NCBI GenBank assembly: GCA_016933615.1
Contig: JAFGAO010000086.1
Span: forward strand, 1-61,109
DNA from: Acidobacteriota bacterium
GTDB taxonomy: Bacteria; Acidobacteriota; UBA6911
Length of the DNA: 61,109 nucleotides
Direction of reading: 5' to 3'
The translations under genes and the position numbers were made by a program. Shown in pieces: positions 1-61,109 of this stretch. Numbering within the stretch: the first letter of the stretch is position 1; the number at the start of each line of letters is the position of its first letter. The notes below the pieces were generated by a model. The model searched no databases and was not told the origin of the DNA. It saw only the letters and a program-made list of their open reading frames with translations.

Positions 1-47
1 TACACTTACCGCAAAACAAAGAAAAGATCCGAGTCCTGGAAATTTAC

Positions 48-86
48 GGGCGAACCTTGTGTTCGCCCTGAACCTTGTGTTCGCCC
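48..86. repeat. REP-like palindrome GGGCGAAC-CTTGT-GTTCGCCC plus a tandem partial copy
   Basis: Copy at 48-68, partial duplication at 70-86; identical 21-mer at 14658, 60986 and 61076. Confidence 0.85.
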
Positions 87-87
87 T

Positions 88-1677
88 CTATCCATCTCCC
101 GGCATCGCCGATTTCCCGGGGATCGTGCAAATTGTCAGGAATGCGAGCAGCATAAAAACAGCGCTGATCCAGAATACGTAGCGGATCCCGGTTTCCAGTG
201 AATTCCGGATGGCCTCTACCGCTTCCTGAAACAGCCGGACGCCCTCGCCGCCTTTTTCCTGAAGGTTTTTCCTGAGGTTTTCCATGGCGTGTCCCGACAG
301 GAGAACCTGGGGATCGTCGAGCGCCTCCATGGTCGCTGCGTCCGCGACATCCTCCAGCCCCGCAGGCAGGGCTTGGGTTAGGGCCCGGGCGTAACCCACG
401 TTCATGGTCGAACCCAGGATCGCCGGGGATATCGCGGACCCTATCATTAAAAAGAAAAAGATGGCGCCCATGGCCGCGCCCATCAGCCTTTTGGGGACCG
501 CATTCTGAACGACGACGGTATTGATGGTCGGAATGACGCCGTATCCCAGCCCGGCAAGCAGCGCGACGGCAACGCTCCAGCCAACGGGCGTGCCGGCATG
601 GAAAAGAATCAATGCAAACATGCTCAGCGTGAGGATGCCGTACCCGGCGACATACATCCATTTAAAGCGCCCGGAACGGGCGATGATGTATCCGGCGGGC
701 ACGCCCATAAACGCCGTCAAAACCCCGTAGGGCGTCGTAATGAACCCGCTGTGGAACGTGGAGATGCTCTGAACCCCCTGCAGAAACATGGGGAAATACA
801 TCATCATTCCCATCGTTCCGAAGGAGGAAAAGAATGTGGCAAGCGCAACCCTGCTGAAGGTGGGGTTGCAGAGCACGGCCGGATCCAGAACAGGCTCTTT
901 CGCTCCGGATTCCACCCTGAAAAATACGATCCAGAAGACCAGGGAAATCAGCAGCAGGCCCAGCACGTGCAAGGACACCCAGGGATGCCTGTCGGCAAAA
1001 GAAAAGCCCATGATCGAGGTCGAAGCCGCAAGGGCGACCCATATGCAGCCTTTGACGTCGATTCTGCGCGATGAATCCCGGTTCATCAGCGAGGGCACGC
1101 CCACGGGGACGGTGACCAGGCAGAAACAGAGCAGCGGTATGGCCATCCAGAACAGGTAGCGCCAGTTCAGCGCGTCCACAACGAAACCGCCCAGCGCGGG
1201 ACCGGTCAAGGTGAACACCCCCAGAGGTATGTTCAGCAGGCCGACCCATTTGCCGCGCCCGGCGGGAGGAAACAGGTCGCCGACGACGGCGAATACCAGC
1301 GGCATCATGGCCCCGGCCCCCAGAGCCGCGACCGCACTGGCCGCGATCAGGAATATGAAATTGGGGCTCAGAGCGCTCAGGACCGTTCCCGCCAGGGAGG
1401 CGGCCAGCGCTATCATGAGCATGACGCGCCGGCCGTACATATCCGAAAACTTCCCGAATATGACGGTGACAAGGGCCATAACCAGCGAAGGGATGGAAAC
1501 GGACCAGCCGTACAGGGACAACCCGTCCAGATCCGCCGCAATCTTCGGCCGGGCGATCGTCAGTGTCTGTACGGAAAAGGCCACCGTGCCGTAGACGGCG
1601 AAAATCGCCACCAATCCCCACAAGACCTGTTTCCTGGAAAAAGGATATTCCGCCTCCAGGGCCCGCTCTGAAACCAT
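88..1677 (-). CDS. MFS transporter, DHA2 (14-TMS, EmrB/QacA-like) family
   Basis: 529 aa hydrophobic; motif A GKFSDMYGRR; GPALGG motif; GGGAG RBS. Confidence 0.9.
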   Translation of the reverse strand: MVSERALEAEYPFSRKQVLWGLVAIFAVYGTVAFSVQTLTIARPKIAADLDGLSLYGWSVSIPSLVMALVTVIFGKFSDMYGRRVMLMIALAASLAGTVLSALSPNFIFLIAASAVAALGAGAMMPLVFAVVGDLFPPAGRGKWVGLLNIPLGVFTLTGPALGGFVVDALNWRYLFWMAIPLLCFCLVTVPVGVPSLMNRDSSRRIDVKGCIWVALAASTSIMGFSFADRHPWVSLHVLGLLLISLVFWIVFFRVESGAKEPVLDPAVLCNPTFSRVALATFFSSFGTMGMMMYFPMFLQGVQSISTFHSGFITTPYGVLTAFMGVPAGYIIARSGRFKWMYVAGYGILTLSMFALILFHAGTPVGWSVAVALLAGLGYGVIPTINTVVVQNAVPKRLMGAAMGAIFFFLMIGSAISPAILGSTMNVGYARALTQALPAGLEDVADAATMEALDDPQVLLSGHAMENLRKNLQEKGGEGVRLFQEAVEAIRNSLETGIRYVFWISAVFMLLAFLTICTIPGKSAMPGDG

Positions 1678-1788
1678 ATATTTCTCCCGACTGATTGATG
1701 GTCGTTTTTCGACGCATTAACTTATATCCGAAACGCCGCTGTTCAAAATGATTTTTATTTCGATACGGGAGACCTTACAGTAGGGGCT

Positions 1789-2280
1789 ATGAAGAAACTT
1801 CTGATTGTTTACAGCACCATGACGGGAGGCACCGGACAGATGGCCCGCGCCGCGGCCGACGGCGCCGCATCGGAAAAAGAGGTGCTCGTTCATCGGGTGC
1901 GGGCATCGAAAGCGGGCGCGGACGAAGTGACCGGATCGGACGGGTTCATCTTCGCGGCGCCCGAATATCTCGCCATGATGTCCGGATTGATGAAGGATTT
2001 TTTCGACCGGACCTATTACGCGGCCCTGGACCGGATCCGGGGGCGGCCTTACGCCCTGCTGATCTGCGCCGGCAGCGACGGCGAAAACGCCGCGCGGCAA
2101 ATCGCCCGGATAGCTGCGGGGTGGCGCCTGAAACCGGTCGCCGCCCCCCTGATCGTATGCACACAGGCCCAGACACCGGAACGGGCTCTGGCGCCCAAAA
2201 CGATCGCGGCCGCCGAACTGGACCGGTGCCGCGAAATCGGCGCAACCCTCGCCGCGGGTCTGGCGCTGGGGATTTATTAG
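1789..2280 (+). CDS. Flavodoxin / NAD(P)H-dependent FMN oxidoreductase family protein
   Basis: LLIVYSTMTGGT FMN phosphate loop; APEY..MSGLMKDFFDR. Confidence 0.85.
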   Translation: MKKLLIVYSTMTGGTGQMARAAADGAASEKEVLVHRVRASKAGADEVTGSDGFIFAAPEYLAMMSGLMKDFFDRTYYAALDRIRGRPYALLICAGSDGENAARQIARIAAGWRLKPVAAPLIVCTQAQTPERALAPKTIAAAELDRCREIGATLAAGLALGIY

Positions 2281-2316
2281 TCCGCCCGAAAGCGGGGCTA
2301 AGCGAACGCAGGGCGC

Positions 2317-2340
2317 GGCAAACAACAGGTTCGCCCCTGC
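2317..2340 (-). repeat. Degenerate copy of the GTAG-type REP palindrome
   Basis: ggcaaacaacaggttcgcccctgc resembles the reverse complement of gtaggggcgaaccttgtgttcgccc. Confidence 0.6.
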
Positions 2341-2507
2341 ACAGGATCAAGGCCGGCAAATTTTTTTGTGGAAAATCTTTATGAATCGCGGCGCATTTAT
2401 ACGGGACAACGCAGTTCCGGGAACTGAAATTCCCGGGAGAAAACCCGGCATTTGGTAGTACACTGGCCGCTATAAACGCGCAACCATTCCGATCGCGAGG
2501 CGACACC

Positions 2508-4796
2508 ATGGCGGACATCGAAGGCAGCAACGGACAGAGAACGGAATTCAGGGCTGTGGGCCGGGCCAACGTGCCCGGCAGGCTGTCGTACACCATAGCC
2601 ACGGGCCGGGCCAAATACGGCACCGACGCGGTCATGCCCGGCATGCTCCATGCCAAATTCCTCAGGTGCCCTTACGGCCGCGCAAGGGTAAAGGGAATGG
2701 ACACGCGCAGGGCCAGAGCCCTGGAAGGCGTGGTGGATATCGTCACCTGGGACGATCCGGAGGTCCTGGCCGTGAATCCGGGCCTGACTCATCCGCCCGT
2801 CAACACCATGGCCGGTATCCACGGCCCCCTTATCCCGGGCGAGGCGGAGACGGAGGACGAGGAAATCGGCGCGGTCGTGGTCGCCGTCACCCCGGAAATC
2901 TGCGAGGAGGCCCTGAGGCTGATCGAGGTGCAATGGGAAGTCCTGCCGAGCATCGTGGATGCCAGGGACGGCTTGAAACCGGGCGCGCCGGTCATCAGGC
3001 ACGACCCCAAAAAACTTTTGTCGAACTATACAACCGGGGATATGGAATCCGGTTTCAGGGAGGCGGACCATATTGTCGATTTCGACTGGGGACACTCCCG
3101 CACGGCGTCGCACATACCGAATCCGAACGGAAGCCTCGCCTGGTGGGCCCAGGACCCCTGGGGATCCGAAGGCCGGACCCTGTATATCGAAGGCGTATGC
3201 CCTACGTGGGGAGCCTTTCAGCTGCTCCCCCTGTACAATATCGGCTTCGACAAGCTCTATCGCCTTACCCTGTTTCAGGGCGGCAAGTACTGCGACTGGA
3301 TCATCCGACGCTCCCAGCTCATCACGCCCCTGCTGGCCCGCAGAACGGGGCGGCCCGTCCGCTGCGTAAACGACAGGCGGAACGATTACTATGTGGCGAA
3401 TCCGCAGCGCTATTGCCACGTAAAGATGGGATTCAGGAAGGACGGGACCATCACGGCCGTCGAGGAGAGCACCATCGGGGACCAGGGGGCTCCGGAAGAG
3501 ACGGCCTCCGCGTGGGGGGCGTTCGAAGCAAGATTCAGCCCTTTCAACACCACCCGGTGCGTCCATCAGAAGAGCCTTTTCCAGGAGGTCTACACCAATT
3601 CAGGCCGCAACACTCTGAGCCAGACTTCCCCGTTCAACTGGGACGTCATGACCATCGCGGAACAGATCGTGGCGGAAAAACTCGGTATGGACGTGATCGA
3701 TGTCGCGCTTAAAAACGTCCACGGGCCTTCGTCCCAACAGGATCCCGGCATCCCCCCGGGCCTGCGGATGTGCGTGGAAAAAGGGAAAAAGGCCATGGAC
3801 TGGAAATGGCATCCGGCCGGCACGCGGAAACTCCCGGACGGCCGATTGCACGGCCTGGCTTTCCGCTATGCCCTTTCGCCCCGGCACGCCCAGCAGCCGT
3901 ATACGGCGACGGTGACCATTCAGGCGGACAACAAGGTGTACATACCGCTCAAGGGGCCCTGGGCCGGCATCTATTCCGCCGATGCCGCAGCCCTGGTCGT
4001 CGCCGAGGAGCTGGGGGCGAAAGTCGAGGACGTGATCCTTCTCTACGATGAAAAAGCCATCTTCACGCCGTGCGGGGGCGGAAGCGACGGCTCCACCGCG
4101 TCCTCCTGGGTCATGAAGGAAGCGGCCGTAAAATGCAGAAAGCTGCTTCTGGACCAGGCGGCCAGATCCAGGGTGTTCAATACCAGCCCGGAGAATCTCG
4201 ACACAAGGGATACCATGGTCTTCCTGAAGCAGGATCCCGGCAAGGCGTACCCTTTCGGGAAGTTCATCGCGGACGAAGGATTCGGCGATCACGATCTGGA
4301 TATCACCGCGACCTTCTTCGGGAGGCCTCCGGAAACGACATGGGCCAAAAGCGGGCACATCCTCGATGTCATGAACACCAGCTACTGTGAAGTCGCCGTG
4401 GACACCGAGACCGGCGGGGTGGAAGTGACCAAATTCGTGGTGGTCTGCGATCCGGGCAAAGTGCTCAGATTGACATCGTTCGAAGGGCAGCTGCACCAGG
4501 CGATGTTTTTGAGCCAGGGAGGATTGTCCGAGGAATTCATCTACGACAAAGATACGGGCGTGAAGCTCAGTACGAACATGTTCGAATACAAAAAGCCCAC
4601 GATCCTGGACCTGGGGCCCATCGACACTTACGCCGTCGAGACCCGTTCCGGAAACGCCTGCTACGGCGCTTCCGGGATCAGCCACTGCATGGCGGCGCCG
4701 CTGCTTCCAGTATGCGCGGTAGCAAACGCCATAGGACATTGGATCGAGCCTCCGGCCACGCCCGACAGGATCCTGAAGGCCCTGGGCAAGGTCTAG
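2508..4796 (+). CDS. Xanthine dehydrogenase/aldehyde oxidoreductase family molybdopterin-binding (large) subunit, divergent
   Basis: 762 aa; ATGRAKYGTD..PGMLHAKFLRCP N-terminus; CEVAVDTETGGVEV..DPGK..EGQ; EYKKPTILD; PATPDRILKALG C-terminus. Confidence 0.9.
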   Translation: MADIEGSNGQRTEFRAVGRANVPGRLSYTIATGRAKYGTDAVMPGMLHAKFLRCPYGRARVKGMDTRRARALEGVVDIVTWDDPEVLAVNPGLTHPPVNTMAGIHGPLIPGEAETEDEEIGAVVVAVTPEICEEALRLIEVQWEVLPSIVDARDGLKPGAPVIRHDPKKLLSNYTTGDMESGFREADHIVDFDWGHSRTASHIPNPNGSLAWWAQDPWGSEGRTLYIEGVCPTWGAFQLLPLYNIGFDKLYRLTLFQGGKYCDWIIRRSQLITPLLARRTGRPVRCVNDRRNDYYVANPQRYCHVKMGFRKDGTITAVEESTIGDQGAPEETASAWGAFEARFSPFNTTRCVHQKSLFQEVYTNSGRNTLSQTSPFNWDVMTIAEQIVAEKLGMDVIDVALKNVHGPSSQQDPGIPPGLRMCVEKGKKAMDWKWHPAGTRKLPDGRLHGLAFRYALSPRHAQQPYTATVTIQADNKVYIPLKGPWAGIYSADAAALVVAEELGAKVEDVILLYDEKAIFTPCGGGSDGSTASSWVMKEAAVKCRKLLLDQAARSRVFNTSPENLDTRDTMVFLKQDPGKAYPFGKFIADEGFGDHDLDITATFFGRPPETTWAKSGHILDVMNTSYCEVAVDTETGGVEVTKFVVVCDPGKVLRLTSFEGQLHQAMFLSQGGLSEEFIYDKDTGVKLSTNMFEYKKPTILDLGPIDTYAVETRSGNACYGASGISHCMAAPLLPVCAVANAIGHWIEPPATPDRILKALGKV

Positions 4797-4850
4797 ATAT
4801 ATTTTTTACACCGTTTGGGGCACTATTTCCTGAAATAGAACGAGGTGGAA

Positions 4851-6614
4851 ATGAAAAAAAGGACGCTATTTTCCAATCAAATTTCGATGGCTGCATTCCT
4901 GGTTCTTTCCGGCATCGCGGCGATTGCGTCCGCGTGCGGTTCCGCCGCCTCCGGCGACGGGCGGATCACTGTTCTCAATCCGGCCGTTACGGAGAAGCTT
5001 GCCGAGCGGGTGCCGCTGGCCCCCCGCCTGGACACCCTGGAAGGAAAAACCGTCTACCTGGTCGACATGAACTACGAGGGGATCAACGGCACTGCAGTGA
5101 TGGGAGAATTGCAGAACTGGTTTGCGCGCAACATGCCCGGAGTCAAGACCGTCCTCAGGCTCAAAAGCGGCAGCTACATATCGGATGACCCGGCGCTGTG
5201 GAAGGAGATCAAGGAAAAAGGCGGCGACGCCGTCATCATGGGCGTCGCCGGCTGATGGGGGTGCATCGCGGCCGTCGGCCGCTTCAACGGGCTCCTGGAA
5301 ACGCAGTACGGCATCCCCACCGTGTCGCTAGCCAACGAAAACATCGTGTCCTTCGGAACCGGGGCTCATTTCAGGTACAGCACCGGCATGCCCCTGCGTT
5401 ACGTCGGGATGCCGTATCCCTTTACCGGCCTCAACGAGGAAATGCTGAAAAAATATCCCGACGGCCGGGACAGCGTCAGCGGCAAGCCCTTGATGGAGGC
5501 GATCGTCGGCTCCCTGACGGCGCCTCTTGCGGATGCCGAAAAGATATCCGGAACCCCGCCGGAAGCGGTGTCAGAGCCAAGATACCTGCCCCCGGACACC
5601 GCCGACAATCTGCAGCGCCTTTTCAAGGACCGGGACTGGACCGACTTCAATCCCGTCATCCTGCCGACTGAGGAAAAAGTGGCCGCGATGCTCAAAGGAA
5701 CCGGCCGCAAACCGGACGAGCTGGTCAAGAAAGAATCCGGCACCTTCGGGACCTCCCGGCCCTTCACGGTGGAAAAAGTCGCCGTCATCGCCGTCATGGC
5801 GGGTGCCAGGCCCGAATACCTGCCGACGATCCTGGCGCTCTCCACACAGGTCCCGTACATGGACTCCACCACCTCCAGCGCAAGCATGGCCCTGGTCAAC
5901 GGACCCGTGCGCAGGGAGATCGGAATGAACTCGGGCATCGGCGCGCTGGGGCCCAATGCCGAGGCCAATTCCGTCATCGGCCGCAGCATGGTCCTGATCC
6001 ATAAAATCATTCAGGGCTACAAGGAGGGCGTGAGCGGCTTTTCCTCCCTCAGCAACCCGATCTCTTACAGCTACGCGCCCATAGCCGAAAACGAAGAGGA
6101 GCTCCCCGAAGGCTGGCAGCCGTTCCACGTGCTGATGGGGCATAAGCCCGAAGACAGCGTCGTCACCGTGCTCATGGGCTGGAACTTCGTGAACTGTTCG
6201 GGGTCGGTCGTGGAGCACTACGCCCCGCAGCTTCTGATGCGGGACTTCATGGGAGTGCTCGCGGCAACCGGCGCCGCCACGCTGATCATGGACCCGTCCG
6301 TGGCGGACCTGCTCCGCAACGCGCAGGGATTTCAAACGAAAGCGGCGCTCGCCGAATGGCTCTCCCGGAACGCTCAGGTGCCCGCGGCCACCTACTGGGC
6401 CAATTCCATCGCGTCGGGCATGATGGGCCCTCTAGGCCAACAGGGTCTCGAACCCTATGCCACCTGGAGGAAAGTTCCCGGCGAAACGCGGATCCGGCAC
6501 TTTCCCAATGCCAGCAATATCCGGACCGTCGTGGTTGGAGGACAGACGGCGAGCGTCTGGTTCATCACCGATTTCATGGCCGGCCGGGGCGTATCGATCG
6601 ACGCCTGGAGGTAA
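4851..6614 (+). CDS. UGSC-family selenoprotein (Sec at TGA 5253-5255, U135-W-G-C) fused to a large C-terminal domain; N-terminal signal peptide
   Basis: Two track ORFs are in the same frame and separated only by TGA; readthrough gives DAVIMGVAG-U-WGC...ETQYGIPTVSL; SECIS-like hairpin downstream; RBS GAGGTGG before ATG 4851; LAPRLDTLEGKTV and WTDFNPVILPTEEKVAAML motifs. Confidence 0.85.
5268..5282 (+). promoter_or_regulatory. Putative bacterial SECIS apical hairpin
   Basis: GCGGCC-GTC-GGCCGC perfect 6-bp GC stem starting after a 12-nt spacer 3' of the in-frame TGA; loop starts with G. Confidence 0.6.
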
Positions 6615-6657
6615 TCACCAACATAAGATCCGTCATTCACGGAAAGTTGCAAGCACC

Positions 6658-8766
6658 ATGCCCAAGAACCTGTATCTGACCACCACCAGCCCGTATGCCG
6701 GCAAAAGCGCCATAATTCTGGGACTGATGTCCGCCCTGCTGCGCGAATTCAGGCGCGTGGGCTACTTTCGTCCCATAGGCAGAAGCGATCAGCTGGCGCA
6801 ACATCCGGACCCGAACGCCTACCTGGTCTGCTCCGTTTTCGGCCTCGACTGCGACCCCAAATCGGCCGTCGGCATCCAGGCCCCGCAGGCGATGGAAATG
6901 ATCACCCGGGGCCGCCAGGCGGAGCTGATGGAGGAAATTCTCGCCGCGTACAAGGCGTTCGAGAAGAACTGGGATTTCGTGCTGGTCGAGGGCACGAATT
7001 ACCAGGGCTCCAGCACCGCCTTCGAGTTCGAAATCAACGCGGAAGTGGCCCGGAACCTAGGCGCCCCCGTGCTCCTGCTGGTGAGCGGCAGGGGCCAGAG
7101 CCCATCCGGGATTTACGAAAACATCTGCATCAGCAAAGAGCAGTTCGAAGACCAGGGCTCCGACCTGCTGGGCGTCATCGCCAACCGCGTCGAACGGGAG
7201 GACTTCGACGCAACATTGAAGTTCCTTCGGGAAAAACTCCCGGAACGGGGAATCCCGTTTGCGGGGGCGGTTCCCGAAGACCAGATCCTGGCCAAGCCGC
7301 GCATGGACGAAATCGCCGCCGCGCTCGGCGCCGAGGTCCTTTACGGAGAAAAATACCTGGACAACCTGGTGGACAACCTCCGGATCGCATCGATGCAGCT
7401 GCCGACCCTACTGGAGAGAATCGGGCCGGGCGCTCTCATTATCGCGGCTGGAGACCGGGCGGACATCCTGCTGGGAGCCATCGCGTCCCAATTGTCCAAC
7501 AGGATGCCGAAGCTGGCGGGCGTGCTGCTCAGCAGCGGACTGCGCCCCAGCGAGACGATCGACCGGCTGATCAAGGGAATGGAGCGCATCCAGCTTCCCG
7601 TGCTCGCCGTGGATTCGGGCACCTACCAGACCGCCATCGACGTCAGCCGCGTGACGGCCTCCATCATGCCCCGCAGTTACCGCAAGATCGAGACGGCCCA
7701 GATGCTTTTCGACGAGCACGTGGACCTCGACGTGATCCTCAGGGGCGTCATGGCCAAGCGGGAGAGGAGAGTCACCCCGAACCTGTTCCTGTACAACCTT
7801 CAGGAGCAGGCGCGTTCGGACCGGAAGCACATCGTTCTGCCGGAGGGCGCGGAAGACCGCATCCTGCGCGCGGCGCAGATTCTCCTGCACCGGAAGATCG
7901 TGGATCTCACCCTCCTGGGCCGGGAGGAGGAAATCCGGAACCGGGCCGAACAGCTCATGGTGGATCTCAAAGGCGTCGAAATCGTCGATCCCAGGACCTC
8001 GCCCCGCCTCGACGGCTACGCGGCCGAATACTTCAGGCTGCGCGAGCACAGGGTCGTCACGCCGGACATCGCGAGGGAAACCATGCAGGAGCCCTCCTAC
8101 TACGGGACCATGATGGTCTACAAGCAGGACGCGGACGGGATGGTGTCCGGATCGATCAATACGACGGCCCACACCATCCGGCCCGCCTTCGAGTTCATCA
8201 AGACAGGGGAGGGAGTGAAAATCGTCTCGAGCGTTTTCTTCATGTGCCTGGCCGACAGGGTGCTGGTCTACGGAGACTGCGCCGTGAACCCGAACCCGAC
8301 CGCCGAGGAACTGGCCCACATCGCCGTCACCAGCGCCAATACGGCGCATTCCTTCGGGATCGAACCCCGCGTGGCGATGCTCTCCTACGCGACCGGCATG
8401 TCGGGCAAGGGAGCGGATGTGGACATGGTAAAGGAAGCCACGAAAATCGCCCGCAAGATGCGCCCCGACCTGCCCATCGAAGGGCCGATGCAGTACGACG
8501 CAGCCATCGACGTTTCCGTCGCCCGGACCAAGATGCCCGAAAGCAGCGTGGCCGGACGCGCGACCGTATTCATCTTTCCCGACCTGAACACGGGCAACAA
8601 CACCTACAAGGCGGTGCAGAGGTCCTCGGGCGCGATCGCGGTGGGCCCGGTGCTGCAGGGCCTGCGCAAGCCGGTCAACGACCTGAGCCGCGGCTGCACG
8701 GTCGCCGATATCGTCAGCACCGTCGCAATCACGGCGATACAGGCCCAGAACGCCGACAGAAAATAA
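6658..8766 (+). CDS. pta: Phosphate acetyltransferase, long (AAA_26-DRTGG-PTA) form
   Basis: N-terminal P-loop PYAGKS; GDRADI DRTGG region; IVLPEG; YGDCAVNPNP; FPDLNTGNNTYKAVQ; PVNDLSRGC. Confidence 0.95.
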   Translation: MPKNLYLTTTSPYAGKSAIILGLMSALLREFRRVGYFRPIGRSDQLAQHPDPNAYLVCSVFGLDCDPKSAVGIQAPQAMEMITRGRQAELMEEILAAYKAFEKNWDFVLVEGTNYQGSSTAFEFEINAEVARNLGAPVLLLVSGRGQSPSGIYENICISKEQFEDQGSDLLGVIANRVEREDFDATLKFLREKLPERGIPFAGAVPEDQILAKPRMDEIAAALGAEVLYGEKYLDNLVDNLRIASMQLPTLLERIGPGALIIAAGDRADILLGAIASQLSNRMPKLAGVLLSSGLRPSETIDRLIKGMERIQLPVLAVDSGTYQTAIDVSRVTASIMPRSYRKIETAQMLFDEHVDLDVILRGVMAKRERRVTPNLFLYNLQEQARSDRKHIVLPEGAEDRILRAAQILLHRKIVDLTLLGREEEIRNRAEQLMVDLKGVEIVDPRTSPRLDGYAAEYFRLREHRVVTPDIARETMQEPSYYGTMMVYKQDADGMVSGSINTTAHTIRPAFEFIKTGEGVKIVSSVFFMCLADRVLVYGDCAVNPNPTAEELAHIAVTSANTAHSFGIEPRVAMLSYATGMSGKGADVDMVKEATKIARKMRPDLPIEGPMQYDAAIDVSVARTKMPESSVAGRATVFIFPDLNTGNNTYKAVQRSSGAIAVGPVLQGLRKPVNDLSRGCTVADIVSTVAITAIQAQNADRK

Positions 8767-8853
8767 TATTGTAGCGGAACGATGCCGAGGCCCTTCGAAA
8801 GTAACCGGCGTGCCCTAAAACCGTCGTAAACGCAATCGGGAACTAATTTTATC

Positions 8854-8882
8854 TTGACATAATCTTAATAATGCTAAAAATT
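8854..8882 (+). promoter_or_regulatory. Possible sigma70 promoter of the TonB-dependent receptor
   Basis: Perfect TTGACA at 8854 followed by AT-rich TGCTAAAAATT; -10 spacing imperfect. Confidence 0.4.
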
Positions 8883-9020
8883 AGGATGAACTGTGAGGGT
8901 ATTGGTAAATTTGGCTTTTAAAAAGCACAGGACAAGAATTAGGACAATGGCTGGAGGGCATCGTTGCATTCATGCACCGACATGCCCCAGCAAAGATTCA
9001 ATCTCCCTTTGGAGGATTCA

Positions 9021-12000
9021 ATGAAAACTCACTATAAACTCAGCGTTCTTTTGCTGCTGACGGTGATGGCCCTTTTCAGCTCGCAAATGTACGGCCAGGA
9101 AACGACCGGATCCATATCCGGCGCCGTCACCGACCAGTCGGGCGCGGTGATTCCGGACGTGATTGTCACCATCACGAACCAGGAAACGGGTCAGACGTTT
9201 GAGGTCGTCACCGGTCCGTCCGGAAATTACCTAGGCCAGGCTCTGCGCCCGGGACGATATTCCGTCTCCTTTGATGCCAGTGGTTTCACGGGCAAAGAGA
9301 TCCGCGATATCGTCGTGCTGCTAGGCCGGGTATCCAAGGTTGACGCGAAGCTCGAAGTGGGCGGGATCGAAGAGACAGTTACAGTAACGACGGCCGCAGC
9401 GCTCATCGACACCCAGTCCACGATGATTTCGTTGAACATCCCTTCCGAGGAATTCGACCAGCTGCCAAAAGGACGGAGTTTCCAGGCCCTGGCCTCGTTT
9501 CAGACCTCGGTCAACACGGGGGAGGTTGAAGGCGGCATCCAGGTCAACGGAGCCAGCGCCGCGGAAAACAACTACTACATCGACGGTGCATCCACCACCA
9601 GCGTTCTTGACGGCAGCGCGCGCCAGAACGCCTACCTGGAATACGTGCAGGAGGTGCAGGTGAAAACCTCCGGGCTGGAAGCCGAATACGGCGGGGCCAT
9701 GGGGGGCGTCATCAGCGCCGTCACCAAATCCGGCGGCAACGACTTCCACGGAGAAGTGCATTATTACTACTACGGCAACAAACTGAATGCCAGCCCCACC
9801 GAACGTCTGGAACTCAGTTCCGAAGATTACAAGACGGTGGAATACTTCCAGGACAGCAAGCAGAAGAGGGACTATCACGAAATGGGCGGCACCCTGAGCG
9901 GCCCCATCGTCAAGGACAAGCTCTGGTTCTTCTCCTCGCTGGCGCCGCAGTGGTACAGGGCCAGCTACGGCTACCATTTCGCCGACGGGGACGATACCCT
10001 TCAGCGCAATGCACACAGGATGAGCTGGTTCAACAAAATATCCTGGGATCCCACCAGCCGCATCCGCACCAACTTCACCTACCTGTACTCCCCCCAGTAC
10101 GTGACGGGTTCTCTGCCCGTCTATGACAGCTGGGGTCCCAACCAGTCTTCGCTGACTGTGGAATCGGCCCAGGGGCGCAGGACACGCGGCTACAACCAGC
10201 CCGAAAGCAGCTATACGGGGAGTATAGACTTTACCCTTACAAATTCATCCATCCTGAGCGTCAAGGGGGGGCGCTACTACCTGAACTACAAGGAAGTCGG
10301 CATCCCTTACGACACCTACTATTGGTGGAGAAGGAGTTCCATAGGGCTGGAGGGCGTTCCCGAGGATCTGCAGCAGGATGCCGATTTCCAAACTCCCAGC
10401 GCAGCCAGGGTCGTTTTCGATAAAACGACGCGAACCTACGTTCAGGCCGACTACAGCCACTATGTCAATTTCGCCGGGGAGCACAACTTCAAATTGGGCG
10501 TGGGCGTACAGAAAAATGTGAACAACGTCGACGACAAATGGTTCGGAACGGGCGGCCGTGTCGAGATCTACTGGGATGGAGATTACACTCCCCCCGGGGC
10601 CGAAGAGCCGGTCCGGGGCGAATACGGCTGGTATATAGTACAGGATGCCAAAACCTTCGGATCGGCCGGGGCCACCATCACCCACATGTACATCCAGGAT
10701 TCCTGGAGAATCCATCCCCGTCTGACCCTGAATCTCGGCCTGCGCACGGAAAGGGAGGTCATCCCCGCTTTCAACAAGGAAGCGGCGCAGGAGTATCTGG
10801 GCTCCGATTACGCCATCAAGTTCAACTTCCAGGACAAGCTGGCCCCGAGACTGGGCGCCAGCCTGGACGTGTTCGGCGACGGCCGGCTGAAGGTTTACGG
10901 CGGCTGGGGGCGCTATTTCGACTGGACCAAGTACGAGCTGGCCCGCGGGTCCTTCGGGGGCGACCAGTGGTACACATACTACCGCACGCTGGACACGCCC
11001 GACGTCTACGACATCAGCCTGGAAAATATGCCCGGAGACAACATCTGGATCTCGGAGTTCCGCGACAGGCGCGGGACCGATTTCGACATGCTGGATCCGG
11101 ACATCAAGCCCATGAGCCTCGACCGGACCAACTTCGGCATGGATTTCGAAGCCGCGCCCAATGTCGTCATTTCCGCGCGCTACACGCGGAGCAAACTGAA
11201 CCGCACCATTGAAGACATCGGCGTGCTGGATGAAACCGGCAGCGAGGTCTACAGCTACGGCAATCCGGGCGAAGGCGCCAACACAATCGGCTTCGTGACC
11301 GGAGAAACCTGCGAGGTTACCGAGGGAGAGTCCTGCGGTTTCATCATGCCTAAAGCAGTGCGCATCTACAACGCCTTCGAGATGTCGGTGTCCCGGCGTT
11401 TCACGGGCGGGTGGCTCGGCAGCATCAGCTACGTCTACAGCGACCTGCACGGCAACTACGCCGGACTGCAGAACACGGACGAGATCCGGCCCCCGACGCT
11501 CGGCTACGGCTACGGCACCAACCAGGTGTTCGGGGCCACCAACTACCGGCCCGGCGGAAACGTCAACCGCTATTTCGACCTGGATGAAGCCATGTACGAT
11601 GCCTACGGCAACAAGGGCGTCTTCGGCCCCCTGCCGACCGACCGGCCGCACGTGCTGAAAATCTACGGCTCCAAGCAGTTCTCCTTCGGCACCGATGTCG
11701 GTCTTTTCTTCAGAATCATGAGCGGAACTCCCGTCACGACCCAGGTGAACACGGTCAACGGCATCGGAATCCTGGTGGAGGGACGCGCCGACATGGGACG
11801 GACGCCCGTTCTCAGCCAGACCGACCTTCTGCTAGCCCACAAGATCTCCGTGGGAGAAGGCAAGAAGGTCCAGTTCGAGTTCAATTTCGAGAACCTGTTC
11901 AACCAGAAGACCGCAACATACATATTCGACCGCTACAACCGGGAAGAATGGTACGATACTTCCGGCATGTATCTGGGCGGTGAGGACCTTACCCAGGGAT

Positions 12001-12143
12001 ATGACTGGCGGGCGCTGGTCAACGAGAGTCCGGATGCCAACGATTCGACGTATGGCAATATTGCACTGGATTCGCGTTACGGCATGAAAGCCGTCTTCAA
12101 TCCCGGCTTCTCGGGCCGTTTCATGATCAAGTACCTGTTCTAG
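9021..12143 (+). CDS. TonB-dependent receptor (Oar-like) with N-terminal carboxypeptidase-regulatory-like domain
   Basis: Signal peptide; TGSISGAVTDQSGAVIP; AEYGGAMGGVISAVTKSGGN plug; QDSWRI..LTLNLGLR; terminal Phe; GGAGG RBS. Confidence 0.92.
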   Translation: MKTHYKLSVLLLLTVMALFSSQMYGQETTGSISGAVTDQSGAVIPDVIVTITNQETGQTFEVVTGPSGNYLGQALRPGRYSVSFDASGFTGKEIRDIVVLLGRVSKVDAKLEVGGIEETVTVTTAAALIDTQSTMISLNIPSEEFDQLPKGRSFQALASFQTSVNTGEVEGGIQVNGASAAENNYYIDGASTTSVLDGSARQNAYLEYVQEVQVKTSGLEAEYGGAMGGVISAVTKSGGNDFHGEVHYYYYGNKLNASPTERLELSSEDYKTVEYFQDSKQKRDYHEMGGTLSGPIVKDKLWFFSSLAPQWYRASYGYHFADGDDTLQRNAHRMSWFNKISWDPTSRIRTNFTYLYSPQYVTGSLPVYDSWGPNQSSLTVESAQGRRTRGYNQPESSYTGSIDFTLTNSSILSVKGGRYYLNYKEVGIPYDTYYWWRRSSIGLEGVPEDLQQDADFQTPSAARVVFDKTTRTYVQADYSHYVNFAGEHNFKLGVGVQKNVNNVDDKWFGTGGRVEIYWDGDYTPPGAEEPVRGEYGWYIVQDAKTFGSAGATITHMYIQDSWRIHPRLTLNLGLRTEREVIPAFNKEAAQEYLGSDYAIKFNFQDKLAPRLGASLDVFGDGRLKVYGGWGRYFDWTKYELARGSFGGDQWYTYYRTLDTPDVYDISLENMPGDNIWISEFRDRRGTDFDMLDPDIKPMSLDRTNFGMDFEAAPNVVISARYTRSKLNRTIEDIGVLDETGSEVYSYGNPGEGANTIGFVTGETCEVTEGESCGFIMPKAVRIYNAFEMSVSRRFTGGWLGSISYVYSDLHGNYAGLQNTDEIRPPTLGYGYGTNQVFGATNYRPGGNVNRYFDLDEAMYDAYGNKGVFGPLPTDRPHVLKIYGSKQFSFGTDVGLFFRIMSGTPVTTQVNTVNGIGILVEGRADMGRTPVLSQTDLLLAHKISVGEGKKVQFEFNFENLFNQKTATYIFDRYNREEWYDTSGMYLGGEDLTQGYDWRALVNESPDANDSTYGNIALDSRYGMKAVFNPGFSGRFMIKYLF

Positions 12144-12159
12144 GAAGATTGCCTTTCCT

Positions 12160-12200
12160 AAAAAGGCTTCAGGCGGATAGCCTCCGCCTGAAGCCTTTTT
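12160..12200. terminator. Bidirectional intrinsic terminator
   Basis: AAAAAGGCTTCAGGCGGA-TAGCC-TCCGCCTGAAGCCTTTTT perfect stem with A/T tails between convergent genes. Confidence 0.9.
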
Positions 12201-12343
12201 TATTTTCCGATGGCGGGGACCGCGTCCACCTCGGGCGCCGCGCCTTCCCGGAAGAAGAGAATGGTGCGGATCCTGAAACCGCCCTTTTCATCCGGCACGA
12301 GCCGATACCCGGGGAGACGGTGTTCTATCGCCGTATGCAGGCT
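12200..12343 (-). pseudogene. Possible orphan 3' gene fragment (SLHTAIEHRLPGYRLVPDEKGGFRIRTILFFREGAAPEVDAVPAIGK*)
   Basis: 48 codons with coding-like codon use, ending in TAA at the terminator; no convincing start; bounded upstream by an in-frame TGA. Confidence 0.3.
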
Positions 12344-12410
12344 TCATGACCGCGCCCTGATCCTGTTTCCGGGATTTTTTTTTATTCGTTTCCGCCGTCA
12401 GGATATTTTT

Positions 12411-12827
12411 TCAGTCGAGCCTCCGTCCGGCATCCGGGCCCGGCGAAACGTTGTAGATCTCCGTGATCCTGATGACGACGGCCCCCTTGGATTTGAGGGG
12501 ATGCCCCATCTTCCGGCCCATCTCCTCAATCCACTTCACCGTTTCCTCGAATATCTTCCCCTCGGTCTGTATTGCGGCCTCTCCCTTGATTTGATACCCC
12601 TCGCCTTTTTCGGCCTCCCAGAACGATATGGCCACCTTGGGATTTTCCCTGAGATTGCTTAAAGTCTTGAGAAAGAACTGATCCGATACCAGAACCGTTT
12701 CGTCGTCCAGGATTTTCACCGCTCCGACCGGGACCACATTGGGGGTTCCCTTCAAATCCGCGGTACCCAAAACCAGGATATTCTGGCTGGAGAAAATCTC
12801 CTTCATTCTTTCGTTGAGCTTCGCCAT
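12411..12827 (-). CDS. Pyridoxamine 5'-phosphate oxidase-family FMN-binding protein
   Basis: LGTADLKGTPNVVP; KTLSNLRENPKVAI; GYQIKG; AGGAGG RBS. Confidence 0.88.
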   Translation of the reverse strand: MAKLNERMKEIFSSQNILVLGTADLKGTPNVVPVGAVKILDDETVLVSDQFFLKTLSNLRENPKVAISFWEAEKGEGYQIKGEAAIQTEGKIFEETVKWIEEMGRKMGHPLKSKGAVVIRITEIYNVSPGPDAGRRLD

Positions 12828-13089
12828 TGTCACTCCTCCTGTAGCGTACATGATTGTAGAAATTTCTTAAGAGCGCCCCTTCCAACCTCCGTTGAATTTT
12901 TTCCATCCGTTGCGTCGGCGCAAGCTTCAATACACGGTTGTGGACCGGAAAGTTTCCTGTCAAAACCGTCCCGACACTCATTTGCGGCCGTTATTCTACT
13001 ACAGGCGGGCAGGAAAAGTCAGCCCGGCCGCAGACAACTGCCTTGAACCGCTCCGCGGCATTGTTTAGACTGTCGAAAGGAGGGATCGG

Positions 13090-13461
13090 ATGCAGGATGC
13101 GCAACGGACGACCGCGCGCTGCCGCACGCTCGAAGCCATTGTCGAGCACGCCGGACGGATTGAGGCGATATATAAAAATGACCTGAAATTCGGGGACCGG
13201 CTGGTCGTAACCACCAGAAACTCCACCTACAGCATCCATGCCGTGCAGGAAGGCCTGTATGCCGTTTCCGGCGGCTGGTTCGACCGCCAGGGTTTGTCGC
13301 CGGTGAAAGTCGCCATCAACGGATGCACCTGGGGCGGGCGCGCCATCAAGGAGGACATCCTGGCCGCCCGCGGCCTGCACCTGGAATTTGAAAACAGCGT
13401 GGTCACCAGCCGGATCCTGGAGTATCAAATCATCCCCTGCAGCGAAGAAACGATTCAGTAA
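13090..13461 (+). CDS. Hypothetical protein
   Basis: 123 aa, AGGAGG RBS, coding-like codon use, 24 bp upstream of the NYN gene. Confidence 0.75.
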   Translation: MQDAQRTTARCRTLEAIVEHAGRIEAIYKNDLKFGDRLVVTTRNSTYSIHAVQEGLYAVSGGWFDRQGLSPVKVAINGCTWGGRAIKEDILAARGLHLEFENSVVTSRILEYQIIPCSEETIQ

Positions 13462-13485
13462 CCTTCCAAAGAGCTCAATGAACGC

Positions 13486-13860
13486 ATGGTGATTGTGGAC
13501 GGCAACAACGTGATGGGCCAGCGGGTCGGATGGCACCGCAATAAACCCGCCGCCCGGAAACGGCTGATTCAGGAAGTGGAAGCAATCGCCCGTTCCCAAA
13601 ATGAACCGTACGTACTTTTCTTTGACGCGGCATCCGGCTCCGCCGTGCCGGATATGGAGAGTTGTCCGCTACTGTCGGTTCGATACGCCCGGCCCGGCTC
13701 CAGCGCGGACGAACTCATACTCGAGTTCGTCTATCGCCATGTCCGGCGCACGGAACTTGTGGCAGTGACTTCAGACCGGGCGCTTTCGAGGCAGATCCGG
13801 GCGCTCGGCGCACCGGTCATGCGCTCGGGCGCGTTCCGGAAAATGCTGCAGCGGCAATAA
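13486..13860 (+). CDS. YacP/Rae1-like NYN-domain (PIN-fold) ribonuclease
   Basis: IVDGNNV, FFD, SADELI and VTSDR acidic motifs. Confidence 0.82.
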   Translation: MVIVDGNNVMGQRVGWHRNKPAARKRLIQEVEAIARSQNEPYVLFFDAASGSAVPDMESCPLLSVRYARPGSSADELILEFVYRHVRRTELVAVTSDRALSRQIRALGAPVMRSGAFRKMLQRQ

Positions 13861-13885
13861 AACGGACGCCGCATCTACAGCTTGG

Positions 13886-14071
13886 CTACAGCTTGGAGGG
13901 CTTGCAGAGAAAGTCCGTGGAATCCGCGGCTCTCCCGCAGTTCTTGCATACAAATTGCGGGTTCTTCACCCGCTCTTTATAATCTTCTAAATTGCTCTCC
14001 AGGAAACCCATATTGACCAGGTAGCAGAGATGTTCGTCGTGCATGGGGTGCGGCATCTGGGGTTTTTTCAT
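13886..14071 (-). CDS. Small Cys-rich putative metal-binding protein
   Basis: 61 aa; HLC...FVCKNCGR......LCKP; AAGGAG RBS. Confidence 0.75.
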   Translation of the reverse strand: MKKPQMPHPMHDEHLCYLVNMGFLESNLEDYKERVKNPQFVCKNCGRAADSTDFLCKPSKL

Positions 14072-14326
14072 CTTCGTTCTCCTTTTTATCTTTGCGTATT
14101 GAACGACGCATCCGCGTCCTTATCTCTTCAGTATTGATACAATAACCGTCCCGGCTCTGCAATAGGGATTCCCGCGCGATGATTTATCGGGCGGACGGGC
14201 GAAACTGCCGCTTTTTATCCGCGCATCGATCTGTTACAGTTTTAGCAAACAAACAGAAATCAGGATTCCCCTCAAATACGAGGACGAAAAATAAACCAGC
14301 GGATGGTTCTCAGACCAGGAGACAGC

Positions 14327-14614
14327 ATGGCGACCGATTCTGAACACAGACCCGCAAACGCCGACATGAAGACGGTCGTGGTCCACACGGTTCAAGGCCC
14401 TGTCGAAGCCGAGATCGTCCAGACCTTCCTCAGATCCTGCGGCATCGAAAGCACCACGCAAGGTCTTGCCGTCCAGAGCGTCCACCCGTTCACGGTGGAC
14501 GGGATGGGAAAAATCAAGATTCTGGTCATGGAAAACGACGCCGAAGCCGCCCGGCAAACAATCGCGGATTTTCTGGCCGGAAATCCCGAACCGGACGCGG
14601 ACCAGGATCTGTAG
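14327..14614 (+). CDS. DUF2007-like small protein
   Basis: GPVEAEIVQTFLRSCGIES...KILVMENDAEAARQ; AGGAG RBS. Confidence 0.75.
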   Translation: MATDSEHRPANADMKTVVVHTVQGPVEAEIVQTFLRSCGIESTTQGLAVQSVHPFTVDGMGKIKILVMENDAEAARQTIADFLAGNPEPDADQDL

Positions 14615-14657
14615 GCAACAGGCCGATTCTCAATGCTCCCCTTCGGAAAGTGCGGGT

Positions 14658-14678
14658 GGGCGAACCTTGTGTTCGCCC
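14658..14678. repeat. REP-like palindrome
   Basis: Identical to 48-68. Confidence 0.85.
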
Positions 14679-14787
14679 TTTCCGGTTTCCCTGAAACGTT
14701 CCCATTCGTCTATATGCACTACATCTGAACTTTGATGGATAGTAATTGCGGCAGGGAAACTTCGCGCTGCTGCAATTGCCCGTAAAA

Positions 14788-15040
14788 ATGCTTGACGATC
14801 CCGTTCGTCTGGAATTTCTCCCGGGCCAATGGCTGTCCTATTACGGCCCGATGTCGCCGGAACGCTTATGGGAGCTGTTCGGCCTGTCATCGGTACGTTA
14901 CGGGGAAGTCATGGAAGCGCTTATAGAAAGCGAGCAGATCGTTCTGGATACCCTTTCCGAAAGGGCGACGGCACCGCAGATCTGCGATGTCGCAAACCTG
15001 TATATTCTGCTCGGCTGGTTGCGTCGCCGGCAGTTTAAAA
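14788..15040 (+). pseudogene. Probable internal fragment of an Lhr-like helicase
   Basis: QWLSYYGP...ICDVANLYILL..LRR resembles, from recall only, a C-terminal segment of Lhr-family helicases; no helicase core present. Confidence 0.35.
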
Positions 15041-15059
15041 GCCGCCGGGGCACTCCGGG

Positions 15060-15692
15060 TCACTCCGCCAGGTATCCCTTCGCAACGGCGTCTTCTACAA
15101 GGGTCCGTATGTAATCCCAGAGGAGGGGGGCGCCTTCGGCGACGGGGCGCATGCGCTCGAGCACCTGCTGGCGGCGGATCCCGTGGCGGCGCCACACTTC
15201 CCCTTCGGCGGCGTAGTTCTGCATGAAGGCCTGGAACCGGTCGAGCGCGTGCGCAAAGCGGGCTTCGGGGGTCTTGCGCGCCTCGAATTCATCCCACAGG
15301 CCCCTCAACCCGGCCGCCTGATCCTGCGGCAGCAGACCGAAGATCCGGTCCGCGGCGGCGAGCTCCCGCTCGGCCTGGTCCAGACGTCCCGCGTCGTCAT
15401 AACAGTAGGTGTCGCCCGCGTCGATCTCGACCAGGTCGTGGATCAGCATCATGCGGACGGCGCGGGCGAAGTCGAGATCCGCTCCCGTTGCATGCTCGCC
15501 CATCACCAGTGCCGCGAGCGCGATATGCCAGGAGTGCTCGGCCGAGTTCTCCCGCCGCGAGCGGTCCGTCAAAATCGTCCGGCGCAGGACATGTTTAAGC
15601 CGGTCCGCCTCCAGCATGAATCCGACCTGACGCCGGAGCCGTTCGCTCCCCCCGGGCATCGGCCCGTCGTCGACTTCTATGCGCACATCCAT
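15060..15692 (-). CDS. HD-domain phosphohydrolase (HDDC2/YfbR-like)
   Basis: RRENSAEHSWH; MLIHDLVEIDAGD; LWDEFE; ALDR. Confidence 0.9.
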   Translation of the reverse strand: MDVRIEVDDGPMPGGSERLRRQVGFMLEADRLKHVLRRTILTDRSRRENSAEHSWHIALAALVMGEHATGADLDFARAVRMMLIHDLVEIDAGDTYCYDDAGRLDQAERELAAADRIFGLLPQDQAAGLRGLWDEFEARKTPEARFAHALDRFQAFMQNYAAEGEVWRRHGIRRQQVLERMRPVAEGAPLLWDYIRTLVEDAVAKGYLAE

Positions 15693-15889
15693 TTCTTTCC
15701 TCCGCCCGATTTCGTTCCGATAGCGGCTTCAAAATTGGATCCCGGGCAATCGTTGCCGCGTACCGTTTTCTTTCCCCGGAGCCTGAGCCGCAGCCGTCAA
15801 GGCAAATAGATGTTCTTAATTTATAGCCGCAACGCCTCGGGAGACTTCACGAAAACCGATTGCTTTATTATCTATAATTATCGTGGCCA

Positions 15890-15937
15890 GTTCCCATTAT
15901 ATGTCCTATTATAGGGGTCCGTTCCCATTATATGTCC
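15890..15937. repeat. 17-bp direct repeat GTTCCCATTATATGTCC x2 (31-bp period)
   Basis: Copies at 15890-15906 and 15921-15937; palindrome CCTAT-T-ATAGG at 15905-15915. Confidence 0.8.
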
Positions 15938-16062
15938 CTCTGGATTGTAAAGAATGCGCAGGATTGGTTTTAATGAGAAACACCAACGTTAAAGCCGGCG
16001 GCAGAATAACTTGCCCGCCACGCGTCTATGCCGCCGATGCATTTCCCGGCCGGATGCTCAAA

Positions 16063-18198
16063 ATGAAAGCCGTCGCGGCGCTGGCGGCCCTTCTTGTGCT
16101 GTCAACCGGTTGCGGTTCGGCATCGAACCCGCCCCCCGAAAACAGAGCGCCGACTGCAGCCAATCCGGGATCGCAGGCGGGCGTCGTGGGGCAAACGGCG
16201 AATCTGCGGATTGCGGCCGGCGACGCAGACGGCGATGCGCTGCGGTTTTCCGCTGTCGGCCTGCCCAGCGGACTGCAGATTCATGCATCCACCGGTCAGA
16301 TTTCCGGCATCTATGGAACGGCCGGCAATTATGCGGTTACTGTTACCGTCACCGACGGTCGATACTCGGTCCGCGTGGAATTCTTCTGGAACGTGGTCGA
16401 ACCGCCCAACAATCCGCCTTTCGCCGTGGCCCAATATGTTTTCACCGGCTTCGACTCGCCGCGGGCCATCGTGCTTGCGGGATCCGATCCCGAAAACGAC
16501 CCGCTGACCTTCGACATCGCGGCCTATCCCGCAAGCGGCAGCCTGAACGGGAATCCGCCGGATCTGACTTACACGCCGGACCCGGGATTCAGCGGGACCG
16601 ACAGTTTCCGGTTCACCGTCTGGGACGGCGAGTACACGAGCGACCCGGCGGAGGTCGCGATCTTCGTTCGACCCGAGGGCGGCGCGGCGCCCAATATCCT
16701 GTTCGTCGTCATGGACGACATCGGGATGGACGCGTCGTCGCAAATGCATCCGGGGCTGATCGAGGATCTCGCGGCGCAGTACGGGCCCCAGGGCCACAAC
16801 CACCCTTTCTATCGCCGGATCGCCGGCCGCCCGGCATCGACGCCGACGCTGAACACGCTGGCCCGGCAGGGCATCGCGTTTGCGCAGACCTGGGCGCAGG
16901 CGTACTGCTCGCCCACGCGCGCGTCGATTCTGACCGGGCTCTATGCCGCAAAAACGGAGGTCTTCGATTACGCGGATTCATTGTCGCCGGGCCATGAGAC
17001 CGTCGCCCGCATCCTCAGGGACGAAGCGGGTTACAGCACGGCGATTTTCGGCAAATGGCACGTGGCGGGGCTGGGTTTCTATCCGGGCATGAAACCGAAG
17101 CAGGCGGGCTTCGACCTGTTCCTCGGCAACCTCAGCGGCGCGATCGAAGACTACTGGAGCTATGAATATCAGATCCAGGACGAAACCACGCCGCCGAACC
17201 AATGGCGCACGGAAGCGGCGCCCACGCGCTCCCTGCCCGGCATCGCCCCGACCACGTTCGCGCCTGTCGTCAAGGCCGCCGATACGATCGAATGGATCAC
17301 GGAGCGGGAAAACGCGGATCCGGACAAACCGTGGTTCGCCTGGCTCGCGTTCAATCTGCCGCATATCGCGAGCGGGCAGGCGCCGACGTTCGTGCCCAAC
17401 GAGGACACGCTGGATGAACCCACGAGGGATGAGATCCTGGCCTGCGGCGGCGTTTTCGGCACCGACAGCATCGGCGCGTGCTCGGGCCCTGCGCTCAACC
17501 GCGCCATGACGAATTCGCTCGACACGGTCCTCGGAAAGCTGCTCGAGGCGGTCGATGCCCTCGATCCGGTCACCTACGTGATCGTCATCGGCGACAACGG
17601 AACGCCGATGTACGGCTGGCCGGCAACCAACTTCATCGACAACATGTACATCACGCGAACCGGCCGCGCCAAGGGCACGGTCTATGAAAGCGGCGTGCGC
17701 GTCTCGCTGGCCATCCGCGGACCCGGAATCGCCGCGGGCCGCCAGAGCGCCGCGGTCAACCATGGCGCCGACCTGTTTGCGACAATTCTGGACCTTGCGG
17801 GCGCCGGCGTTCCCTCAAGCGTCCCGGCGGGAGGGGGAGGCGGCTCCGTCGCGCTGGATTCAGTCTCGCTTGCGCCGATTCTGTTCTCCGGCGCCGGGCA
17901 AGTGCGCGAGCCGGACTACGGCACCGTGATGTCGGAGACGGTCAACCCGCTGGCGAACGACGAGCGGCAGGCCGCTGCAAAGAATGCAAGCTACAAGCTC
18001 CTCTGCGTAGAGGACACGCAAACCGCGAGCTGCACCTTCTACGACCTGGTCGACGATCCGTTAGAGGAGTACCCGCTGCCGAAGCCCCAAAGCTGTCTCA
18101 ATTTCGACAACGGAACCTGGACGCCGGCGGATCGCGAGTGGCACTTCTGCAGGCTGCAGGGAATTCTCCGCACGCAGTCGTTTTTGGGCGAGCCTTGA
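16063..18198 (+). CDS. Formylglycine-dependent sulfatase with two N-terminal Ig-like domains, predicted lipoprotein
   Basis: Signal ending LSTGC; LPSGLQI..TGQISG putative-Ig; NNPP.A..DPENDPLTF..YTP Big_9-like; PNILFVVMDD; CSPTRASILTG; GKWH; GDNG. Confidence 0.88.
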   Translation: MKAVAALAALLVLSTGCGSASNPPPENRAPTAANPGSQAGVVGQTANLRIAAGDADGDALRFSAVGLPSGLQIHASTGQISGIYGTAGNYAVTVTVTDGRYSVRVEFFWNVVEPPNNPPFAVAQYVFTGFDSPRAIVLAGSDPENDPLTFDIAAYPASGSLNGNPPDLTYTPDPGFSGTDSFRFTVWDGEYTSDPAEVAIFVRPEGGAAPNILFVVMDDIGMDASSQMHPGLIEDLAAQYGPQGHNHPFYRRIAGRPASTPTLNTLARQGIAFAQTWAQAYCSPTRASILTGLYAAKTEVFDYADSLSPGHETVARILRDEAGYSTAIFGKWHVAGLGFYPGMKPKQAGFDLFLGNLSGAIEDYWSYEYQIQDETTPPNQWRTEAAPTRSLPGIAPTTFAPVVKAADTIEWITERENADPDKPWFAWLAFNLPHIASGQAPTFVPNEDTLDEPTRDEILACGGVFGTDSIGACSGPALNRAMTNSLDTVLGKLLEAVDALDPVTYVIVIGDNGTPMYGWPATNFIDNMYITRTGRAKGTVYESGVRVSLAIRGPGIAAGRQSAAVNHGADLFATILDLAGAGVPSSVPAGGGGGSVALDSVSLAPILFSGAGQVREPDYGTVMSETVNPLANDERQAAAKNASYKLLCVEDTQTASCTFYDLVDDPLEEYPLPKPQSCLNFDNGTWTPADREWHFCRLQGILRTQSFLGEP

Positions 18199-18294
18199 CG
18201 CGAGCCGGCGGACAGACGCCTTTTCCGCCGGGGAGGCACCATCACGGTTGACGGTCCTGTGCGCGGGCAACGGGGGCTTCCTGCCGCGCCCGGA

Positions 18295-19452
18295 TCACAT
18301 GTCCGGAATGCCGAACAGCATTCCGGCTCCGATGAGCTCGAGGATCGCCGCGACCAGTATCATCCCGAAAAGCCCGATACCTACGATCAGAGGCCCGGCG
18401 AGAAATCCCCCGATGATTCCCGGCAGCATCACAAACATAAACATCGTATTGATTCCAATCGTGGCCAATTCCGGTTTGACGCTTCTCGTGGCGACCACAG
18501 ACACCCCCGGAGAGCCGCAGACCCCACCGAGCGTCGCCAGCCAGAAAAGAAGCACATACGCCCACATGCTCTTCAGCAGAGGCAGCATGGCGAAAGTCGC
18601 CGCCGCCGATATCAAAAGTGCTATAAACAGCGCCCTTTTTGCGCCGATTTTGTCGATAACAGGCCCCCATATAAAGGTGCCGAGCCCGAGCATCATGGAA
18701 ACGACCGCAAAGAAGACCGCCTGCAATTCCACGGGGGTGTCCAGGAAATCCACAAGCACGTAGGAGAAAGATCCGTATATCGCCTGCCACCCCGTCAGAT
18801 AAATCAGCAACGTTATTCCGGTATACAGGATGGCTCTGTGGCCTATCACTCCCCCGATATCCTTTCCTGAAATTCCTGTCGGACTCTTTATGACCGGGAT
18901 CTTGGCCGGGAGCAGAAACAGAATGGCCAGCACTGCCAGGGCTGATGCAAGATAGTAAAGCCCGACAGATCCTCCCAGAACTTTAACGAGATATCCGCTC
19001 ATAGCCTGGGAACCGCCCATTCCGAGCATCGCGCTTCCCATAGCGAGCGCTACGGCGCTTCCGCGCCTCTGATCTGAAAACAAGAAGGATACGAGAACAA
19101 CATAGACGGACATGAAAGCAAACGGCAGCCCGGAGAATATCCTCCATATTGAAAGGGCAACCCATGATTGGCTGAGCGCGAGCCCGAGATTGGCGACCAC
19201 GGTAACGGCCATGGCTGCCAGGATAATTTCCTTTCTCCTGCCCGTTCTGTCTGCAAGGATTCCTACGGGCAGCAGGATAATCAATCCGATAATCGACGGC
19301 AGTCCCATCGGCAAGGCGGTAACGATCCAGCTTGGAGCTCCAAGTTCCATCGCATGCAGCGGAATGGTCGGAGCGTAGAGCGTACCCGCTGCAGTCCCTA
19401 CAAATGCCGATAAAAGAACAAGTGCCACCCCCCACGTACTTTTTTTATTCAT
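18295..19452 (-). CDS. MFS transporter (12 TMS)
   Basis: GILADRTGRR and GPVIDKIGAK motif A copies; GGAGGTG RBS. Confidence 0.88.
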   Translation of the reverse strand: MNKKSTWGVALVLLSAFVGTAAGTLYAPTIPLHAMELGAPSWIVTALPMGLPSIIGLIILLPVGILADRTGRRKEIILAAMAVTVVANLGLALSQSWVALSIWRIFSGLPFAFMSVYVVLVSFLFSDQRRGSAVALAMGSAMLGMGGSQAMSGYLVKVLGGSVGLYYLASALAVLAILFLLPAKIPVIKSPTGISGKDIGGVIGHRAILYTGITLLIYLTGWQAIYGSFSYVLVDFLDTPVELQAVFFAVVSMMLGLGTFIWGPVIDKIGAKRALFIALLISAAATFAMLPLLKSMWAYVLLFWLATLGGVCGSPGVSVVATRSVKPELATIGINTMFMFVMLPGIIGGFLAGPLIVGIGLFGMILVAAILELIGAGMLFGIPDM

Positions 19453-19506
19453 ACGCCACCTCCGAGCGGACGGAAAAAAACCTTTTGTAATTAGCATATT
19501 TAAATT

Positions 19507-19998
19507 TCAGGGCTGATTCTCATCGTTCACTTTTTTCAGCTCGCGCAGGATAGCCAGGGCGCTTGATCCCGTGGCGAGCTTGGCGATGCGCTCCATCAGC
19601 TCCCGGTTGGCCTGAAATTTCTTTTCCATTTTCGCCTGATACGCCTGCTTCAGGGTATCCATCAGCTTGTCGAGCTCGTAGGGCTTGGGAAGGTAGCCGA
19701 ACGCCCCAAGCTTGGTGCAGTCGACGGCCGAATCCACCGACCCGTGCCCGGTAAGAATGATCACCTCGATGAACTTGTCTTCCTTTTTCAGAATTTCCAG
19801 CACCTGCTTGCCGTCCATCCCGGGCATCTTGAGATCCAGAAGGGCGAGGTCGAACGGCTCCTTTCGCGCGATTTCAACCGCATCGGCGCCCCGCGTGGCC
19901 GTTCGAACGTCGAATCCCCTCATTTCCAGACGCTTGGCCATGGATTCGAGAAAGTTCACCTCGTCGTCCACGATCAATAATTTTATCTTATCCGACAT
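19507..19998 (-). CDS. Response regulator receiver protein with short C-terminal extension
   Basis: VDDE, LDLKMP, LTGHG, YLPKP. Confidence 0.92.
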   Translation of the reverse strand: MSDKIKLLIVDDEVNFLESMAKRLEMRGFDVRTATRGADAVEIARKEPFDLALLDLKMPGMDGKQVLEILKKEDKFIEVIILTGHGSVDSAVDCTKLGAFGYLPKPYELDKLMDTLKQAYQAKMEKKFQANRELMERIAKLATGSSALAILRELKKVNDENQP

Positions 19999-20014
19999 TG
20001 CGCGCTCCTTCCCT

Positions 20015-22048
20015 CTAGAACCCTATATATTGCCAGTAACCATAGATCGTCCATCCCCAGAGCACGGCAAAGGAAAGGACCAGAACAACCGCGCCGTGTT
20101 TCAGGAAATCGGACAGCTCGAGCAGCTGTTCGCCCGTGACCGGGTCTTTCGCCATGGCGTAGGCGATCGCGTTCGACGGCGTGCCGATGACCAGCATGTG
20201 CGCGAAAGAGGACGCGAATGCCGTGACCAGTCCCACCATCCAGGGATGGGTGCCGCTGATCGTCGCCATCGGCACCGTGATGGGCCCTATCGCCGAAACG
20301 GTCGCCCCGTCGCTCATGAAATTCGTGGTTAGCCCGGTGAAAAGGCTCGCCGCCATGGCCAGCCCCGATCCGCTCTGCATGAATTCCGGCAGAATACGCA
20401 GAAAACCGTCCGCCATATAGAGCGCGCCGCCCGTTTCCGCCAATCCCTTTCCAAGCGCGCTGGCGCTGGCGTAAAGCGCCACGACCTCCCAGTGGATCGA
20501 GGTGATGTCGCGCCATTTCAGAATCCGCATCATGTTCAGTGCGACAAGCCCCATGATGATCGGGCCTCCCATGCCGAGCGTGTCGCTGGCGCCGATCCAG
20601 AGAACGACGACGATCAAAAGAACGGCCGCCGTAATGTATTCATTCCGGTTCATGGGTCCGATCTGTTCGGAAGCCTGGCGCACGATGCGGGATACATTCA
20701 GCGGCCCCACCTTCGTTTTCCTGCCGAGAGCGAGATAAAAATAAAGCCCGATGGCCAGAGCCATCACCGGCACGAAAGGCATCCCGTACATCACCCACTG
20801 GCCGAATGTCGGGGCTACATTGTAGTCCTGCAGGATCCCCATCATGATCGCGTTGCGCCCTCCTGCCGCCGGGGAACCCGGCCCGCCGGAATTGGCCGCA
20901 TAGCAGAGCGACAACCCGAAAATTACTGCCAGGGCCCGGTCCTTTTTAACGCCTGCGGCGCGGGTGGCTGAAAAATAGACCATCATGAAAAGAGGCATGA
21001 TGAACGCGACCAGCGCATGCTCGGATACCACGGAGCACGCCATTGCCAGAAGCGGCAGGAAAACGAATAAAAGAAGCGGGAGCGATTTCGCCGGCCCCAG
21101 AAGCAGGAGCCCTATTCGCCGGTCCAGCCCTGTTTTCGAAATGGCGACCGCCAGGGCCAGAACCCCGAAAACGAACAGAACCGCATCCTTGGCATAGGCC
21201 TGCGCGATATCGTCAGGCTTGAAGATTCCGGAAAAATACATGACCACGCCGACCAGAAGGGCCGTGATGCCGACGGGAACCGCCCCCGTGGCCCAAAACA
21301 CGGCGGCGACGATCAGGATGGCCAGCATGACCCGAGCTTTCAGGGAAACCTTCAGCGGAGTCTGGTTTTTCGTGGTTTCCCTGCCGTCTGCGTCCACGAC
21401 GGTGTCGAAAATCTTGTGCTTGCGGCTGTAGTAGTCTGCGATGCTCTCCCCTTCCTGCATCTGGCGATACCCGGCAAATCCCATGTTTATATCGGTCATC
21501 TCGCCGGTCTTCGGCGCCGACAGTATGTCCATCAGCCGCTTCGGGGGGGGCGCCAGCAGTATTGCCGCAAAGATCAGAACACCCAAAAGGATCACTCCGG
21601 GTCGGGAATTGTGCGATCCGCTCAGCCACTTCTTCAGGGATCCTTTTTCCACATGAGGGATTTCATGGCGGGCCATGACGTAAGGCCGGTCCTCCCGGGC
21701 CCTACGGATCATTTCCAGCAGCCGGTCCATTTCGCAGGGCTTTTCGAGGTACCCGTAAGCTTCCAGCTTCCCGGTTTTCATGGCCGATTCCAGGGATCCG
21801 TGACCGGTCAGCATGATCACCTGGACCGCCGGCCGGTATTTTTTCAGCTCCGCAAGGGTCTGCTCTCCGTTCAAGCCGGGCATTCTCAGATCCAGGACCA
21901 CCACATCTATATCGTTGTCCCTTCTGGCGGCCTTGATGGCGTCTTCTCCGCTTCCGGATTCGGTTGTTTCAAATCCTCGAAGGTTGAGGCGCCGGGCCAG
22001 GTCGGATCGGTATTGCGCTTCGTCGTCCACAAGTAATATTTTTGCCAT
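20015..22048 (-). CDS. Receiver-domain::SLC13/DASS-family anion transporter fusion
   Basis: N-terminal receiver (VDDE, LDLRMP, LTGHG, LEKP), then SEHA, PGSPAAGGRN, TNFMSD and GTPSNAI DASS motifs. Confidence 0.9.
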   Translation of the reverse strand: MAKILLVDDEAQYRSDLARRLNLRGFETTESGSGEDAIKAARRDNDIDVVVLDLRMPGLNGEQTLAELKKYRPAVQVIMLTGHGSLESAMKTGKLEAYGYLEKPCEMDRLLEMIRRAREDRPYVMARHEIPHVEKGSLKKWLSGSHNSRPGVILLGVLIFAAILLAPPPKRLMDILSAPKTGEMTDINMGFAGYRQMQEGESIADYYSRKHKIFDTVVDADGRETTKNQTPLKVSLKARVMLAILIVAAVFWATGAVPVGITALLVGVVMYFSGIFKPDDIAQAYAKDAVLFVFGVLALAVAISKTGLDRRIGLLLLGPAKSLPLLLFVFLPLLAMACSVVSEHALVAFIMPLFMMVYFSATRAAGVKKDRALAVIFGLSLCYAANSGGPGSPAAGGRNAIMMGILQDYNVAPTFGQWVMYGMPFVPVMALAIGLYFYLALGRKTKVGPLNVSRIVRQASEQIGPMNRNEYITAAVLLIVVVLWIGASDTLGMGGPIIMGLVALNMMRILKWRDITSIHWEVVALYASASALGKGLAETGGALYMADGFLRILPEFMQSGSGLAMAASLFTGLTTNFMSDGATVSAIGPITVPMATISGTHPWMVGLVTAFASSFAHMLVIGTPSNAIAYAMAKDPVTGEQLLELSDFLKHGAVVLVLSFAVLWGWTIYGYWQYIGF

Positions 22049-22052
22049 GCAT

Positions 22053-22619
22053 TTATCCTTCATCGCCTTTTTCGGAGGCGGCCCGGCTCATTTCCGCTAT
22101 AACCGCATCGCAGAGATCGGCAAGCCGGACCAGTCCCACCGGACGGTCTTTTTCGGTAACAAGAACGGACAGAGTCTGCCATGCCACCATTTTGTCGATG
22201 ACATCCCGGATCGATGCATCGACAGGGACGTGCTCCCCAAATGGATGCATGACCTTTCGTACCGGAAGGGTCGCCGCCCCCTGGCACATTTCCGAAAATT
22301 CGTGCCGGAAGGAACGCAGATGATCCAGGGCCTTCTCAATGATGGTATCGCTGACCCCGGCCTTGTCGAGCGTGTCCTGATCCATTAAAATCCGGCGGCT
22401 TGGCAGAAGGGCTTTCAACAATGCCAGCTGTCCCAGCTTTCCAATAATGCGGCCGTCGGTATCGGCAACCAGCACGGCCTGAAACGGCTGGCGCCCGGGT
22501 TCCATCCTGCGGCGAGACTCTTCGAGTTTGACGACTGCTTCAAGCACCGTTGTTGAAGCATCAACAACCGGATACTCATCCAGCGGCACCATTAGATCGC
22601 CGGCGTTTTTCTTGTTCAT
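22053..22619 (-). CDS. CBS-domain protein
   Basis: AGDLMVPLDEYPVV..TVLEA; VRKVM; PVGLVRLADL. Confidence 0.85.
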   Translation of the reverse strand: MNKKNAGDLMVPLDEYPVVDASTTVLEAVVKLEESRRRMEPGRQPFQAVLVADTDGRIIGKLGQLALLKALLPSRRILMDQDTLDKAGVSDTIIEKALDHLRSFRHEFSEMCQGAATLPVRKVMHPFGEHVPVDASIRDVIDKMVAWQTLSVLVTEKDRPVGLVRLADLCDAVIAEMSRAASEKGDEG

Positions 22620-24337
22620 TGGGCCTCTTCACTCCTGTCGATGGAACGTTTCGATTTCATGGGCAGCACCAGCCTGAATGTGCTGCCTTCTCCCGCGATG
22701 CTATCCACCTCTATTTCCCCACCCAGGTTCCGCACAATGCCGTAGCTGACCGAAAGCCCGAGCCCGGTCCCCTTCCCCACTTCCTTGGTCGTAAAAAAAG
22801 GAACAAACAGTTTCTCCAGAACCTCCGGGGGCATCCCGCTCCCGTTATCCTGGATCGACACAACGATATTGTTGCCGCGCCGGTACGTGGCGACAACGAT
22901 CTCGCCGGGCTTGGAGCCTATGGCATCGCGCGCGTTGTTTACGATATTCAGAATCACCTGCTGCAGTTGATTTCCATCCGTCACCAGCTGCGGCAATGAG
23001 GTGTCGTAATTCCGCACCACTTTCAGATCGGATACTTCGATCTCCTTTCCCAGAAGGCCGTCCATGACGCTGTCAATCAGCAGATGAATGTCCTGCTCCT
23101 GCATGTCGAAGTCGGACCGGCGCACGAATCGCAGCAGCTTCCGGGTGATGTCCCGGCAGCGGAAAGACGAATCCTGAATGGTCTTGAGCCGGTCGCGAAG
23201 CTCCGACTCGCCGACTTTCTGGTTGAATTGCGGATCGAGGAAGTCCAAGAGCAGGCCCGATTCCGTGGCGATAACGGCCAGGGGATTATTGATCTCATGG
23301 GCGATGCCCGCCGCCAGTTCGCCGACAGACGCAAGTTTGGCCGCGTGTTCGAGCTGCGCCCGGGTTTGGTCCGCCTGTTTCTGCTGGGCGACCAGTTTGC
23401 TTGAGCGGTCCAATATAACGATGACGGCTATCAGCAGCAGTGCGGCGGAAACGATCAGCGGGCGCATCTGGAAATCGCTGAAAATCCTTCCGGCATCCGT
23501 TAGAGACTGAACGATCAGGCACCATTCCGCATTGCGGAGCCAGCGGAATGCGTACTGGCGGGACAAGCCTTCCGCCTTGAAAGTTCCCTCGCCGTATTTC
23601 CGGTCGAAAGGCGCCGCGATGGGGCTCTTGTCCAGAGGCTGGCCTATGATTCCGTCGACCAGTTGGTAGCGCCCCTCGACATTGACGATGCTGGTGGTGA
23701 CGTCGCCCGCCGCCTGCTGCGAATGGATATATTCATACATGCGCGCCGGATCGAGCGTCGCGCGCAGGACTATAATTTCGTCTTTGTAGAGCCGGCTCAC
23801 CGCAATGGTGAAGTGAAGCTGTCGGCGGAATCCCGTGTAGATGTCCGATATGACAAACGGATCCCTGTTCTGCAGAAGCGTTACGTACCACTGTTCGTCC
23901 CGGTAGCTCCGGGATTCAAGCGACGGATGGGGACCGGCATAGACCAGCTGAATTCCACGGGGATCGAAAAATCCGAGGTCGACGAACGCATCGCTCACCC
24001 GCTTCAGATCCTCCAGATATTCCTCCATTTCTTTTGGCGGGGGGGGGATGGAGAAGCGGGGATGGTCGATCAGGTTGGCCAGATTCAGCCGGCGTTCCGT
24101 CAAGAAGAGATCCAGGGTGTTGGCCTGGTGTTCGGCGATCGCGCCGAGATGTATCCGCCTGTTTTGCTCCTCGATGCCGATGGAACGGTAATGGAAATAC
24201 ACGATCAGGATGATCAGGGGAGCCAGATAGGTGACGCTCATGCGCACGACCTGGCGGCGGCGCCATTCGCGGTAATGTTCGGCTTTGTACGGCAAGGATT
24301 CAACGGTTATCGAACGGGCTCTCCTGGTGTTCGCCAT
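22616..24337 (-). CDS. NtrB-type sensor histidine kinase with periplasmic Cache-like domain
   Basis: Two TM segments; AGIAHEINNPL H-box; QQVILNIVNNA; DNGSG; PFFTTK; GTGLGL. Confidence 0.93.
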   Translation of the reverse strand: MANTRRARSITVESLPYKAEHYREWRRRQVVRMSVTYLAPLIILIVYFHYRSIGIEEQNRRIHLGAIAEHQANTLDLFLTERRLNLANLIDHPRFSIPPPPKEMEEYLEDLKRVSDAFVDLGFFDPRGIQLVYAGPHPSLESRSYRDEQWYVTLLQNRDPFVISDIYTGFRRQLHFTIAVSRLYKDEIIVLRATLDPARMYEYIHSQQAAGDVTTSIVNVEGRYQLVDGIIGQPLDKSPIAAPFDRKYGEGTFKAEGLSRQYAFRWLRNAEWCLIVQSLTDAGRIFSDFQMRPLIVSAALLLIAVIVILDRSSKLVAQQKQADQTRAQLEHAAKLASVGELAAGIAHEINNPLAVIATESGLLLDFLDPQFNQKVGESELRDRLKTIQDSSFRCRDITRKLLRFVRRSDFDMQEQDIHLLIDSVMDGLLGKEIEVSDLKVVRNYDTSLPQLVTDGNQLQQVILNIVNNARDAIGSKPGEIVVATYRRGNNIVVSIQDNGSGMPPEVLEKLFVPFFTTKEVGKGTGLGLSVSYGIVRNLGGEIEVDSIAGEGSTFRLVLPMKSKRSIDRSEEAQ

Positions 24338-24386
24338 CCTTCCCAACCTGTGCAGTCACCGTTCAATATTTTAAAGTGCAATTGGA

Positions 24387-24461
<75 letters not shown>

Positions 24462-24474
24462 TCGCGATATGCTA

Positions 24475-24503
24475 AATTTAGCGTTCCCCGCAGAATCGTG
24501 CAA
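24475..24503 (-). promoter_or_regulatory. Sigma70 promoter of tRNA-Gly
   Basis: TTGCAC-17 nt-TAAATT, 13 nt upstream of the tRNA. Confidence 0.6.
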
Positions 24504-24531
24504 GGGAATTCGAAGTGAAAATCAGGATTGC

Positions 24532-25509
24532 CTAAAACAGCTCCGTGCGCCAAAGATCGTGCAGGTGCACGACCCCGATCACCTTCCGCTCCGGGTCGAC
24601 CACCACCAGGCTCGTGATCTTCAGTTCCTCCATTTTTGCGAGCGCGGCGCCGGCCAGCTCGTTTTCCCGGATCGTCCTGGGGTTTTTGTTCATCACGCGG
24701 TCCGCTCTCAACTTCAACGGATCGGATTCTTTCTCGAGCAGGCGCCTCAAGTCGCCGTCGGAAATGACGCCCGAGAGCATTCCTCTTTCGTCGACCACCG
24801 CGGTCATCCCAAGCGTCTTGCGGGACATTTCGTAAATCACGTCGGGCATGAGGGTGGATTCCCGGACAAGGGGGATGGCATCCCCCTTGTGCATCAGTTC
24901 GCCGACCCGGATAAGTTTTTTGCCGATGCTGCCCGCGGGGTGCAGCGATGCGAAATCCTCCCGCCTGAAACCTTTCCGTTCCATAAGGGCGATGGCCAGG
25001 GCGTCGCCCATGGCCAGGGCGGCCGCCGTGCTGGTTGTCGGCGCCATGCCGAAGGGGCAGGCCTCCTCGTCGACGCTGACGTCGAGGCAGACGTCGGCGA
25101 AACGCGCCAGGCTGGATTTCTTATGACCCGCCAGGGCGATGACCGGCAGTCCCAGCCGCTTGCAGACGTTCAATATCTGCAGGATCTCGCCGGTTTCCCC
25201 GCTTTTGGATACCGCCAGAACGACATCGTCCTTGCCCAGCAGGCCGCAGTCGCCGTGAAGCGCGTCGGCCGCGTGCAGGAAAAATGCCGGGGAGCCGGTG
25301 CTACTGAGGGTCGCGGCGATCTTTTTGCAAATAATTCCCGACTTGCCGAGTCCGGTGACCGCAATTTTTCCCCGGCACTTCTCGGCCATATCGACGGCGC
25401 GCAAAAAAGGATCTTTGACTCGCCCGATAAGATTCCGAATCGCCGCCGCCTCCGATTCCAGCACCCGGACCGCGGCCGCTATGGTCGGGTGAATGCTCTC
25501 TTCTTTCAC
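24532..25509 (-). CDS. kdsD: Arabinose-5-phosphate isomerase (KpsF/GutQ family)
   Basis: GLGKSG; HGDCG; APTTST; HPAG; SIS plus CBS pair. Confidence 0.93.
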   Translation of the reverse strand: MKEESIHPTIAAAVRVLESEAAAIRNLIGRVKDPFLRAVDMAEKCRGKIAVTGLGKSGIICKKIAATLSSTGSPAFFLHAADALHGDCGLLGKDDVVLAVSKSGETGEILQILNVCKRLGLPVIALAGHKKSSLARFADVCLDVSVDEEACPFGMAPTTSTAAALAMGDALAIALMERKGFRREDFASLHPAGSIGKKLIRVGELMHKGDAIPLVRESTLMPDVIYEMSRKTLGMTAVVDERGMLSGVISDGDLRRLLEKESDPLKLRADRVMNKNPRTIRENELAGAALAKMEELKITSLVVVDPERKVIGVVHLHDLWRTELF

Positions 25510-26330
25510 TGTTTTCTCCCGAGCGATCGGCGGATGTTCAGAATATCCTCCACCAGGCGGGGGAAGCGCCTCAATTCGAGCGCGTTCGGCCCGTCGGACA
25601 GGGCTTCTGCGGGGTTATCATGAACTTCAAAGAAAAACCCGTCGACGCCGGCCGCCGCCCCGGCGCGCGCCAGATAGGGCACAAACCGCGAATCGCCGCC
25701 CGAACTGCCCCCCCGTCCTCCGGGAGCCTGAACGGAGTGCGTCACGTCGAATACGACGGGCTGCCCGAAGGAGCGCAGGATGACGAAAGACCGGAAATCG
25801 ACCACCAGGTTGTTGTAGCCGAACGAGGTGCCCCGCTCGGTCACAAGGATATTGCGGTTGCCCGTCCCGCGGGCCTTCGCCAGGACTTTCTCCATTTCCT
25901 GAGGGGAAAGGAACTGGCCCTTTTTCAGGTTCACGCAGCGTCCGCTGCCGGCGGCAGCCTGTATCAGGTCCGTCTGCCGGCAGAGGAAAGCCGGGATCTG
26001 GATGGCGTCGAGAACTTGGGCGGCGGCCGCGACCTGGGCTTTTTCGTGAACGTCGCTCAATACCGGAAGCCCGCAGGTGCGCCGCACTTTTTCGAGGATG
26101 CGCAGGCCCTCCTCGAGCCCGGGTCCGCGGAAGGATTCCCCCGAAGTGCGGTTCGCCTTGTCGTAGGACGCCTTGAAAACAAGGTCGATTTTCATGCGCC
26201 CGGCATAGCCGGCCAGGCGCTCGGCCATCTTCAGACAGTGCTTTTCGCTTTCGATGACGCAGGGCCCCGCGATGAAAAACGGGCGCTCGTCGAGTCCCAG
26301 CGTAAGCGATCCGATTTTAACGCGATTCAT
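25506..26330 (-). CDS. kdsA: KDO8P synthase
   Basis: IAGPCVIES; KANRTS; IPAFLCRQTDL; KKGQF; THSVQ; SDGPN. Confidence 0.96.
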   Translation of the reverse strand: MNRVKIGSLTLGLDERPFFIAGPCVIESEKHCLKMAERLAGYAGRMKIDLVFKASYDKANRTSGESFRGPGLEEGLRILEKVRRTCGLPVLSDVHEKAQVAAAAQVLDAIQIPAFLCRQTDLIQAAAGSGRCVNLKKGQFLSPQEMEKVLAKARGTGNRNILVTERGTSFGYNNLVVDFRSFVILRSFGQPVVFDVTHSVQAPGGRGGSSGGDSRFVPYLARAGAAAGVDGFFFEVHDNPAEALSDGPNALELRRFPRLVEDILNIRRSLGRKQ

Positions 26331-26355
26331 AGCAGGGCTTTCCTCGGTTCTGCGG

Positions 26356-28008
26356 TTACGCTTCCACGATACTCTTCTGGTCCATAGCGGCCGAAGAGTT
26401 TTTCCTGCCCGCTTTCCGCTCTTTCCGGTGCCTGTAGGCCGCTTCGATAAAGCTTGCGAACAGCGGGTGCGGCTCGAGCGGCTTCGACTTGAACTCGGGG
26501 TGGAACTGGCAGCCGAGATACCAGGGGTGTTCCGGCAGTTCGGCGATTTCCACAAAATTCCTGTCGGGGGAATTGCCCGAAAACCTCAAGCCGTAACTCG
26601 TAAGAATCTTCTCGTATTCGCGGTTGAACTCGTAACGGTGGCGGTGGCGCTCGGAAATTTCTTTCTTGCCGTAAACCCGGTACGCCAGGGAGTCGGGCTC
26701 CAGTATGCAGGGATAAGCTCCGAGCCGCATGTTGCCGCCCATTATGTCGCTACCCAGCAGCTCGCGAAGCATGTAAAACACCTTGTGGGGAGTGGCGGGA
26801 TCGAATTCGGAACTGTCGGCATCCAGACCGCAGACGTTCCGGGCGAACTCGATCACAAGGCAGTCCATTCCCAGGCAGATCCCGAAATAGGGGACTTTAT
26901 TGACGCGGGCGTATTTCGCCGCTTTGAGCATCCCGTCGAATCCCCGCTTGCCGAACCCCCCGGGCACGAGAACGGCATCGTACGCACCGAGCTGTTCTTC
27001 AAGCATCGAATCCAGAAGCCCCTCGGATTCCACCCATTTCAGCCTCACATCCAGCTGGTGGGGCAATCCGCCGTGGTAGAGCGCTTCGTTGAGGCTTTTG
27101 TAGGAATCCTCGTACTCGACGTATTTGCCCACGATGCCGATTTCAACCGTATCGACGGGATTGCGGAATCGCCGGATCATGCTCTCCCAGCGGCTCAGGT
27201 CCGGTTCCTTTTCGGGAATATCCAGAAGGCTGACGATCGCGTCGTCCAGCCCTTCACTGTGCAGCACCAGGGGAACCTCGTAAATATTATCCACATCGAG
27301 CGCGGTGATGACGGCGCTTTCCGTGACATTGCAGAACAGGGAGATCTTGGCTTTCAGCTCCCTGGGGAGTAGGCGGTCGGTCCGGCACAGGAGAATATCG
27401 GGCTGAATGCCGATGCTGCGCAGCTCCTTGACGCTGTGCTGCGTCGGTTTCGTCTTCAGTTCGCCGGAGGTCGCAATGAAGGGAACCAGCGTCAGGTGAA
27501 TGAATATCGCATTGTTCCTTCCCGCCTCGTTGCGCATCTGGCGGATGGCTTCCAGGAAAGGAAGGCTTTCGATATCCCCGATGGTTCCCCCGATTTCGAT
27601 GATCGCGACATCCACATCCTCGGCGATGCGGCGGATGGTGGATTTGATTTCGTTCGTGACGTGGGGGATTACCTGGACCGTCTTGCCGAGATACTCTCCT
27701 CTTCTCTCTTTCTCGATAACGGATTCGTAGATTTTTCCGGTGGTGGAATTGTTGTTCCTGGTCAGTCGCACATTGGTAAACCGCTCATAGTGGCCGAGAT
27801 CCAGGTCGGTTTCCGCGCCGTCATCGGTCACGAAAACCTCCCCGTGCTGGAACGGGCTCATGGTGCCCGGGTCCACGTTGATATAGGGATCCAGTTTCAA
27901 GAAGTTGACTTTGAGCCCGCGGGATTCCAGCAGGCTCCCGATAGAGGCGCTCGCCAGCCCCTTTCCCAGGGATGAAAGCACTCCGCCCGTCACAAAAATG
28001 AACTTCAT
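26356..28008 (-). CDS. pyrG: CTP synthase
   Basis: [10 protein letters not shown]; KTKPTQHSV; GICLG; ERHRHRYE; QFHPE. Confidence 0.98.
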
Positions 28009-28147
28009 CGCAGCTCCCCCCTTAACGATTCTACCGTAAAGTGCAGATTAACAGTGCCGACATAGCCGTACAAGAAAAGCCTTAGTCCGTTTCCGACAAA
28101 AGGGTTTTTCCAATCCTTTATCCGCTTAATCAAACGAAAAGCCCGGG

Positions 28148-28198
28148 CATCCTTTTCGCGGGGCAGGCCGGATAGCATCCGCTTCGGCGAAAAGGATG
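28148..28198. other. Long intergenic hairpin
   Basis: CATCCTTTTCGC / GCGAAAAGGATG perfect 12-bp arms with inner CGGAT-AGC-ATCCG stem. Confidence 0.65.
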
Positions 28199-28562
28199 GG
28201 AAATGGCGCCCGCTGCGGCAAATTCAAACAAACTCCCGGCCGTCTCGATTGTTTCCGCCACATCTTAAATTCTCTTTTGAAATTGGAGTTGCCGGTCTTT
28301 CGAGGGTCTGGGATATCGTCCGCTTTCCCATGCTTTAGGTTGAATGTGGGTCCAACTTGCATTCGACCGGAACCTTTCGGGTTACGGTATAAGGGAATCG
28401 TATTCTCAAGTCAAGAACTATTTGGGCTTTTTACACAATATGGTGGGCAGAATTGCCCTGCCCCCTCAATATATTGTGGCAAATACTGATATTCAGGCCG
28501 GCGCCAATCTCCGGGATGAAATTTTTGATCAAATTTGGAAGCGCAAGCAAGCTTGCTCACGG

Positions 28563-28589
28563 AAAGCGGCAGCAAGCTGCCGCACTTCA
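28563..28589 (-). repeat. REP-like palindrome TGAAGTGCGGCAGCTTGCTGCCGCTTT
   Basis: GCGGCAGC-AA-GCTGCCGC palindrome next to a related GCAAGC-AA-GCTTGC unit (28543-28556). Confidence 0.6.
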
Positions 28590-28683
28590 TGGCGTCCTTC
28601 GGCGCAAAAACCCAAGCAGCACTGAATGATAGTCTGGCGGACATGAGTCCCACTTCCGTTTGCACCCTTTTTTCGGTGGTTTC

Positions 28684-28712
28684 TTGACGGATCCATTGTT
28701 TGCAACTATGCT
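28684..28712 (+). promoter_or_regulatory. Sigma70 promoter
   Basis: TTGACG-17 nt-TATGCT upstream of 28790. Confidence 0.6.
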
Positions 28713-28789
28713 CTCTGCAATGCTTTATCAGGGGATAGTGGAACTTACGGCCGATTCACGGCAGCGGCTGCATCCCGTGGAGGGGTTCA

Positions 28790-29329
28790 ATGAACAAGGA
28801 AAACATGTGGAAACCTGCAGTTATCGGCGGTTTGCTCCTGGGAGTTCTCTCTTCCCTGCCCATCCTCAACTGCGCCTGCTGCGCCTGGGTATTGGCAGGC
28901 GGCATTCTGGCGGCATACCTGTACGTGAGAGAATCCGCTCTTGTCGCAACGCTCGGTCAGGGAATGACTCTCGGATTCCTGACGGGAGCGATTGGAACCG
29001 CGGTTATCGCTTTGTTTTCCATACCCTTGATCCTGATGTCTCCCGAGGGCAGCCGCGGGATTGCCGAACAGATCCGGGAGCTGGTGGATCAGGTGCCCGG
29101 TTTCCCGGCCCAAAGCCGCGAAGAAATCGCCGAGCTCACTTCCCGGGAAGGCTTCATGAAGATCGTTTTCTTCACTTCACTCTTTGCCCAGCTGGCGGTC
29201 AACTGCCTGCTGGCGATGCTCGGCGGCGCACTGGGCGTGGCAATTTTCGAAAAGCGGAAACCGGGAGGCCCTCCCGCTCAAACGCCCGATACGCTGCCGC
29301 CGCCACCGCCGGACCAGCTGGACGGCTGA
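28790..29329 (+). CDS. Hypothetical inner-membrane protein (about 4 TM, CACC motif)
   Basis: GGAGG RBS; hydrophobic helices; Pro-rich tail. Confidence 0.8.
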   Translation: MNKENMWKPAVIGGLLLGVLSSLPILNCACCAWVLAGGILAAYLYVRESALVATLGQGMTLGFLTGAIGTAVIALFSIPLILMSPEGSRGIAEQIRELVDQVPGFPAQSREEIAELTSREGFMKIVFFTSLFAQLAVNCLLAMLGGALGVAIFEKRKPGGPPAQTPDTLPPPPPDQLDG

Positions 29330-29335
29330 CACGTT

Positions 29336-30250
29336 TCAGGATTCGGGGAATTTTACCAGCGTCACCCCTGCTGGCGGAATCCAATCCTGAGGCTCGATCT
29401 GGATCGTGGTGTGCCCTATCCCGTATTTATTGCGCATCAACCGGCTCAATTCACTCAAGACGGCGCCCGGATCCTCGTTTCCCTTCAGAACCACGTGGCA
29501 GCTCATCGCGGCCATCCGGGTCGAAATCGACCATACGTGCAGATCGTGAACGGACGCGACGCCGCGGACGCTGCCCAGGTCCTTGAGTATGCTGGATATT
29601 TCGAGATGCCGCGGAGTCGCCTCCAGAAGGATATCCACGCTTTCGCTCACCAGCTTCCAGGAACCGTAAAGCACGAGGGTTCCGACAATCACGGAAACGA
29701 CGGCGTCGGCGCCATACCAATGCCGCCACCAGATCAGGAAGCCGGCCAGGATCGCCCCCACCGACCCGAGCGCGTCCATCAGAACATGCAGGTAGGCGCC
29801 TCGCAGGTTCAGGCTTTCGTTGCGGCTCCGGAAAAGCAGCCTTGCGGTCACAAGGTTCGCCGCGAGACCGGTCGAGGCAACCAGCAGCATCGGAATGCTT
29901 TTTATTTCCGGAGGCACGCGGAAGCGCTGGAAGGCCTCGTAGAAAATATACGACCCTATAAGCACGAGAAATATGCCGTTGGCCAGCGCCGCCAGTATTT
30001 CCGCCCGAAGATATCCGTAGGTCTTTTGATGTGTCGCAGGACGCGCGGACATCCAAAGGGCGAAAAGGCTCAGGCTGAGGGCGCCCAAGTCGGTCAGCAT
30101 GTGCGCGGCATCCGCGATCAGGGCCAGGCTGTTGGAGTATATTCCCCCGGCCACTTCGATGATGAACCAGGCGCCCGTGATCGAAATCGCCTGGATAAGC
30201 CGTTTCTTGCCGCCCTGTCCCACGGAGTGATGCGCATGATTGTGAGTCAT
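29336..30250 (-). CDS. CDF family Zn/Co/Cd exporter (CzcD/ZitB-like)
   Basis: His-rich N-terminus; SLALIADAAHMLTD; TYGYLRAE; HVLMD; HDLHVW; HTTIQIE. Confidence 0.92.
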   Translation of the reverse strand: MTHNHAHHSVGQGGKKRLIQAISITGAWFIIEVAGGIYSNSLALIADAAHMLTDLGALSLSLFALWMSARPATHQKTYGYLRAEILAALANGIFLVLIGSYIFYEAFQRFRVPPEIKSIPMLLVASTGLAANLVTARLLFRSRNESLNLRGAYLHVLMDALGSVGAILAGFLIWWRHWYGADAVVSVIVGTLVLYGSWKLVSESVDILLEATPRHLEISSILKDLGSVRGVASVHDLHVWSISTRMAAMSCHVVLKGNEDPGAVLSELSRLMRNKYGIGHTTIQIEPQDWIPPAGVTLVKFPES

Positions 30251-30455
30251 AGGAAACTCAGTCGATATCCCGTCATAGGCCCACCGCCTGCTCTTATGCA
30301 ATAACACAAAATGGGCGGAATTGAAACAATCTCAAAAGGATTCCCCGGGCCGAGAAAAACCCCCATCCGGAGCCCTGAGAGCATATAATGCATCCCGAAA
30401 CCGGGTTGAACCCGTGGATTCAAAAAATAATTGTGGTCTGACCCAATCCCGTGAA

Positions 30456-31133
30456 ATGAAAGAACCGTCGCTTGTTTATGATCCCGGCCTGGAGCCGCGC
30501 ACCGTACGCGCGGCCGTGATCTGGGGCCTGGGTCTGCCCGGATGCCCGGAGACGGCATCGGCACCGGCCTGCCTGTCCGCGCTTCTGGAACGGGTGCGCG
30601 GCGCGGGTAAAGGATTTCTGCGCCCGGAGCGCAGGGCCGCCGTCCGGAACATGCTCCGCTTCGGGGCCTACAAGCCCTCCGGACGCGGCAAGCCCTCGAG
30701 CGAGTACCTGCTCGCTTCGGCGCTGGAAGGAAACTTCCCTCTCGTCAACGGCCCCGTCGATGCAAACAACGCGGTCAGCCTCGAGTGGGGATATCCCGCC
30801 AGCATTTTCGACCTGGACCTGTGCGGAACCCGCCTGATGCTCAGGCGCGGCATGGCAGGGGAAAATTATATTTTTAACCCTTCGGGCCAGGTCATCGATC
30901 TACAGGATCTGCTTTGCGTCTGCCGCGCCGAGGAAACGGCCTGGCTGCCCTGCGGCAACCCCGTCAAAGACGCCCTTGCCACCAAAACGCGCGCGTCCAC
31001 GCGCGACGTGGTTGCCGTAATTTATGCGCCCGCATCGGAATGCGAAGCGGAAATTGAAGCCGCCGCCCGGCGTTTCGCCGAACTCCTGAGCACGGAATGC
31101 ACCGCCGCCCAAACCGGCTGGACCATCCCATAG
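30456..31133 (+). CDS. B3/B4 (PheRS-beta editing-like) domain protein
   Basis: YKPSGRGKPSSEYL; VNGPVDANNAVSL; start uncertain. Confidence 0.8.
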   Translation: MKEPSLVYDPGLEPRTVRAAVIWGLGLPGCPETASAPACLSALLERVRGAGKGFLRPERRAAVRNMLRFGAYKPSGRGKPSSEYLLASALEGNFPLVNGPVDANNAVSLEWGYPASIFDLDLCGTRLMLRRGMAGENYIFNPSGQVIDLQDLLCVCRAEETAWLPCGNPVKDALATKTRASTRDVVAVIYAPASECEAEIEAAARRFAELLSTECTAAQTGWTIP

Positions 31134-31186
31134 CATAATCGTCCATCTCCCGAGGCGAAGGCTTTGAGCCTGCAACGAAGCAGCTG

Positions 31187-31228
31187 CCTTCAACGCGCAG
31201 CGTCTCACGTGCAACCTGCAACGAGCAG
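31187..31228. repeat. Degenerate heptamer tandem repeat (CGNGCAR-like, x6)
   Basis: ccttcaa cgcgcag cgtctca cgtgcaa cctgcaa cgagcag. Confidence 0.55.
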
Positions 31229-31231
31229 TTT

Positions 31232-33691
31232 TTACAGGAGCGACAGCGGATCGACGTCCACGTGAACGTTGGCGGTGGGGATTTTGTGCCGGTCCAGATA
31301 CGCGAAACAATCGTGAAGCAAGGCGGACATGTCGTAGCCGGGAGGCGACTTTATCAAAATCTGCATCCGGTAATTGCCCCGCAGTTTTTCGATAGGGGCG
31401 CTGGCGGGTCCCAGGATGACGGGCCTCTGCCCGGACGCTTGCGCGCGGACATCGCTTTTTAAAACATCGGCAATGCGCCCGGCGGTGCGGCTCGCCCGGG
31501 CGGAATCCCTGTCTTGCACCAGGATCTGGACCAGGTTCCTGAATGGCGGATACCCCATCAGCCTCCTGAACTCGATCTCGTGGCGATAGAAACCCTCATA
31601 GTCCTGTTCCCTGGAAAATTTCAGGGCGTAGTGTTCCGGATAAAAGGACTGAAGAACGACGCGGCCCGGGGCGGCCCCCCTTCCCGCCCTTCCGGCAACC
31701 TGGATCAGCAGCTGGAAGGTCCGCTCCGCGGACCGGAAATCAGGGAAGGACAGGCCCGCGTCCGCGGATACGACACCCACCAGGGTCACGTCGGGAAAAT
31801 CGTGCCCTTTGGCCAGCATCTGCGTTCCGACCAGAAGGTCCAGTTTCCGTTCCGCGAAACCAAAGAGCGTCTTCCGCATTACGCCGCGCCTGCGCACGGT
31901 ATCCCGGTCCAGGCGGGCGATGCGCGCCTCAGGCAGCAGCGTCCGGAGAATGCTTTCCAGCTGCTCGGTGCCGACTCCGGCGTAATGAATGTAGGGCCCT
32001 CCGCAGTTCGAGCAGGCGGCCGGAGCGGGCTTCTCCAGACCGCAGTAATGGCACACGATGCTGTTGGACTGCTGATGATAGGTCATACTGACGCTGCAGT
32101 CTGAGCACGCGAAGATATGGCCGCAGCTCCGGCACAGGAGCGTGCGCGAATAGCCGCGCCGGTTCAGGAGAACGATTCCCTGTTCCCCCCTCGCCATGCA
32201 GCGCCTGAGCTCCTCCTCCAGGATCTCCGAAACAATGGTGTATTTCCCGCGCGTTCGGAATTCCCGCCCCATATCGACCACCCGGACTTCCGGCATCGGC
32301 CTGGACTCGATCCTTTCGGGAAGATTGAAGAACGCGGCATTTCCCGACCGCGAGGATTCGTGAAAAGTTTCAATGGACGGGGTGGCCGATCCCAGTACCA
32401 GAACTCCCCCGGACTGCCGGATGCGGTGCCAGGCGACTTCCCGGGCGTGATAGCGGGGAGACTCGTCCTGCTTGTAGGAAGCGTCCTGTTCTTCATCGAT
32501 CACGACGAGGCGGAGCTCCTTCAATGGAGCGAAGACGGCGGAACGGGTGCCGACCACGACGCGCGCCTCCGCAAGACGGATACGGTTCCACTGATCGAAC
32601 CTCTCTCCCGCCGACAGCCCGCTGTGAAGCAGCGAGACCAGCCCCGGGAAGCGCGAGACGACGATCCGGCTGAGCAGGGGGGTCAGCCCGATTTCCGGAA
32701 CCAGGAACAGCGCCGTGCCTCCCTGGCCGAGGGCTTCCTCCATGAGGCGCAGGTAAACCTCCGTCTTCCCGCTCCCCGTTACACCGTGGATCAGGCAGCG
32801 CGAAGCTTTCCTTCCGCGGATCATGTCCGAGATCCGGATCACAAGTTCCCTCTGGGAGGCTGTCAGAACGAACGCATCCCGCGCCTTGCTTTCGGACAGC
32901 TCGGCTGGGGTGCGCTGGATTTGCGCGGGGGCGATCTCGACCACGCCCTTTCTTTCGAGAACCTTTGCGACAGCATAGGAACATTTCGAAGCTTCAAGGA
33001 ACTCCCCCAGAATCACCGGAGCCTTGAAGGATTCCAGGGCGGAGACAAGACGGGCCTGCGCCGGCGTGAGGGAACCGGAATCCCTTTCGCGGGGCAGCAG
33101 GCGGATTCCCAGGCGCTCCTTGGATTTCACGCGCGGCTGATCCATATGCACATCCGCCCGGACCCAGCCGGCCGCGATCAGGGCCTCGATCCAGGCCTGG
33201 GCGCCGCGGACGGAAGACCGTAAAACCAGTTCGCGCACCGTCAGAGGCTGTTTTCCCGCCAGGGCGTCCAGAACGGCGTTTTCCCCGGCATTGAGCCCCG
33301 GGGGCCTGAGTCCTCCGGCAAGCAGGTTGGCCGCCTTCGGCGTCAGCGATACTTTCCGTGCGCCCGAAACCTGCGTGCCCGCCGGGAAAAGAGCCCGGAA
33401 AACCTCCCCCGGGGGAGCGAAATAATAGCGCGCCACCCACAGGGCCGTTTCCACCAGGGACTCCGGAATGGACGGTTGCGTTTCCAGCAATTCCTGAACC
33501 GGGCGCAGCCGGATCCCGCCGGCTTCCGCCTTTGCAGGCAGACCCGCGACATACCCGGTCAGGACTTTAGAACCGAACGGGACGAGAACGCGCATCCCCA
33601 CGCGTATTCTGTCCCTAAATGCGGCGGGTACGGAGTAGGAGAAGGTTTTGCGGACTCCAACCGGTACGGCGATCTCGACAATCTCAGGCAT
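31232..33691 (-). CDS. priA: Primosomal protein N'
   Basis: GVTGSGKTEVY; IDEEQD; NRRGY; four CxxC pairs; GTQMLAKGHDF; QVAGRAGR. Confidence 0.96.
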   Translation of the reverse strand: MPEIVEIAVPVGVRKTFSYSVPAAFRDRIRVGMRVLVPFGSKVLTGYVAGLPAKAEAGGIRLRPVQELLETQPSIPESLVETALWVARYYFAPPGEVFRALFPAGTQVSGARKVSLTPKAANLLAGGLRPPGLNAGENAVLDALAGKQPLTVRELVLRSSVRGAQAWIEALIAAGWVRADVHMDQPRVKSKERLGIRLLPRERDSGSLTPAQARLVSALESFKAPVILGEFLEASKCSYAVAKVLERKGVVEIAPAQIQRTPAELSESKARDAFVLTASQRELVIRISDMIRGRKASRCLIHGVTGSGKTEVYLRLMEEALGQGGTALFLVPEIGLTPLLSRIVVSRFPGLVSLLHSGLSAGERFDQWNRIRLAEARVVVGTRSAVFAPLKELRLVVIDEEQDASYKQDESPRYHAREVAWHRIRQSGGVLVLGSATPSIETFHESSRSGNAAFFNLPERIESRPMPEVRVVDMGREFRTRGKYTIVSEILEEELRRCMARGEQGIVLLNRRGYSRTLLCRSCGHIFACSDCSVSMTYHQQSNSIVCHYCGLEKPAPAACSNCGGPYIHYAGVGTEQLESILRTLLPEARIARLDRDTVRRRGVMRKTLFGFAERKLDLLVGTQMLAKGHDFPDVTLVGVVSADAGLSFPDFRSAERTFQLLIQVAGRAGRGAAPGRVVLQSFYPEHYALKFSREQDYEGFYRHEIEFRRLMGYPPFRNLVQILVQDRDSARASRTAGRIADVLKSDVRAQASGQRPVILGPASAPIEKLRGNYRMQILIKSPPGYDMSALLHDCFAYLDRHKIPTANVHVDVDPLSLL

Positions 33692-33704
33692 TGTTTCCAA
33701 CAAA

Positions 33705-34457
33705 TCATGACAACGAGGCGATGTAATCGCGAACCGTCTGCATATCCTCCCAAACCTTGCGCTTTTCGTTCGGGTTTCTGAGCAGGTAGGCGGGATGAAA
33801 CGTGGCTATAAGTTTCGCCCCCCTGTAGTCGATCAGATGCCCGCGCAGGCGGGATATGGCCTCGTTGCTCCTAAGAAGGGTTTTGGCACTGAAGGCTCCC
33901 AGGGCGCAGATCACTTTCGGCTTCACCGAGGCGATCTGACGGAAAAGGAACTTTTCGCAGGCGGCGATCTCGTCCGGCTCCGGATTCCTGTTTCCGGGCG
34001 GCCGGCATTTCAGGATATTGCAGATAAAAACTTCCTCACGGCGCATGCCGATCGCTTGGATGATTTTCGTGAGCAGCTGCCCCGCACGTCCCACAAACGG
34101 CAAGCCCTGCTCGTCTTCATCGGCGCCCGGGGCTTCGCCCACGAACATGAGGTCCGCATTGGGGTTGCCGGCGCCGAAGACGATGTTCTTCCGCGTCGGA
34201 GAAAGCTTGCACAGCCTGCAGTCCTTCAAATCGGCCCGGATGGTTTCGAGGTCTTCGGAAATCGCCGTTTCCGGGAATAGGGCCGTCTTCGCGGCGGCTG
34301 CAGCCACGGGAGAGTGCGGGGCAATCCGGCGCGCTTCTTTTCGAACGGCGGCGGGATCATCGATCTTTTCCGGGGCGCGCACCCAGCGGACCCCCAGGTC
34401 GCTGTAGAGCTTCAGATGATCCCGAATCCGGCCGGCCAGTTCTTTCTTCGTGTTCAT
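33705..34457 (-). CDS. udg: Uracil-DNA glycosylase family 4 ([4Fe-4S])
   Basis: CRLC; GEAPG; FVGRAG; KCRPP.NR.P; HPAYLLR. Confidence 0.92.
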
Positions 34458-35344
34458 GCACCGAGCTCCAGTTGGTCGAGTATACGGTCGTCGTTGCGCC
34501 AGTTCCGTGCCGTGCGGACCTGCAGTCCCAGGTGGACCTTGCAGCCCAGCTGCTTTTCCAGCTCTTCGCGCGCGGCGATGCCGACATCGCGCAGATTGGA
34601 TGCACCGGAGCCGAGGACGATTCCCTGCTGGGACTTTTTCTCCACCAGTATATCCGCTTCTATCGTAACCCGGTTCTTTTTTTCACGCCCGCTTTCGTCG
34701 AATTTGCGTATCAGCACGGCGCAGGCGTAGGGCAACTCCTGACGGACCCTTTCCAGAAGCTTTTCGCGAATGAACTCCGCGGCCAGGAACCGTTCCGTCC
34801 GGTCGGTCACAAAGTCGGAATCGTACAGAGGCTCCCCATCGGGAAGACAGCCGAAAATTTTGCTTCGCAGAAGGTCGATATTCTCCCCCGTGCGTGCCGA
34901 TATCGGGATGATTTCCAGAAAGTCGTAGGCGGCGCCGTAATGCCGCATGGTTGGAAGAAGTCTGGCCTTTGCGATCCTGTCGATTTTATTGAGCAGCAGC
35001 ATGGCGCGCAGACGCGCTTTCTTTATGGTTTCCAGTACGAAATTCTCGCCGCTGCCGAAACTGATGGATGCATCCACAACCACGAGCGCCAGATCCACCG
35101 TTTTCAGCTCACCATAGACCGTGCGCATCATCCGTTTGTTCATCCCATACGCCGGTTTATGGATGCCGGGGGTGTCCACGAAAACAATCTGCCCGCGGTC
35201 TTCCGTAGCGATTCCGAGAATGCGATGCCGTGTGGTCTGGGGCCTGGAGGAAACAATGGATATCCTCTGGCCCACGAGCGCGTTGAGCAGGGTGGATTTC
35301 CCGGAATTGGGCCGGCCCAGAATGACTGCGGTGCCTGATTTCAT
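34454..35344 (-). CDS. era: GTPase Era
   Basis: GRPNSGKSTL; PQTTR; DTPG; NKID; KH domain. Confidence 0.95.
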   Translation of the reverse strand: MKSGTAVILGRPNSGKSTLLNALVGQRISIVSSRPQTTRHRILGIATEDRGQIVFVDTPGIHKPAYGMNKRMMRTVYGELKTVDLALVVVDASISFGSGENFVLETIKKARLRAMLLLNKIDRIAKARLLPTMRHYGAAYDFLEIIPISARTGENIDLLRSKIFGCLPDGEPLYDSDFVTDRTERFLAAEFIREKLLERVRQELPYACAVLIRKFDESGREKKNRVTIEADILVEKKSQQGIVLGSGASNLRDVGIAAREELEKQLGCKVHLGLQVRTARNWRNDDRILDQLELGA

Positions 35345-35360
35345 GATAAAAACGGTTTAA

Positions 35361-35399
35361 GGGCTCGCGCAAAAATAATTCCACATTCTGCGCGAGCCC
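35361..35399. mobile_element. ~40-bp MITE-like palindromic element, copy 1
   Basis: GGGCTCGCGCA...TGCGCGAGCCC; flanks TAA/CAA; homologous to 47986-48025. Confidence 0.6.
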
Positions 35400-35443
35400 C
35401 AAGGTCCAAAGTCGAAGGCTGAAAATCGGATAGGCGCACTGTT

Positions 35444-36628
35444 TCAGACCTTTGGCTTTCGGTTTTCGGCTATTATGTCCAAAATTCGATCCGCAATTGC
35501 GTGCTTTGGTTGATCCCTGAGGATTTCAGGATCTCCGGCGGGTTTTAAAATATGTACGGTGGAAGTATCCGACCCGAACACGCCGCAGGAAACGTCGTTG
35601 GCAACCAGGACATCCAGGTTTTTCCGCTTCATCTTGTTCCGCGCCGACTCGAGCAGCCGCTCGGTTTCGGCCGCGAATCCGACCAGCATCTGCCGCTTCT
35701 TCTGTTTCCCGAGCAGTTCCAGGATGTCGTCGGTGGGAACCAGGTGAAGGCCCACTTCCGCCTTCTTTTTCTTAAGCTTCTGCCCGGCAGCCTTGAAGGG
35801 GCGGTAATCAGCCACGGCGGCGGCCTTAACCACCACATCCATATCGGGGTACAGCTTCAATACGGCGTCTTTCATCTCGGCGGCGGAACGAACCGGGATG
35901 AACCGGACTCCCCAGGGGGCCTGCAAATATGTGGGACCGGACACCAGGACAACCTCCGCTCCGCGCCGCCGGGCGGCTTCGGCCACGGCATAGCCCATTT
36001 TCCCGGAACTGCGGTTGGAAAGGAACCGGACGGGATCGATGTCTTCGATGGTCGGCCCGGCGGTGACCAGGATCTTCAATCCGGCCAGGGAGCCGTCCGC
36101 CTTCAAAGCTTCCAGGATCCGGGCTACGATCGTTTCCACTTCCGCCAGGCGCCCCTTCCCTTCCGCCCGGCAGGCCAGCTGCCCCTCGGCGGGATCGACA
36201 AAGAGATGCCCGCGCTCCTTTAAAATCGCCACGTTGGCGCAGACGGCCGGATGGCGCCACATCTCGACATTCATTGCCGGCGCGATTAAAACAGGGGCCG
36301 GGGTTGAAAGATAGAGAGTGGAAAGAAAGTCGTCCGCGATCCCGTGCGCGAACTTGCCCAGGATGTTGGCCGTTGCCGGCACCACCGCGAGCAGTTGAAT
36401 CGACTGCGCGACGCTGATATGCAGGATGTCCCTGTTCTTCCCGCGCGGGAACATTTCGGTTATGACATCCATGCAGGACAGGGCTTCGAACGTGAGCGGG
36501 GTTACGAATTCCGCGGCCGAACGTGTGAGCAGGACCTGAACGGACACGCCCGCCTTCTGGAGGCCCCGCATGACTTCGATGGCCTTATAGGCGGCGATGC
36601 AACCCGTGACACCCAGAGCGACTTTCAT
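35444..36628 (-). CDS. coaBC: Phosphopantothenoylcysteine decarboxylase/ligase
   Basis: GCIAAYKA; APAMN; TAGPT.E.IDPVRFLSNRSSGKMG; AAVADY; GFAAET. Confidence 0.96.
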   Translation of the reverse strand: MKVALGVTGCIAAYKAIEVMRGLQKAGVSVQVLLTRSAAEFVTPLTFEALSCMDVITEMFPRGKNRDILHISVAQSIQLLAVVPATANILGKFAHGIADDFLSTLYLSTPAPVLIAPAMNVEMWRHPAVCANVAILKERGHLFVDPAEGQLACRAEGKGRLAEVETIVARILEALKADGSLAGLKILVTAGPTIEDIDPVRFLSNRSSGKMGYAVAEAARRRGAEVVLVSGPTYLQAPWGVRFIPVRSAAEMKDAVLKLYPDMDVVVKAAAVADYRPFKAAGQKLKKKKAEVGLHLVPTDDILELLGKQKKRQMLVGFAAETERLLESARNKMKRKNLDVLVANDVSCGVFGSDTSTVHILKPAGDPEILRDQPKHAIADRILDIIAENRKPKV

Positions 36629-36636
36629 GGCGTTTC

Positions 36637-36840
36637 CTAGGGGTGATCCGCGGGATCCGGCGGCGTCTCGATCTTGAAACTGAGCACGTCTTCTTGCAGC
36701 TCCTTCATTGCAATGAACGCCGGTTTGGTGGACTTCGTCTTGATTTTGGGCTTTGCGTTGTTCTGTAACTGCTTCGCCCTCTCGGCGGCAAGGATAATAA
36801 ATCGGTATTTCGACCCTATTTTCTCAGGGATTTTCTGCAT
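36637..36840 (-). CDS. rpoZ: RNA polymerase omega subunit
   Basis: SKYRFIILAAERAKQL..KP..IAMKE; lies between gmk and coaBC. Confidence 0.9.
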   Translation of the reverse strand: MQKIPEKIGSKYRFIILAAERAKQLQNNAKPKIKTKSTKPAFIAMKELQEDVLSFKIETPPDPADHP

Positions 36841-37456
36841 CCGTTCCTCCAAAAGTAGCCAACACGGATTTTGCCGACTCCATTCTCGATTCCCTGCGGC
36901 ACCGGTTGCCCGATATGACGGCTTCGAGCTCCCGGATCGAGTCGCCAAGATCCCGGTTGACAATCAGATAATCGTATTCATGATAGCGGCGGATTTCACT
37001 GCACGCCCTCTTAAGGCGCTGCCGGATCACAAGGCCTTCGTCCAGGCTCCGGCGCTCGAGGCGTTCGCGCAGAACGTCGTACGAAGGGGGCAGCACAAAA
37101 ACGGAAACCGTGTCGGGTCGTTTGCGGCGAATAGTCTCCGCCCCCTGGACGTCTATATCCAGGATGACATCCTCCCCCTGCACAAGAAGGTCATCCACGA
37201 ATTTCCTGGAGGTCCCGTAATAATTATCGTGAACTTCAGCCCACTCAAGCAGGGCATCTTCCTGGATCAGGGATTGAAACGCATCCCTGTCCACGAAAAA
37301 GTACTCTATGCCGTCCCGCTCCGTGCCGCGAGGCGCGCGCGTAGTGTAGGAAACCGAGAATCGTATATGCGCCAGAGTACCCAAAACCCCGGCCACCAGG
37401 GCGGATTTGCCGGCTCCGGACGGTCCCGATACAATGATAAGATTGCCACGGCTCAT
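36824..37456 (-). CDS. gmk: Guanylate kinase
   Basis: SGPSGAGKS; SYTTRAPR; YYGT; LDIDVQG. Confidence 0.96.
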   Translation of the reverse strand: MSRGNLIIVSGPSGAGKSALVAGVLGTLAHIRFSVSYTTRAPRGTERDGIEYFFVDRDAFQSLIQEDALLEWAEVHDNYYGTSRKFVDDLLVQGEDVILDIDVQGAETIRRKRPDTVSVFVLPPSYDVLRERLERRSLDEGLVIRQRLKRACSEIRRYHEYDYLIVNRDLGDSIRELEAVISGNRCRRESRMESAKSVLATFGGTDAENP

Positions 37457-37460
37457 CGGA

Positions 37461-38342
37461 TTACTCAACGTTCTGAACCTGTTCGCGCAATTTTTCGATC
37501 TCGGTCTTGATCGCGATAGCGTGGTTTGCGATCTCGAGGCTGCCCGACTTGGAAAGAATTGTGTTGGTTTCGCGATGGAGCTCCTGCAGCAGGAAATCCA
37601 GCTTTTTCCCGGTTTTCTCTTCGGCGTCGACGAGCGAACGGTACTGTGCGATGTGACTCTTCAGACGGGCGATCTCTTCCGAAATATCGGCTTTGTCGGC
37701 AAGCAGCGCCGCCTCCTGGGCCAACCTCTGCGGATCCACTCCTCCCCCGGCCGGTGGAAGCAGCTGTTCGAGTCTGGCCTGCAGCTTTTGCAAAGTTTCG
37801 GCTGCGGACGCTGCGCTTAACTCCCGAATCCGCGCCGCATCCTGTTCGATGACACCGAGATGGCCCAGCATGACCGTCCGGAGCGAATCCCCCTCGTGCC
37901 GGCGCATATGAAGCACACTTTCGAGCGCCTTTTCAATGCAGGCAAAGGTTAGTTCGGAAACAATTCCTGGTGCTTCGGACAACAGATCCCTGTTTTGCAG
38001 GATACCGGGTAAACTTAAAATTGCCTTAATATCCAGATCCCCCTGGATCTTATAGTTTTCCTTTAACTTTTGGCCCGCTTCCAAAAACCCCCTGACAAGG
38101 CCTTCATTGACGAGGAATTCGGTCGGCCCCGTATTCTGAATAGACAGACTGATTTCGACTCGTCCCCGGTCCAAAACCTTTCGGACCGCTCTCTGAATTT
38201 CTCCCTCCAGAACTAGATATTCGCGCGGGACCCGCACGTGAAGATCCAGAAAACGATGATTCACGGTCCGGATTTCAACCGAAACCGCGATGTCATCTTT
38301 CTGGGCGGAAGCCGCTCCATATCCGGTCATGCTCAGAATCAT
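37461..38342 (-). CDS. yicC: YicC/YloC family endoribonuclease
   Basis: SMTGYG; VNHRFLD; DISEEIARL.SH; KKLDFLLQELHRETNT; REQVQNVE. Confidence 0.94.
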   Translation of the reverse strand: MILSMTGYGAASAQKDDIAVSVEIRTVNHRFLDLHVRVPREYLVLEGEIQRAVRKVLDRGRVEISLSIQNTGPTEFLVNEGLVRGFLEAGQKLKENYKIQGDLDIKAILSLPGILQNRDLLSEAPGIVSELTFACIEKALESVLHMRRHEGDSLRTVMLGHLGVIEQDAARIRELSAASAAETLQKLQARLEQLLPPAGGGVDPQRLAQEAALLADKADISEEIARLKSHIAQYRSLVDAEEKTGKKLDFLLQELHRETNTILSKSGSLEIANHAIAIKTEIEKLREQVQNVE

Positions 38343-38439
38343 AGGCGCCCCAAACGGATCGTGCGACCGAAATTTCCTCTGCATTTCCATCCGGCGGGAA
38401 TGGAAACAAAAGGTGAAGTCCGTGTTTAAAAATCTTATT

Positions 38440-38468
38440 ACTTTAACGCCATCAAAGTTTTACGTCAA
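38440..38468 (-). promoter_or_regulatory. Sigma70 promoter of the yicC-gmk operon
   Basis: TTGACG-17 nt-TAAAGT. Confidence 0.6.
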
Positions 38469-38670
38469 GATCAACCTTGTTTCTCCCAATTTCATTTCCC
38501 TGAATTCCGGATTCTCCTGGAAACCGTCCGGACGCCCATGGATTTATGGAGGGATTTCTTTTGCAGGAATATTTTGAGATTTTTACACAAATCCTCACCG
38601 GGCAATTCGATTTCCTGAATTCTTTTACAAAACAATCTCCGGTATGTGAAATTCTTTGATGGAGGGGTGT

Positions 38671-40482
38671 TTAAACGTCTGCAGCCGCATCCGATTCTGT
38701 TTGGAGGCGGAAGAATCGGCTGTAGCGCCCTTGAAGTTCCATTAAACTTTTATGGGTTCCGGATTCCACAATTCTCCCGTTTTCAAGCACGATGATCCGG
38801 TCCACATTCCGTACGGTGGAAAGTCTGTGCGCAATAATTAATGTCGTCCGGTCGCGTATGAGATTTATTAATGCTTTTTGGACCAGTTTCTCCGATTCAG
38901 AATCCAGGGAAGAAGTCGCTTCGTCCAGTATCAGGATAGGGGCGTTCTTCAATAACGCCCGTGCTATGGATATTCTTTGACGTTCCCCGCCGGACAAACG
39001 CTGCCCTCTTTCCCCTATCGGAGTTTGGTACTGCAGCGGGAAGCCCATGATGAAATCATGGGCGAAGGCCGCCCGGCCGGCTTCGATAATCTGTTCCATG
39101 GAGGCATTCTTGTTGCCGTATGCAATATTATTGCATACGGTATCGTTGAAGAGGAAAGTCTCCTGCGTCACTATTGCAATCTGGCGCCTGAGGGAATTCT
39201 GGCGGTAATCTCGGATATCGCGTCCGTCGATGAGAATGGAACCGGACGTCGGATCATAAAAACGAGGGATTAAATCCACCAGAGTCGACTTTCCGGCGCC
39301 GCTGCTGCCGACAATGGCCACGATTTCGTTCTTTTTTACCTTTAGATGAATATCCCTCAAAACCTCCTTTTTGCCGCTTTGATCCTCGTACTTGAAAAAC
39401 ACATTCCGGAACTCAATCGAATCCAGGATGCCTTCAAGATCCAGTGCATCGGGCCTGTCCTGTATCTCATGGTGCGTGCCTAGGAGATCGGAGATTCGGG
39501 ATGCCGCCGCCATGGAGCGCTGGATCCTTATGTGAATACGGCTCAGTTTCCTTATGGGATCGTACATGCGAAACAGCGCGAAGAGACCGCTGCCGAACAT
39601 TCCCAGCGTCAGTTCGCTGCCGGTAATATTTCTATGCGCATAGAACAGTATCGGTACGAACGCAACCGCCCCGATAAATTCCAGCAGCGGGGAGCTGAGG
39701 AAAAAAACGGCCATAGCCCTCATATTGCTGCGAAATAAATGAAGAGTAGTTTTTTTATAGTGCCTGCTTTCGTGAGATTCCATGCCGAAAGCTTTTATGA
39801 TTCTCATCCCCGTGAGCGACTGCTGCAGCTGATCGTTCAAAGTCGCCGTATCCTGACGGCCTTTTAAACTCGCGATGCGGCTTCGCTTCCCCAGTAAATA
39901 CGTCAAACCGAAAGCCGGCGGAGCAATCAACAGAGTCAGCAACGCCAGCTTCCAATCCACTACAAAAACTACAACGCCCATTGCCGCCAGGACGACGGAT
40001 TCGCGAAACAGCTCGGCCATAACGGTGGAGACGGCCTCCTGAATCTGCTCGACATCGTTTCCCATCTTCGACATCAAACGGCCGGTGGAATTCGAAGCAA
40101 AAAAACCCATGGATTGCCCAATCACATGGTTGAAGAGAATATTCCGCAGATCGGTCAGAACGTTCTGCCCGACTCTGCCCATTAAATAGTCCGAACAATA
40201 TATGAAGATTCCTTTCAGGAGTGTCAGCGTAACAAGTATGAGCGAGACCTGCCATACTATGCCTCCGGGCATGAGATCAAGAATAACCTGAAGGAAAGCG
40301 AACTGCTCCATACCGGTCTTAAAAGGAAGAGGTTGCGATATCAATACTTTGTCGAACAGGGGAATAATCAGCAGGAAGCGGAGAGCTTCCAATCCTGCGC
40401 TTGCAGCCAGAAGAAACAGGGATAGAACTATATTCCGCTTGTAGGGTTTTACAAAATTGTATAATTCGTCGATTGCCCTCAT
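38671..40482 (-). CDS. msbA: MsbA-like lipid A export ABC transporter (TMD+NBD)
   Basis: TM domain; GSSGAGKST; LSGGERQR; ILDEATS; AHRLST. Confidence 0.8.
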   Translation of the reverse strand: MRAIDELYNFVKPYKRNIVLSLFLLAASAGLEALRFLLIIPLFDKVLISQPLPFKTGMEQFAFLQVILDLMPGGIVWQVSLILVTLTLLKGIFIYCSDYLMGRVGQNVLTDLRNILFNHVIGQSMGFFASNSTGRLMSKMGNDVEQIQEAVSTVMAELFRESVVLAAMGVVVFVVDWKLALLTLLIAPPAFGLTYLLGKRSRIASLKGRQDTATLNDQLQQSLTGMRIIKAFGMESHESRHYKKTTLHLFRSNMRAMAVFFLSSPLLEFIGAVAFVPILFYAHRNITGSELTLGMFGSGLFALFRMYDPIRKLSRIHIRIQRSMAAASRISDLLGTHHEIQDRPDALDLEGILDSIEFRNVFFKYEDQSGKKEVLRDIHLKVKKNEIVAIVGSSGAGKSTLVDLIPRFYDPTSGSILIDGRDIRDYRQNSLRRQIAIVTQETFLFNDTVCNNIAYGNKNASMEQIIEAGRAAFAHDFIMGFPLQYQTPIGERGQRLSGGERQRISIARALLKNAPILILDEATSSLDSESEKLVQKALINLIRDRTTLIIAHRLSTVRNVDRIIVLENGRIVESGTHKSLMELQGRYSRFFRLQTESDAAADV

Positions 40483-40844
40483 GATTTTCCGTAAAACGGC
40501 CAAACCGATTGACTCAACGGCATTTTGTTCTGAGAGACTAGCGGAGAAAACCGAATTGGTCAAATAAAAGTGCGGGAAGGACTCTTGGCCTGACGATCCC
40601 AATCGCTTCGGGCGCCGGTTGCGCCCGGCTGCATCGGAAGCGCAACGGCGCGGGATCTTGCCGATGACGGCGTCGGAGCGTTCGGATCCTGCGGACCGGG
40701 CGGGACGGATGATCCGGGCGGATAAACGAGGCGCAATCGACGCCTGTCTTGATCCGATCCTTATGCGGCCTGGAGTCATTCCTCGGGAGCGGTGCGGAAA
40801 TATCTGCGGTTTTTAAGTCAATCCTTCCCCGGTCTCTTATCGTT

Positions 40845-43142
40845 TTAGCGGCTTCTGGCTTTTCGCGGACTGGAATTTGACTTGCTGCTATTTGAACTTT
40901 GGCCGGATGAGCGTGAGTGAGGAGAATCTGCGGATGAACTTCGAGCCGAAGAAGGAGAGGAATTCGAGCGGCTGCCAATACTGCGGGAAGGCGTCGAATA
41001 GGAACGGGACCGGCTGTCGGGCGAAGGCGCTGCATAGGAACGGCTCTGACTCCCGGCTGAAGGAGACGAATAGGATCGCGTCCGGATGCCGGAAGACGGG
41101 ACAGAATCAGACCGGCTGCGGCTGTCGGGCGAAGGCGTTGAATATGAGGGGCCGGGAGCGCTTGAACGAGCACTCTGGGATATGCGGGGTCGGCCGTCCG
41201 AACGGTTCGTGCGGACGCTTTCTTCGACCGCGGACCCGCTTTTTTGCGGGGTCGGCTGTATCCGTCTTACAGGCGGGGAAACCGGCTCGCGCTTTTCTTC
41301 CTCTCTCCTTGTACCGGAAGTTCCACCGGAAACTATCCCCGATGAATTCCGGGGAACGGCCGAACGGGTCGTTGCGGATCGGTCGCTTCGGCCGACGGGA
41401 AAATTGGAAGAATCGGCTCGATTCGCGCTCCCGCTCGTTCGACCGGGATTAGAATTATTGATGTCCTGGTTTTGCCGGTTCTGCTGATTGTCTCCGGCAC
41501 GATTCTTCTCTGCAGGGGAACGGACATCCGCCCGGCCGGGCGGGCCATCGGCTGCCGCGCCGCCTGCCGACCGCGCTGGCTCGGCGCCGGAGCTCTTGCT
41601 TGGCGTGCTTCTCAAAATGCGCATGCGCCCTTCGTCGGATTCACGCCCCGCGTAATCGGCGCCCTGTGTGCCTCTTGTTCTCTCCGCGGTTTCTTTGGTG
41701 TCCCTGTTTCTTATTCCCTGGGTGTCCCCGCTTCTTAATCTCGCGACCGCCCGAGACGCGACCTCCGGATTCGTCACCCGCACGTATCCGCCTCGACCCG
41801 CAGCCCTCGCCTGAGGATCGTTGTGTACCAGCGCAGGTCGCGGATTGATTAATTTGGACCGTAGCGCACTCCTGTCCGGATCGGGGCTGAAGCTCTTGGA
41901 AGTGGGCCGAACGGCCAGACGTTCCCTTACCAGCGTGCCTCGACTCCAGGGCTGTTCTATCTGCCTATAGCCCTCTCTCGTGGCTATCGTACGGGATCCG
42001 CCGTTTCGGAAATGGTCTATTTCCATCGACCGGAAAGCCCCGCGAACCTGCCTATTAACGGAGTGCCCCGCGGCTCTCCAGTGCAACCGGCCCAGGTCGG
42101 CGAGATGATGGCGATACAGTCTCCGGTTATAATGGTAATTGTTGATGCTGTAGTAATCCCCGGGCCCCAACGGGCACCAGGAAACCCATGAGGGCCCGTG
42201 ATAGAATGTAACCAGCCCGGGAGACCAGAAGTTGAAAGAAAAGGAAGGCCCCGGCAGCCAGCACCAACCGAAACGTGGGCTGCGATGCCATCGGCCGTAA
42301 TGATACGGGAGCCAACCCCAAGGTTCATAGGAAACCCAGGTCCATCCCCAAACCGGCCGATAGCACCAGCGGCCGACGGAGTAGGGAGACCAGGAAACGC
42401 CTATGGAAAAGGGAACCCAGGCCGCTCCGTAAGACTCCACGGTTACCCACCGCCCATACCGGTCCAGATCGGAAACGCCGGCATATACGGTGCCGGGCAG
42501 ATGGCGGCTGCTGGTTCGCGCGATAAAATCGGCATCCCGGCGATCGTTCCATTCATCCCAGGCGTCCCGGCCGGAATAACGGGCCATGGTGTAGGAGTTG
42601 TTCTCATCGGCTGTTACGAAAACCTGCTCTCCCGAATGGACTCTGCGCACGAAACGGTGGCTCACCGTTTCCAATTCTCCCTTGCGCACGATTGCATCCG
42701 TGTCGCCATTGTCCCTTGTATCAAATCGATAAAGTCCCCGGCGCAGAACAACAAAAGCGGCTGCCGGAGTATCCAGTTCGAAAGTGGTTCCGCTTGAAAC
42801 CGTCAGCGAGGAAAGACCGGTCATGATCCTTATCTGGATGAGGTCTTCACTCAGCGAGAGAAACTGAATATCCGTCCCCTGGGCCAATCGATACACGGAT
42901 CCCTCATCGAATTGTATCTCCGCCCTCCCCCCGGGCCCGGTGTAGATTCGGTCGCCCGGCTGAAGCGGCAGGTTTATGCTGGCTGCCGTCCAGTCGACAT
43001 CCAGGTCATTCTGGAAGCTGACGGGCCCTTCCATGTAAGAGATACGCGCAATACGGATATAGTCGTCATCATACGATTCGGCATACGAGGCCAGGTTCGC
43101 CATCGACAGTGCCAAAATAACGGTAATTGCGCAGCGTGCCAT
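40845..43142 (-). CDS. Secreted FecR-like + DUF6600 protein with long disordered Ser/Arg-rich tail
   Basis: Signal peptide; ARISYMEGPVS; W.PY..GRW...GWTWVSYEPWGWLPYHYGRW. Confidence 0.85.
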   Translation of the reverse strand: MARCAITVILALSMANLASYAESYDDDYIRIARISYMEGPVSFQNDLDVDWTAASINLPLQPGDRIYTGPGGRAEIQFDEGSVYRLAQGTDIQFLSLSEDLIQIRIMTGLSSLTVSSGTTFELDTPAAAFVVLRRGLYRFDTRDNGDTDAIVRKGELETVSHRFVRRVHSGEQVFVTADENNSYTMARYSGRDAWDEWNDRRDADFIARTSSRHLPGTVYAGVSDLDRYGRWVTVESYGAAWVPFSIGVSWSPYSVGRWCYRPVWGWTWVSYEPWGWLPYHYGRWHRSPRFGWCWLPGPSFSFNFWSPGLVTFYHGPSWVSWCPLGPGDYYSINNYHYNRRLYRHHLADLGRLHWRAAGHSVNRQVRGAFRSMEIDHFRNGGSRTIATREGYRQIEQPWSRGTLVRERLAVRPTSKSFSPDPDRSALRSKLINPRPALVHNDPQARAAGRGGYVRVTNPEVASRAVARLRSGDTQGIRNRDTKETAERTRGTQGADYAGRESDEGRMRILRSTPSKSSGAEPARSAGGAAADGPPGRADVRSPAEKNRAGDNQQNRQNQDINNSNPGRTSGSANRADSSNFPVGRSDRSATTRSAVPRNSSGIVSGGTSGTRREEEKREPVSPPVRRIQPTPQKSGSAVEESVRTNRSDGRPRISQSARSSAPGPSYSTPSPDSRSRSDSVPSSGIRTRSYSSPSAGSQSRSYAAPSPDSRSRSYSTPSRSIGSRSNSSPSSARSSSADSPHSRSSGQSSNSSKSNSSPRKARSR

Positions 43143-43281
43143 GGTGCATACCCCCCTTCCTCCGGGCATTCTCTTTCGGTACTGTTTATTTTGACGCCTG
43201 CAACCTCGATAAGTCTCAAAAAATAGCACCGGAGGCATAACGCAAGGTCTGCATGGGGGAGATTGTAAAGCAAAAGCGCCT

Positions 43282-45075
43282 TTATGACATTTCGTCGGGG
43301 ACTGAAATTTCGCGGACATAGTGTCCCAGGTCGGCTTTAACCAGTTCCGAGACGGCATGGGTGAGGTAGCTGCAAACCTCACGGGCGGTACTGAAAGTCA
43401 GCGCTTGATCGGCAATCATCCTGGAATCGTCAATCGACACTTCATGCAGAACGCGCCGTATCGCCGGAATCGAAAGCGGATTCATGCTGAGTTGCGTGTA
43501 TCCCAAACCCAGAAGCAGCACTGCAAAAAACGGGTTGGAGGATATTTCCCCGCAAATGCGCGCGGGCTTTTTCAGTTTTGCGGCTACATCCGCGATGCGC
43601 GCCAGGCATTGCAGCACCGTCGGATGCAGGGGCTGAAACAAATAGGCCACATGGGGATTTTCCCTGTCCACGGCCAACATATACTGGATAAGGTCGTTCG
43701 TTCCCACACACAGGAAATCCGCTTCCCGGGCAAGAACCTCCAGAGCAAAAACGGCGGCGGGAACCTCGATCATGGCTCCAACGGGAACTTTGCGCAACCT
43801 GCTTTTCGAAGTCTTGCGAACCGAATCCCGGACTTCGGATATCAAGGATCGCGCCTGCCGTATTTCCTCGACGGTCGAAATCATCGGAAGTACAATTTCA
43901 ACGTTGCCTTCGCTGCCGGACCTCAGGATCGCCTCTATCTGAGACCGGAACATGTCCTTCGCTTTCAGGCTCAGACGGATCCCGCGCAAGCCCATCGCCG
44001 AGTTGTACTGACCGGGAAAGTCCTCCCCGTCGAACAGCTTCTCGGAGCCCGCGTCCAGGGTTCGCACGGCCACGGGGTGGGGCTTCATCTCGCGCACAAG
44101 TTTGCTGTAGACCCGAAGCTGTTCCTGGACCGAAGGAAGACCCTGCGGATGCCCGAAAAACAGAAGTTCCGATCGGAACAACCCTATCCCTTCAGCCCCG
44201 CATCTCTTTGCAGCCTCCAGCTCATAAGGCAGCTCGGTATTGGCACGCAGCGAGACGGGAGTTCCGTCCCGCGTTAGGGTCGTTTGTCCGGATTTTTCAA
44301 GTACATAAGCAGCCGTAGTGCCGAACGCTTCGATGCGGCCGCGCATGCGCTGCATGCGCTTCTGGGTGGGATTCAGGATAACCTGGCCATCATCCCCATT
44401 GACGAGCAAGGCGTCCCCCGTGCTGGTCGAGGGAAAAATATCGCGGATCCCCATAACCGCCGGCAGCCTCAGCCCTCTGCTGATTATGGCGGTATGGGAG
44501 GTGCGGCCCCCGAGTTCCAAAACAAGCCCGCGCACTTTATGAAGATCCATTGTCGCGAAAGCCGAGGGATGGAAGTCGCGCGAAACTATGATCAGGTCTC
44601 CGGGAAGATTGCTCCAGCTGAAAGGGCTGTCCCCGGAAAGGTTGGCAATAACCCGCTCCAGTGCATCTTCAATGTCGTTGTGTTTTTCCCGGAAGTATGC
44701 GTCCTCGAGGGATTCGTACGCGCGCACGATGCGGTTCATCGCCTGCATCACGGCCCATTCGGAATTGGCGTGTTTTTTTCGAATGCAGTCGAGAATTTCG
44801 GCCTGCAGCGTTGGATCCTCTAAAATGAGTATGTGGGTGTCGAGAATCACGCTGTGTTCGCTGCCGATCTTCTCCTCCAGACGACATTTCAATACGGACA
44901 GCTGCTCTTTGGATTGCTCTATCGCATCCAATAAACGCCTCGCCTCTTGCTCGACATCGTCAACGTGCATCTTCAGGATGGCGCGATTCCGTTTGTCCAG
45001 CTTCAGGGCCTGTCCGAAGACCACGCCGGGAGAAACCCCTTCTCCAAGAAATTCTTTTTCCTGCTTTGCCTTCAT
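43282..45075 (-). CDS. ptsI: PEP-protein phosphotransferase Enzyme I
   Basis: GGRTSHTAII; GIGLFRSE; MGLRGIR; MIEVP; VGTNDLIQY; CGE. Confidence 0.95.
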   Translation of the reverse strand: MKAKQEKEFLGEGVSPGVVFGQALKLDKRNRAILKMHVDDVEQEARRLLDAIEQSKEQLSVLKCRLEEKIGSEHSVILDTHILILEDPTLQAEILDCIRKKHANSEWAVMQAMNRIVRAYESLEDAYFREKHNDIEDALERVIANLSGDSPFSWSNLPGDLIIVSRDFHPSAFATMDLHKVRGLVLELGGRTSHTAIISRGLRLPAVMGIRDIFPSTSTGDALLVNGDDGQVILNPTQKRMQRMRGRIEAFGTTAAYVLEKSGQTTLTRDGTPVSLRANTELPYELEAAKRCGAEGIGLFRSELLFFGHPQGLPSVQEQLRVYSKLVREMKPHPVAVRTLDAGSEKLFDGEDFPGQYNSAMGLRGIRLSLKAKDMFRSQIEAILRSGSEGNVEIVLPMISTVEEIRQARSLISEVRDSVRKTSKSRLRKVPVGAMIEVPAAVFALEVLAREADFLCVGTNDLIQYMLAVDRENPHVAYLFQPLHPTVLQCLARIADVAAKLKKPARICGEISSNPFFAVLLLGLGYTQLSMNPLSIPAIRRVLHEVSIDDSRMIADQALTFSTAREVCSYLTHAVSELVKADLGHYVREISVPDEMS

Positions 45076-45209
45076 CGAGCGTTCACCCCGCCTCAAACAA
45101 TGCACCGCATACCGCCAAGTCTAACCGCCTACTGCCTACTGAATGAACAGTGGGTTCCGCAGATTTATCTCCCGGATTTACTTTCCCGGATTTATCGGTG
45201 CGCAAAGAC

Positions 45210-45485
45210 CTATTCCTTTTCCCCGAACTTGGACCTGAAAAGCCTTTTTATGGCCTCTCCCGCCTCCATTTCGTCGCGGCCGTCGATGAAAACGGCCAGA
45301 CATGTCCCCTTCGAGGCGGCCAGCATCAGGACTCCGAGAATGCTCTTGGAGTCAATCCTCTGGTTTGCGCCCTCGCGGGACAGATACACGTCGCTGGAAA
45401 ATCTGGATGCGAGTTGGACCAGTTTTGAGGCGGCGCGCGCGTGCAAACCCAGTTTGTTTTCCACTTCGACGCAAAGACGGATCAT
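45210..45485 (-). CDS. ptsH: HPr phosphocarrier
   Basis: GLHARAA (His15); SKSILGVLML (Ser46). Confidence 0.95.
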   Translation of the reverse strand: MIRLCVEVENKLGLHARAASKLVQLASRFSSDVYLSREGANQRIDSKSILGVLMLAASKGTCLAVFIDGRDEMEAGEAIKRLFRSKFGEKE

Positions 45486-45880
45486 ACGCCTAGAAATTCA
45501 CTGGCCGTGGAGATACTCGAGCGCCCCTGGTCGCGTACAGTGCGGGCCAGAGAGTCCAGCGTGTCTGCGCCTTTCTGGCTGGCGATTTTAATAATCATCG
45601 GCAGATTGACGCCGGTCACGACATCAACCTTTCCGGGTTCGTGAAAAGAGAAGGCGATATTCGAAGGCGTGCCGCCGAACATGTCCGTCAGGATAAGCAC
45701 CCCATTCCCGCCGTCCACTTCGGAAATGCGTTTTTCAATATCCTTCCTGGCATCGTTGACGTCGTCGTGCCACCCCACGGAAACAAACTGTATGTGCGTT
45801 ATTTCCCCAACGATCATCTCTGCGGCGGCTACAAGCTCCCTTCCCAGATGCCCGTGCGTCACGACCAATGCGCCGACCAT
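45482..45880 (-). CDS. PTS EIIA, mannose/fructose type
   Basis: VVTHG; LTDMFGGTPSN; GVNLPM. Confidence 0.92.
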   Translation of the reverse strand: MVGALVVTHGHLGRELVAAAEMIVGEITHIQFVSVGWHDDVNDARKDIEKRISEVDGGNGVLILTDMFGGTPSNIAFSFHEPGKVDVVTGVNLPMIIKIASQKGADTLDSLARTVRDQGRSSISTASEFLGV

Positions 45881-45899
45881 AAATATCTCCAGGCTCCCT

Positions 45900-46763
45900 C
45901 TATTGGTTTATATCACGATGCTGAATGTGAATGGACCTGTTTTTACTTTCCAGCATCTTCGCAAGCGCCTCAACAACGAACACCGACCGGTGCCGCCCCC
46001 CGGTGCATCCGACGGCAACCGTAAGGTACCGCTTCCCTTCTTTGATATATTTGGGAATCAGGTATTTGAGCAGATTCCCCAGGCGTTTTATGAATGCGTT
46101 CGTTTCGGGAAACGATTCCAGGTAGCGCACAACGCTTTTATCCTTGCCGCTGTAAATCCTGATCCTAGGCACGAAATAGGGATTCGGCAGAAAACGGGCG
46201 TCAAACATCAAATCGGCCTCCTGCGGCACGCCTTTTTTGTAACCGAAGCTCAGCAGGTGAATATTGAGCGTGGAGGTTCGCGAATGTTTCCGGAACCTTT
46301 GCACAACCACCTTTTTTATTTCGTGCACGTTAAAGCGGGAAGTATCGATCGCAACATCCGCGAATTCCCGCAGGCTGTGCAGCTTCTCGCGCTCCAGCCG
46401 GATGGAATCCCGCAAAGAATTTTCGCCCGACAGCGGGTGGGGGCGGCGTGTTTCACTGAAGCGGCGAACGAGGACATCGTCATCCGCTTCCAGATAAAGG
46501 ACGAAGAGGTGAAAAGCGGACTGCCGGAGACCCCGGATAATCGCTTCGAGGTCTTTGAGCTTCTCCCCGGCCCGTATGTCGATAACCAGCACCGCGTGTT
46601 TGACTTCGTCCTCGGTCGTCTGGAGCCCCTCCACCAATTTGGGTATCAGGGAGACGGGGAGGTTGTCGATGCAGAAAAACCCCAGGTCCTCGAAAGTCCT
46701 CAGGACCGTTCCCTTCCCGGACCCGCTCATCCCGGTTACAATGACCAAATCCTGTAGACTCAT
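45900..46763 (-). CDS. rapZ: RNase adapter RapZ
   Basis: TGMSGSGK; DNLP; ETRRPHP; RFLPNP; GCTGGRHRSV. Confidence 0.94.
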   Translation of the reverse strand: MSLQDLVIVTGMSGSGKGTVLRTFEDLGFFCIDNLPVSLIPKLVEGLQTTEDEVKHAVLVIDIRAGEKLKDLEAIIRGLRQSAFHLFVLYLEADDDVLVRRFSETRRPHPLSGENSLRDSIRLEREKLHSLREFADVAIDTSRFNVHEIKKVVVQRFRKHSRTSTLNIHLLSFGYKKGVPQEADLMFDARFLPNPYFVPRIRIYSGKDKSVVRYLESFPETNAFIKRLGNLLKYLIPKYIKEGKRYLTVAVGCTGGRHRSVFVVEALAKMLESKNRSIHIQHRDINQ

Positions 46764-46886
46764 ACCCTGAGAGTTCCGCAAATGCCGCATGGCGCCCGGG
46801 CGGCCCCGATGCTTTCAGGCCGTACTGCAGGAGCATGCCGGATTTTTACCCGCCGAATCCCGGAAAGGGACAGGAGAAGCGATCGG

Positions 46887-47876
46887 CTAGCGGCCCGCCT
46901 CATCGGACTTCGGGCTGTCATTTTTCAGCAGGCTGTCCGTGGAAGACTGGTACCCGCGATGCCTCAGCAGCTGGATACGGGCAGCCACTTCGATCAGGGT
47001 GGCGACGTTCCTTCCCGGCGCCACCGGTATATTGATGATGGGAAGGGAAACGCCCATAAAATCGATGGTGGATCGCTCGACGCCGAGCCGGTCGTACTCG
47101 GCGTCGGGCTTCCAGCGCTCCAGCCGCACGACGAAATCGATATTCTGGGAAGCCCCCGTCGCCGAAATTCCGAAAAGCTCCTTTATATTTATGATTCCGA
47201 GCCCGCGCAGTTCCATATGATGCTTCAGTATCTTCCCGCCTTCGCCGGACAGCTTGTCCGTCCCATGACGCGTGAGCTGGACGTAATCGTCCGCAACCAG
47301 GCGATGCCCCTTCAGCACGAGTTCGAGGGCGCATTCGCTTTTCCCTATTCCCGACGGCCCCAGCACCAGCACGCCGAGTCCGAAAATCTCGATCAGAACT
47401 CCGTGTATGGTCATCTCGGAAGCGAGGCGCCTTTCGAGGTAATCGGTTATCTTCGGAATAACGCCCGAGCTGAGGGCGGAGCACCGGAGTATCGGGATTT
47501 TCTCCTCCTCGGAAAGCTCCAGCAGTTCTTTCGGAATCTCCAGCTGCTTTGTAACCACGATACAGCACATGGAATAGTTCTTGAGCTGGCTTATTGCCGT
47601 CTTTCTGTGCTCCGCGTCCAGAATATGGAGGTAATTCAACTCGCTGTTGCCGAATACGACCACGCGTCCCGGATCGAGGTGCCCCGTGAAACTGGCAAGC
47701 ATCAATCCCAGCTTCTGGATCCTGGGCGACCGTATTTTTTTATCCAATCCCTCCTGTCCCCGGACGATCTCGAGATCCAGGCCCATGGCCGGCGAAGCCA
47801 GAAGGAACTCCCGGACCGTTATGGTCTTTTCCTCCTCGGGCGCATCGATGGAATTGGAAATATGATTTTTATCCAC
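46887..47876 (-). CDS. hprK: HPr kinase/phosphorylase
   Basis: GPSGIGKSECALEL; LVADD; ELRGLGIIN; PGRN. Confidence 0.95.
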   Translation of the reverse strand: MDKNHISNSIDAPEEEKTITVREFLLASPAMGLDLEIVRGQEGLDKKIRSPRIQKLGLMLASFTGHLDPGRVVVFGNSELNYLHILDAEHRKTAISQLKNYSMCCIVVTKQLEIPKELLELSEEEKIPILRCSALSSGVIPKITDYLERRLASEMTIHGVLIEIFGLGVLVLGPSGIGKSECALELVLKGHRLVADDYVQLTRHGTDKLSGEGGKILKHHMELRGLGIINIKELFGISATGASQNIDFVVRLERWKPDAEYDRLGVERSTIDFMGVSLPIINIPVAPGRNVATLIEVAARIQLLRHRGYQSSTDSLLKNDSPKSDEAGR

Positions 47877-47985
47877 GTTTTACCCCGAACCGGCTCTGCA
47901 TCCGGAAATCCTGTTCCGCGGCGGAATCCGGCGCCTCCATACTACACCACATCCCGTCCGGCTCAAACATTTGTCGGTCTGATAA

Positions 47986-48025
47986 GGGCTCGCGCCAAAA
48001 TAAGTCTGCATTTTTGCGCGAGCCC
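47986..48025. mobile_element. ~40-bp MITE-like palindromic element, copy 2
   Basis: GGGCTCGCGC...GCGCGAGCCC flanked by TAA on both sides. Confidence 0.65.
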
Positions 48026-48186
48026 TAAGTAAACGATCCGGTGTTCGTTTGCCTCTCGACTCTGCAGTTGAGGCTGGAAGCTGCGGCAGGGGCGCGGGAA
48101 TCCGGAATGCGCCCCTTTTCAGCCTGAAGGCGCACCCCGGCTCGCATGGCCGGTCGTCGCGCCACGACCCGGGAAGACGCAGGTTT

Positions 48187-48726
48187 TTATGTGCGGATCA
48201 GACCGAGCGAGCTGTCTTTGCGACGGTAAAGGACGTTGACGATCCCCGATTCGGAGTTCCGGAAAACTATAAAGGGATAATCGGATTGATTCAGTTCGAT
48301 CAGGGCCTCTTCGACCGTCATCGGTTTGCGGTAAGCCTCCTCCTCCCGAATGCTTTCGGCTTTTGAAGCGCTGGAGCGTTTCGGAGGCCTGACGGTTCCG
48401 GATTTAACCGCAACGGAATTTTCCTTGGCCCGCTGGCGTTTCCCTTCGATTATCTTGCTCTTCTGCTTCAGCGCCTGGCGCTCGAGCTTATCGATTGCCT
48501 GGATAATCGAAGCGTACATGTCGTCGGTCTGCCCTTTTCCCGCCAGGTCCATAAACTTGGACTTGAGCAGAATATCCGCCGTCTGCCTTACTTTCTGGAC
48601 CGTAATGATCACATGAAAGCTGATATCCTCGCCCAGTATTTTTACGAACTTTCGAAGCCGCTTCATTACATATGCGCGAATGGCGGGAGTAATGTCTACA
48701 TGTCTTCCGGTGATTTCCACATTCAT
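48187..48726 (-). CDS. hpf: Long ribosome hibernation promoting factor
   Basis: ITGRHVDITPAIR; DMYASI; KPMTVEEA..F..NVLYRRKD. Confidence 0.93.
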   Translation of the reverse strand: MNVEITGRHVDITPAIRAYVMKRLRKFVKILGEDISFHVIITVQKVRQTADILLKSKFMDLAGKGQTDDMYASIIQAIDKLERQALKQKSKIIEGKRQRAKENSVAVKSGTVRPPKRSSASKAESIREEEAYRKPMTVEEALIELNQSDYPFIVFRNSESGIVNVLYRRKDSSLGLIRT

Positions 48727-48806
48727 GGCACGTAATCCTTCCTGGTCGAATAATTCAACGAATCACACCGCGGCGGTGCCGGGGGGGAGGAGCCTCCGCG
48801 AACACG

Positions 48807-50261
48807 TCAGAAAAGATAGCCGACTTTCCGCTCCCGCGATCCCGGAATCTGCATCTGCTCCCGGTACTTGGCTACCGTACGGCGGTTGATGAAGATATTG
48901 TCGCGGCGGAGCAGCTGACCAAGCTGGTTATCCGAATACGGCTTGCTTTTATTCTCTTTTTCGAGCAGTTCCTTTATTTTCAATTTGACCTGAACAATCG
49001 AAAGCCCCTCGCCGTCGGGTTTTTCCAGCCCCATGGTGAAGAATTTTCTCAGCTCGATCACTCCCTGCGGCGTATTGACGTATTTATTCGTCACAACGCG
49101 GCTGATGGTGGAGCTGTGCACTCCGAGTTCGCCGGCGACATCCTTGATCAACATCGGGTGCAGATGAGAAAAACCGTTTTCCAGGAAATCTTTCTGCCGG
49201 TTCACGATGCAGACGCAGACCTTGTAGATGGTCTGCTTGCGCTGGTTGACGCTCCTGAGCAGATCCACGGCCGATCGGAACTTCTCCCGCAGAAAGCTCT
49301 TTGTTTCCCCGGTTACGCCGTTGCTCTTGAGAAGCTTCTTGTAGTTGGCATTCAGCCGCAGCTGGGGCATGCCTTCATCGTTGACCATAACGACGAATTC
49401 ATCGTCCACCTTGGCGATGGTCACTTCCGGTTCCACATAATTGGTTTTCTGATTGTTGTATTTCAGCCCGGGCTTGGGGATCAGGCGCCGGATGCACTCG
49501 ACGGCATGCACCACCTCCTCGAAGGCTGCGCTTGTGCGCGCGGCAATTTCCTTGAGCTTGTGGCCTTCCAGAAGGGACAGGTGTTCCCGGACTATCCGGC
49601 ACGCCAGGCTCTCCTGCAGGTTGAGGTTCTCGAGCTGCAGCAGGAGGCACTCGCGAAGATCGCGCGCGCCCACCCCTATGGGATCCATGGACTGCACAAC
49701 CTTGAGAGCCTCTTCGGCCTCCTGTGTGGTGCAGCCGGTCACCTGGCAGAGCTCCTCAAGATTCATAAGGAGATAGCCGTCTTCGTTGAGGTTGCCGATA
49801 ATCTGCCGGGCCACCTCGGCTATGGGACCGGGGGTGTCCGACAGTCCCAGCTGCCAGTTCAAATGCTCTTCCAGGGAGGGAGACCGGGTCAGAAAGGTTT
49901 CGAAGGAAGGTTTTTCCGTATCTTCAACTTCCCGGTTTTTATAGCCGGTATCGAGGTACTCGTCGAAAAAGTAGCGAAAGTCAATTTCCTCGAAAGAATC
50001 CTTTTCGCCCTCCCTGACGGAATCCTCCGCCGCAGGGGATTCTTCGGCGGCGCGTTCGTCCTCGTTCGTTTCCGAAGGAGCCTCCGGCTCCAGGACCTCC
50101 TCCAGGATAGGGTTCTCGACCAGTTCCTGGTTCAACATTGCCTGAAGTTCCAGTTTGTTGAGCTGAAGAAGCTCGATTTTTTGCAGCAGGGAGGGCGTGA
50201 GGGCAAGCCTTTGGCTGAGCCTTATGTCCAAAGATTGCCTTAAGGAAGGTCTGCGGTTCAT
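48807..50261 (-). CDS. rpoN: RNA polymerase sigma-54 factor
   Basis: Gln/Leu-rich region I; ENPILE; HSSTISR; RRTVAKYRE RpoN box. Confidence 0.97.
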   Translation of the reverse strand: MNRRPSLRQSLDIRLSQRLALTPSLLQKIELLQLNKLELQAMLNQELVENPILEEVLEPEAPSETNEDERAAEESPAAEDSVREGEKDSFEEIDFRYFFDEYLDTGYKNREVEDTEKPSFETFLTRSPSLEEHLNWQLGLSDTPGPIAEVARQIIGNLNEDGYLLMNLEELCQVTGCTTQEAEEALKVVQSMDPIGVGARDLRECLLLQLENLNLQESLACRIVREHLSLLEGHKLKEIAARTSAAFEEVVHAVECIRRLIPKPGLKYNNQKTNYVEPEVTIAKVDDEFVVMVNDEGMPQLRLNANYKKLLKSNGVTGETKSFLREKFRSAVDLLRSVNQRKQTIYKVCVCIVNRQKDFLENGFSHLHPMLIKDVAGELGVHSSTISRVVTNKYVNTPQGVIELRKFFTMGLEKPDGEGLSIVQVKLKIKELLEKENKSKPYSDNQLGQLLRRDNIFINRRTVAKYREQMQIPGSRERKVGYLF

Positions 50262-50268
50262 TTTAAGC

Positions 50269-51000
50269 CTAATTCAACCTGAAATTTTCGCCCAAGTACA
50301 CCTTCTTGACCTCGATGTCATTCGTCAGCTGCTCCGGGGATCCCTCGCGCAGGATCTTTCCTTCGCTAATTATATAGGCGCGGTCCGTTATATTCAAAGT
50401 TTCGCGCACATTATGATCCGTGATCAGCACTCCGATCCCTCTTGATTTCAAACTTCCTATAATGCGCTGTATCTCCAGGACTGCCAGGGGATCGATGCCC
50501 GCGAACGGTTCGTCCAGCAGAATGAACTGCGGCGTCAAAACCAAGGCCCGTGCGATTTCCAGACGCCTCCGTTCGCCGCCGGAGAGGGTATATGCGTTCT
50601 GGGAGCGGAGGTGCCCGATACCGAACTCTTCAAGAAGCCCTCCGGCCAAAACATCCCGCTTCCGGGACGGGATGTTTAAAGTTTCCGCAACGCTCCTGAG
50701 ATTTTCTTCTACGGTCAGTTTCCTGAAAACCGAAGGCTCCTGCGGAAGGTAGCTGATCCCCGAACGGGCTCTCCGGTACATGGGGAGGTGCGTAATATCC
50801 CTGCCGGAAAGGCTGACGGTTCCGCTTTGAGGCGCGATCAGGCCCACAATCATGTAAAAAGTGGTTGTTTTTCCGGCTCCGTTGGGCCCCAGAAGCCCGA
50901 CGACTTCGCCCGGGTGGAGCTTCAGGCTGACCCTGTTGACAACTTGCCGCCCCCGATAGGATTTGCATAAGGCCGAAGCCTGCAGCAGGCTATTTTCCAT
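50269..51000 (-). CDS. lptB: LPS export ABC ATPase
   Basis: GPNGAGKTT; YLPQEPS; LSGGERRR; DEPFAG; [10 protein letters not shown]. Confidence 0.96.
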
Positions 51001-51030
51001 ATCTAAATAATTGAAATAAAATAACTTAAA

Positions 51031-53541
51031 TCAATCCACCCGTCCTTCCAGCAGAATCCTATCATCGGCGACATTGTATGTCAACCGAGGCGCCGATGAC
51101 CGAACTCCCTCAGGATCGACCGATTCGGCCGGCTTGCCGGATATCTCAAACCTTTCGGGATTGCGGAAATAATAGGCTACATCCCCTCTGTATTCCCTTT
51201 TTCCCATGAAAACCGACACCTCGTCCTTTGCTGTTGCCTTTTCTATCTCCCTGCTTCCTTCGTCAAGCACCGCCTCCAAAGTCCCGGATTTTATAATTAA
51301 GCCCGCAGAGGTCAGGGATGTTTTCCCCGAATAGGCAACCGTATTACTGCTTTTTACGTAATTAAAATCAGAACTCTCAATATTTATCGGCAACCCGGAA
51401 AGATTTCCGCCATCTTTCGGCGCGGCGCCGGTGGTGTTTTCCGGAGTCCCACCGCCGTCGGTGGAAGGCCGGCCCCTGTACAGGAGGTGCCGGACATTCC
51501 CGCTGGCCGCCATTTCCTCTCCCCCATCCAGAATCTCCAGCGTATCCGCCCGGAGCTGCTGCTCCTCGGAAATGAGCTGTGCGCCGCCCGTGTAAAGAGC
51601 GCGGCCGGTTTCGGTCCAGTACTGCATGGCGTCGGCCAGAACGATGCTCCCGGCGCCTGAGGTGCCGCCTCCCGGCAATCCCGCTTCCGGCGCGGCCGAC
51701 AGTAGCGACCGGACCTTGCGGCGGACATGCAGGATGCCCTGCTTCAAATCGAGAACTGCGGTCCCGCCGTTGACAAATCCCGCCTCAAAATTTATTTCCG
51801 GGGAATTCGTCAGTGTCATTTTCTCGCTGCCGGCATCGTAGTCGCATCTCCCCGCGGTGGCCGATTTCGATCCGTCCTCGTATTTAAAATTTCCCCACTG
51901 CGACGCGGATGCAAGGACGATGCCGTCCGCGTCCGGAGAGAATGCCGCCTTCAGGTTGTCGCTCGCCGTGCGGAATTTGCCGGGCGTTTCCGGATGAGCC
52001 TGTGCCGGGTCCCCTTCGTAGACAACCCGGACATTCCCCTCGGCGGCCATGTCCTTCGGCTTGTTCCCGCCGGGGTAAAACCCGAACCGGGCCTTTTCGG
52101 CCGATACACTGCGCCGATAGGCACCTTTCCCTGAGTCGGAAACCGCTTCCGCCATGACCACATTCCCGGAGGCTTGGATTCTTTCCAGGTATTCGCCTTC
52201 CCCGGCATAGAACATCCCGATGGCCTCAGCCTTCAAGCTCCCGGAGGGTGAAGTCCCGTCCGCTCTCTCCGGCTTTGCAGGCAGGACGGTCCATTGAGCC
52301 GAACCCTGCGCGTGAAGGTTCTCGAAAAGAACCCGCCCCGAATGTTCACGAAATTTAACGCTGATGCGCGCCGCCCGGATTTCGTTGCCAGCCGAATCCG
52401 CGGAGCCCTTCGTCAGGATTCTCGCCCGCTCGCGGACATCGATGTTTTTCAATCCCCGCGTTTCCTCATTGAAAAAGGCGTTGAACCGCTCGCCCGAAAA
52501 AAGGGTTTCCTCCGCGCCTCGCTTCATCCGGAGCTGCACGCCGGTGGCACAGTGGATCCTTTGCAGCGCGTCCCTGGAGGGATCGAAAAAGAGATCCATC
52601 AGGGCGCCCTGCAGGCGCGTCTCCCCGGCAGGAGATGCGGAGTTCAATACGGCGCTCCCCCGGACCTGTATTTTTTCGAGATTCCTGCTCCCGGCGTGAA
52701 TCGCAAAAAACATCCGGTCTCCGCCGAGCGCCCGGGATTCATCGGAAGTTTCGGACCGATACCGCACATTCCCCGCCGCATTCAAGGATGTAATTTCCTT
52801 CAGGTCGCCATCGATATCCGCCCGGATCGTATCCCCGGTAAGCAGCAGGGAATCGGAACGCATCCGGGCATCGTTGCTGAAAATGATTCTTTCCCCGTTT
52901 TCATGGCAGAACGCTTTGCCGGACGTGGCCCTTATCCTCTCATCCGCCGCAGTTCCATCCGGAGACGCCTTTTCCATGACGAGAAGAAAATCGACATCGC
53001 GCTTCATTTCGAGCCGCTTGCGGTCCAAGCGGTACTCGAGGCCTACGGCCTTCCCGTTGATTTTCTCGGAATGGAATCGGACCGGATCCTCCGTGGTGCC
53101 GATATTGGTGTTCATGTCGTAATGCAGGGTATCGGTGTCCAGTTCGATGTCCCGGCCCAGGGAAAAACGGACGTCTTCGATAAAAACGACCGTGCCTTTC
53201 TCGCGGTCATATTCGGCGAACCGGCTGCGTATTTCATTATGAACGCTCCCCTCCGGATTGAAATCGAACGCTTCAATCTCCTGGAGGTAGACCTTGCCGG
53301 GGTTTTCTTCAAGAAGCCGGAGGGCCCGTATTTTGAAACGGATTATCCCGTCGCGGTTGTCCGAATACTCGAAACTTTCTACGGACTGAAGCGTCTCAGG
53401 ATCGAGGATTTGAAGGTCCTGTTTCCCGGAATGATCCCGGCCGAAGCGCTTGTAGAAATAGTTGCCCAGGACGGCCAGGGAGACCAGGATCATGATTCCG
53501 GCCAGCAGCCGCCGGATATATCGAATGGAAGTGTGATGCAA
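51031..53541 (-). CDS. Long LptC/LptA(OstA)-type LPS transport periplasmic protein
   Basis: 836 aa; N-terminal TM anchor; repeated A.GNV beta-jellyroll segments; directly upstream of lptB. Confidence 0.8.
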   Translation of the reverse strand: MHHTSIRYIRRLLAGIMILVSLAVLGNYFYKRFGRDHSGKQDLQILDPETLQSVESFEYSDNRDGIIRFKIRALRLLEENPGKVYLQEIEAFDFNPEGSVHNEIRSRFAEYDREKGTVVFIEDVRFSLGRDIELDTDTLHYDMNTNIGTTEDPVRFHSEKINGKAVGLEYRLDRKRLEMKRDVDFLLVMEKASPDGTAADERIRATSGKAFCHENGERIIFSNDARMRSDSLLLTGDTIRADIDGDLKEITSLNAAGNVRYRSETSDESRALGGDRMFFAIHAGSRNLEKIQVRGSAVLNSASPAGETRLQGALMDLFFDPSRDALQRIHCATGVQLRMKRGAEETLFSGERFNAFFNEETRGLKNIDVRERARILTKGSADSAGNEIRAARISVKFREHSGRVLFENLHAQGSAQWTVLPAKPERADGTSPSGSLKAEAIGMFYAGEGEYLERIQASGNVVMAEAVSDSGKGAYRRSVSAEKARFGFYPGGNKPKDMAAEGNVRVVYEGDPAQAHPETPGKFRTASDNLKAAFSPDADGIVLASASQWGNFKYEDGSKSATAGRCDYDAGSEKMTLTNSPEINFEAGFVNGGTAVLDLKQGILHVRRKVRSLLSAAPEAGLPGGGTSGAGSIVLADAMQYWTETGRALYTGGAQLISEEQQLRADTLEILDGGEEMAASGNVRHLLYRGRPSTDGGGTPENTTGAAPKDGGNLSGLPINIESSDFNYVKSSNTVAYSGKTSLTSAGLIIKSGTLEAVLDEGSREIEKATAKDEVSVFMGKREYRGDVAYYFRNPERFEISGKPAESVDPEGVRSSAPRLTYNVADDRILLEGRVD

Positions 53542-53603
53542 AGTTTAATTGCTCCATCACAATATTCAACGTTCAAACGTTCGTCTTCATCGCCGGGTCG
53601 GGG

Positions 53604-54350
53604 TCACAAAATGGAACGGGCATTGAAACTCAGCGGGAGAATCCTTTTCGATCCCGGCTCCACCCGCCAGATATATTCTACTTCCGCATTCTCTTCGTTT
53701 TGGAATACCAAACGCACCCAGTAGAGATCCTCTCCCCGTTTGACGGCTCCCCAGGACAGAAAACGAAGGGCCGGGTCCTTGCCTTCTACCATTTCCGCCA
53801 CCTCCGGGTACGACTGGAGCACCAGAGCGTAAGCCTCCCGCTCCGCATCCCCCTGGCTGTAGCCAAGCCCGTTATCCGAATCGGACTCCGCGGCGCCGGG
53901 TTCGGGCGGAGGCGTCTCTGCTTCGGCGTCGGGGACGGGTTTGCCCGCACTCGAAGCTTCGGGCGAGAACAGGGGCGGGGGGAAGCCCGCCGGCGCACCG
54001 GGATCCTCCGTGCGGGCGGTGAATATCCTGTCCATGGGCAGCGTCTGATCGGGGCCCGGGAACAAAGTGGCTTGCCGGTCGTACTCTTCGGGAAACGGCG
54101 GCGATTCGTCCCCGATTTGCACGGTGACGGGATCGACTCCCCCGCCGATGGCCGCCCTTATGGACGCCACCCGGGCCGCCAGAAGGTTTCTGAACGAGGG
54201 TACGGCCACGATCGGCAATCCGACGGCGACCACGAATACGAGCAGCGCCGTATAAAAACGCCGCCGGCCGTCCGAGCGCGCACGACTCGGGATTTTTCCG
54301 GGTCTCGGGCCGACGGCCGGGTTCCGCTCCCTCTTGCTGTCTGAAGCCAC
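53604..54350 (-). CDS. Hypothetical membrane-anchored protein
   Basis: Single TM, Pro-rich linker, globular C-terminus; GGGAG RBS, GTG start. Confidence 0.78.
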   Translation of the reverse strand: MASDSKRERNPAVGPRPGKIPSRARSDGRRRFYTALLVFVVAVGLPIVAVPSFRNLLAARVASIRAAIGGGVDPVTVQIGDESPPFPEEYDRQATLFPGPDQTLPMDRIFTARTEDPGAPAGFPPPLFSPEASSAGKPVPDAEAETPPPEPGAAESDSDNGLGYSQGDAEREAYALVLQSYPEVAEMVEGKDPALRFLSWGAVKRGEDLYWVRLVFQNEENAEVEYIWRVEPGSKRILPLSFNARSIL

Positions 54351-54370
54351 ATTAAGCTCCCGGTCCTGAA

Positions 54371-54405
54371 ATTGAAGATTCTGGATTCAAGATTGCAGAC
54401 TCCAT
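54371..54405. repeat. Heptamer tandem repeat (ATTNNAG-like, x5)
   Basis: attgaag attctgg attcaag attgcag actccat. Confidence 0.55.
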
Positions 54406-54420
54406 GGGGCCCCTGCAAAC

Positions 54421-55528
54421 TCAGGAATTTCTTCCCTGCATCCCGCGGTAGACGAGATATCTGTATATAAATTCCTCTATGTCTCCGTCCAGGACACGAT
54501 CCGCGTTGGGCGACTCGAATTTGGTCCGGTGATCTTTGACCATGCGGTAGGGATGAAGGACGTAGGACCGTATCTGGCTGCCCCAGCCGATTTCCAGCTT
54601 GGCGTCCTCGACCGCCTGAAGCTGCTCCCGCTTTTTGGCAAGCTCCCGCTCGTAAAGCCGGGCCCGCAGCACCTGCCGCGCCATTTCGCGGTTGCGGATC
54701 TGGGATCGTTCATTTTGACAGGAAACGACTATCCCCGTAGGCAGGTGGGTGATCCGGACCGCCGAATCCGTTACGTTGACATGCTGCCCCCCGGCGCCGG
54801 AGGACCTGTAGGTGTCGATGCGCAGATCCTTTTCGTCGATCTGGACTTCTATCTCATCGTCTATCTGCGGATAGACGAATACGGACGCGAAGCTCGTCTG
54901 CCTTTTGCCCATGGCGCCGAAAGGAGAGATGCGGACGAGCCGATGCACGCCGCTTTCGGAGGACAGGTACCCGTATACAAAATCTCCTTCGACCAGGAAT
55001 GTCGCCGATTTGACGCCCGCTTCGTCTCCGGGCTGATAATCGAGCATTTTCGTTTCATAGCCGGATCGTTCACTCCAACGCAGATACATGCGCACCAGCA
55101 TCTCGGCCCAGTCCTGGGAATCCACGCCGCCGGCGCCGGGATGAATCGTCACAATCGCGTTCGAACCGTCGTGTTCACCGGCCAGCAGCATCCGGATTTC
55201 CGTATGCTGCGCCTCCTGTTCCAGCTTCTCGACTTCCCGGGTCAGATCCGCCAGCACTTCTTCGCCTTCCTCGGCCAGTTCGGCCAGGGCCCTGATATCC
55301 TGGCCTTCTCTCGCCAGACGGGCATCCAGTTCGATGTCGCTCTCCAGGCGGCTTCGCGTCCGCAGGACCGACTGCGCCTCCCGCTGGTTGCTCCAGAATC
55401 CGGGATGGGATGCCTTCTTTTCAAGCTCGAGAACCTGGGAGCGTTTGCGGTCCGCATCAAAGATAGCCCCGAATCCGTACGAGTTTTTCCTCAATCGCAT
55501 CGACTCTCTGCTGCAGTTCTTCGAGCAT
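54421..55528 (-). CDS. prfB: Peptide chain release factor 2, programmed +1 frameshift after codon 23
   Basis: ATG 55528 with GGAGG at 8 nt; MLEELQQRVDAIEEKLVRIRGYL then CTT TGA T (55462-55456) with GGGG upstream; SPF and GGQ motifs in the +1 frame. Confidence 0.96.
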
Positions 55529-55549
55529 TCAGACATCCTCCAGGAAAAC

Positions 55550-55584
55550 CGTTCCGGGTTTCCCGTTCACCGTTTCCCGTTACA
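55550..55584. repeat. Heptamer tandem repeat (CGTTYCC-like, x5)
   Basis: cgttccg ggtttcc cgttcac cgtttcc cgttaca. Confidence 0.55.
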
Positions 55585-55649
55585 TATTCATAAAAAATCT
55601 CCCGCTTTGCGCGGGGGCTGGCTGGACCGCGCCTTGCCGGCCTGCCCTT

Positions 55650-57173
55650 TCAACTCCGGTTGAAGTGCCGTTTCTTCCGTTCCTTCGTAAACGCGAGGAC
55701 CGTGAAACCACAGACAATGATAGCACACAGAAAAACGAAAACGTCGCCATAACGGGTATAGAACGTTTGCTGCGCGCAAAAGGCGAAACGGCCCTCGCAA
55801 ACCGCCTCCTGCAATATTCCCGTCGCCGCCTGAATCCTGCCCGTCGGCTCGATGACGGCCGAAATTCCCGAGTTTGCCGCCCGAAGGAAATACCTCCGGT
55901 TTTCGATGCTGCGCCACCGGGCGATTGAAAAATGCTGCAGCGGGGCGTTGCTGTCCCCGTACCACCGGTCATTGGTAAGATTCACGATCAGCCGGCTGCC
56001 GCCGCGCACGAATTGCCGCACCAGGCCCGGGAAAATGGCTTCGAAACATATGGTGACGTTCACCGGTCGCCGCCCCAGCCTGAATATCGTCTTATTCCGG
56101 CCCGGTTCGAACGCACCCACGTCCCGGGTAACGGTCTGCATGGCCGCGAATAGGCTTTTCAGCGGGATATACTCCCCGAAGGGAACCAGGTGGATTTTGT
56201 CGTAGATCCCAGAAAGCTCCCCCTTTTGATTAAGATGATAGGCGCTGTTGAAATATTTCATTCCTTCACCGGTTTCCTCGCTCCGGATATTGTTGAATAT
56301 CAATCCAAGGGTGGCGCGGGCGGCAAGGTCTCCAAGCAGCGCCCGGTACCGCGCGTCCCGTTCGTACATCACGGGCGTAGGCGATTCCGGCAGAACCAGC
56401 AGGTCGACGGAGGGCGGCAGGGTATCCGCCATGCGCCTGTAACCGGCCTGATATTTCTCCGCGAGAACGGAGGGTGCTTCGTCGGCGGCGAGGTTCGCCT
56501 GGAGCATGGCGGCGCTGTAATCCGCCCGCAGACCGTCCCAGCGGTCGAGCGACGCTTGGCCGTAAAGAAGACAGGCCAGGACCAGAACGAGCAAAGACAG
56601 CGCCGGGTACCAGGACCGGAAGCGCCGTCCCCGATGCATCACGATCCAGAAAATCGCCGTGGAGGCTCCCGCAAGCAGGAAAGAAATTCCGTACACGCCC
56701 GCCAGATCGGCGATCTGGATGAGGACCAGCCGGTCGGACTGAGTGTATCCAAGCTGAAGCCACGGGAATCCGCCGAAAGGAACGCGCGTCTGGGCGTATT
56801 CAACCAGAACCCAGACGGCAGGAAACAACAGAAGGTGCGCATCGCCCCCCCAGCGCATCAGTCCTTTCGTCGCGCAGCACGCGGCTCCCGTGAAACAGGC
56901 CAGCAACAGAATTAAAAGCGCATACCCGGTCCAGGCAAGCCAACCGGGGAGCCCGCCGTGGCTTTCGACTACGCCCGGCATCCAGGCGAGCAGCCCGAAG
57001 AGCTCGACGCCTCCCGCGAGCCACCCCCCCCAGAAGGCCCGAAACGGGCTATGCACCCGGACCATAAAGGCGCACAGGGGTGCAAGGGCGACCCAGGCCA
57101 GGAAGGGCTGGTCGATTCGCGGGAACGAGGCTGCAAGGAGAAGGCCGGTCACGACCGGCAGTAACAGCGGCAT
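55650..57173 (-). CDS. lnt: Apolipoprotein N-acyltransferase
   Basis: GGFPW..LGY; LPES; YDKIHLVPFGEY; ICFE; NLTNDRW; RAANSGIS. Confidence 0.95.
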   Translation of the reverse strand: MPLLLPVVTGLLLAASFPRIDQPFLAWVALAPLCAFMVRVHSPFRAFWGGWLAGGVELFGLLAWMPGVVESHGGLPGWLAWTGYALLILLLACFTGAACCATKGLMRWGGDAHLLLFPAVWVLVEYAQTRVPFGGFPWLQLGYTQSDRLVLIQIADLAGVYGISFLLAGASTAIFWIVMHRGRRFRSWYPALSLLVLVLACLLYGQASLDRWDGLRADYSAAMLQANLAADEAPSVLAEKYQAGYRRMADTLPPSVDLLVLPESPTPVMYERDARYRALLGDLAARATLGLIFNNIRSEETGEGMKYFNSAYHLNQKGELSGIYDKIHLVPFGEYIPLKSLFAAMQTVTRDVGAFEPGRNKTIFRLGRRPVNVTICFEAIFPGLVRQFVRGGSRLIVNLTNDRWYGDSNAPLQHFSIARWRSIENRRYFLRAANSGISAVIEPTGRIQAATGILQEAVCEGRFAFCAQQTFYTRYGDVFVFLCAIIVCGFTVLAFTKERKKRHFNRS

Positions 57174-57191
57174 GGCAACGGCTCGGGATCT

Positions 57192-57812
57192 TCAGTTTGT
57201 TTTCACAAAACAACTGAAGCCGTTTTTCTTGAGCCGCAGTTGCTCGGCGACAGCTTCAGCGCGGGTATCGAACTTTCCGACCTTGACCAGGTACAGCTGT
57301 CCGGGAGAGTCCGGAGGCTCGACTCTGCTGTCGAATCCCTTGGACCGGACATCCAGGGCATGGGCTTCGGCTTCGGGGCGCCGCTTGAAAGCGCCGACCT
57401 GGACGGTATACGTTATTCCGGCTGCATCCGCTTTGGCGACGGCGGAGGAAGCGCCGGCCGCTTCCTTCGTTTCGGGAGACCTTGGCGGGCGGACAGGCGC
57501 GGGATCGCCCTCTTTTTTATTCACGCTCTTGTACCAGTCCAGATCCTGCTCGACAGCGTCTTCTTCCATGGGCGGAATCTCCGCGGCGTCCTGAATATTC
57601 TCCGGCGCCGAAGTCCGCGAATCCTGCAGCCCGGCTGCGGATGAATCATCCGTACCGGCAACCGCGCCGAGCTGCATACCCTGGCGTTTCCCCGCCATAA
57701 ATCCCCACACGAAAAAGCAGCCGCATATGAACAGGACCACGGCGAACGCAAGGATCAGTTTGCGGTTGTCCAGCACCAGTTCGAATCCGGATTCAATTTC
57801 ACGCTCCGTCAT
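57192..57812 (-). CDS. SPOR-domain (DedD/FtsN-like) protein
   Basis: N-terminal TM; C-terminal YTVQVGAF...YLVKVGKF. Confidence 0.88.
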   Translation of the reverse strand: MTEREIESGFELVLDNRKLILAFAVVLFICGCFFVWGFMAGKRQGMQLGAVAGTDDSSAAGLQDSRTSAPENIQDAAEIPPMEEDAVEQDLDWYKSVNKKEGDPAPVRPPRSPETKEAAGASSAVAKADAAGITYTVQVGAFKRRPEAEAHALDVRSKGFDSRVEPPDSPGQLYLVKVGKFDTRAEAVAEQLRLKKNGFSCFVKTN

Positions 57813-57819
57813 AGCACCA

Positions 57820-58575
57820 CTATTCCTGTTTCTTTCCACCAAACCATTCCCGGATAAGGTCAATCGGGATAGGGAACACAACCGTCGTATTCTTTTCAAC
57901 TCCAATTTCGGTCAGTGTCTGCAGGTATCGCAACTGGAGTGCCACAGGTTCGGTATTGATGATCCCTGCTGCATCCGCAAGTTTTCTGGACGCCTGGAAT
58001 TCCCCTTCGGCATGAATGATCTTGGCCCGCTTTTCGCGCTCGGCTTCCGCCTGTTTCGCCATGGCGCGCTGCATCACCTCCGGCAGATCCACCTGCTTGA
58101 CCTCCACCAGGCTCACCTTGATGCCCCAGGCGTCCGTATGCTGATCCAGAATTTCCTGGAGCTTTACATTCAGCTTGTCGCGATGGCTCAAAAGATCGTC
58201 CAGTTCGACCTCGCCCAGCACCGATCTCAGAGTCGTCTGCGCAAGCTGGGATGTAGCATACAGATAGTTTTCAATTTCCACAATCGCTCTCGGCGCATTC
58301 ATGACACGGAAGTAGACGATGGCGTTCACTTTTACCGAAACATTGTCGTGCGTAATGATGTCCTGGGGCGGCACGTCCAGGGTTACGGTACGGAGGCTGA
58401 CGCGAACCATTTTCCAAATCGGCCAGAAGACAAATATCAAGCCCGGCCCCGATGCATTCGGAACCAGACGCCCCAGCCGGAAAAGCACGCCCCGCTCGTA
58501 TTCCTTGAGGATATGGATCGTACTAAAAAGGTACACAATGACAATTAAAAGCCCGAGCAACCATGCTTGTCCCAT
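57820..58575 (-). CDS. Slipin/SPFH (stomatin-like) protein
   Basis: [12 protein letters not shown]; [10 protein letters not shown]; AKQAEAERE; LQLRYLQTL. Confidence 0.94.
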
Positions 58576-58590
58576 AACAGCCTCCCTGTT

Positions 58591-59889
58591 TTATTCTTTG
58601 ACTTCCTCCACCTCTAGCGCCAGGTCCTCAACTGCAACCACACGGACCGGCTTACCCTCGGCAATGGGCGATGAAGAACGCGCCGACCAGTATTCCCCCC
58701 GCACCTTCACGCGGCCTTTCCGGCCGATCTCGCTGTCGGCAAGGCCGACAAGGCCCACCATCCCCTGATTCCCCGTCGCCACCTTCTGCCGAAGGGACCG
58801 CAGCAGCGCGATCATCAGGATTATCAAAATGGCCGCAAAGGGCAGCGTCAGCGCCAGGGCCGAATACACGCCTATCCGGACCGCCGGATCCGGAGAATCG
58901 ATCAGTATCAGCATTCCGAAAATCATCGACACAATTCCTCCTATGCCGAGAACCCCGAATCCCCCCACTTTGACTTCCGCGACAAAAAGGCCTATCGCGA
59001 GAAGGATCAGCAGCGCTCCCACGTAATTGACTGGAAGAAAAGAGAATCCGAGGATGGACAACAACAGGCAAATGGCGCCTATCACCCCGGGGACAATGAA
59101 ACCCGGATTGGAGAACTCGAAATAGAGGAGCACCACCCCCGCGAGCCCCAGCAGCAGCGCCAGGTTCGGCTGGGAAATCACCGCAAGAATTTCCTCGCGC
59201 CATGTCATCCGGTAATCGACGAACTCCTGGCCGCGCGTTTCCAGAACCCGCTCCTCCCCGGAAAAAAGGCGCACCGGGTACCCTTCGAGCTTTTCAAGGA
59301 GCTCGGCTTCGTTTTCCGCGATAAAGTCGATCAGCCGGGATTCCAGCGCTTCGACTTCGGTGAAGGATTTGCTCTCAACCACCCCTTTTTCCGCCTCCTC
59401 CACGTTTCTCTGTCTTTTGCTCGTGATGCTGCGCAGGTACGCCGTGGCGTCGCTGGTTATCTTTTCCTCAAGCGTTTTTCCCGCCTCGCCTCCGCTGATG
59501 GGAATCCCGCCGATCGCCATTAGAGGATGCGCCGCTCCGGTATTCGTCCCGGGCGCCATCACGGCCACGTCGGCCGCCATGAGGATGAAGAAGCCGGCTG
59601 ACGCCGCTTTGGCGCCGCTTGGCGCCACGTAGACCACCGTGGGCGTGTTGCTGCTCAGCATGCGCCCGATAATTTCTTCCATCGACGATCCGAAACCGCC
59701 CGGAGTCTGAAGCTCGATCAGGATGAACTGGACTTTGTCCCTCTCGGCCTGGTCGATGCAGCGCATGACGAATCCCGCCGTCACCGGATCGATCGCGCCG
59801 TCGAGGGATACCCGGGCGATTTTGCCGAATCCCGGCATGCATGAAAATAAGAGTAAATATAAAAATACAGAGCCGCAAATTCTGTTCAT
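58591..59889 (-). CDS. nfeD: NfeD membrane-bound serine protease
   Basis: TPGG; AASAG; GAAHP; EKI; C-terminal OB fold GEYWSA; paired with slipin. Confidence 0.9.
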   Translation of the reverse strand: MNRICGSVFLYLLLFSCMPGFGKIARVSLDGAIDPVTAGFVMRCIDQAERDKVQFILIELQTPGGFGSSMEEIIGRMLSSNTPTVVYVAPSGAKAASAGFFILMAADVAVMAPGTNTGAAHPLMAIGGIPISGGEAGKTLEEKITSDATAYLRSITSKRQRNVEEAEKGVVESKSFTEVEALESRLIDFIAENEAELLEKLEGYPVRLFSGEERVLETRGQEFVDYRMTWREEILAVISQPNLALLLGLAGVVLLYFEFSNPGFIVPGVIGAICLLLSILGFSFLPVNYVGALLILLAIGLFVAEVKVGGFGVLGIGGIVSMIFGMLILIDSPDPAVRIGVYSALALTLPFAAILIILMIALLRSLRQKVATGNQGMVGLVGLADSEIGRKGRVKVRGEYWSARSSSPIAEGKPVRVVAVEDLALEVEEVKE

Positions 59890-60001
59890 GTCAATGTATG
59901 CCTAATTTTTTTCATAATAGCACAAACCCTAGATTAAAAGCTGAATGAACGCATGGATGGATGGAAATAACTTGTTCATTGGAAGGCAGGAACGTTGAAC
60001 G

Positions 60002-60910
60002 TTAAAACGTTTGAGGGAAAATATTTTCCGCGTGATACGAAGAACGAACCAGCGGACCGGACGCGACCGACCGGAAACCGAAAGATAAGGCGATGTCCTT
60101 GAAGCCGGCAAATTCCTCCGGCGTGTAGAATTTTTCAACGGGAAGATTTTTCCGCGCGGGCTGCAGGTACTGGCCGAGCGTGACGATATCCACACCGGCG
60201 CCCCGCAGGTCGCGCAAAACTTCCAGGATTTCATCCCTGCCTTCTCCCAGACCGAGCATGAGGCTCGATTTGGTAAGAATGCGGGACTTCATTCTTTTGG
60301 CCTCTGCCAGAACCTCCAGGGACCGGCGGTAACGGGACCCGGGCCGCACCGTACGGTACAGGCGGGGAACCGTCTCCACATTATGGGCCAGCACATCCGG
60401 GCCCGCTTCGACGACCGTACGGAGAGCCTCGGGATCCCCCTGAAAGTCCGGTATGAGGACCTCGATGCGTATGTCCCCGCATGCGATTTTCGTGCGGCGG
60501 ATCGTTTCGGCAAAAACCCGGGAGCCGCCGTCGTCCAGGTCGTCGCGGTCCACGGAGGTAAGAACGGCATAGCGCAATCCCATGTCTCGGATCGCACCGG
60601 CGATGCGCGCCGGTTCGTCTCGATCGTACGCTTCCGGCAGCCCGGTTTTTACGGCACAAAACCTGCAGGACCGGGTGCACACATCGCCCAGGATCATAAA
60701 AGTCGCGGTGCCGCTTCCCCAGCATTCGCCGATATTGGGGCAGCGGGCATCCTGGCAGACCGTATGAAGGTTCCGTTCCCGCACCAAAGACTTCAGCCTG
60801 TTGTAGCTCTCCCCCCCCGGCAACCGGACCTTGAGCCATTCCGGGCGCGGCTGCCGTCGCTTCCCGGCGGGCGGTTTCTCTTCTGAATCCGGATGCGGTT
60901 TCATAACCAT
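60002..60910 (-). CDS. lipA: Lipoyl synthase
   Basis: CQDARCPNIGEC; CTRSCRFC; RSSYHA; the track's N-terminal extension is translated REP sequence. Confidence 0.96.
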   Translation of the reverse strand: MVMKPHPDSEEKPPAGKRRQPRPEWLKVRLPGGESYNRLKSLVRERNLHTVCQDARCPNIGECWGSGTATFMILGDVCTRSCRFCAVKTGLPEAYDRDEPARIAGAIRDMGLRYAVLTSVDRDDLDDGGSRVFAETIRRTKIACGDIRIEVLIPDFQGDPEALRTVVEAGPDVLAHNVETVPRLYRTVRPGSRYRRSLEVLAEAKRMKSRILTKSSLMLGLGEGRDEILEVLRDLRGAGVDIVTLGQYLQPARKNLPVEKFYTPEEFAGFKDIALSFGFRSVASGPLVRSSYHAENIFPQTF

Positions 60911-60981
60911 AATTTCAATAATAGACGCAAACGCGGCATCAATAAATATAAAGAACTCCGAAGGAAAACGCGAACAGGAAT

Positions 60982-61109
60982 GTAGGGGCGAACCTTGTGT
61001 TCGCCCCAATACGGCAATAAGAAGAATCACATAGGGGAAATCCCTGACGGCTTTCAAATATTTTCTGAATTCGGAGGGCGAACCTTGTGTTCGCCCCAAT
61101 ACGGCAATA
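60982..61109. repeat. GTAG-type REP cluster; 34-bp direct repeat with 90-bp period, truncated by the window end
   Basis: GTAGGGGCGAACCTTGTGTTCGCCC at 60982; gggcgaaccttgtgttcgccccaatacggcaata at 60986-61019 and 61076-61109. Confidence 0.85.

Follow-up and report, generated by a model that had tools for sequence, protein, structure and literature searches.

A probable exported two-domain selenoprotein of the UGSC family, present in many copies, in an Acidobacteriota bacterium

Two open reading frames in a contig of an Acidobacteriota bacterium of the UBA6911 lineage (JAFGAO010000086.1; the window, that is, the whole stretch of 61,109 nucleotides that was analysed) very probably form one gene, which would encode an exported two-domain selenoprotein of 587 residues (Table 1). 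The TGA codon inside the gene almost certainly encodes selenocysteine, as indicated by the comparison of homologous genes and by the selenocysteine machinery detected in the genome.

Table 1. Features of the long-form UGSC gene and its surroundings (positions in the window)
Feature	Position	Strand	Details
Shine-Dalgarno-like GAGG	4842..4845	+	read from the sequence; 5 nt upstream of ATG 4851
Single coding sequence (predicted)	4851..6614	+	587 residues + TAA; TGA 5253-5255 read as selenocysteine
Signal-peptide-like N-terminus	4851..4934	+	MKKR, hydrophobic stretch, A-S-A-C29 lipobox-like site
UGSC domain (Pfam PF24696)	4971..5453	+	E 3.2e-13, 50.6 bits (threshold 25)
In-frame TGA, predicted selenocysteine 135	5253..5255	+	TGA in 20/20 orthologues and 117/117 copies; Cys in 31/69
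TGC, Cys138, predicted partner of Sec135 in U-x-x-C	5262..5264	+	nearly invariant, at least 90% of 25 sequences
SECIS-like hairpin GCGGCC-GUC-GGCCGC	5268..5282	+	RNA fold; begins 15 nt downstream of the first base of UGA
C-terminal domain	5556..6611	+	residues 236-587; AF2 pLDDT 93.5, pTM 0.92

One reading frame and an in-frame TGA

The open reading frame list of the window contains two entries that share a frame, 4845..5255 (GTG, 136 aa) and 5322..6614 (GTG, 430 aa). A preliminary description had taken the two as one frame interrupted by TGA 5253-5255 alone, with stop-free codons behind the TGA and a downstream GTG that lacks an obvious ribosome binding site, and all three observations hold. 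In the translation of 4851-6614 the TGA at residue 135 is the only internal stop, the 22 codons from the TGA to the GTG read WGCIAAVGRFNGLLETQYGIPT, and inspection of the sequence upstream of GTG 5322 found no purine-rich Shine-Dalgarno-like motif. The upstream frame had been listed from position 4845; the shared frame was confirmed, and the GAGG located 5 nt upstream makes ATG 4851 a likelier start than GTG 4845.

Default gene calling yields exactly these two open reading frames, as would be expected for two separate genes or for a nonsense pseudogene, in which the TGA ends a 134-residue protein and a 430-residue frame follows from GTG 5322. The public gene calls of relatives also fit this explanation: the best 120 protein matches are all fragments of 408-447 residues. 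The public record for one orthologue is a 446-residue fragment titled 'UGSC family (seleno)protein'. Approximately 46 of the best 150 representatives (counted by eye) start at profile positions 134-159, as a single gene would lead one to expect if gene calls restart behind a TGA that is not read. The Pfam UGSC domain, however, extends across the TGA, homologues with cysteine are continuous, and the GTG lacks a Shine-Dalgarno motif. The 22 codons between TGA and GTG are conserved as protein, with changes mostly in the third position: over 21 of the post-TGA codons, 19 orthologues differ from the gene in the window at 84, 47 and 147 first, second and third codon positions, respectively, which indicates that coding continues past the TGA. 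A decaying pseudogene would, in addition, not keep a TGA at one column in all 20 orthologues and all 117 gene copies described next. An origin as two genes or as a pseudogene is thus hardly credible.

The single-gene reading and the proposed selenocysteine at residue 135 were both supported by the homologues, which are similar on both sides of the column and carry either TGA or cysteine there. All 20 same-genus orthologues (71-83% identity) have a TGA at the identical column, in the context GVAGUWGC; orthologues can be aligned across residues 1-587 and contain one TGA apiece. The 117 gene copies that align across this column (79 loci, named public genomes) keep the TGA without exception, and an in-frame TGA is present in 148 of the 150 matches listed, the remaining two being partial sequences whose alignments begin downstream of residues 148 and 155. 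In a library of 1.84 billion proteins, 31 of 69 full-length representatives (those covering the N-terminus) have cysteine at the selenocysteine column, and in a stricter set each of the 23 representatives with cysteine at position 135 also has cysteine at position 138, giving a CxxC motif. In the other 38 of the 69 this column is occupied by S, M, G, A, T or yet other residues, and the conserved residues of their C-terminal domain persist.

It might also be possible that the TGA is read through without selenocysteine, by near-cognate insertion of tryptophan or cysteine or as a consequence of a lineage-wide TGA reassignment, and the inserted residue itself is not distinguishable by computation. 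Against this, TGA is a normal stop, ending 19 of the 54 stop-to-stop frames of at least 300 codons in the window. A changed genetic code can be excluded because of this use as an ordinary stop and because selA and selB contain no internal stops. The presence of selA, selB, selC and selD, which the preliminary description had named as a check, was confirmed: selA (560.9 bits), selB (382.6 bits), two selD copies, each with one in-frame TGA, and tRNA-Sec (73.3 bits; ARAGORN call SeC, anticodon tca) were all found above curated cut-offs. This full machinery with its selenocysteine-containing selD, the cysteine at the column in homologues, which is the signature of a selenocysteine/cysteine pair, and a hairpin at the usual distance after the TGA all speak against readthrough of another kind, which is therefore very unlikely. 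Among RNA runs, none with the gene was listed, and contigs from four runs yielded short pieces only, of which none spans the TGA.

In bacteria, the SECIS element is a stem-loop that follows the UGA at a short distance and has an apical loop containing G/U. The 30-nt window containing the hairpin of Table 1 lies in the lowest 3.7% among all in-frame windows of the gene, and in 11 of 16 paralogues the corresponding window lies in the lowest 15% of the gene's own windows. Of 23 non-redundant family members, 18 have a hairpin of at least 5 bp behind the TGA. Its apex is located at +23.4 +/- 2.2 nt, and most loops contain GU; a perfect 5-bp stem is missing in the other five. This statistic is modest, since the DNA has 58% G+C and 37% of control windows are also positive, and the whole 71-nt fold around the hairpin reaches z = -0.70. 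Part of the conservation of the hairpin among orthologues could be due to the conserved peptide AAV(S/G)RF.

Domains of the long form and predicted export

Residues 41-201 of the protein match positions 2-157 of the 172-position Pfam UGSC profile above its gathering threshold, and a genome-wide domain search returned the same coordinates with one TGA inside. The membership in the UGSC family that had been suggested for this protein is thus valid at the level of the Pfam domain and does not extend to the NCBIfam equivalog NF041046, for which the score is 24.7 bits against a cut-off of 125. Because this cut-off is missed, we regard the protein as a long-form relative and not as a classical UGSC protein of about 150 residues. 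Both have the PF24696 domain above threshold and selenocysteine in a UxxC motif at the selenocysteine column of the family. Classical UGSC proteins are small (147 positions in the NF041046 model; 215 residues and 164 bits on PF24696 for a short form found in this analysis), whereas the long form has 587 residues, with a predicted signal peptide, an extra domain of 350 residues and UWGC instead of UGSC. In the motif, read as a UWGC variant, U and C are kept and the central G-S is replaced by W-G. Paralogues in the same genome carry UHGC, UDGC, USTC, USVC, UPGC and in one case a true UGSC; in one further paralogue, with U-G-A-A, the partner cysteine is missing.

The UGSC-containing or UGSC family (seleno)proteins have been described by Zhang & Gladyshev (PMC2398784, PMC1976440) and appear in reviews (PMC9312934, PMC13188914). 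The family is therefore already known, if poorly, and a selenoprotein of this kind is not new. A Trx-like fold was guessed for UGSC in the 2008 paper (PMC2398784/PMC1976440), while our model of residues 63-231 predicts a three-layer alpha/beta fold of the flavodoxin/CheY type. The best structural matches of these residues are CheY-like and B12-binding-like domains with Z 10.1 (rmsd 4.9 A, 141 residues) and Z 10.0 (2.6 A over 115 residues), the top 50 matches are all CheY/flavodoxin/B12-binding-like (Z 8.5-10.1), and no thioredoxin is listed among these 50, which leaves room for one further down the ranking.

The fusion to a large C-terminal domain was borne out, with the domain occupying residues ~236-587. 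Conserved residues include D265, P272-T273, T306, M316-A317-G318, G351, N373, R378 and E413; a conserved cysteine was not found among the conserved columns of the family alignments, and co-variation of the CxxC motif with the columns of the C-terminal domain did not stand out for any of them. A search of the protein against Pfam gave no family for this domain, the ESM Atlas contained only unnamed clusters without a usable named match, and an alignment profile (A1) found no match below E 0.5 among PDB sequences. The search for a solved relative gave Foldseek TM values of at most 0.23 and a best VIA match of Z 5.7 (2.9 A, 79 residues), which is below the noise level quoted for the tool; a wide VIA-align search with the whole model reported the N-terminal domain alone. 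The Foldseek matches were to class I fumarate hydratase and to Toblerone-fold amidohydrolases for the C-terminal domain (TM at most 0.23) and, scattered over the PDB, to SHMT and class I fumarate hydratase for the whole model (TM at most 0.18); no fold was assigned from them, and weak nitrogenase-like structural matches (Z 3.8-4.5) were dropped. Being confidently folded, widespread and unnamed, with no solved relative, the C-terminal domain clearly invites study by structural and biochemical methods.

Proteins that combine the two domains number in the thousands and fall into 8457 clusters (50% identity, E <= 0.001). The C-terminal domain also stands alone in hypothetical proteins of 353-384 residues, and in three same-genus genomes a short UGSC protein, a DUF6282 protein and a stand-alone C-terminal domain are encoded by separate genes on one strand. 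Fusion on the one hand and separate same-strand genes on the other suggest that the UGSC domain and the C-terminal domain are functionally linked. A 'UGSC/Unknown_1' fusion has been reported from the GOS metagenome under 'Novel Domain Fusions' (PMC2398784); going by its description in the text, it can be compared with the long form, the C-terminal domain of which occurs alone as well. Conserved cysteine residues mark fused domains 'as a rule' according to that paper, in contrast to the C-terminal domain here, and its account of the UGSC/Unknown_1 fusion, as far as the text covers it, reports neither a paralogue expansion nor a signal peptide, whereas the long form is expanded and has a predicted signal peptide.

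Neither the putative signal peptide nor the large paralogue family had been part of the preliminary description. Three K/R residues precede a hydrophobic stretch with a Kyte-Doolittle maximum of 2.47 over 12 residues, and of the 17 full-length copies that the genome contains, 14 show such a signal-peptide-like pattern; the orthologue N-termini contain sites of the ...APVQA type. This hydrophobicity and the reading of the motif suggest export by the Sec pathway, and the mature protein may be lipidated at Cys29.

Proposed chemistry and gene neighbourhood

Redox pairs usually take the form of a UxxC placed where a strand meets a helix. In the structure model Sec135 is located at the end of strand 127-131, directly before helix 136-152, and together with the predicted export this would suit a periplasmic selenol/thiol redox enzyme. 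As inferred from the sequence and the model, the flavodoxin-like domain would present Sec135-x-x-Cys138 at the strand-to-helix junction. The selenolate of Sec135 would attack a substrate, or else a disulfide or a bond of a similar kind, that the C-terminal domain holds; Cys138 would then resolve the adduct, forming a selenenylsulfide, which an external reductant would reduce again. We consider this sequence of attack, resolution and reduction to be nearly as likely right as wrong, with the balance slightly on the side of doubt.

The proposed chemistry is known from PrdB, the Trx-like proteins and other selenoproteins with a UxxC motif. With GrdB/PrdB (PF07355) of the glycine, sarcosine, betaine and D-proline reductases, the long form shares the UxxC motif, and these enzymes served as the mechanistic model. 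Each of them is paired with a second, substrate-binding polypeptide, and substrate-specific paralogues exist. The Grd and Prd proteins are cytoplasmic, whereas export is predicted for the long form. A kinship had no support from the sequence, in which PF24696 was the only Pfam match at E <= 1 and PF07355 did not appear, and the likeness is retained as a mechanistic analogy only; PF07355 was not found in the genome either, a weak result as the same search was also blank in all control genomes. PrdB is listed as a UxxC protein in a table of PMC2398784. The Trx-like, Prx-like and DsbA-like selenoproteins treated there share the UxxC pair as well, and some of them, among these the DsbA-like group, are extracytoplasmic; the long form differs from the thioredoxin-fold UxxC selenoproteins in its predicted flavodoxin-like fold, its much larger size and its two domains.

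The protein could also be a selenoprotein in which U-x-x-C is not the catalytic redox centre, serving instead as a periplasmic carrier or chaperone for a metal, a metalloid, selenium or sulfur, or only as a regulatory switch on an enzyme with its chemistry entirely in the C-terminal domain. The core of the C-terminal domain is conserved with or without U/CxxC, and the lack of cysteine at the column in 38 of the 69 representatives as well as the paralogue with U-G-A-A count against an essential redox role of the motif. In addition, 6 of 18 same-genome copies lie beside or near genes for Mo/W-pterin enzymes (XDH-type at C39, C253 and near C249; AOR at C44 and C181; a Mo-bisPGD enzyme with a Tat signal at C253), and three XDH-type and two AOR genes are among the 62 neighbour ORFs in the closed genome of a relative (G012). 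The strand-helix geometry of the UxxC pair argues against this alternative, a conserved metal-binding His or Asp cluster was not found, and the neighbourhood is inconstant. We therefore hold a role outside a redox centre to be unlikely, without being negligible, and prefer the redox enzyme.

The flanking XDH-type gene and Pta recur only in the closest relatives, both at two orthologue loci (L055 and L057) and the XDH-type gene alone at two others (L068 and L070), amounting to an XDH-type neighbour at 4 of 28 loci (L055-L082). The neighbours of the 18 same-genome copies are mixed, and around 25 copies in G012 no family had more than four members among the 62 neighbour ORFs; here 71 ORFs had been picked, and nine short ones with atypical codon-position G+C were dropped before the scan. 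Since no gene neighbour is constant, a pathway cannot be assigned, and the neighbourhood was abandoned as a route to function. A link to the selenium-dependent Mo hydroxylases was likewise set aside and is kept only as part of the alternative with a motif outside a redox centre.

Paralogue expansion and selenium use

The genome, which is 82% complete, contains 16 copies of the UGSC domain with a TGA at the selenocysteine column, 15 of them full-length and one truncated. Relatives have 27-58 UGSC-domain genes, with a TGA in at least 25 of them in G012 (6.9 Mb) and in at least 32 in a second genome, and tandem triplets of long-form genes were found in Acidobacteriota from peat and soil. These copy numbers in a group of sediment bacteria, 16 here and dozens in relatives, point to a family that has diversified across many substrates or partners. 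The public gene calls of close relatives that were inspected are all fragments of 408-447 residues, and the family is thus systematically mis-annotated, with loss of the half that bears the selenocysteine.

The largest prokaryotic selenoproteomes recorded in the reviews and papers have 39 genes (S. fumaroxidans) and 57 genes (Olavius delta-1 symbiont), and UGSC is given as a single-copy family in the parts of this literature that list it. A description of the long-form expansion was not found in the UGSC selenoprotein literature as covered here, in which the UGSC/Unknown_1 figure of PMC2398784 could bear on priority. Literature searches on selenocysteine in UBA6911 and on Desulfatiglans selenoproteins returned nothing, and those on selenoproteomes of Acidobacteria returned no relevant paper as judged by title or abstract. 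The scale of the UGSC expansion therefore appears to be unreported in the literature searched.

If the TGA codons are translated as selenocysteine, the UBA6911-like Acidobacteriota, Desulfatiglans-like bacteria and Acidiferrales would rank with the organisms that make the heaviest known use of selenocysteine, and most of this selenium would be located outside the cytoplasm. We propose only tentatively that the long form represents a new class of selenoenzymes with two domains, exported to the periplasm or anchored to lipid, massively expanded and with a catalytic domain of unsolved fold. If this is true, these bacteria would match or surpass the largest selenoproteomes so far recorded for prokaryotes, and this would imply a large unrecognised demand for selenium in anoxic sediments and peat.

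The in-frame TGA and its reading as selenocysteine

In the ORF listing of the window, the open reading frames 4845..5255 and 5322..6614 lie in a common frame. Translated from the ATG at 4851, this frame comprises 587 codons and ends with the TAA at 6612-6614; its sole interruption is the TGA at 5253-5255 (codon 135). What the preliminary description had observed here was confirmed: the 22 codons separating the TGA from the GTG at 5322 are free of stops and identical to those it reported (WGCIAAVGRFNGLLETQYGIPT). A GAGG (4842-4845) is located 5 nt upstream of the ATG, whereas inspection of the sequence upstream of the GTG, described as lacking an obvious ribosome binding site, revealed no comparable motif. 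Elsewhere in this DNA, TGA serves as a normal stop: it ends 19 of the 54 stop-to-stop frames of at least 300 codons in the window, and the selA and selB genes have no internal stops.

The interpretation of this TGA as selenocysteine (Sec135, motif U-W-G-C138) is supported by five concordant lines of evidence. The Pfam UGSC domain (PF24696) matches residues 41-201, spanning the TGA, and its score of 50.6 bits exceeds the threshold of 25. Among the 60 related genomes searched, 29/29 of the same genus contain an orthologue, and the in-frame TGA is present in 148 of the 150 matches listed, the other two being partial and starting past the column of residue 135 (the Sec column). GVAGUWGC was found in 20/20 orthologue loci and TGA at the Sec column in 117/117 gene copies aligned across it (79 loci from named public genomes). 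Similarity extends to both sides of the TGA, as the proposal had anticipated; in the 21 codons that follow it, orthologues differ mainly at third positions (84, 47 and 147 differences at codon positions 1, 2 and 3). Searching 1.84 billion representative proteins with a profile yielded 8457 clusters at E <= 0.001. Among the best 150 of these, 31 of the 69 representatives covering the N-terminal domain have Cys at the Sec column, typically as CxxC, and many of those not covering this domain begin just past the column, as expected from gene calls restarting after an unread TGA. All 120 best matches to close relatives were fragments of 408-447 residues.

The genome (3.6 Mb in 298 contigs, 82% complete) encodes the complete machinery on which the proposal depended: selA, selB, two selD and a tRNA-Sec with anticodon TCA. 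Since each selD has one in-frame TGA, both products are probably Sec-containing selenophosphate synthetases.

Folding revealed a SECIS-like hairpin downstream of the UGA, and paralogues (other copies with a UGSC domain) with very different peptides after Sec keep a hairpin at equal distance, with loops including CGUGA, GGUC, GUU and GUC. A perfect stem of at least 5 bp was present in 18 of 23 non-redundant family members compared to 37% of control windows from the same genes, with the apex at +23.4 +/- 2.2 nt in these members, and for 11 of 16 paralogues the folding energy was in the lowest 15% of the windows of their own gene. The hairpin is the weakest of the five lines, given a G+C content of 58% and a 71-nt fold that by itself does not stand out (z = -0.70).

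Domain architecture

The N-terminal residues look like a Sec-type signal peptide, and orthologues carry ...APVQA-type sites in place of A-S-A-C29. Such an N-terminus is found in 14 of the 17 full-length copies of the genome and is absent from three. In the AlphaFold model of the full-length protein (pLDDT 82.6, pTM 0.81), Sec135 belongs to a three-layer alpha/beta domain, in which it follows strand 127-131 and precedes helix 136-152. In structural alignments the model of this UGSC domain pairs with domains of the CheY-like, flavodoxin-like and B12-binding-like types; of the two top-scoring matches, one has Z 10.1 with an rmsd of 4.9 A across 141 residues and the other Z 10.0 with 2.6 A across 115.

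The large fused C-terminal domain noted earlier was borne out: residues 236-587 (C-domain), folded alone with 112 sequences, gave a confident model (pLDDT 93.5, pTM 0.92). It has no family match in Pfam or NCBIfam and no sequence relative in the PDB, and structure searches with its model returned no convincing relative. Conserved residues are D265, P272-T273, T306, M316-A317-G318, G351, N373, R378 and E413; the aligned columns contain no conserved Cys or His. The C-domain also occurs alone, in hypothetical proteins of 353-384 residues. In a split form found in three genomes of the same genus, three consecutive genes of the same strand encode a short UGSC selenoprotein (215 residues; PF24696 score 164 bits), a DUF6282 protein and a stand-alone C-domain. 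The occurrence of both fused and split forms speaks for the two domains working together. At one split-form locus (L154) an additional open frame follows these genes.

Family expansion, carriers and neighbourhood

PF24696 was found at 18 places in the source genome, every one the long form with UGSC domain and C-domain; 15 of these copies are both full-length and TGA-bearing at the Sec column. Among them, one reads U-G-A-A, lacking the partner Cys, and adjoins a same-strand gene for a Tat-signal molybdopterin (bis-PGD type) oxidoreductase. Two other copies adjoin aldehyde:ferredoxin oxidoreductase (AFOR) genes: the one on contig C44, shortened and with an extra TAA, is probably a pseudogene, and the other, on C181, lacks both Sec and Cys at this position of the alignment. 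The paralogue with a TGA doublet has two more TGAs (H-U-V-U) where other copies run on to the C-terminal motif, and its product possibly contains several Sec residues. Copies with two TGAs in the UGSC domain in same-genus genomes suggest that the doublet may be real.

Same-genus genomes have 58, 45, 35, 28 and 27 UGSC domains. Among the matches listed, TGA was present in 25 of 28 in the closed genome G012 (6.9 Mb) and in 32 of 42 in G028. Of the matches listed, 17 fall within about 155 kb of contig C12 of G028 (about 47,000-203,000), resembling a genomic island made up of family members.

The nearest relatives are found in MAGs labelled Acidobacteriota, including 'Acidobacteria bacterium UBA6911'. 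Orthologues from Desulfatiglans/Desulfatiglandales MAGs have 66-69% identity. Orthologues with 66-76% identity were also seen in MAGs labelled Desulfatiglans, Desulfatiglandales, Desulfobacteraceae or Deltaproteobacteria (loci L060, L064, L067, L073-L076, L078-L080). The Desulfobacterial labels could reflect mislabelled bins or gene transfer with Acidobacteriota. Terriglobia and 'Candidatus Acidiferrales' MAGs (~40% identity) carry TGA-bearing copies in tandem, two or three per array; the three-copy arrays have the motif G-H-U-S-(T/S)-C-T-P-A, and many additional loci hold two copies.

The arrangement of XDH-type gene, selenoprotein gene and pta is limited to the nearest relatives, and no gene for a [2Fe-2S] or FAD subunit was observed next to the XDH-type gene in the window. 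Neighbours of paralogues include outer-membrane TonB-like barrels, esterases, tannase, XDH-type and AOR enzymes, a Tat-signal Mo-bisPGD enzyme, a peptidase and others; no neighbour family was constant across the paralogues examined.

Coordinates of features in the window, the protein, the source genome (G000) and related genomes (other G numbers, same genus; C, contigs; L, loci with family copies)
Feature	Location	Strand	Remarks
FMN-reductase/flavodoxin-like ORF	window 1789-2280	+	upstream
XDH/aldehyde-oxidase-type molybdopterin subunit gene	window 2508-4796	+	ends 54 nt before selenoprotein gene
Hairpin GCGGCC-GUC-GGCCGC	window 5268-5282	+	starts 15 nt after UGA
pta, long	window 6658-8766	+	begins 43 nt after selenoprotein gene; AAA_26 and DRTGG domains
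Outer-membrane barrel, 1059 residues	window 8964-12143	+	CarboxypepD_reg, Plug, OMP_b-brl_4
Sulfatase, 771 residues	window 15883-18198	+	Ig-like and cadherin-like domains
Signal-peptide-like N-terminus	residues 1-28		MKKR, hydrophobic stretch, A-S-A-C29
selD copy 1	G000 C97:30985-31911	-	
selD copy 2	G000 C203:61511-62440	+	
U-G-A-A paralogue	G000 C253:16677-18488 (= L046:12678-14489)	-	
Truncated copy	G000 C44:6219-6821	-	
Copy without Sec or Cys	G000 C181:87-1805	-	no signal peptide
Multi-TGA paralogue	G000 C14:1181-2875 (L052)	-	doublet at Sec site, G-G-U-U-G-C
Copies with two TGAs	G023:C20:40219-40740, G006:C61:16380-16901		
Split-form loci	L154 (G023:C42), L155 (G006:C29), L156 (G028:C12)		UGSC, DUF6282 and C-domain genes
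Three-copy TGA-bearing tandem arrays	L104, L107, L115-L119, L124, L126-L128, L131		Acidiferrales, Terriglobia, other Acidobacteriota MAGs

Possible function and significance

We tentatively propose a periplasmic selenol/thiol redox enzyme, a reading to which we give nearly an even chance. Sec135 would act as nucleophile, Cys138 would resolve the adduct to a selenenylsulfide, and the C-domain would hold the substrate. This mechanism is modelled on UxxC selenoproteins such as PrdB; since a profile search found no sequence match to PrdB, the kinship is an analogy only. The main rival explanation gives the U-x-x-C pair a role in binding a metal or metalloid, or as a switch. Two observations speak for it: Cys is lacking at the Sec column in 38 of the 69 N-terminal-covering representatives (best 150 of 8457), and the C-domain core is conserved even where this column has no Cys.

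UGSC-containing proteins are already described selenoproteins of unknown function that rank among the most abundant selenoprotein families of ocean metagenomes (PMC2398784); wherever their number was counted they are single-copy (PMC1976440), and recent reviews list them (PMC9312934, PMC13188914). A 'UGSC/Unknown_1' fusion was mentioned in 2008 (PMC2398784). In one public record, a fragment of an orthologue bears the name 'UGSC family (seleno)protein'. Thus, the kind of protein is already known. The protein scores below the threshold of the NCBIfam UGSC equivalog and represents a long-form variant. The signal peptide, fold assignments and scale of expansion of the long form were not found in the accessible portions of the literature searched on UGSC, Acidobacteria and Desulfatiglans selenoproteins, in which the largest prokaryotic selenoproteomes quoted are 39 (S. 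fumaroxidans) and 57 (Olavius delta-1 symbiont) (PMC13188914, PMC1976440). Taken alone, the gene amounts to a solid re-annotation with a moderate degree of novelty. Interest rises with the family as a whole, which numbers dozens of predicted-exported Sec proteins per genome, every one of them carrying a second domain of unsolved structure.
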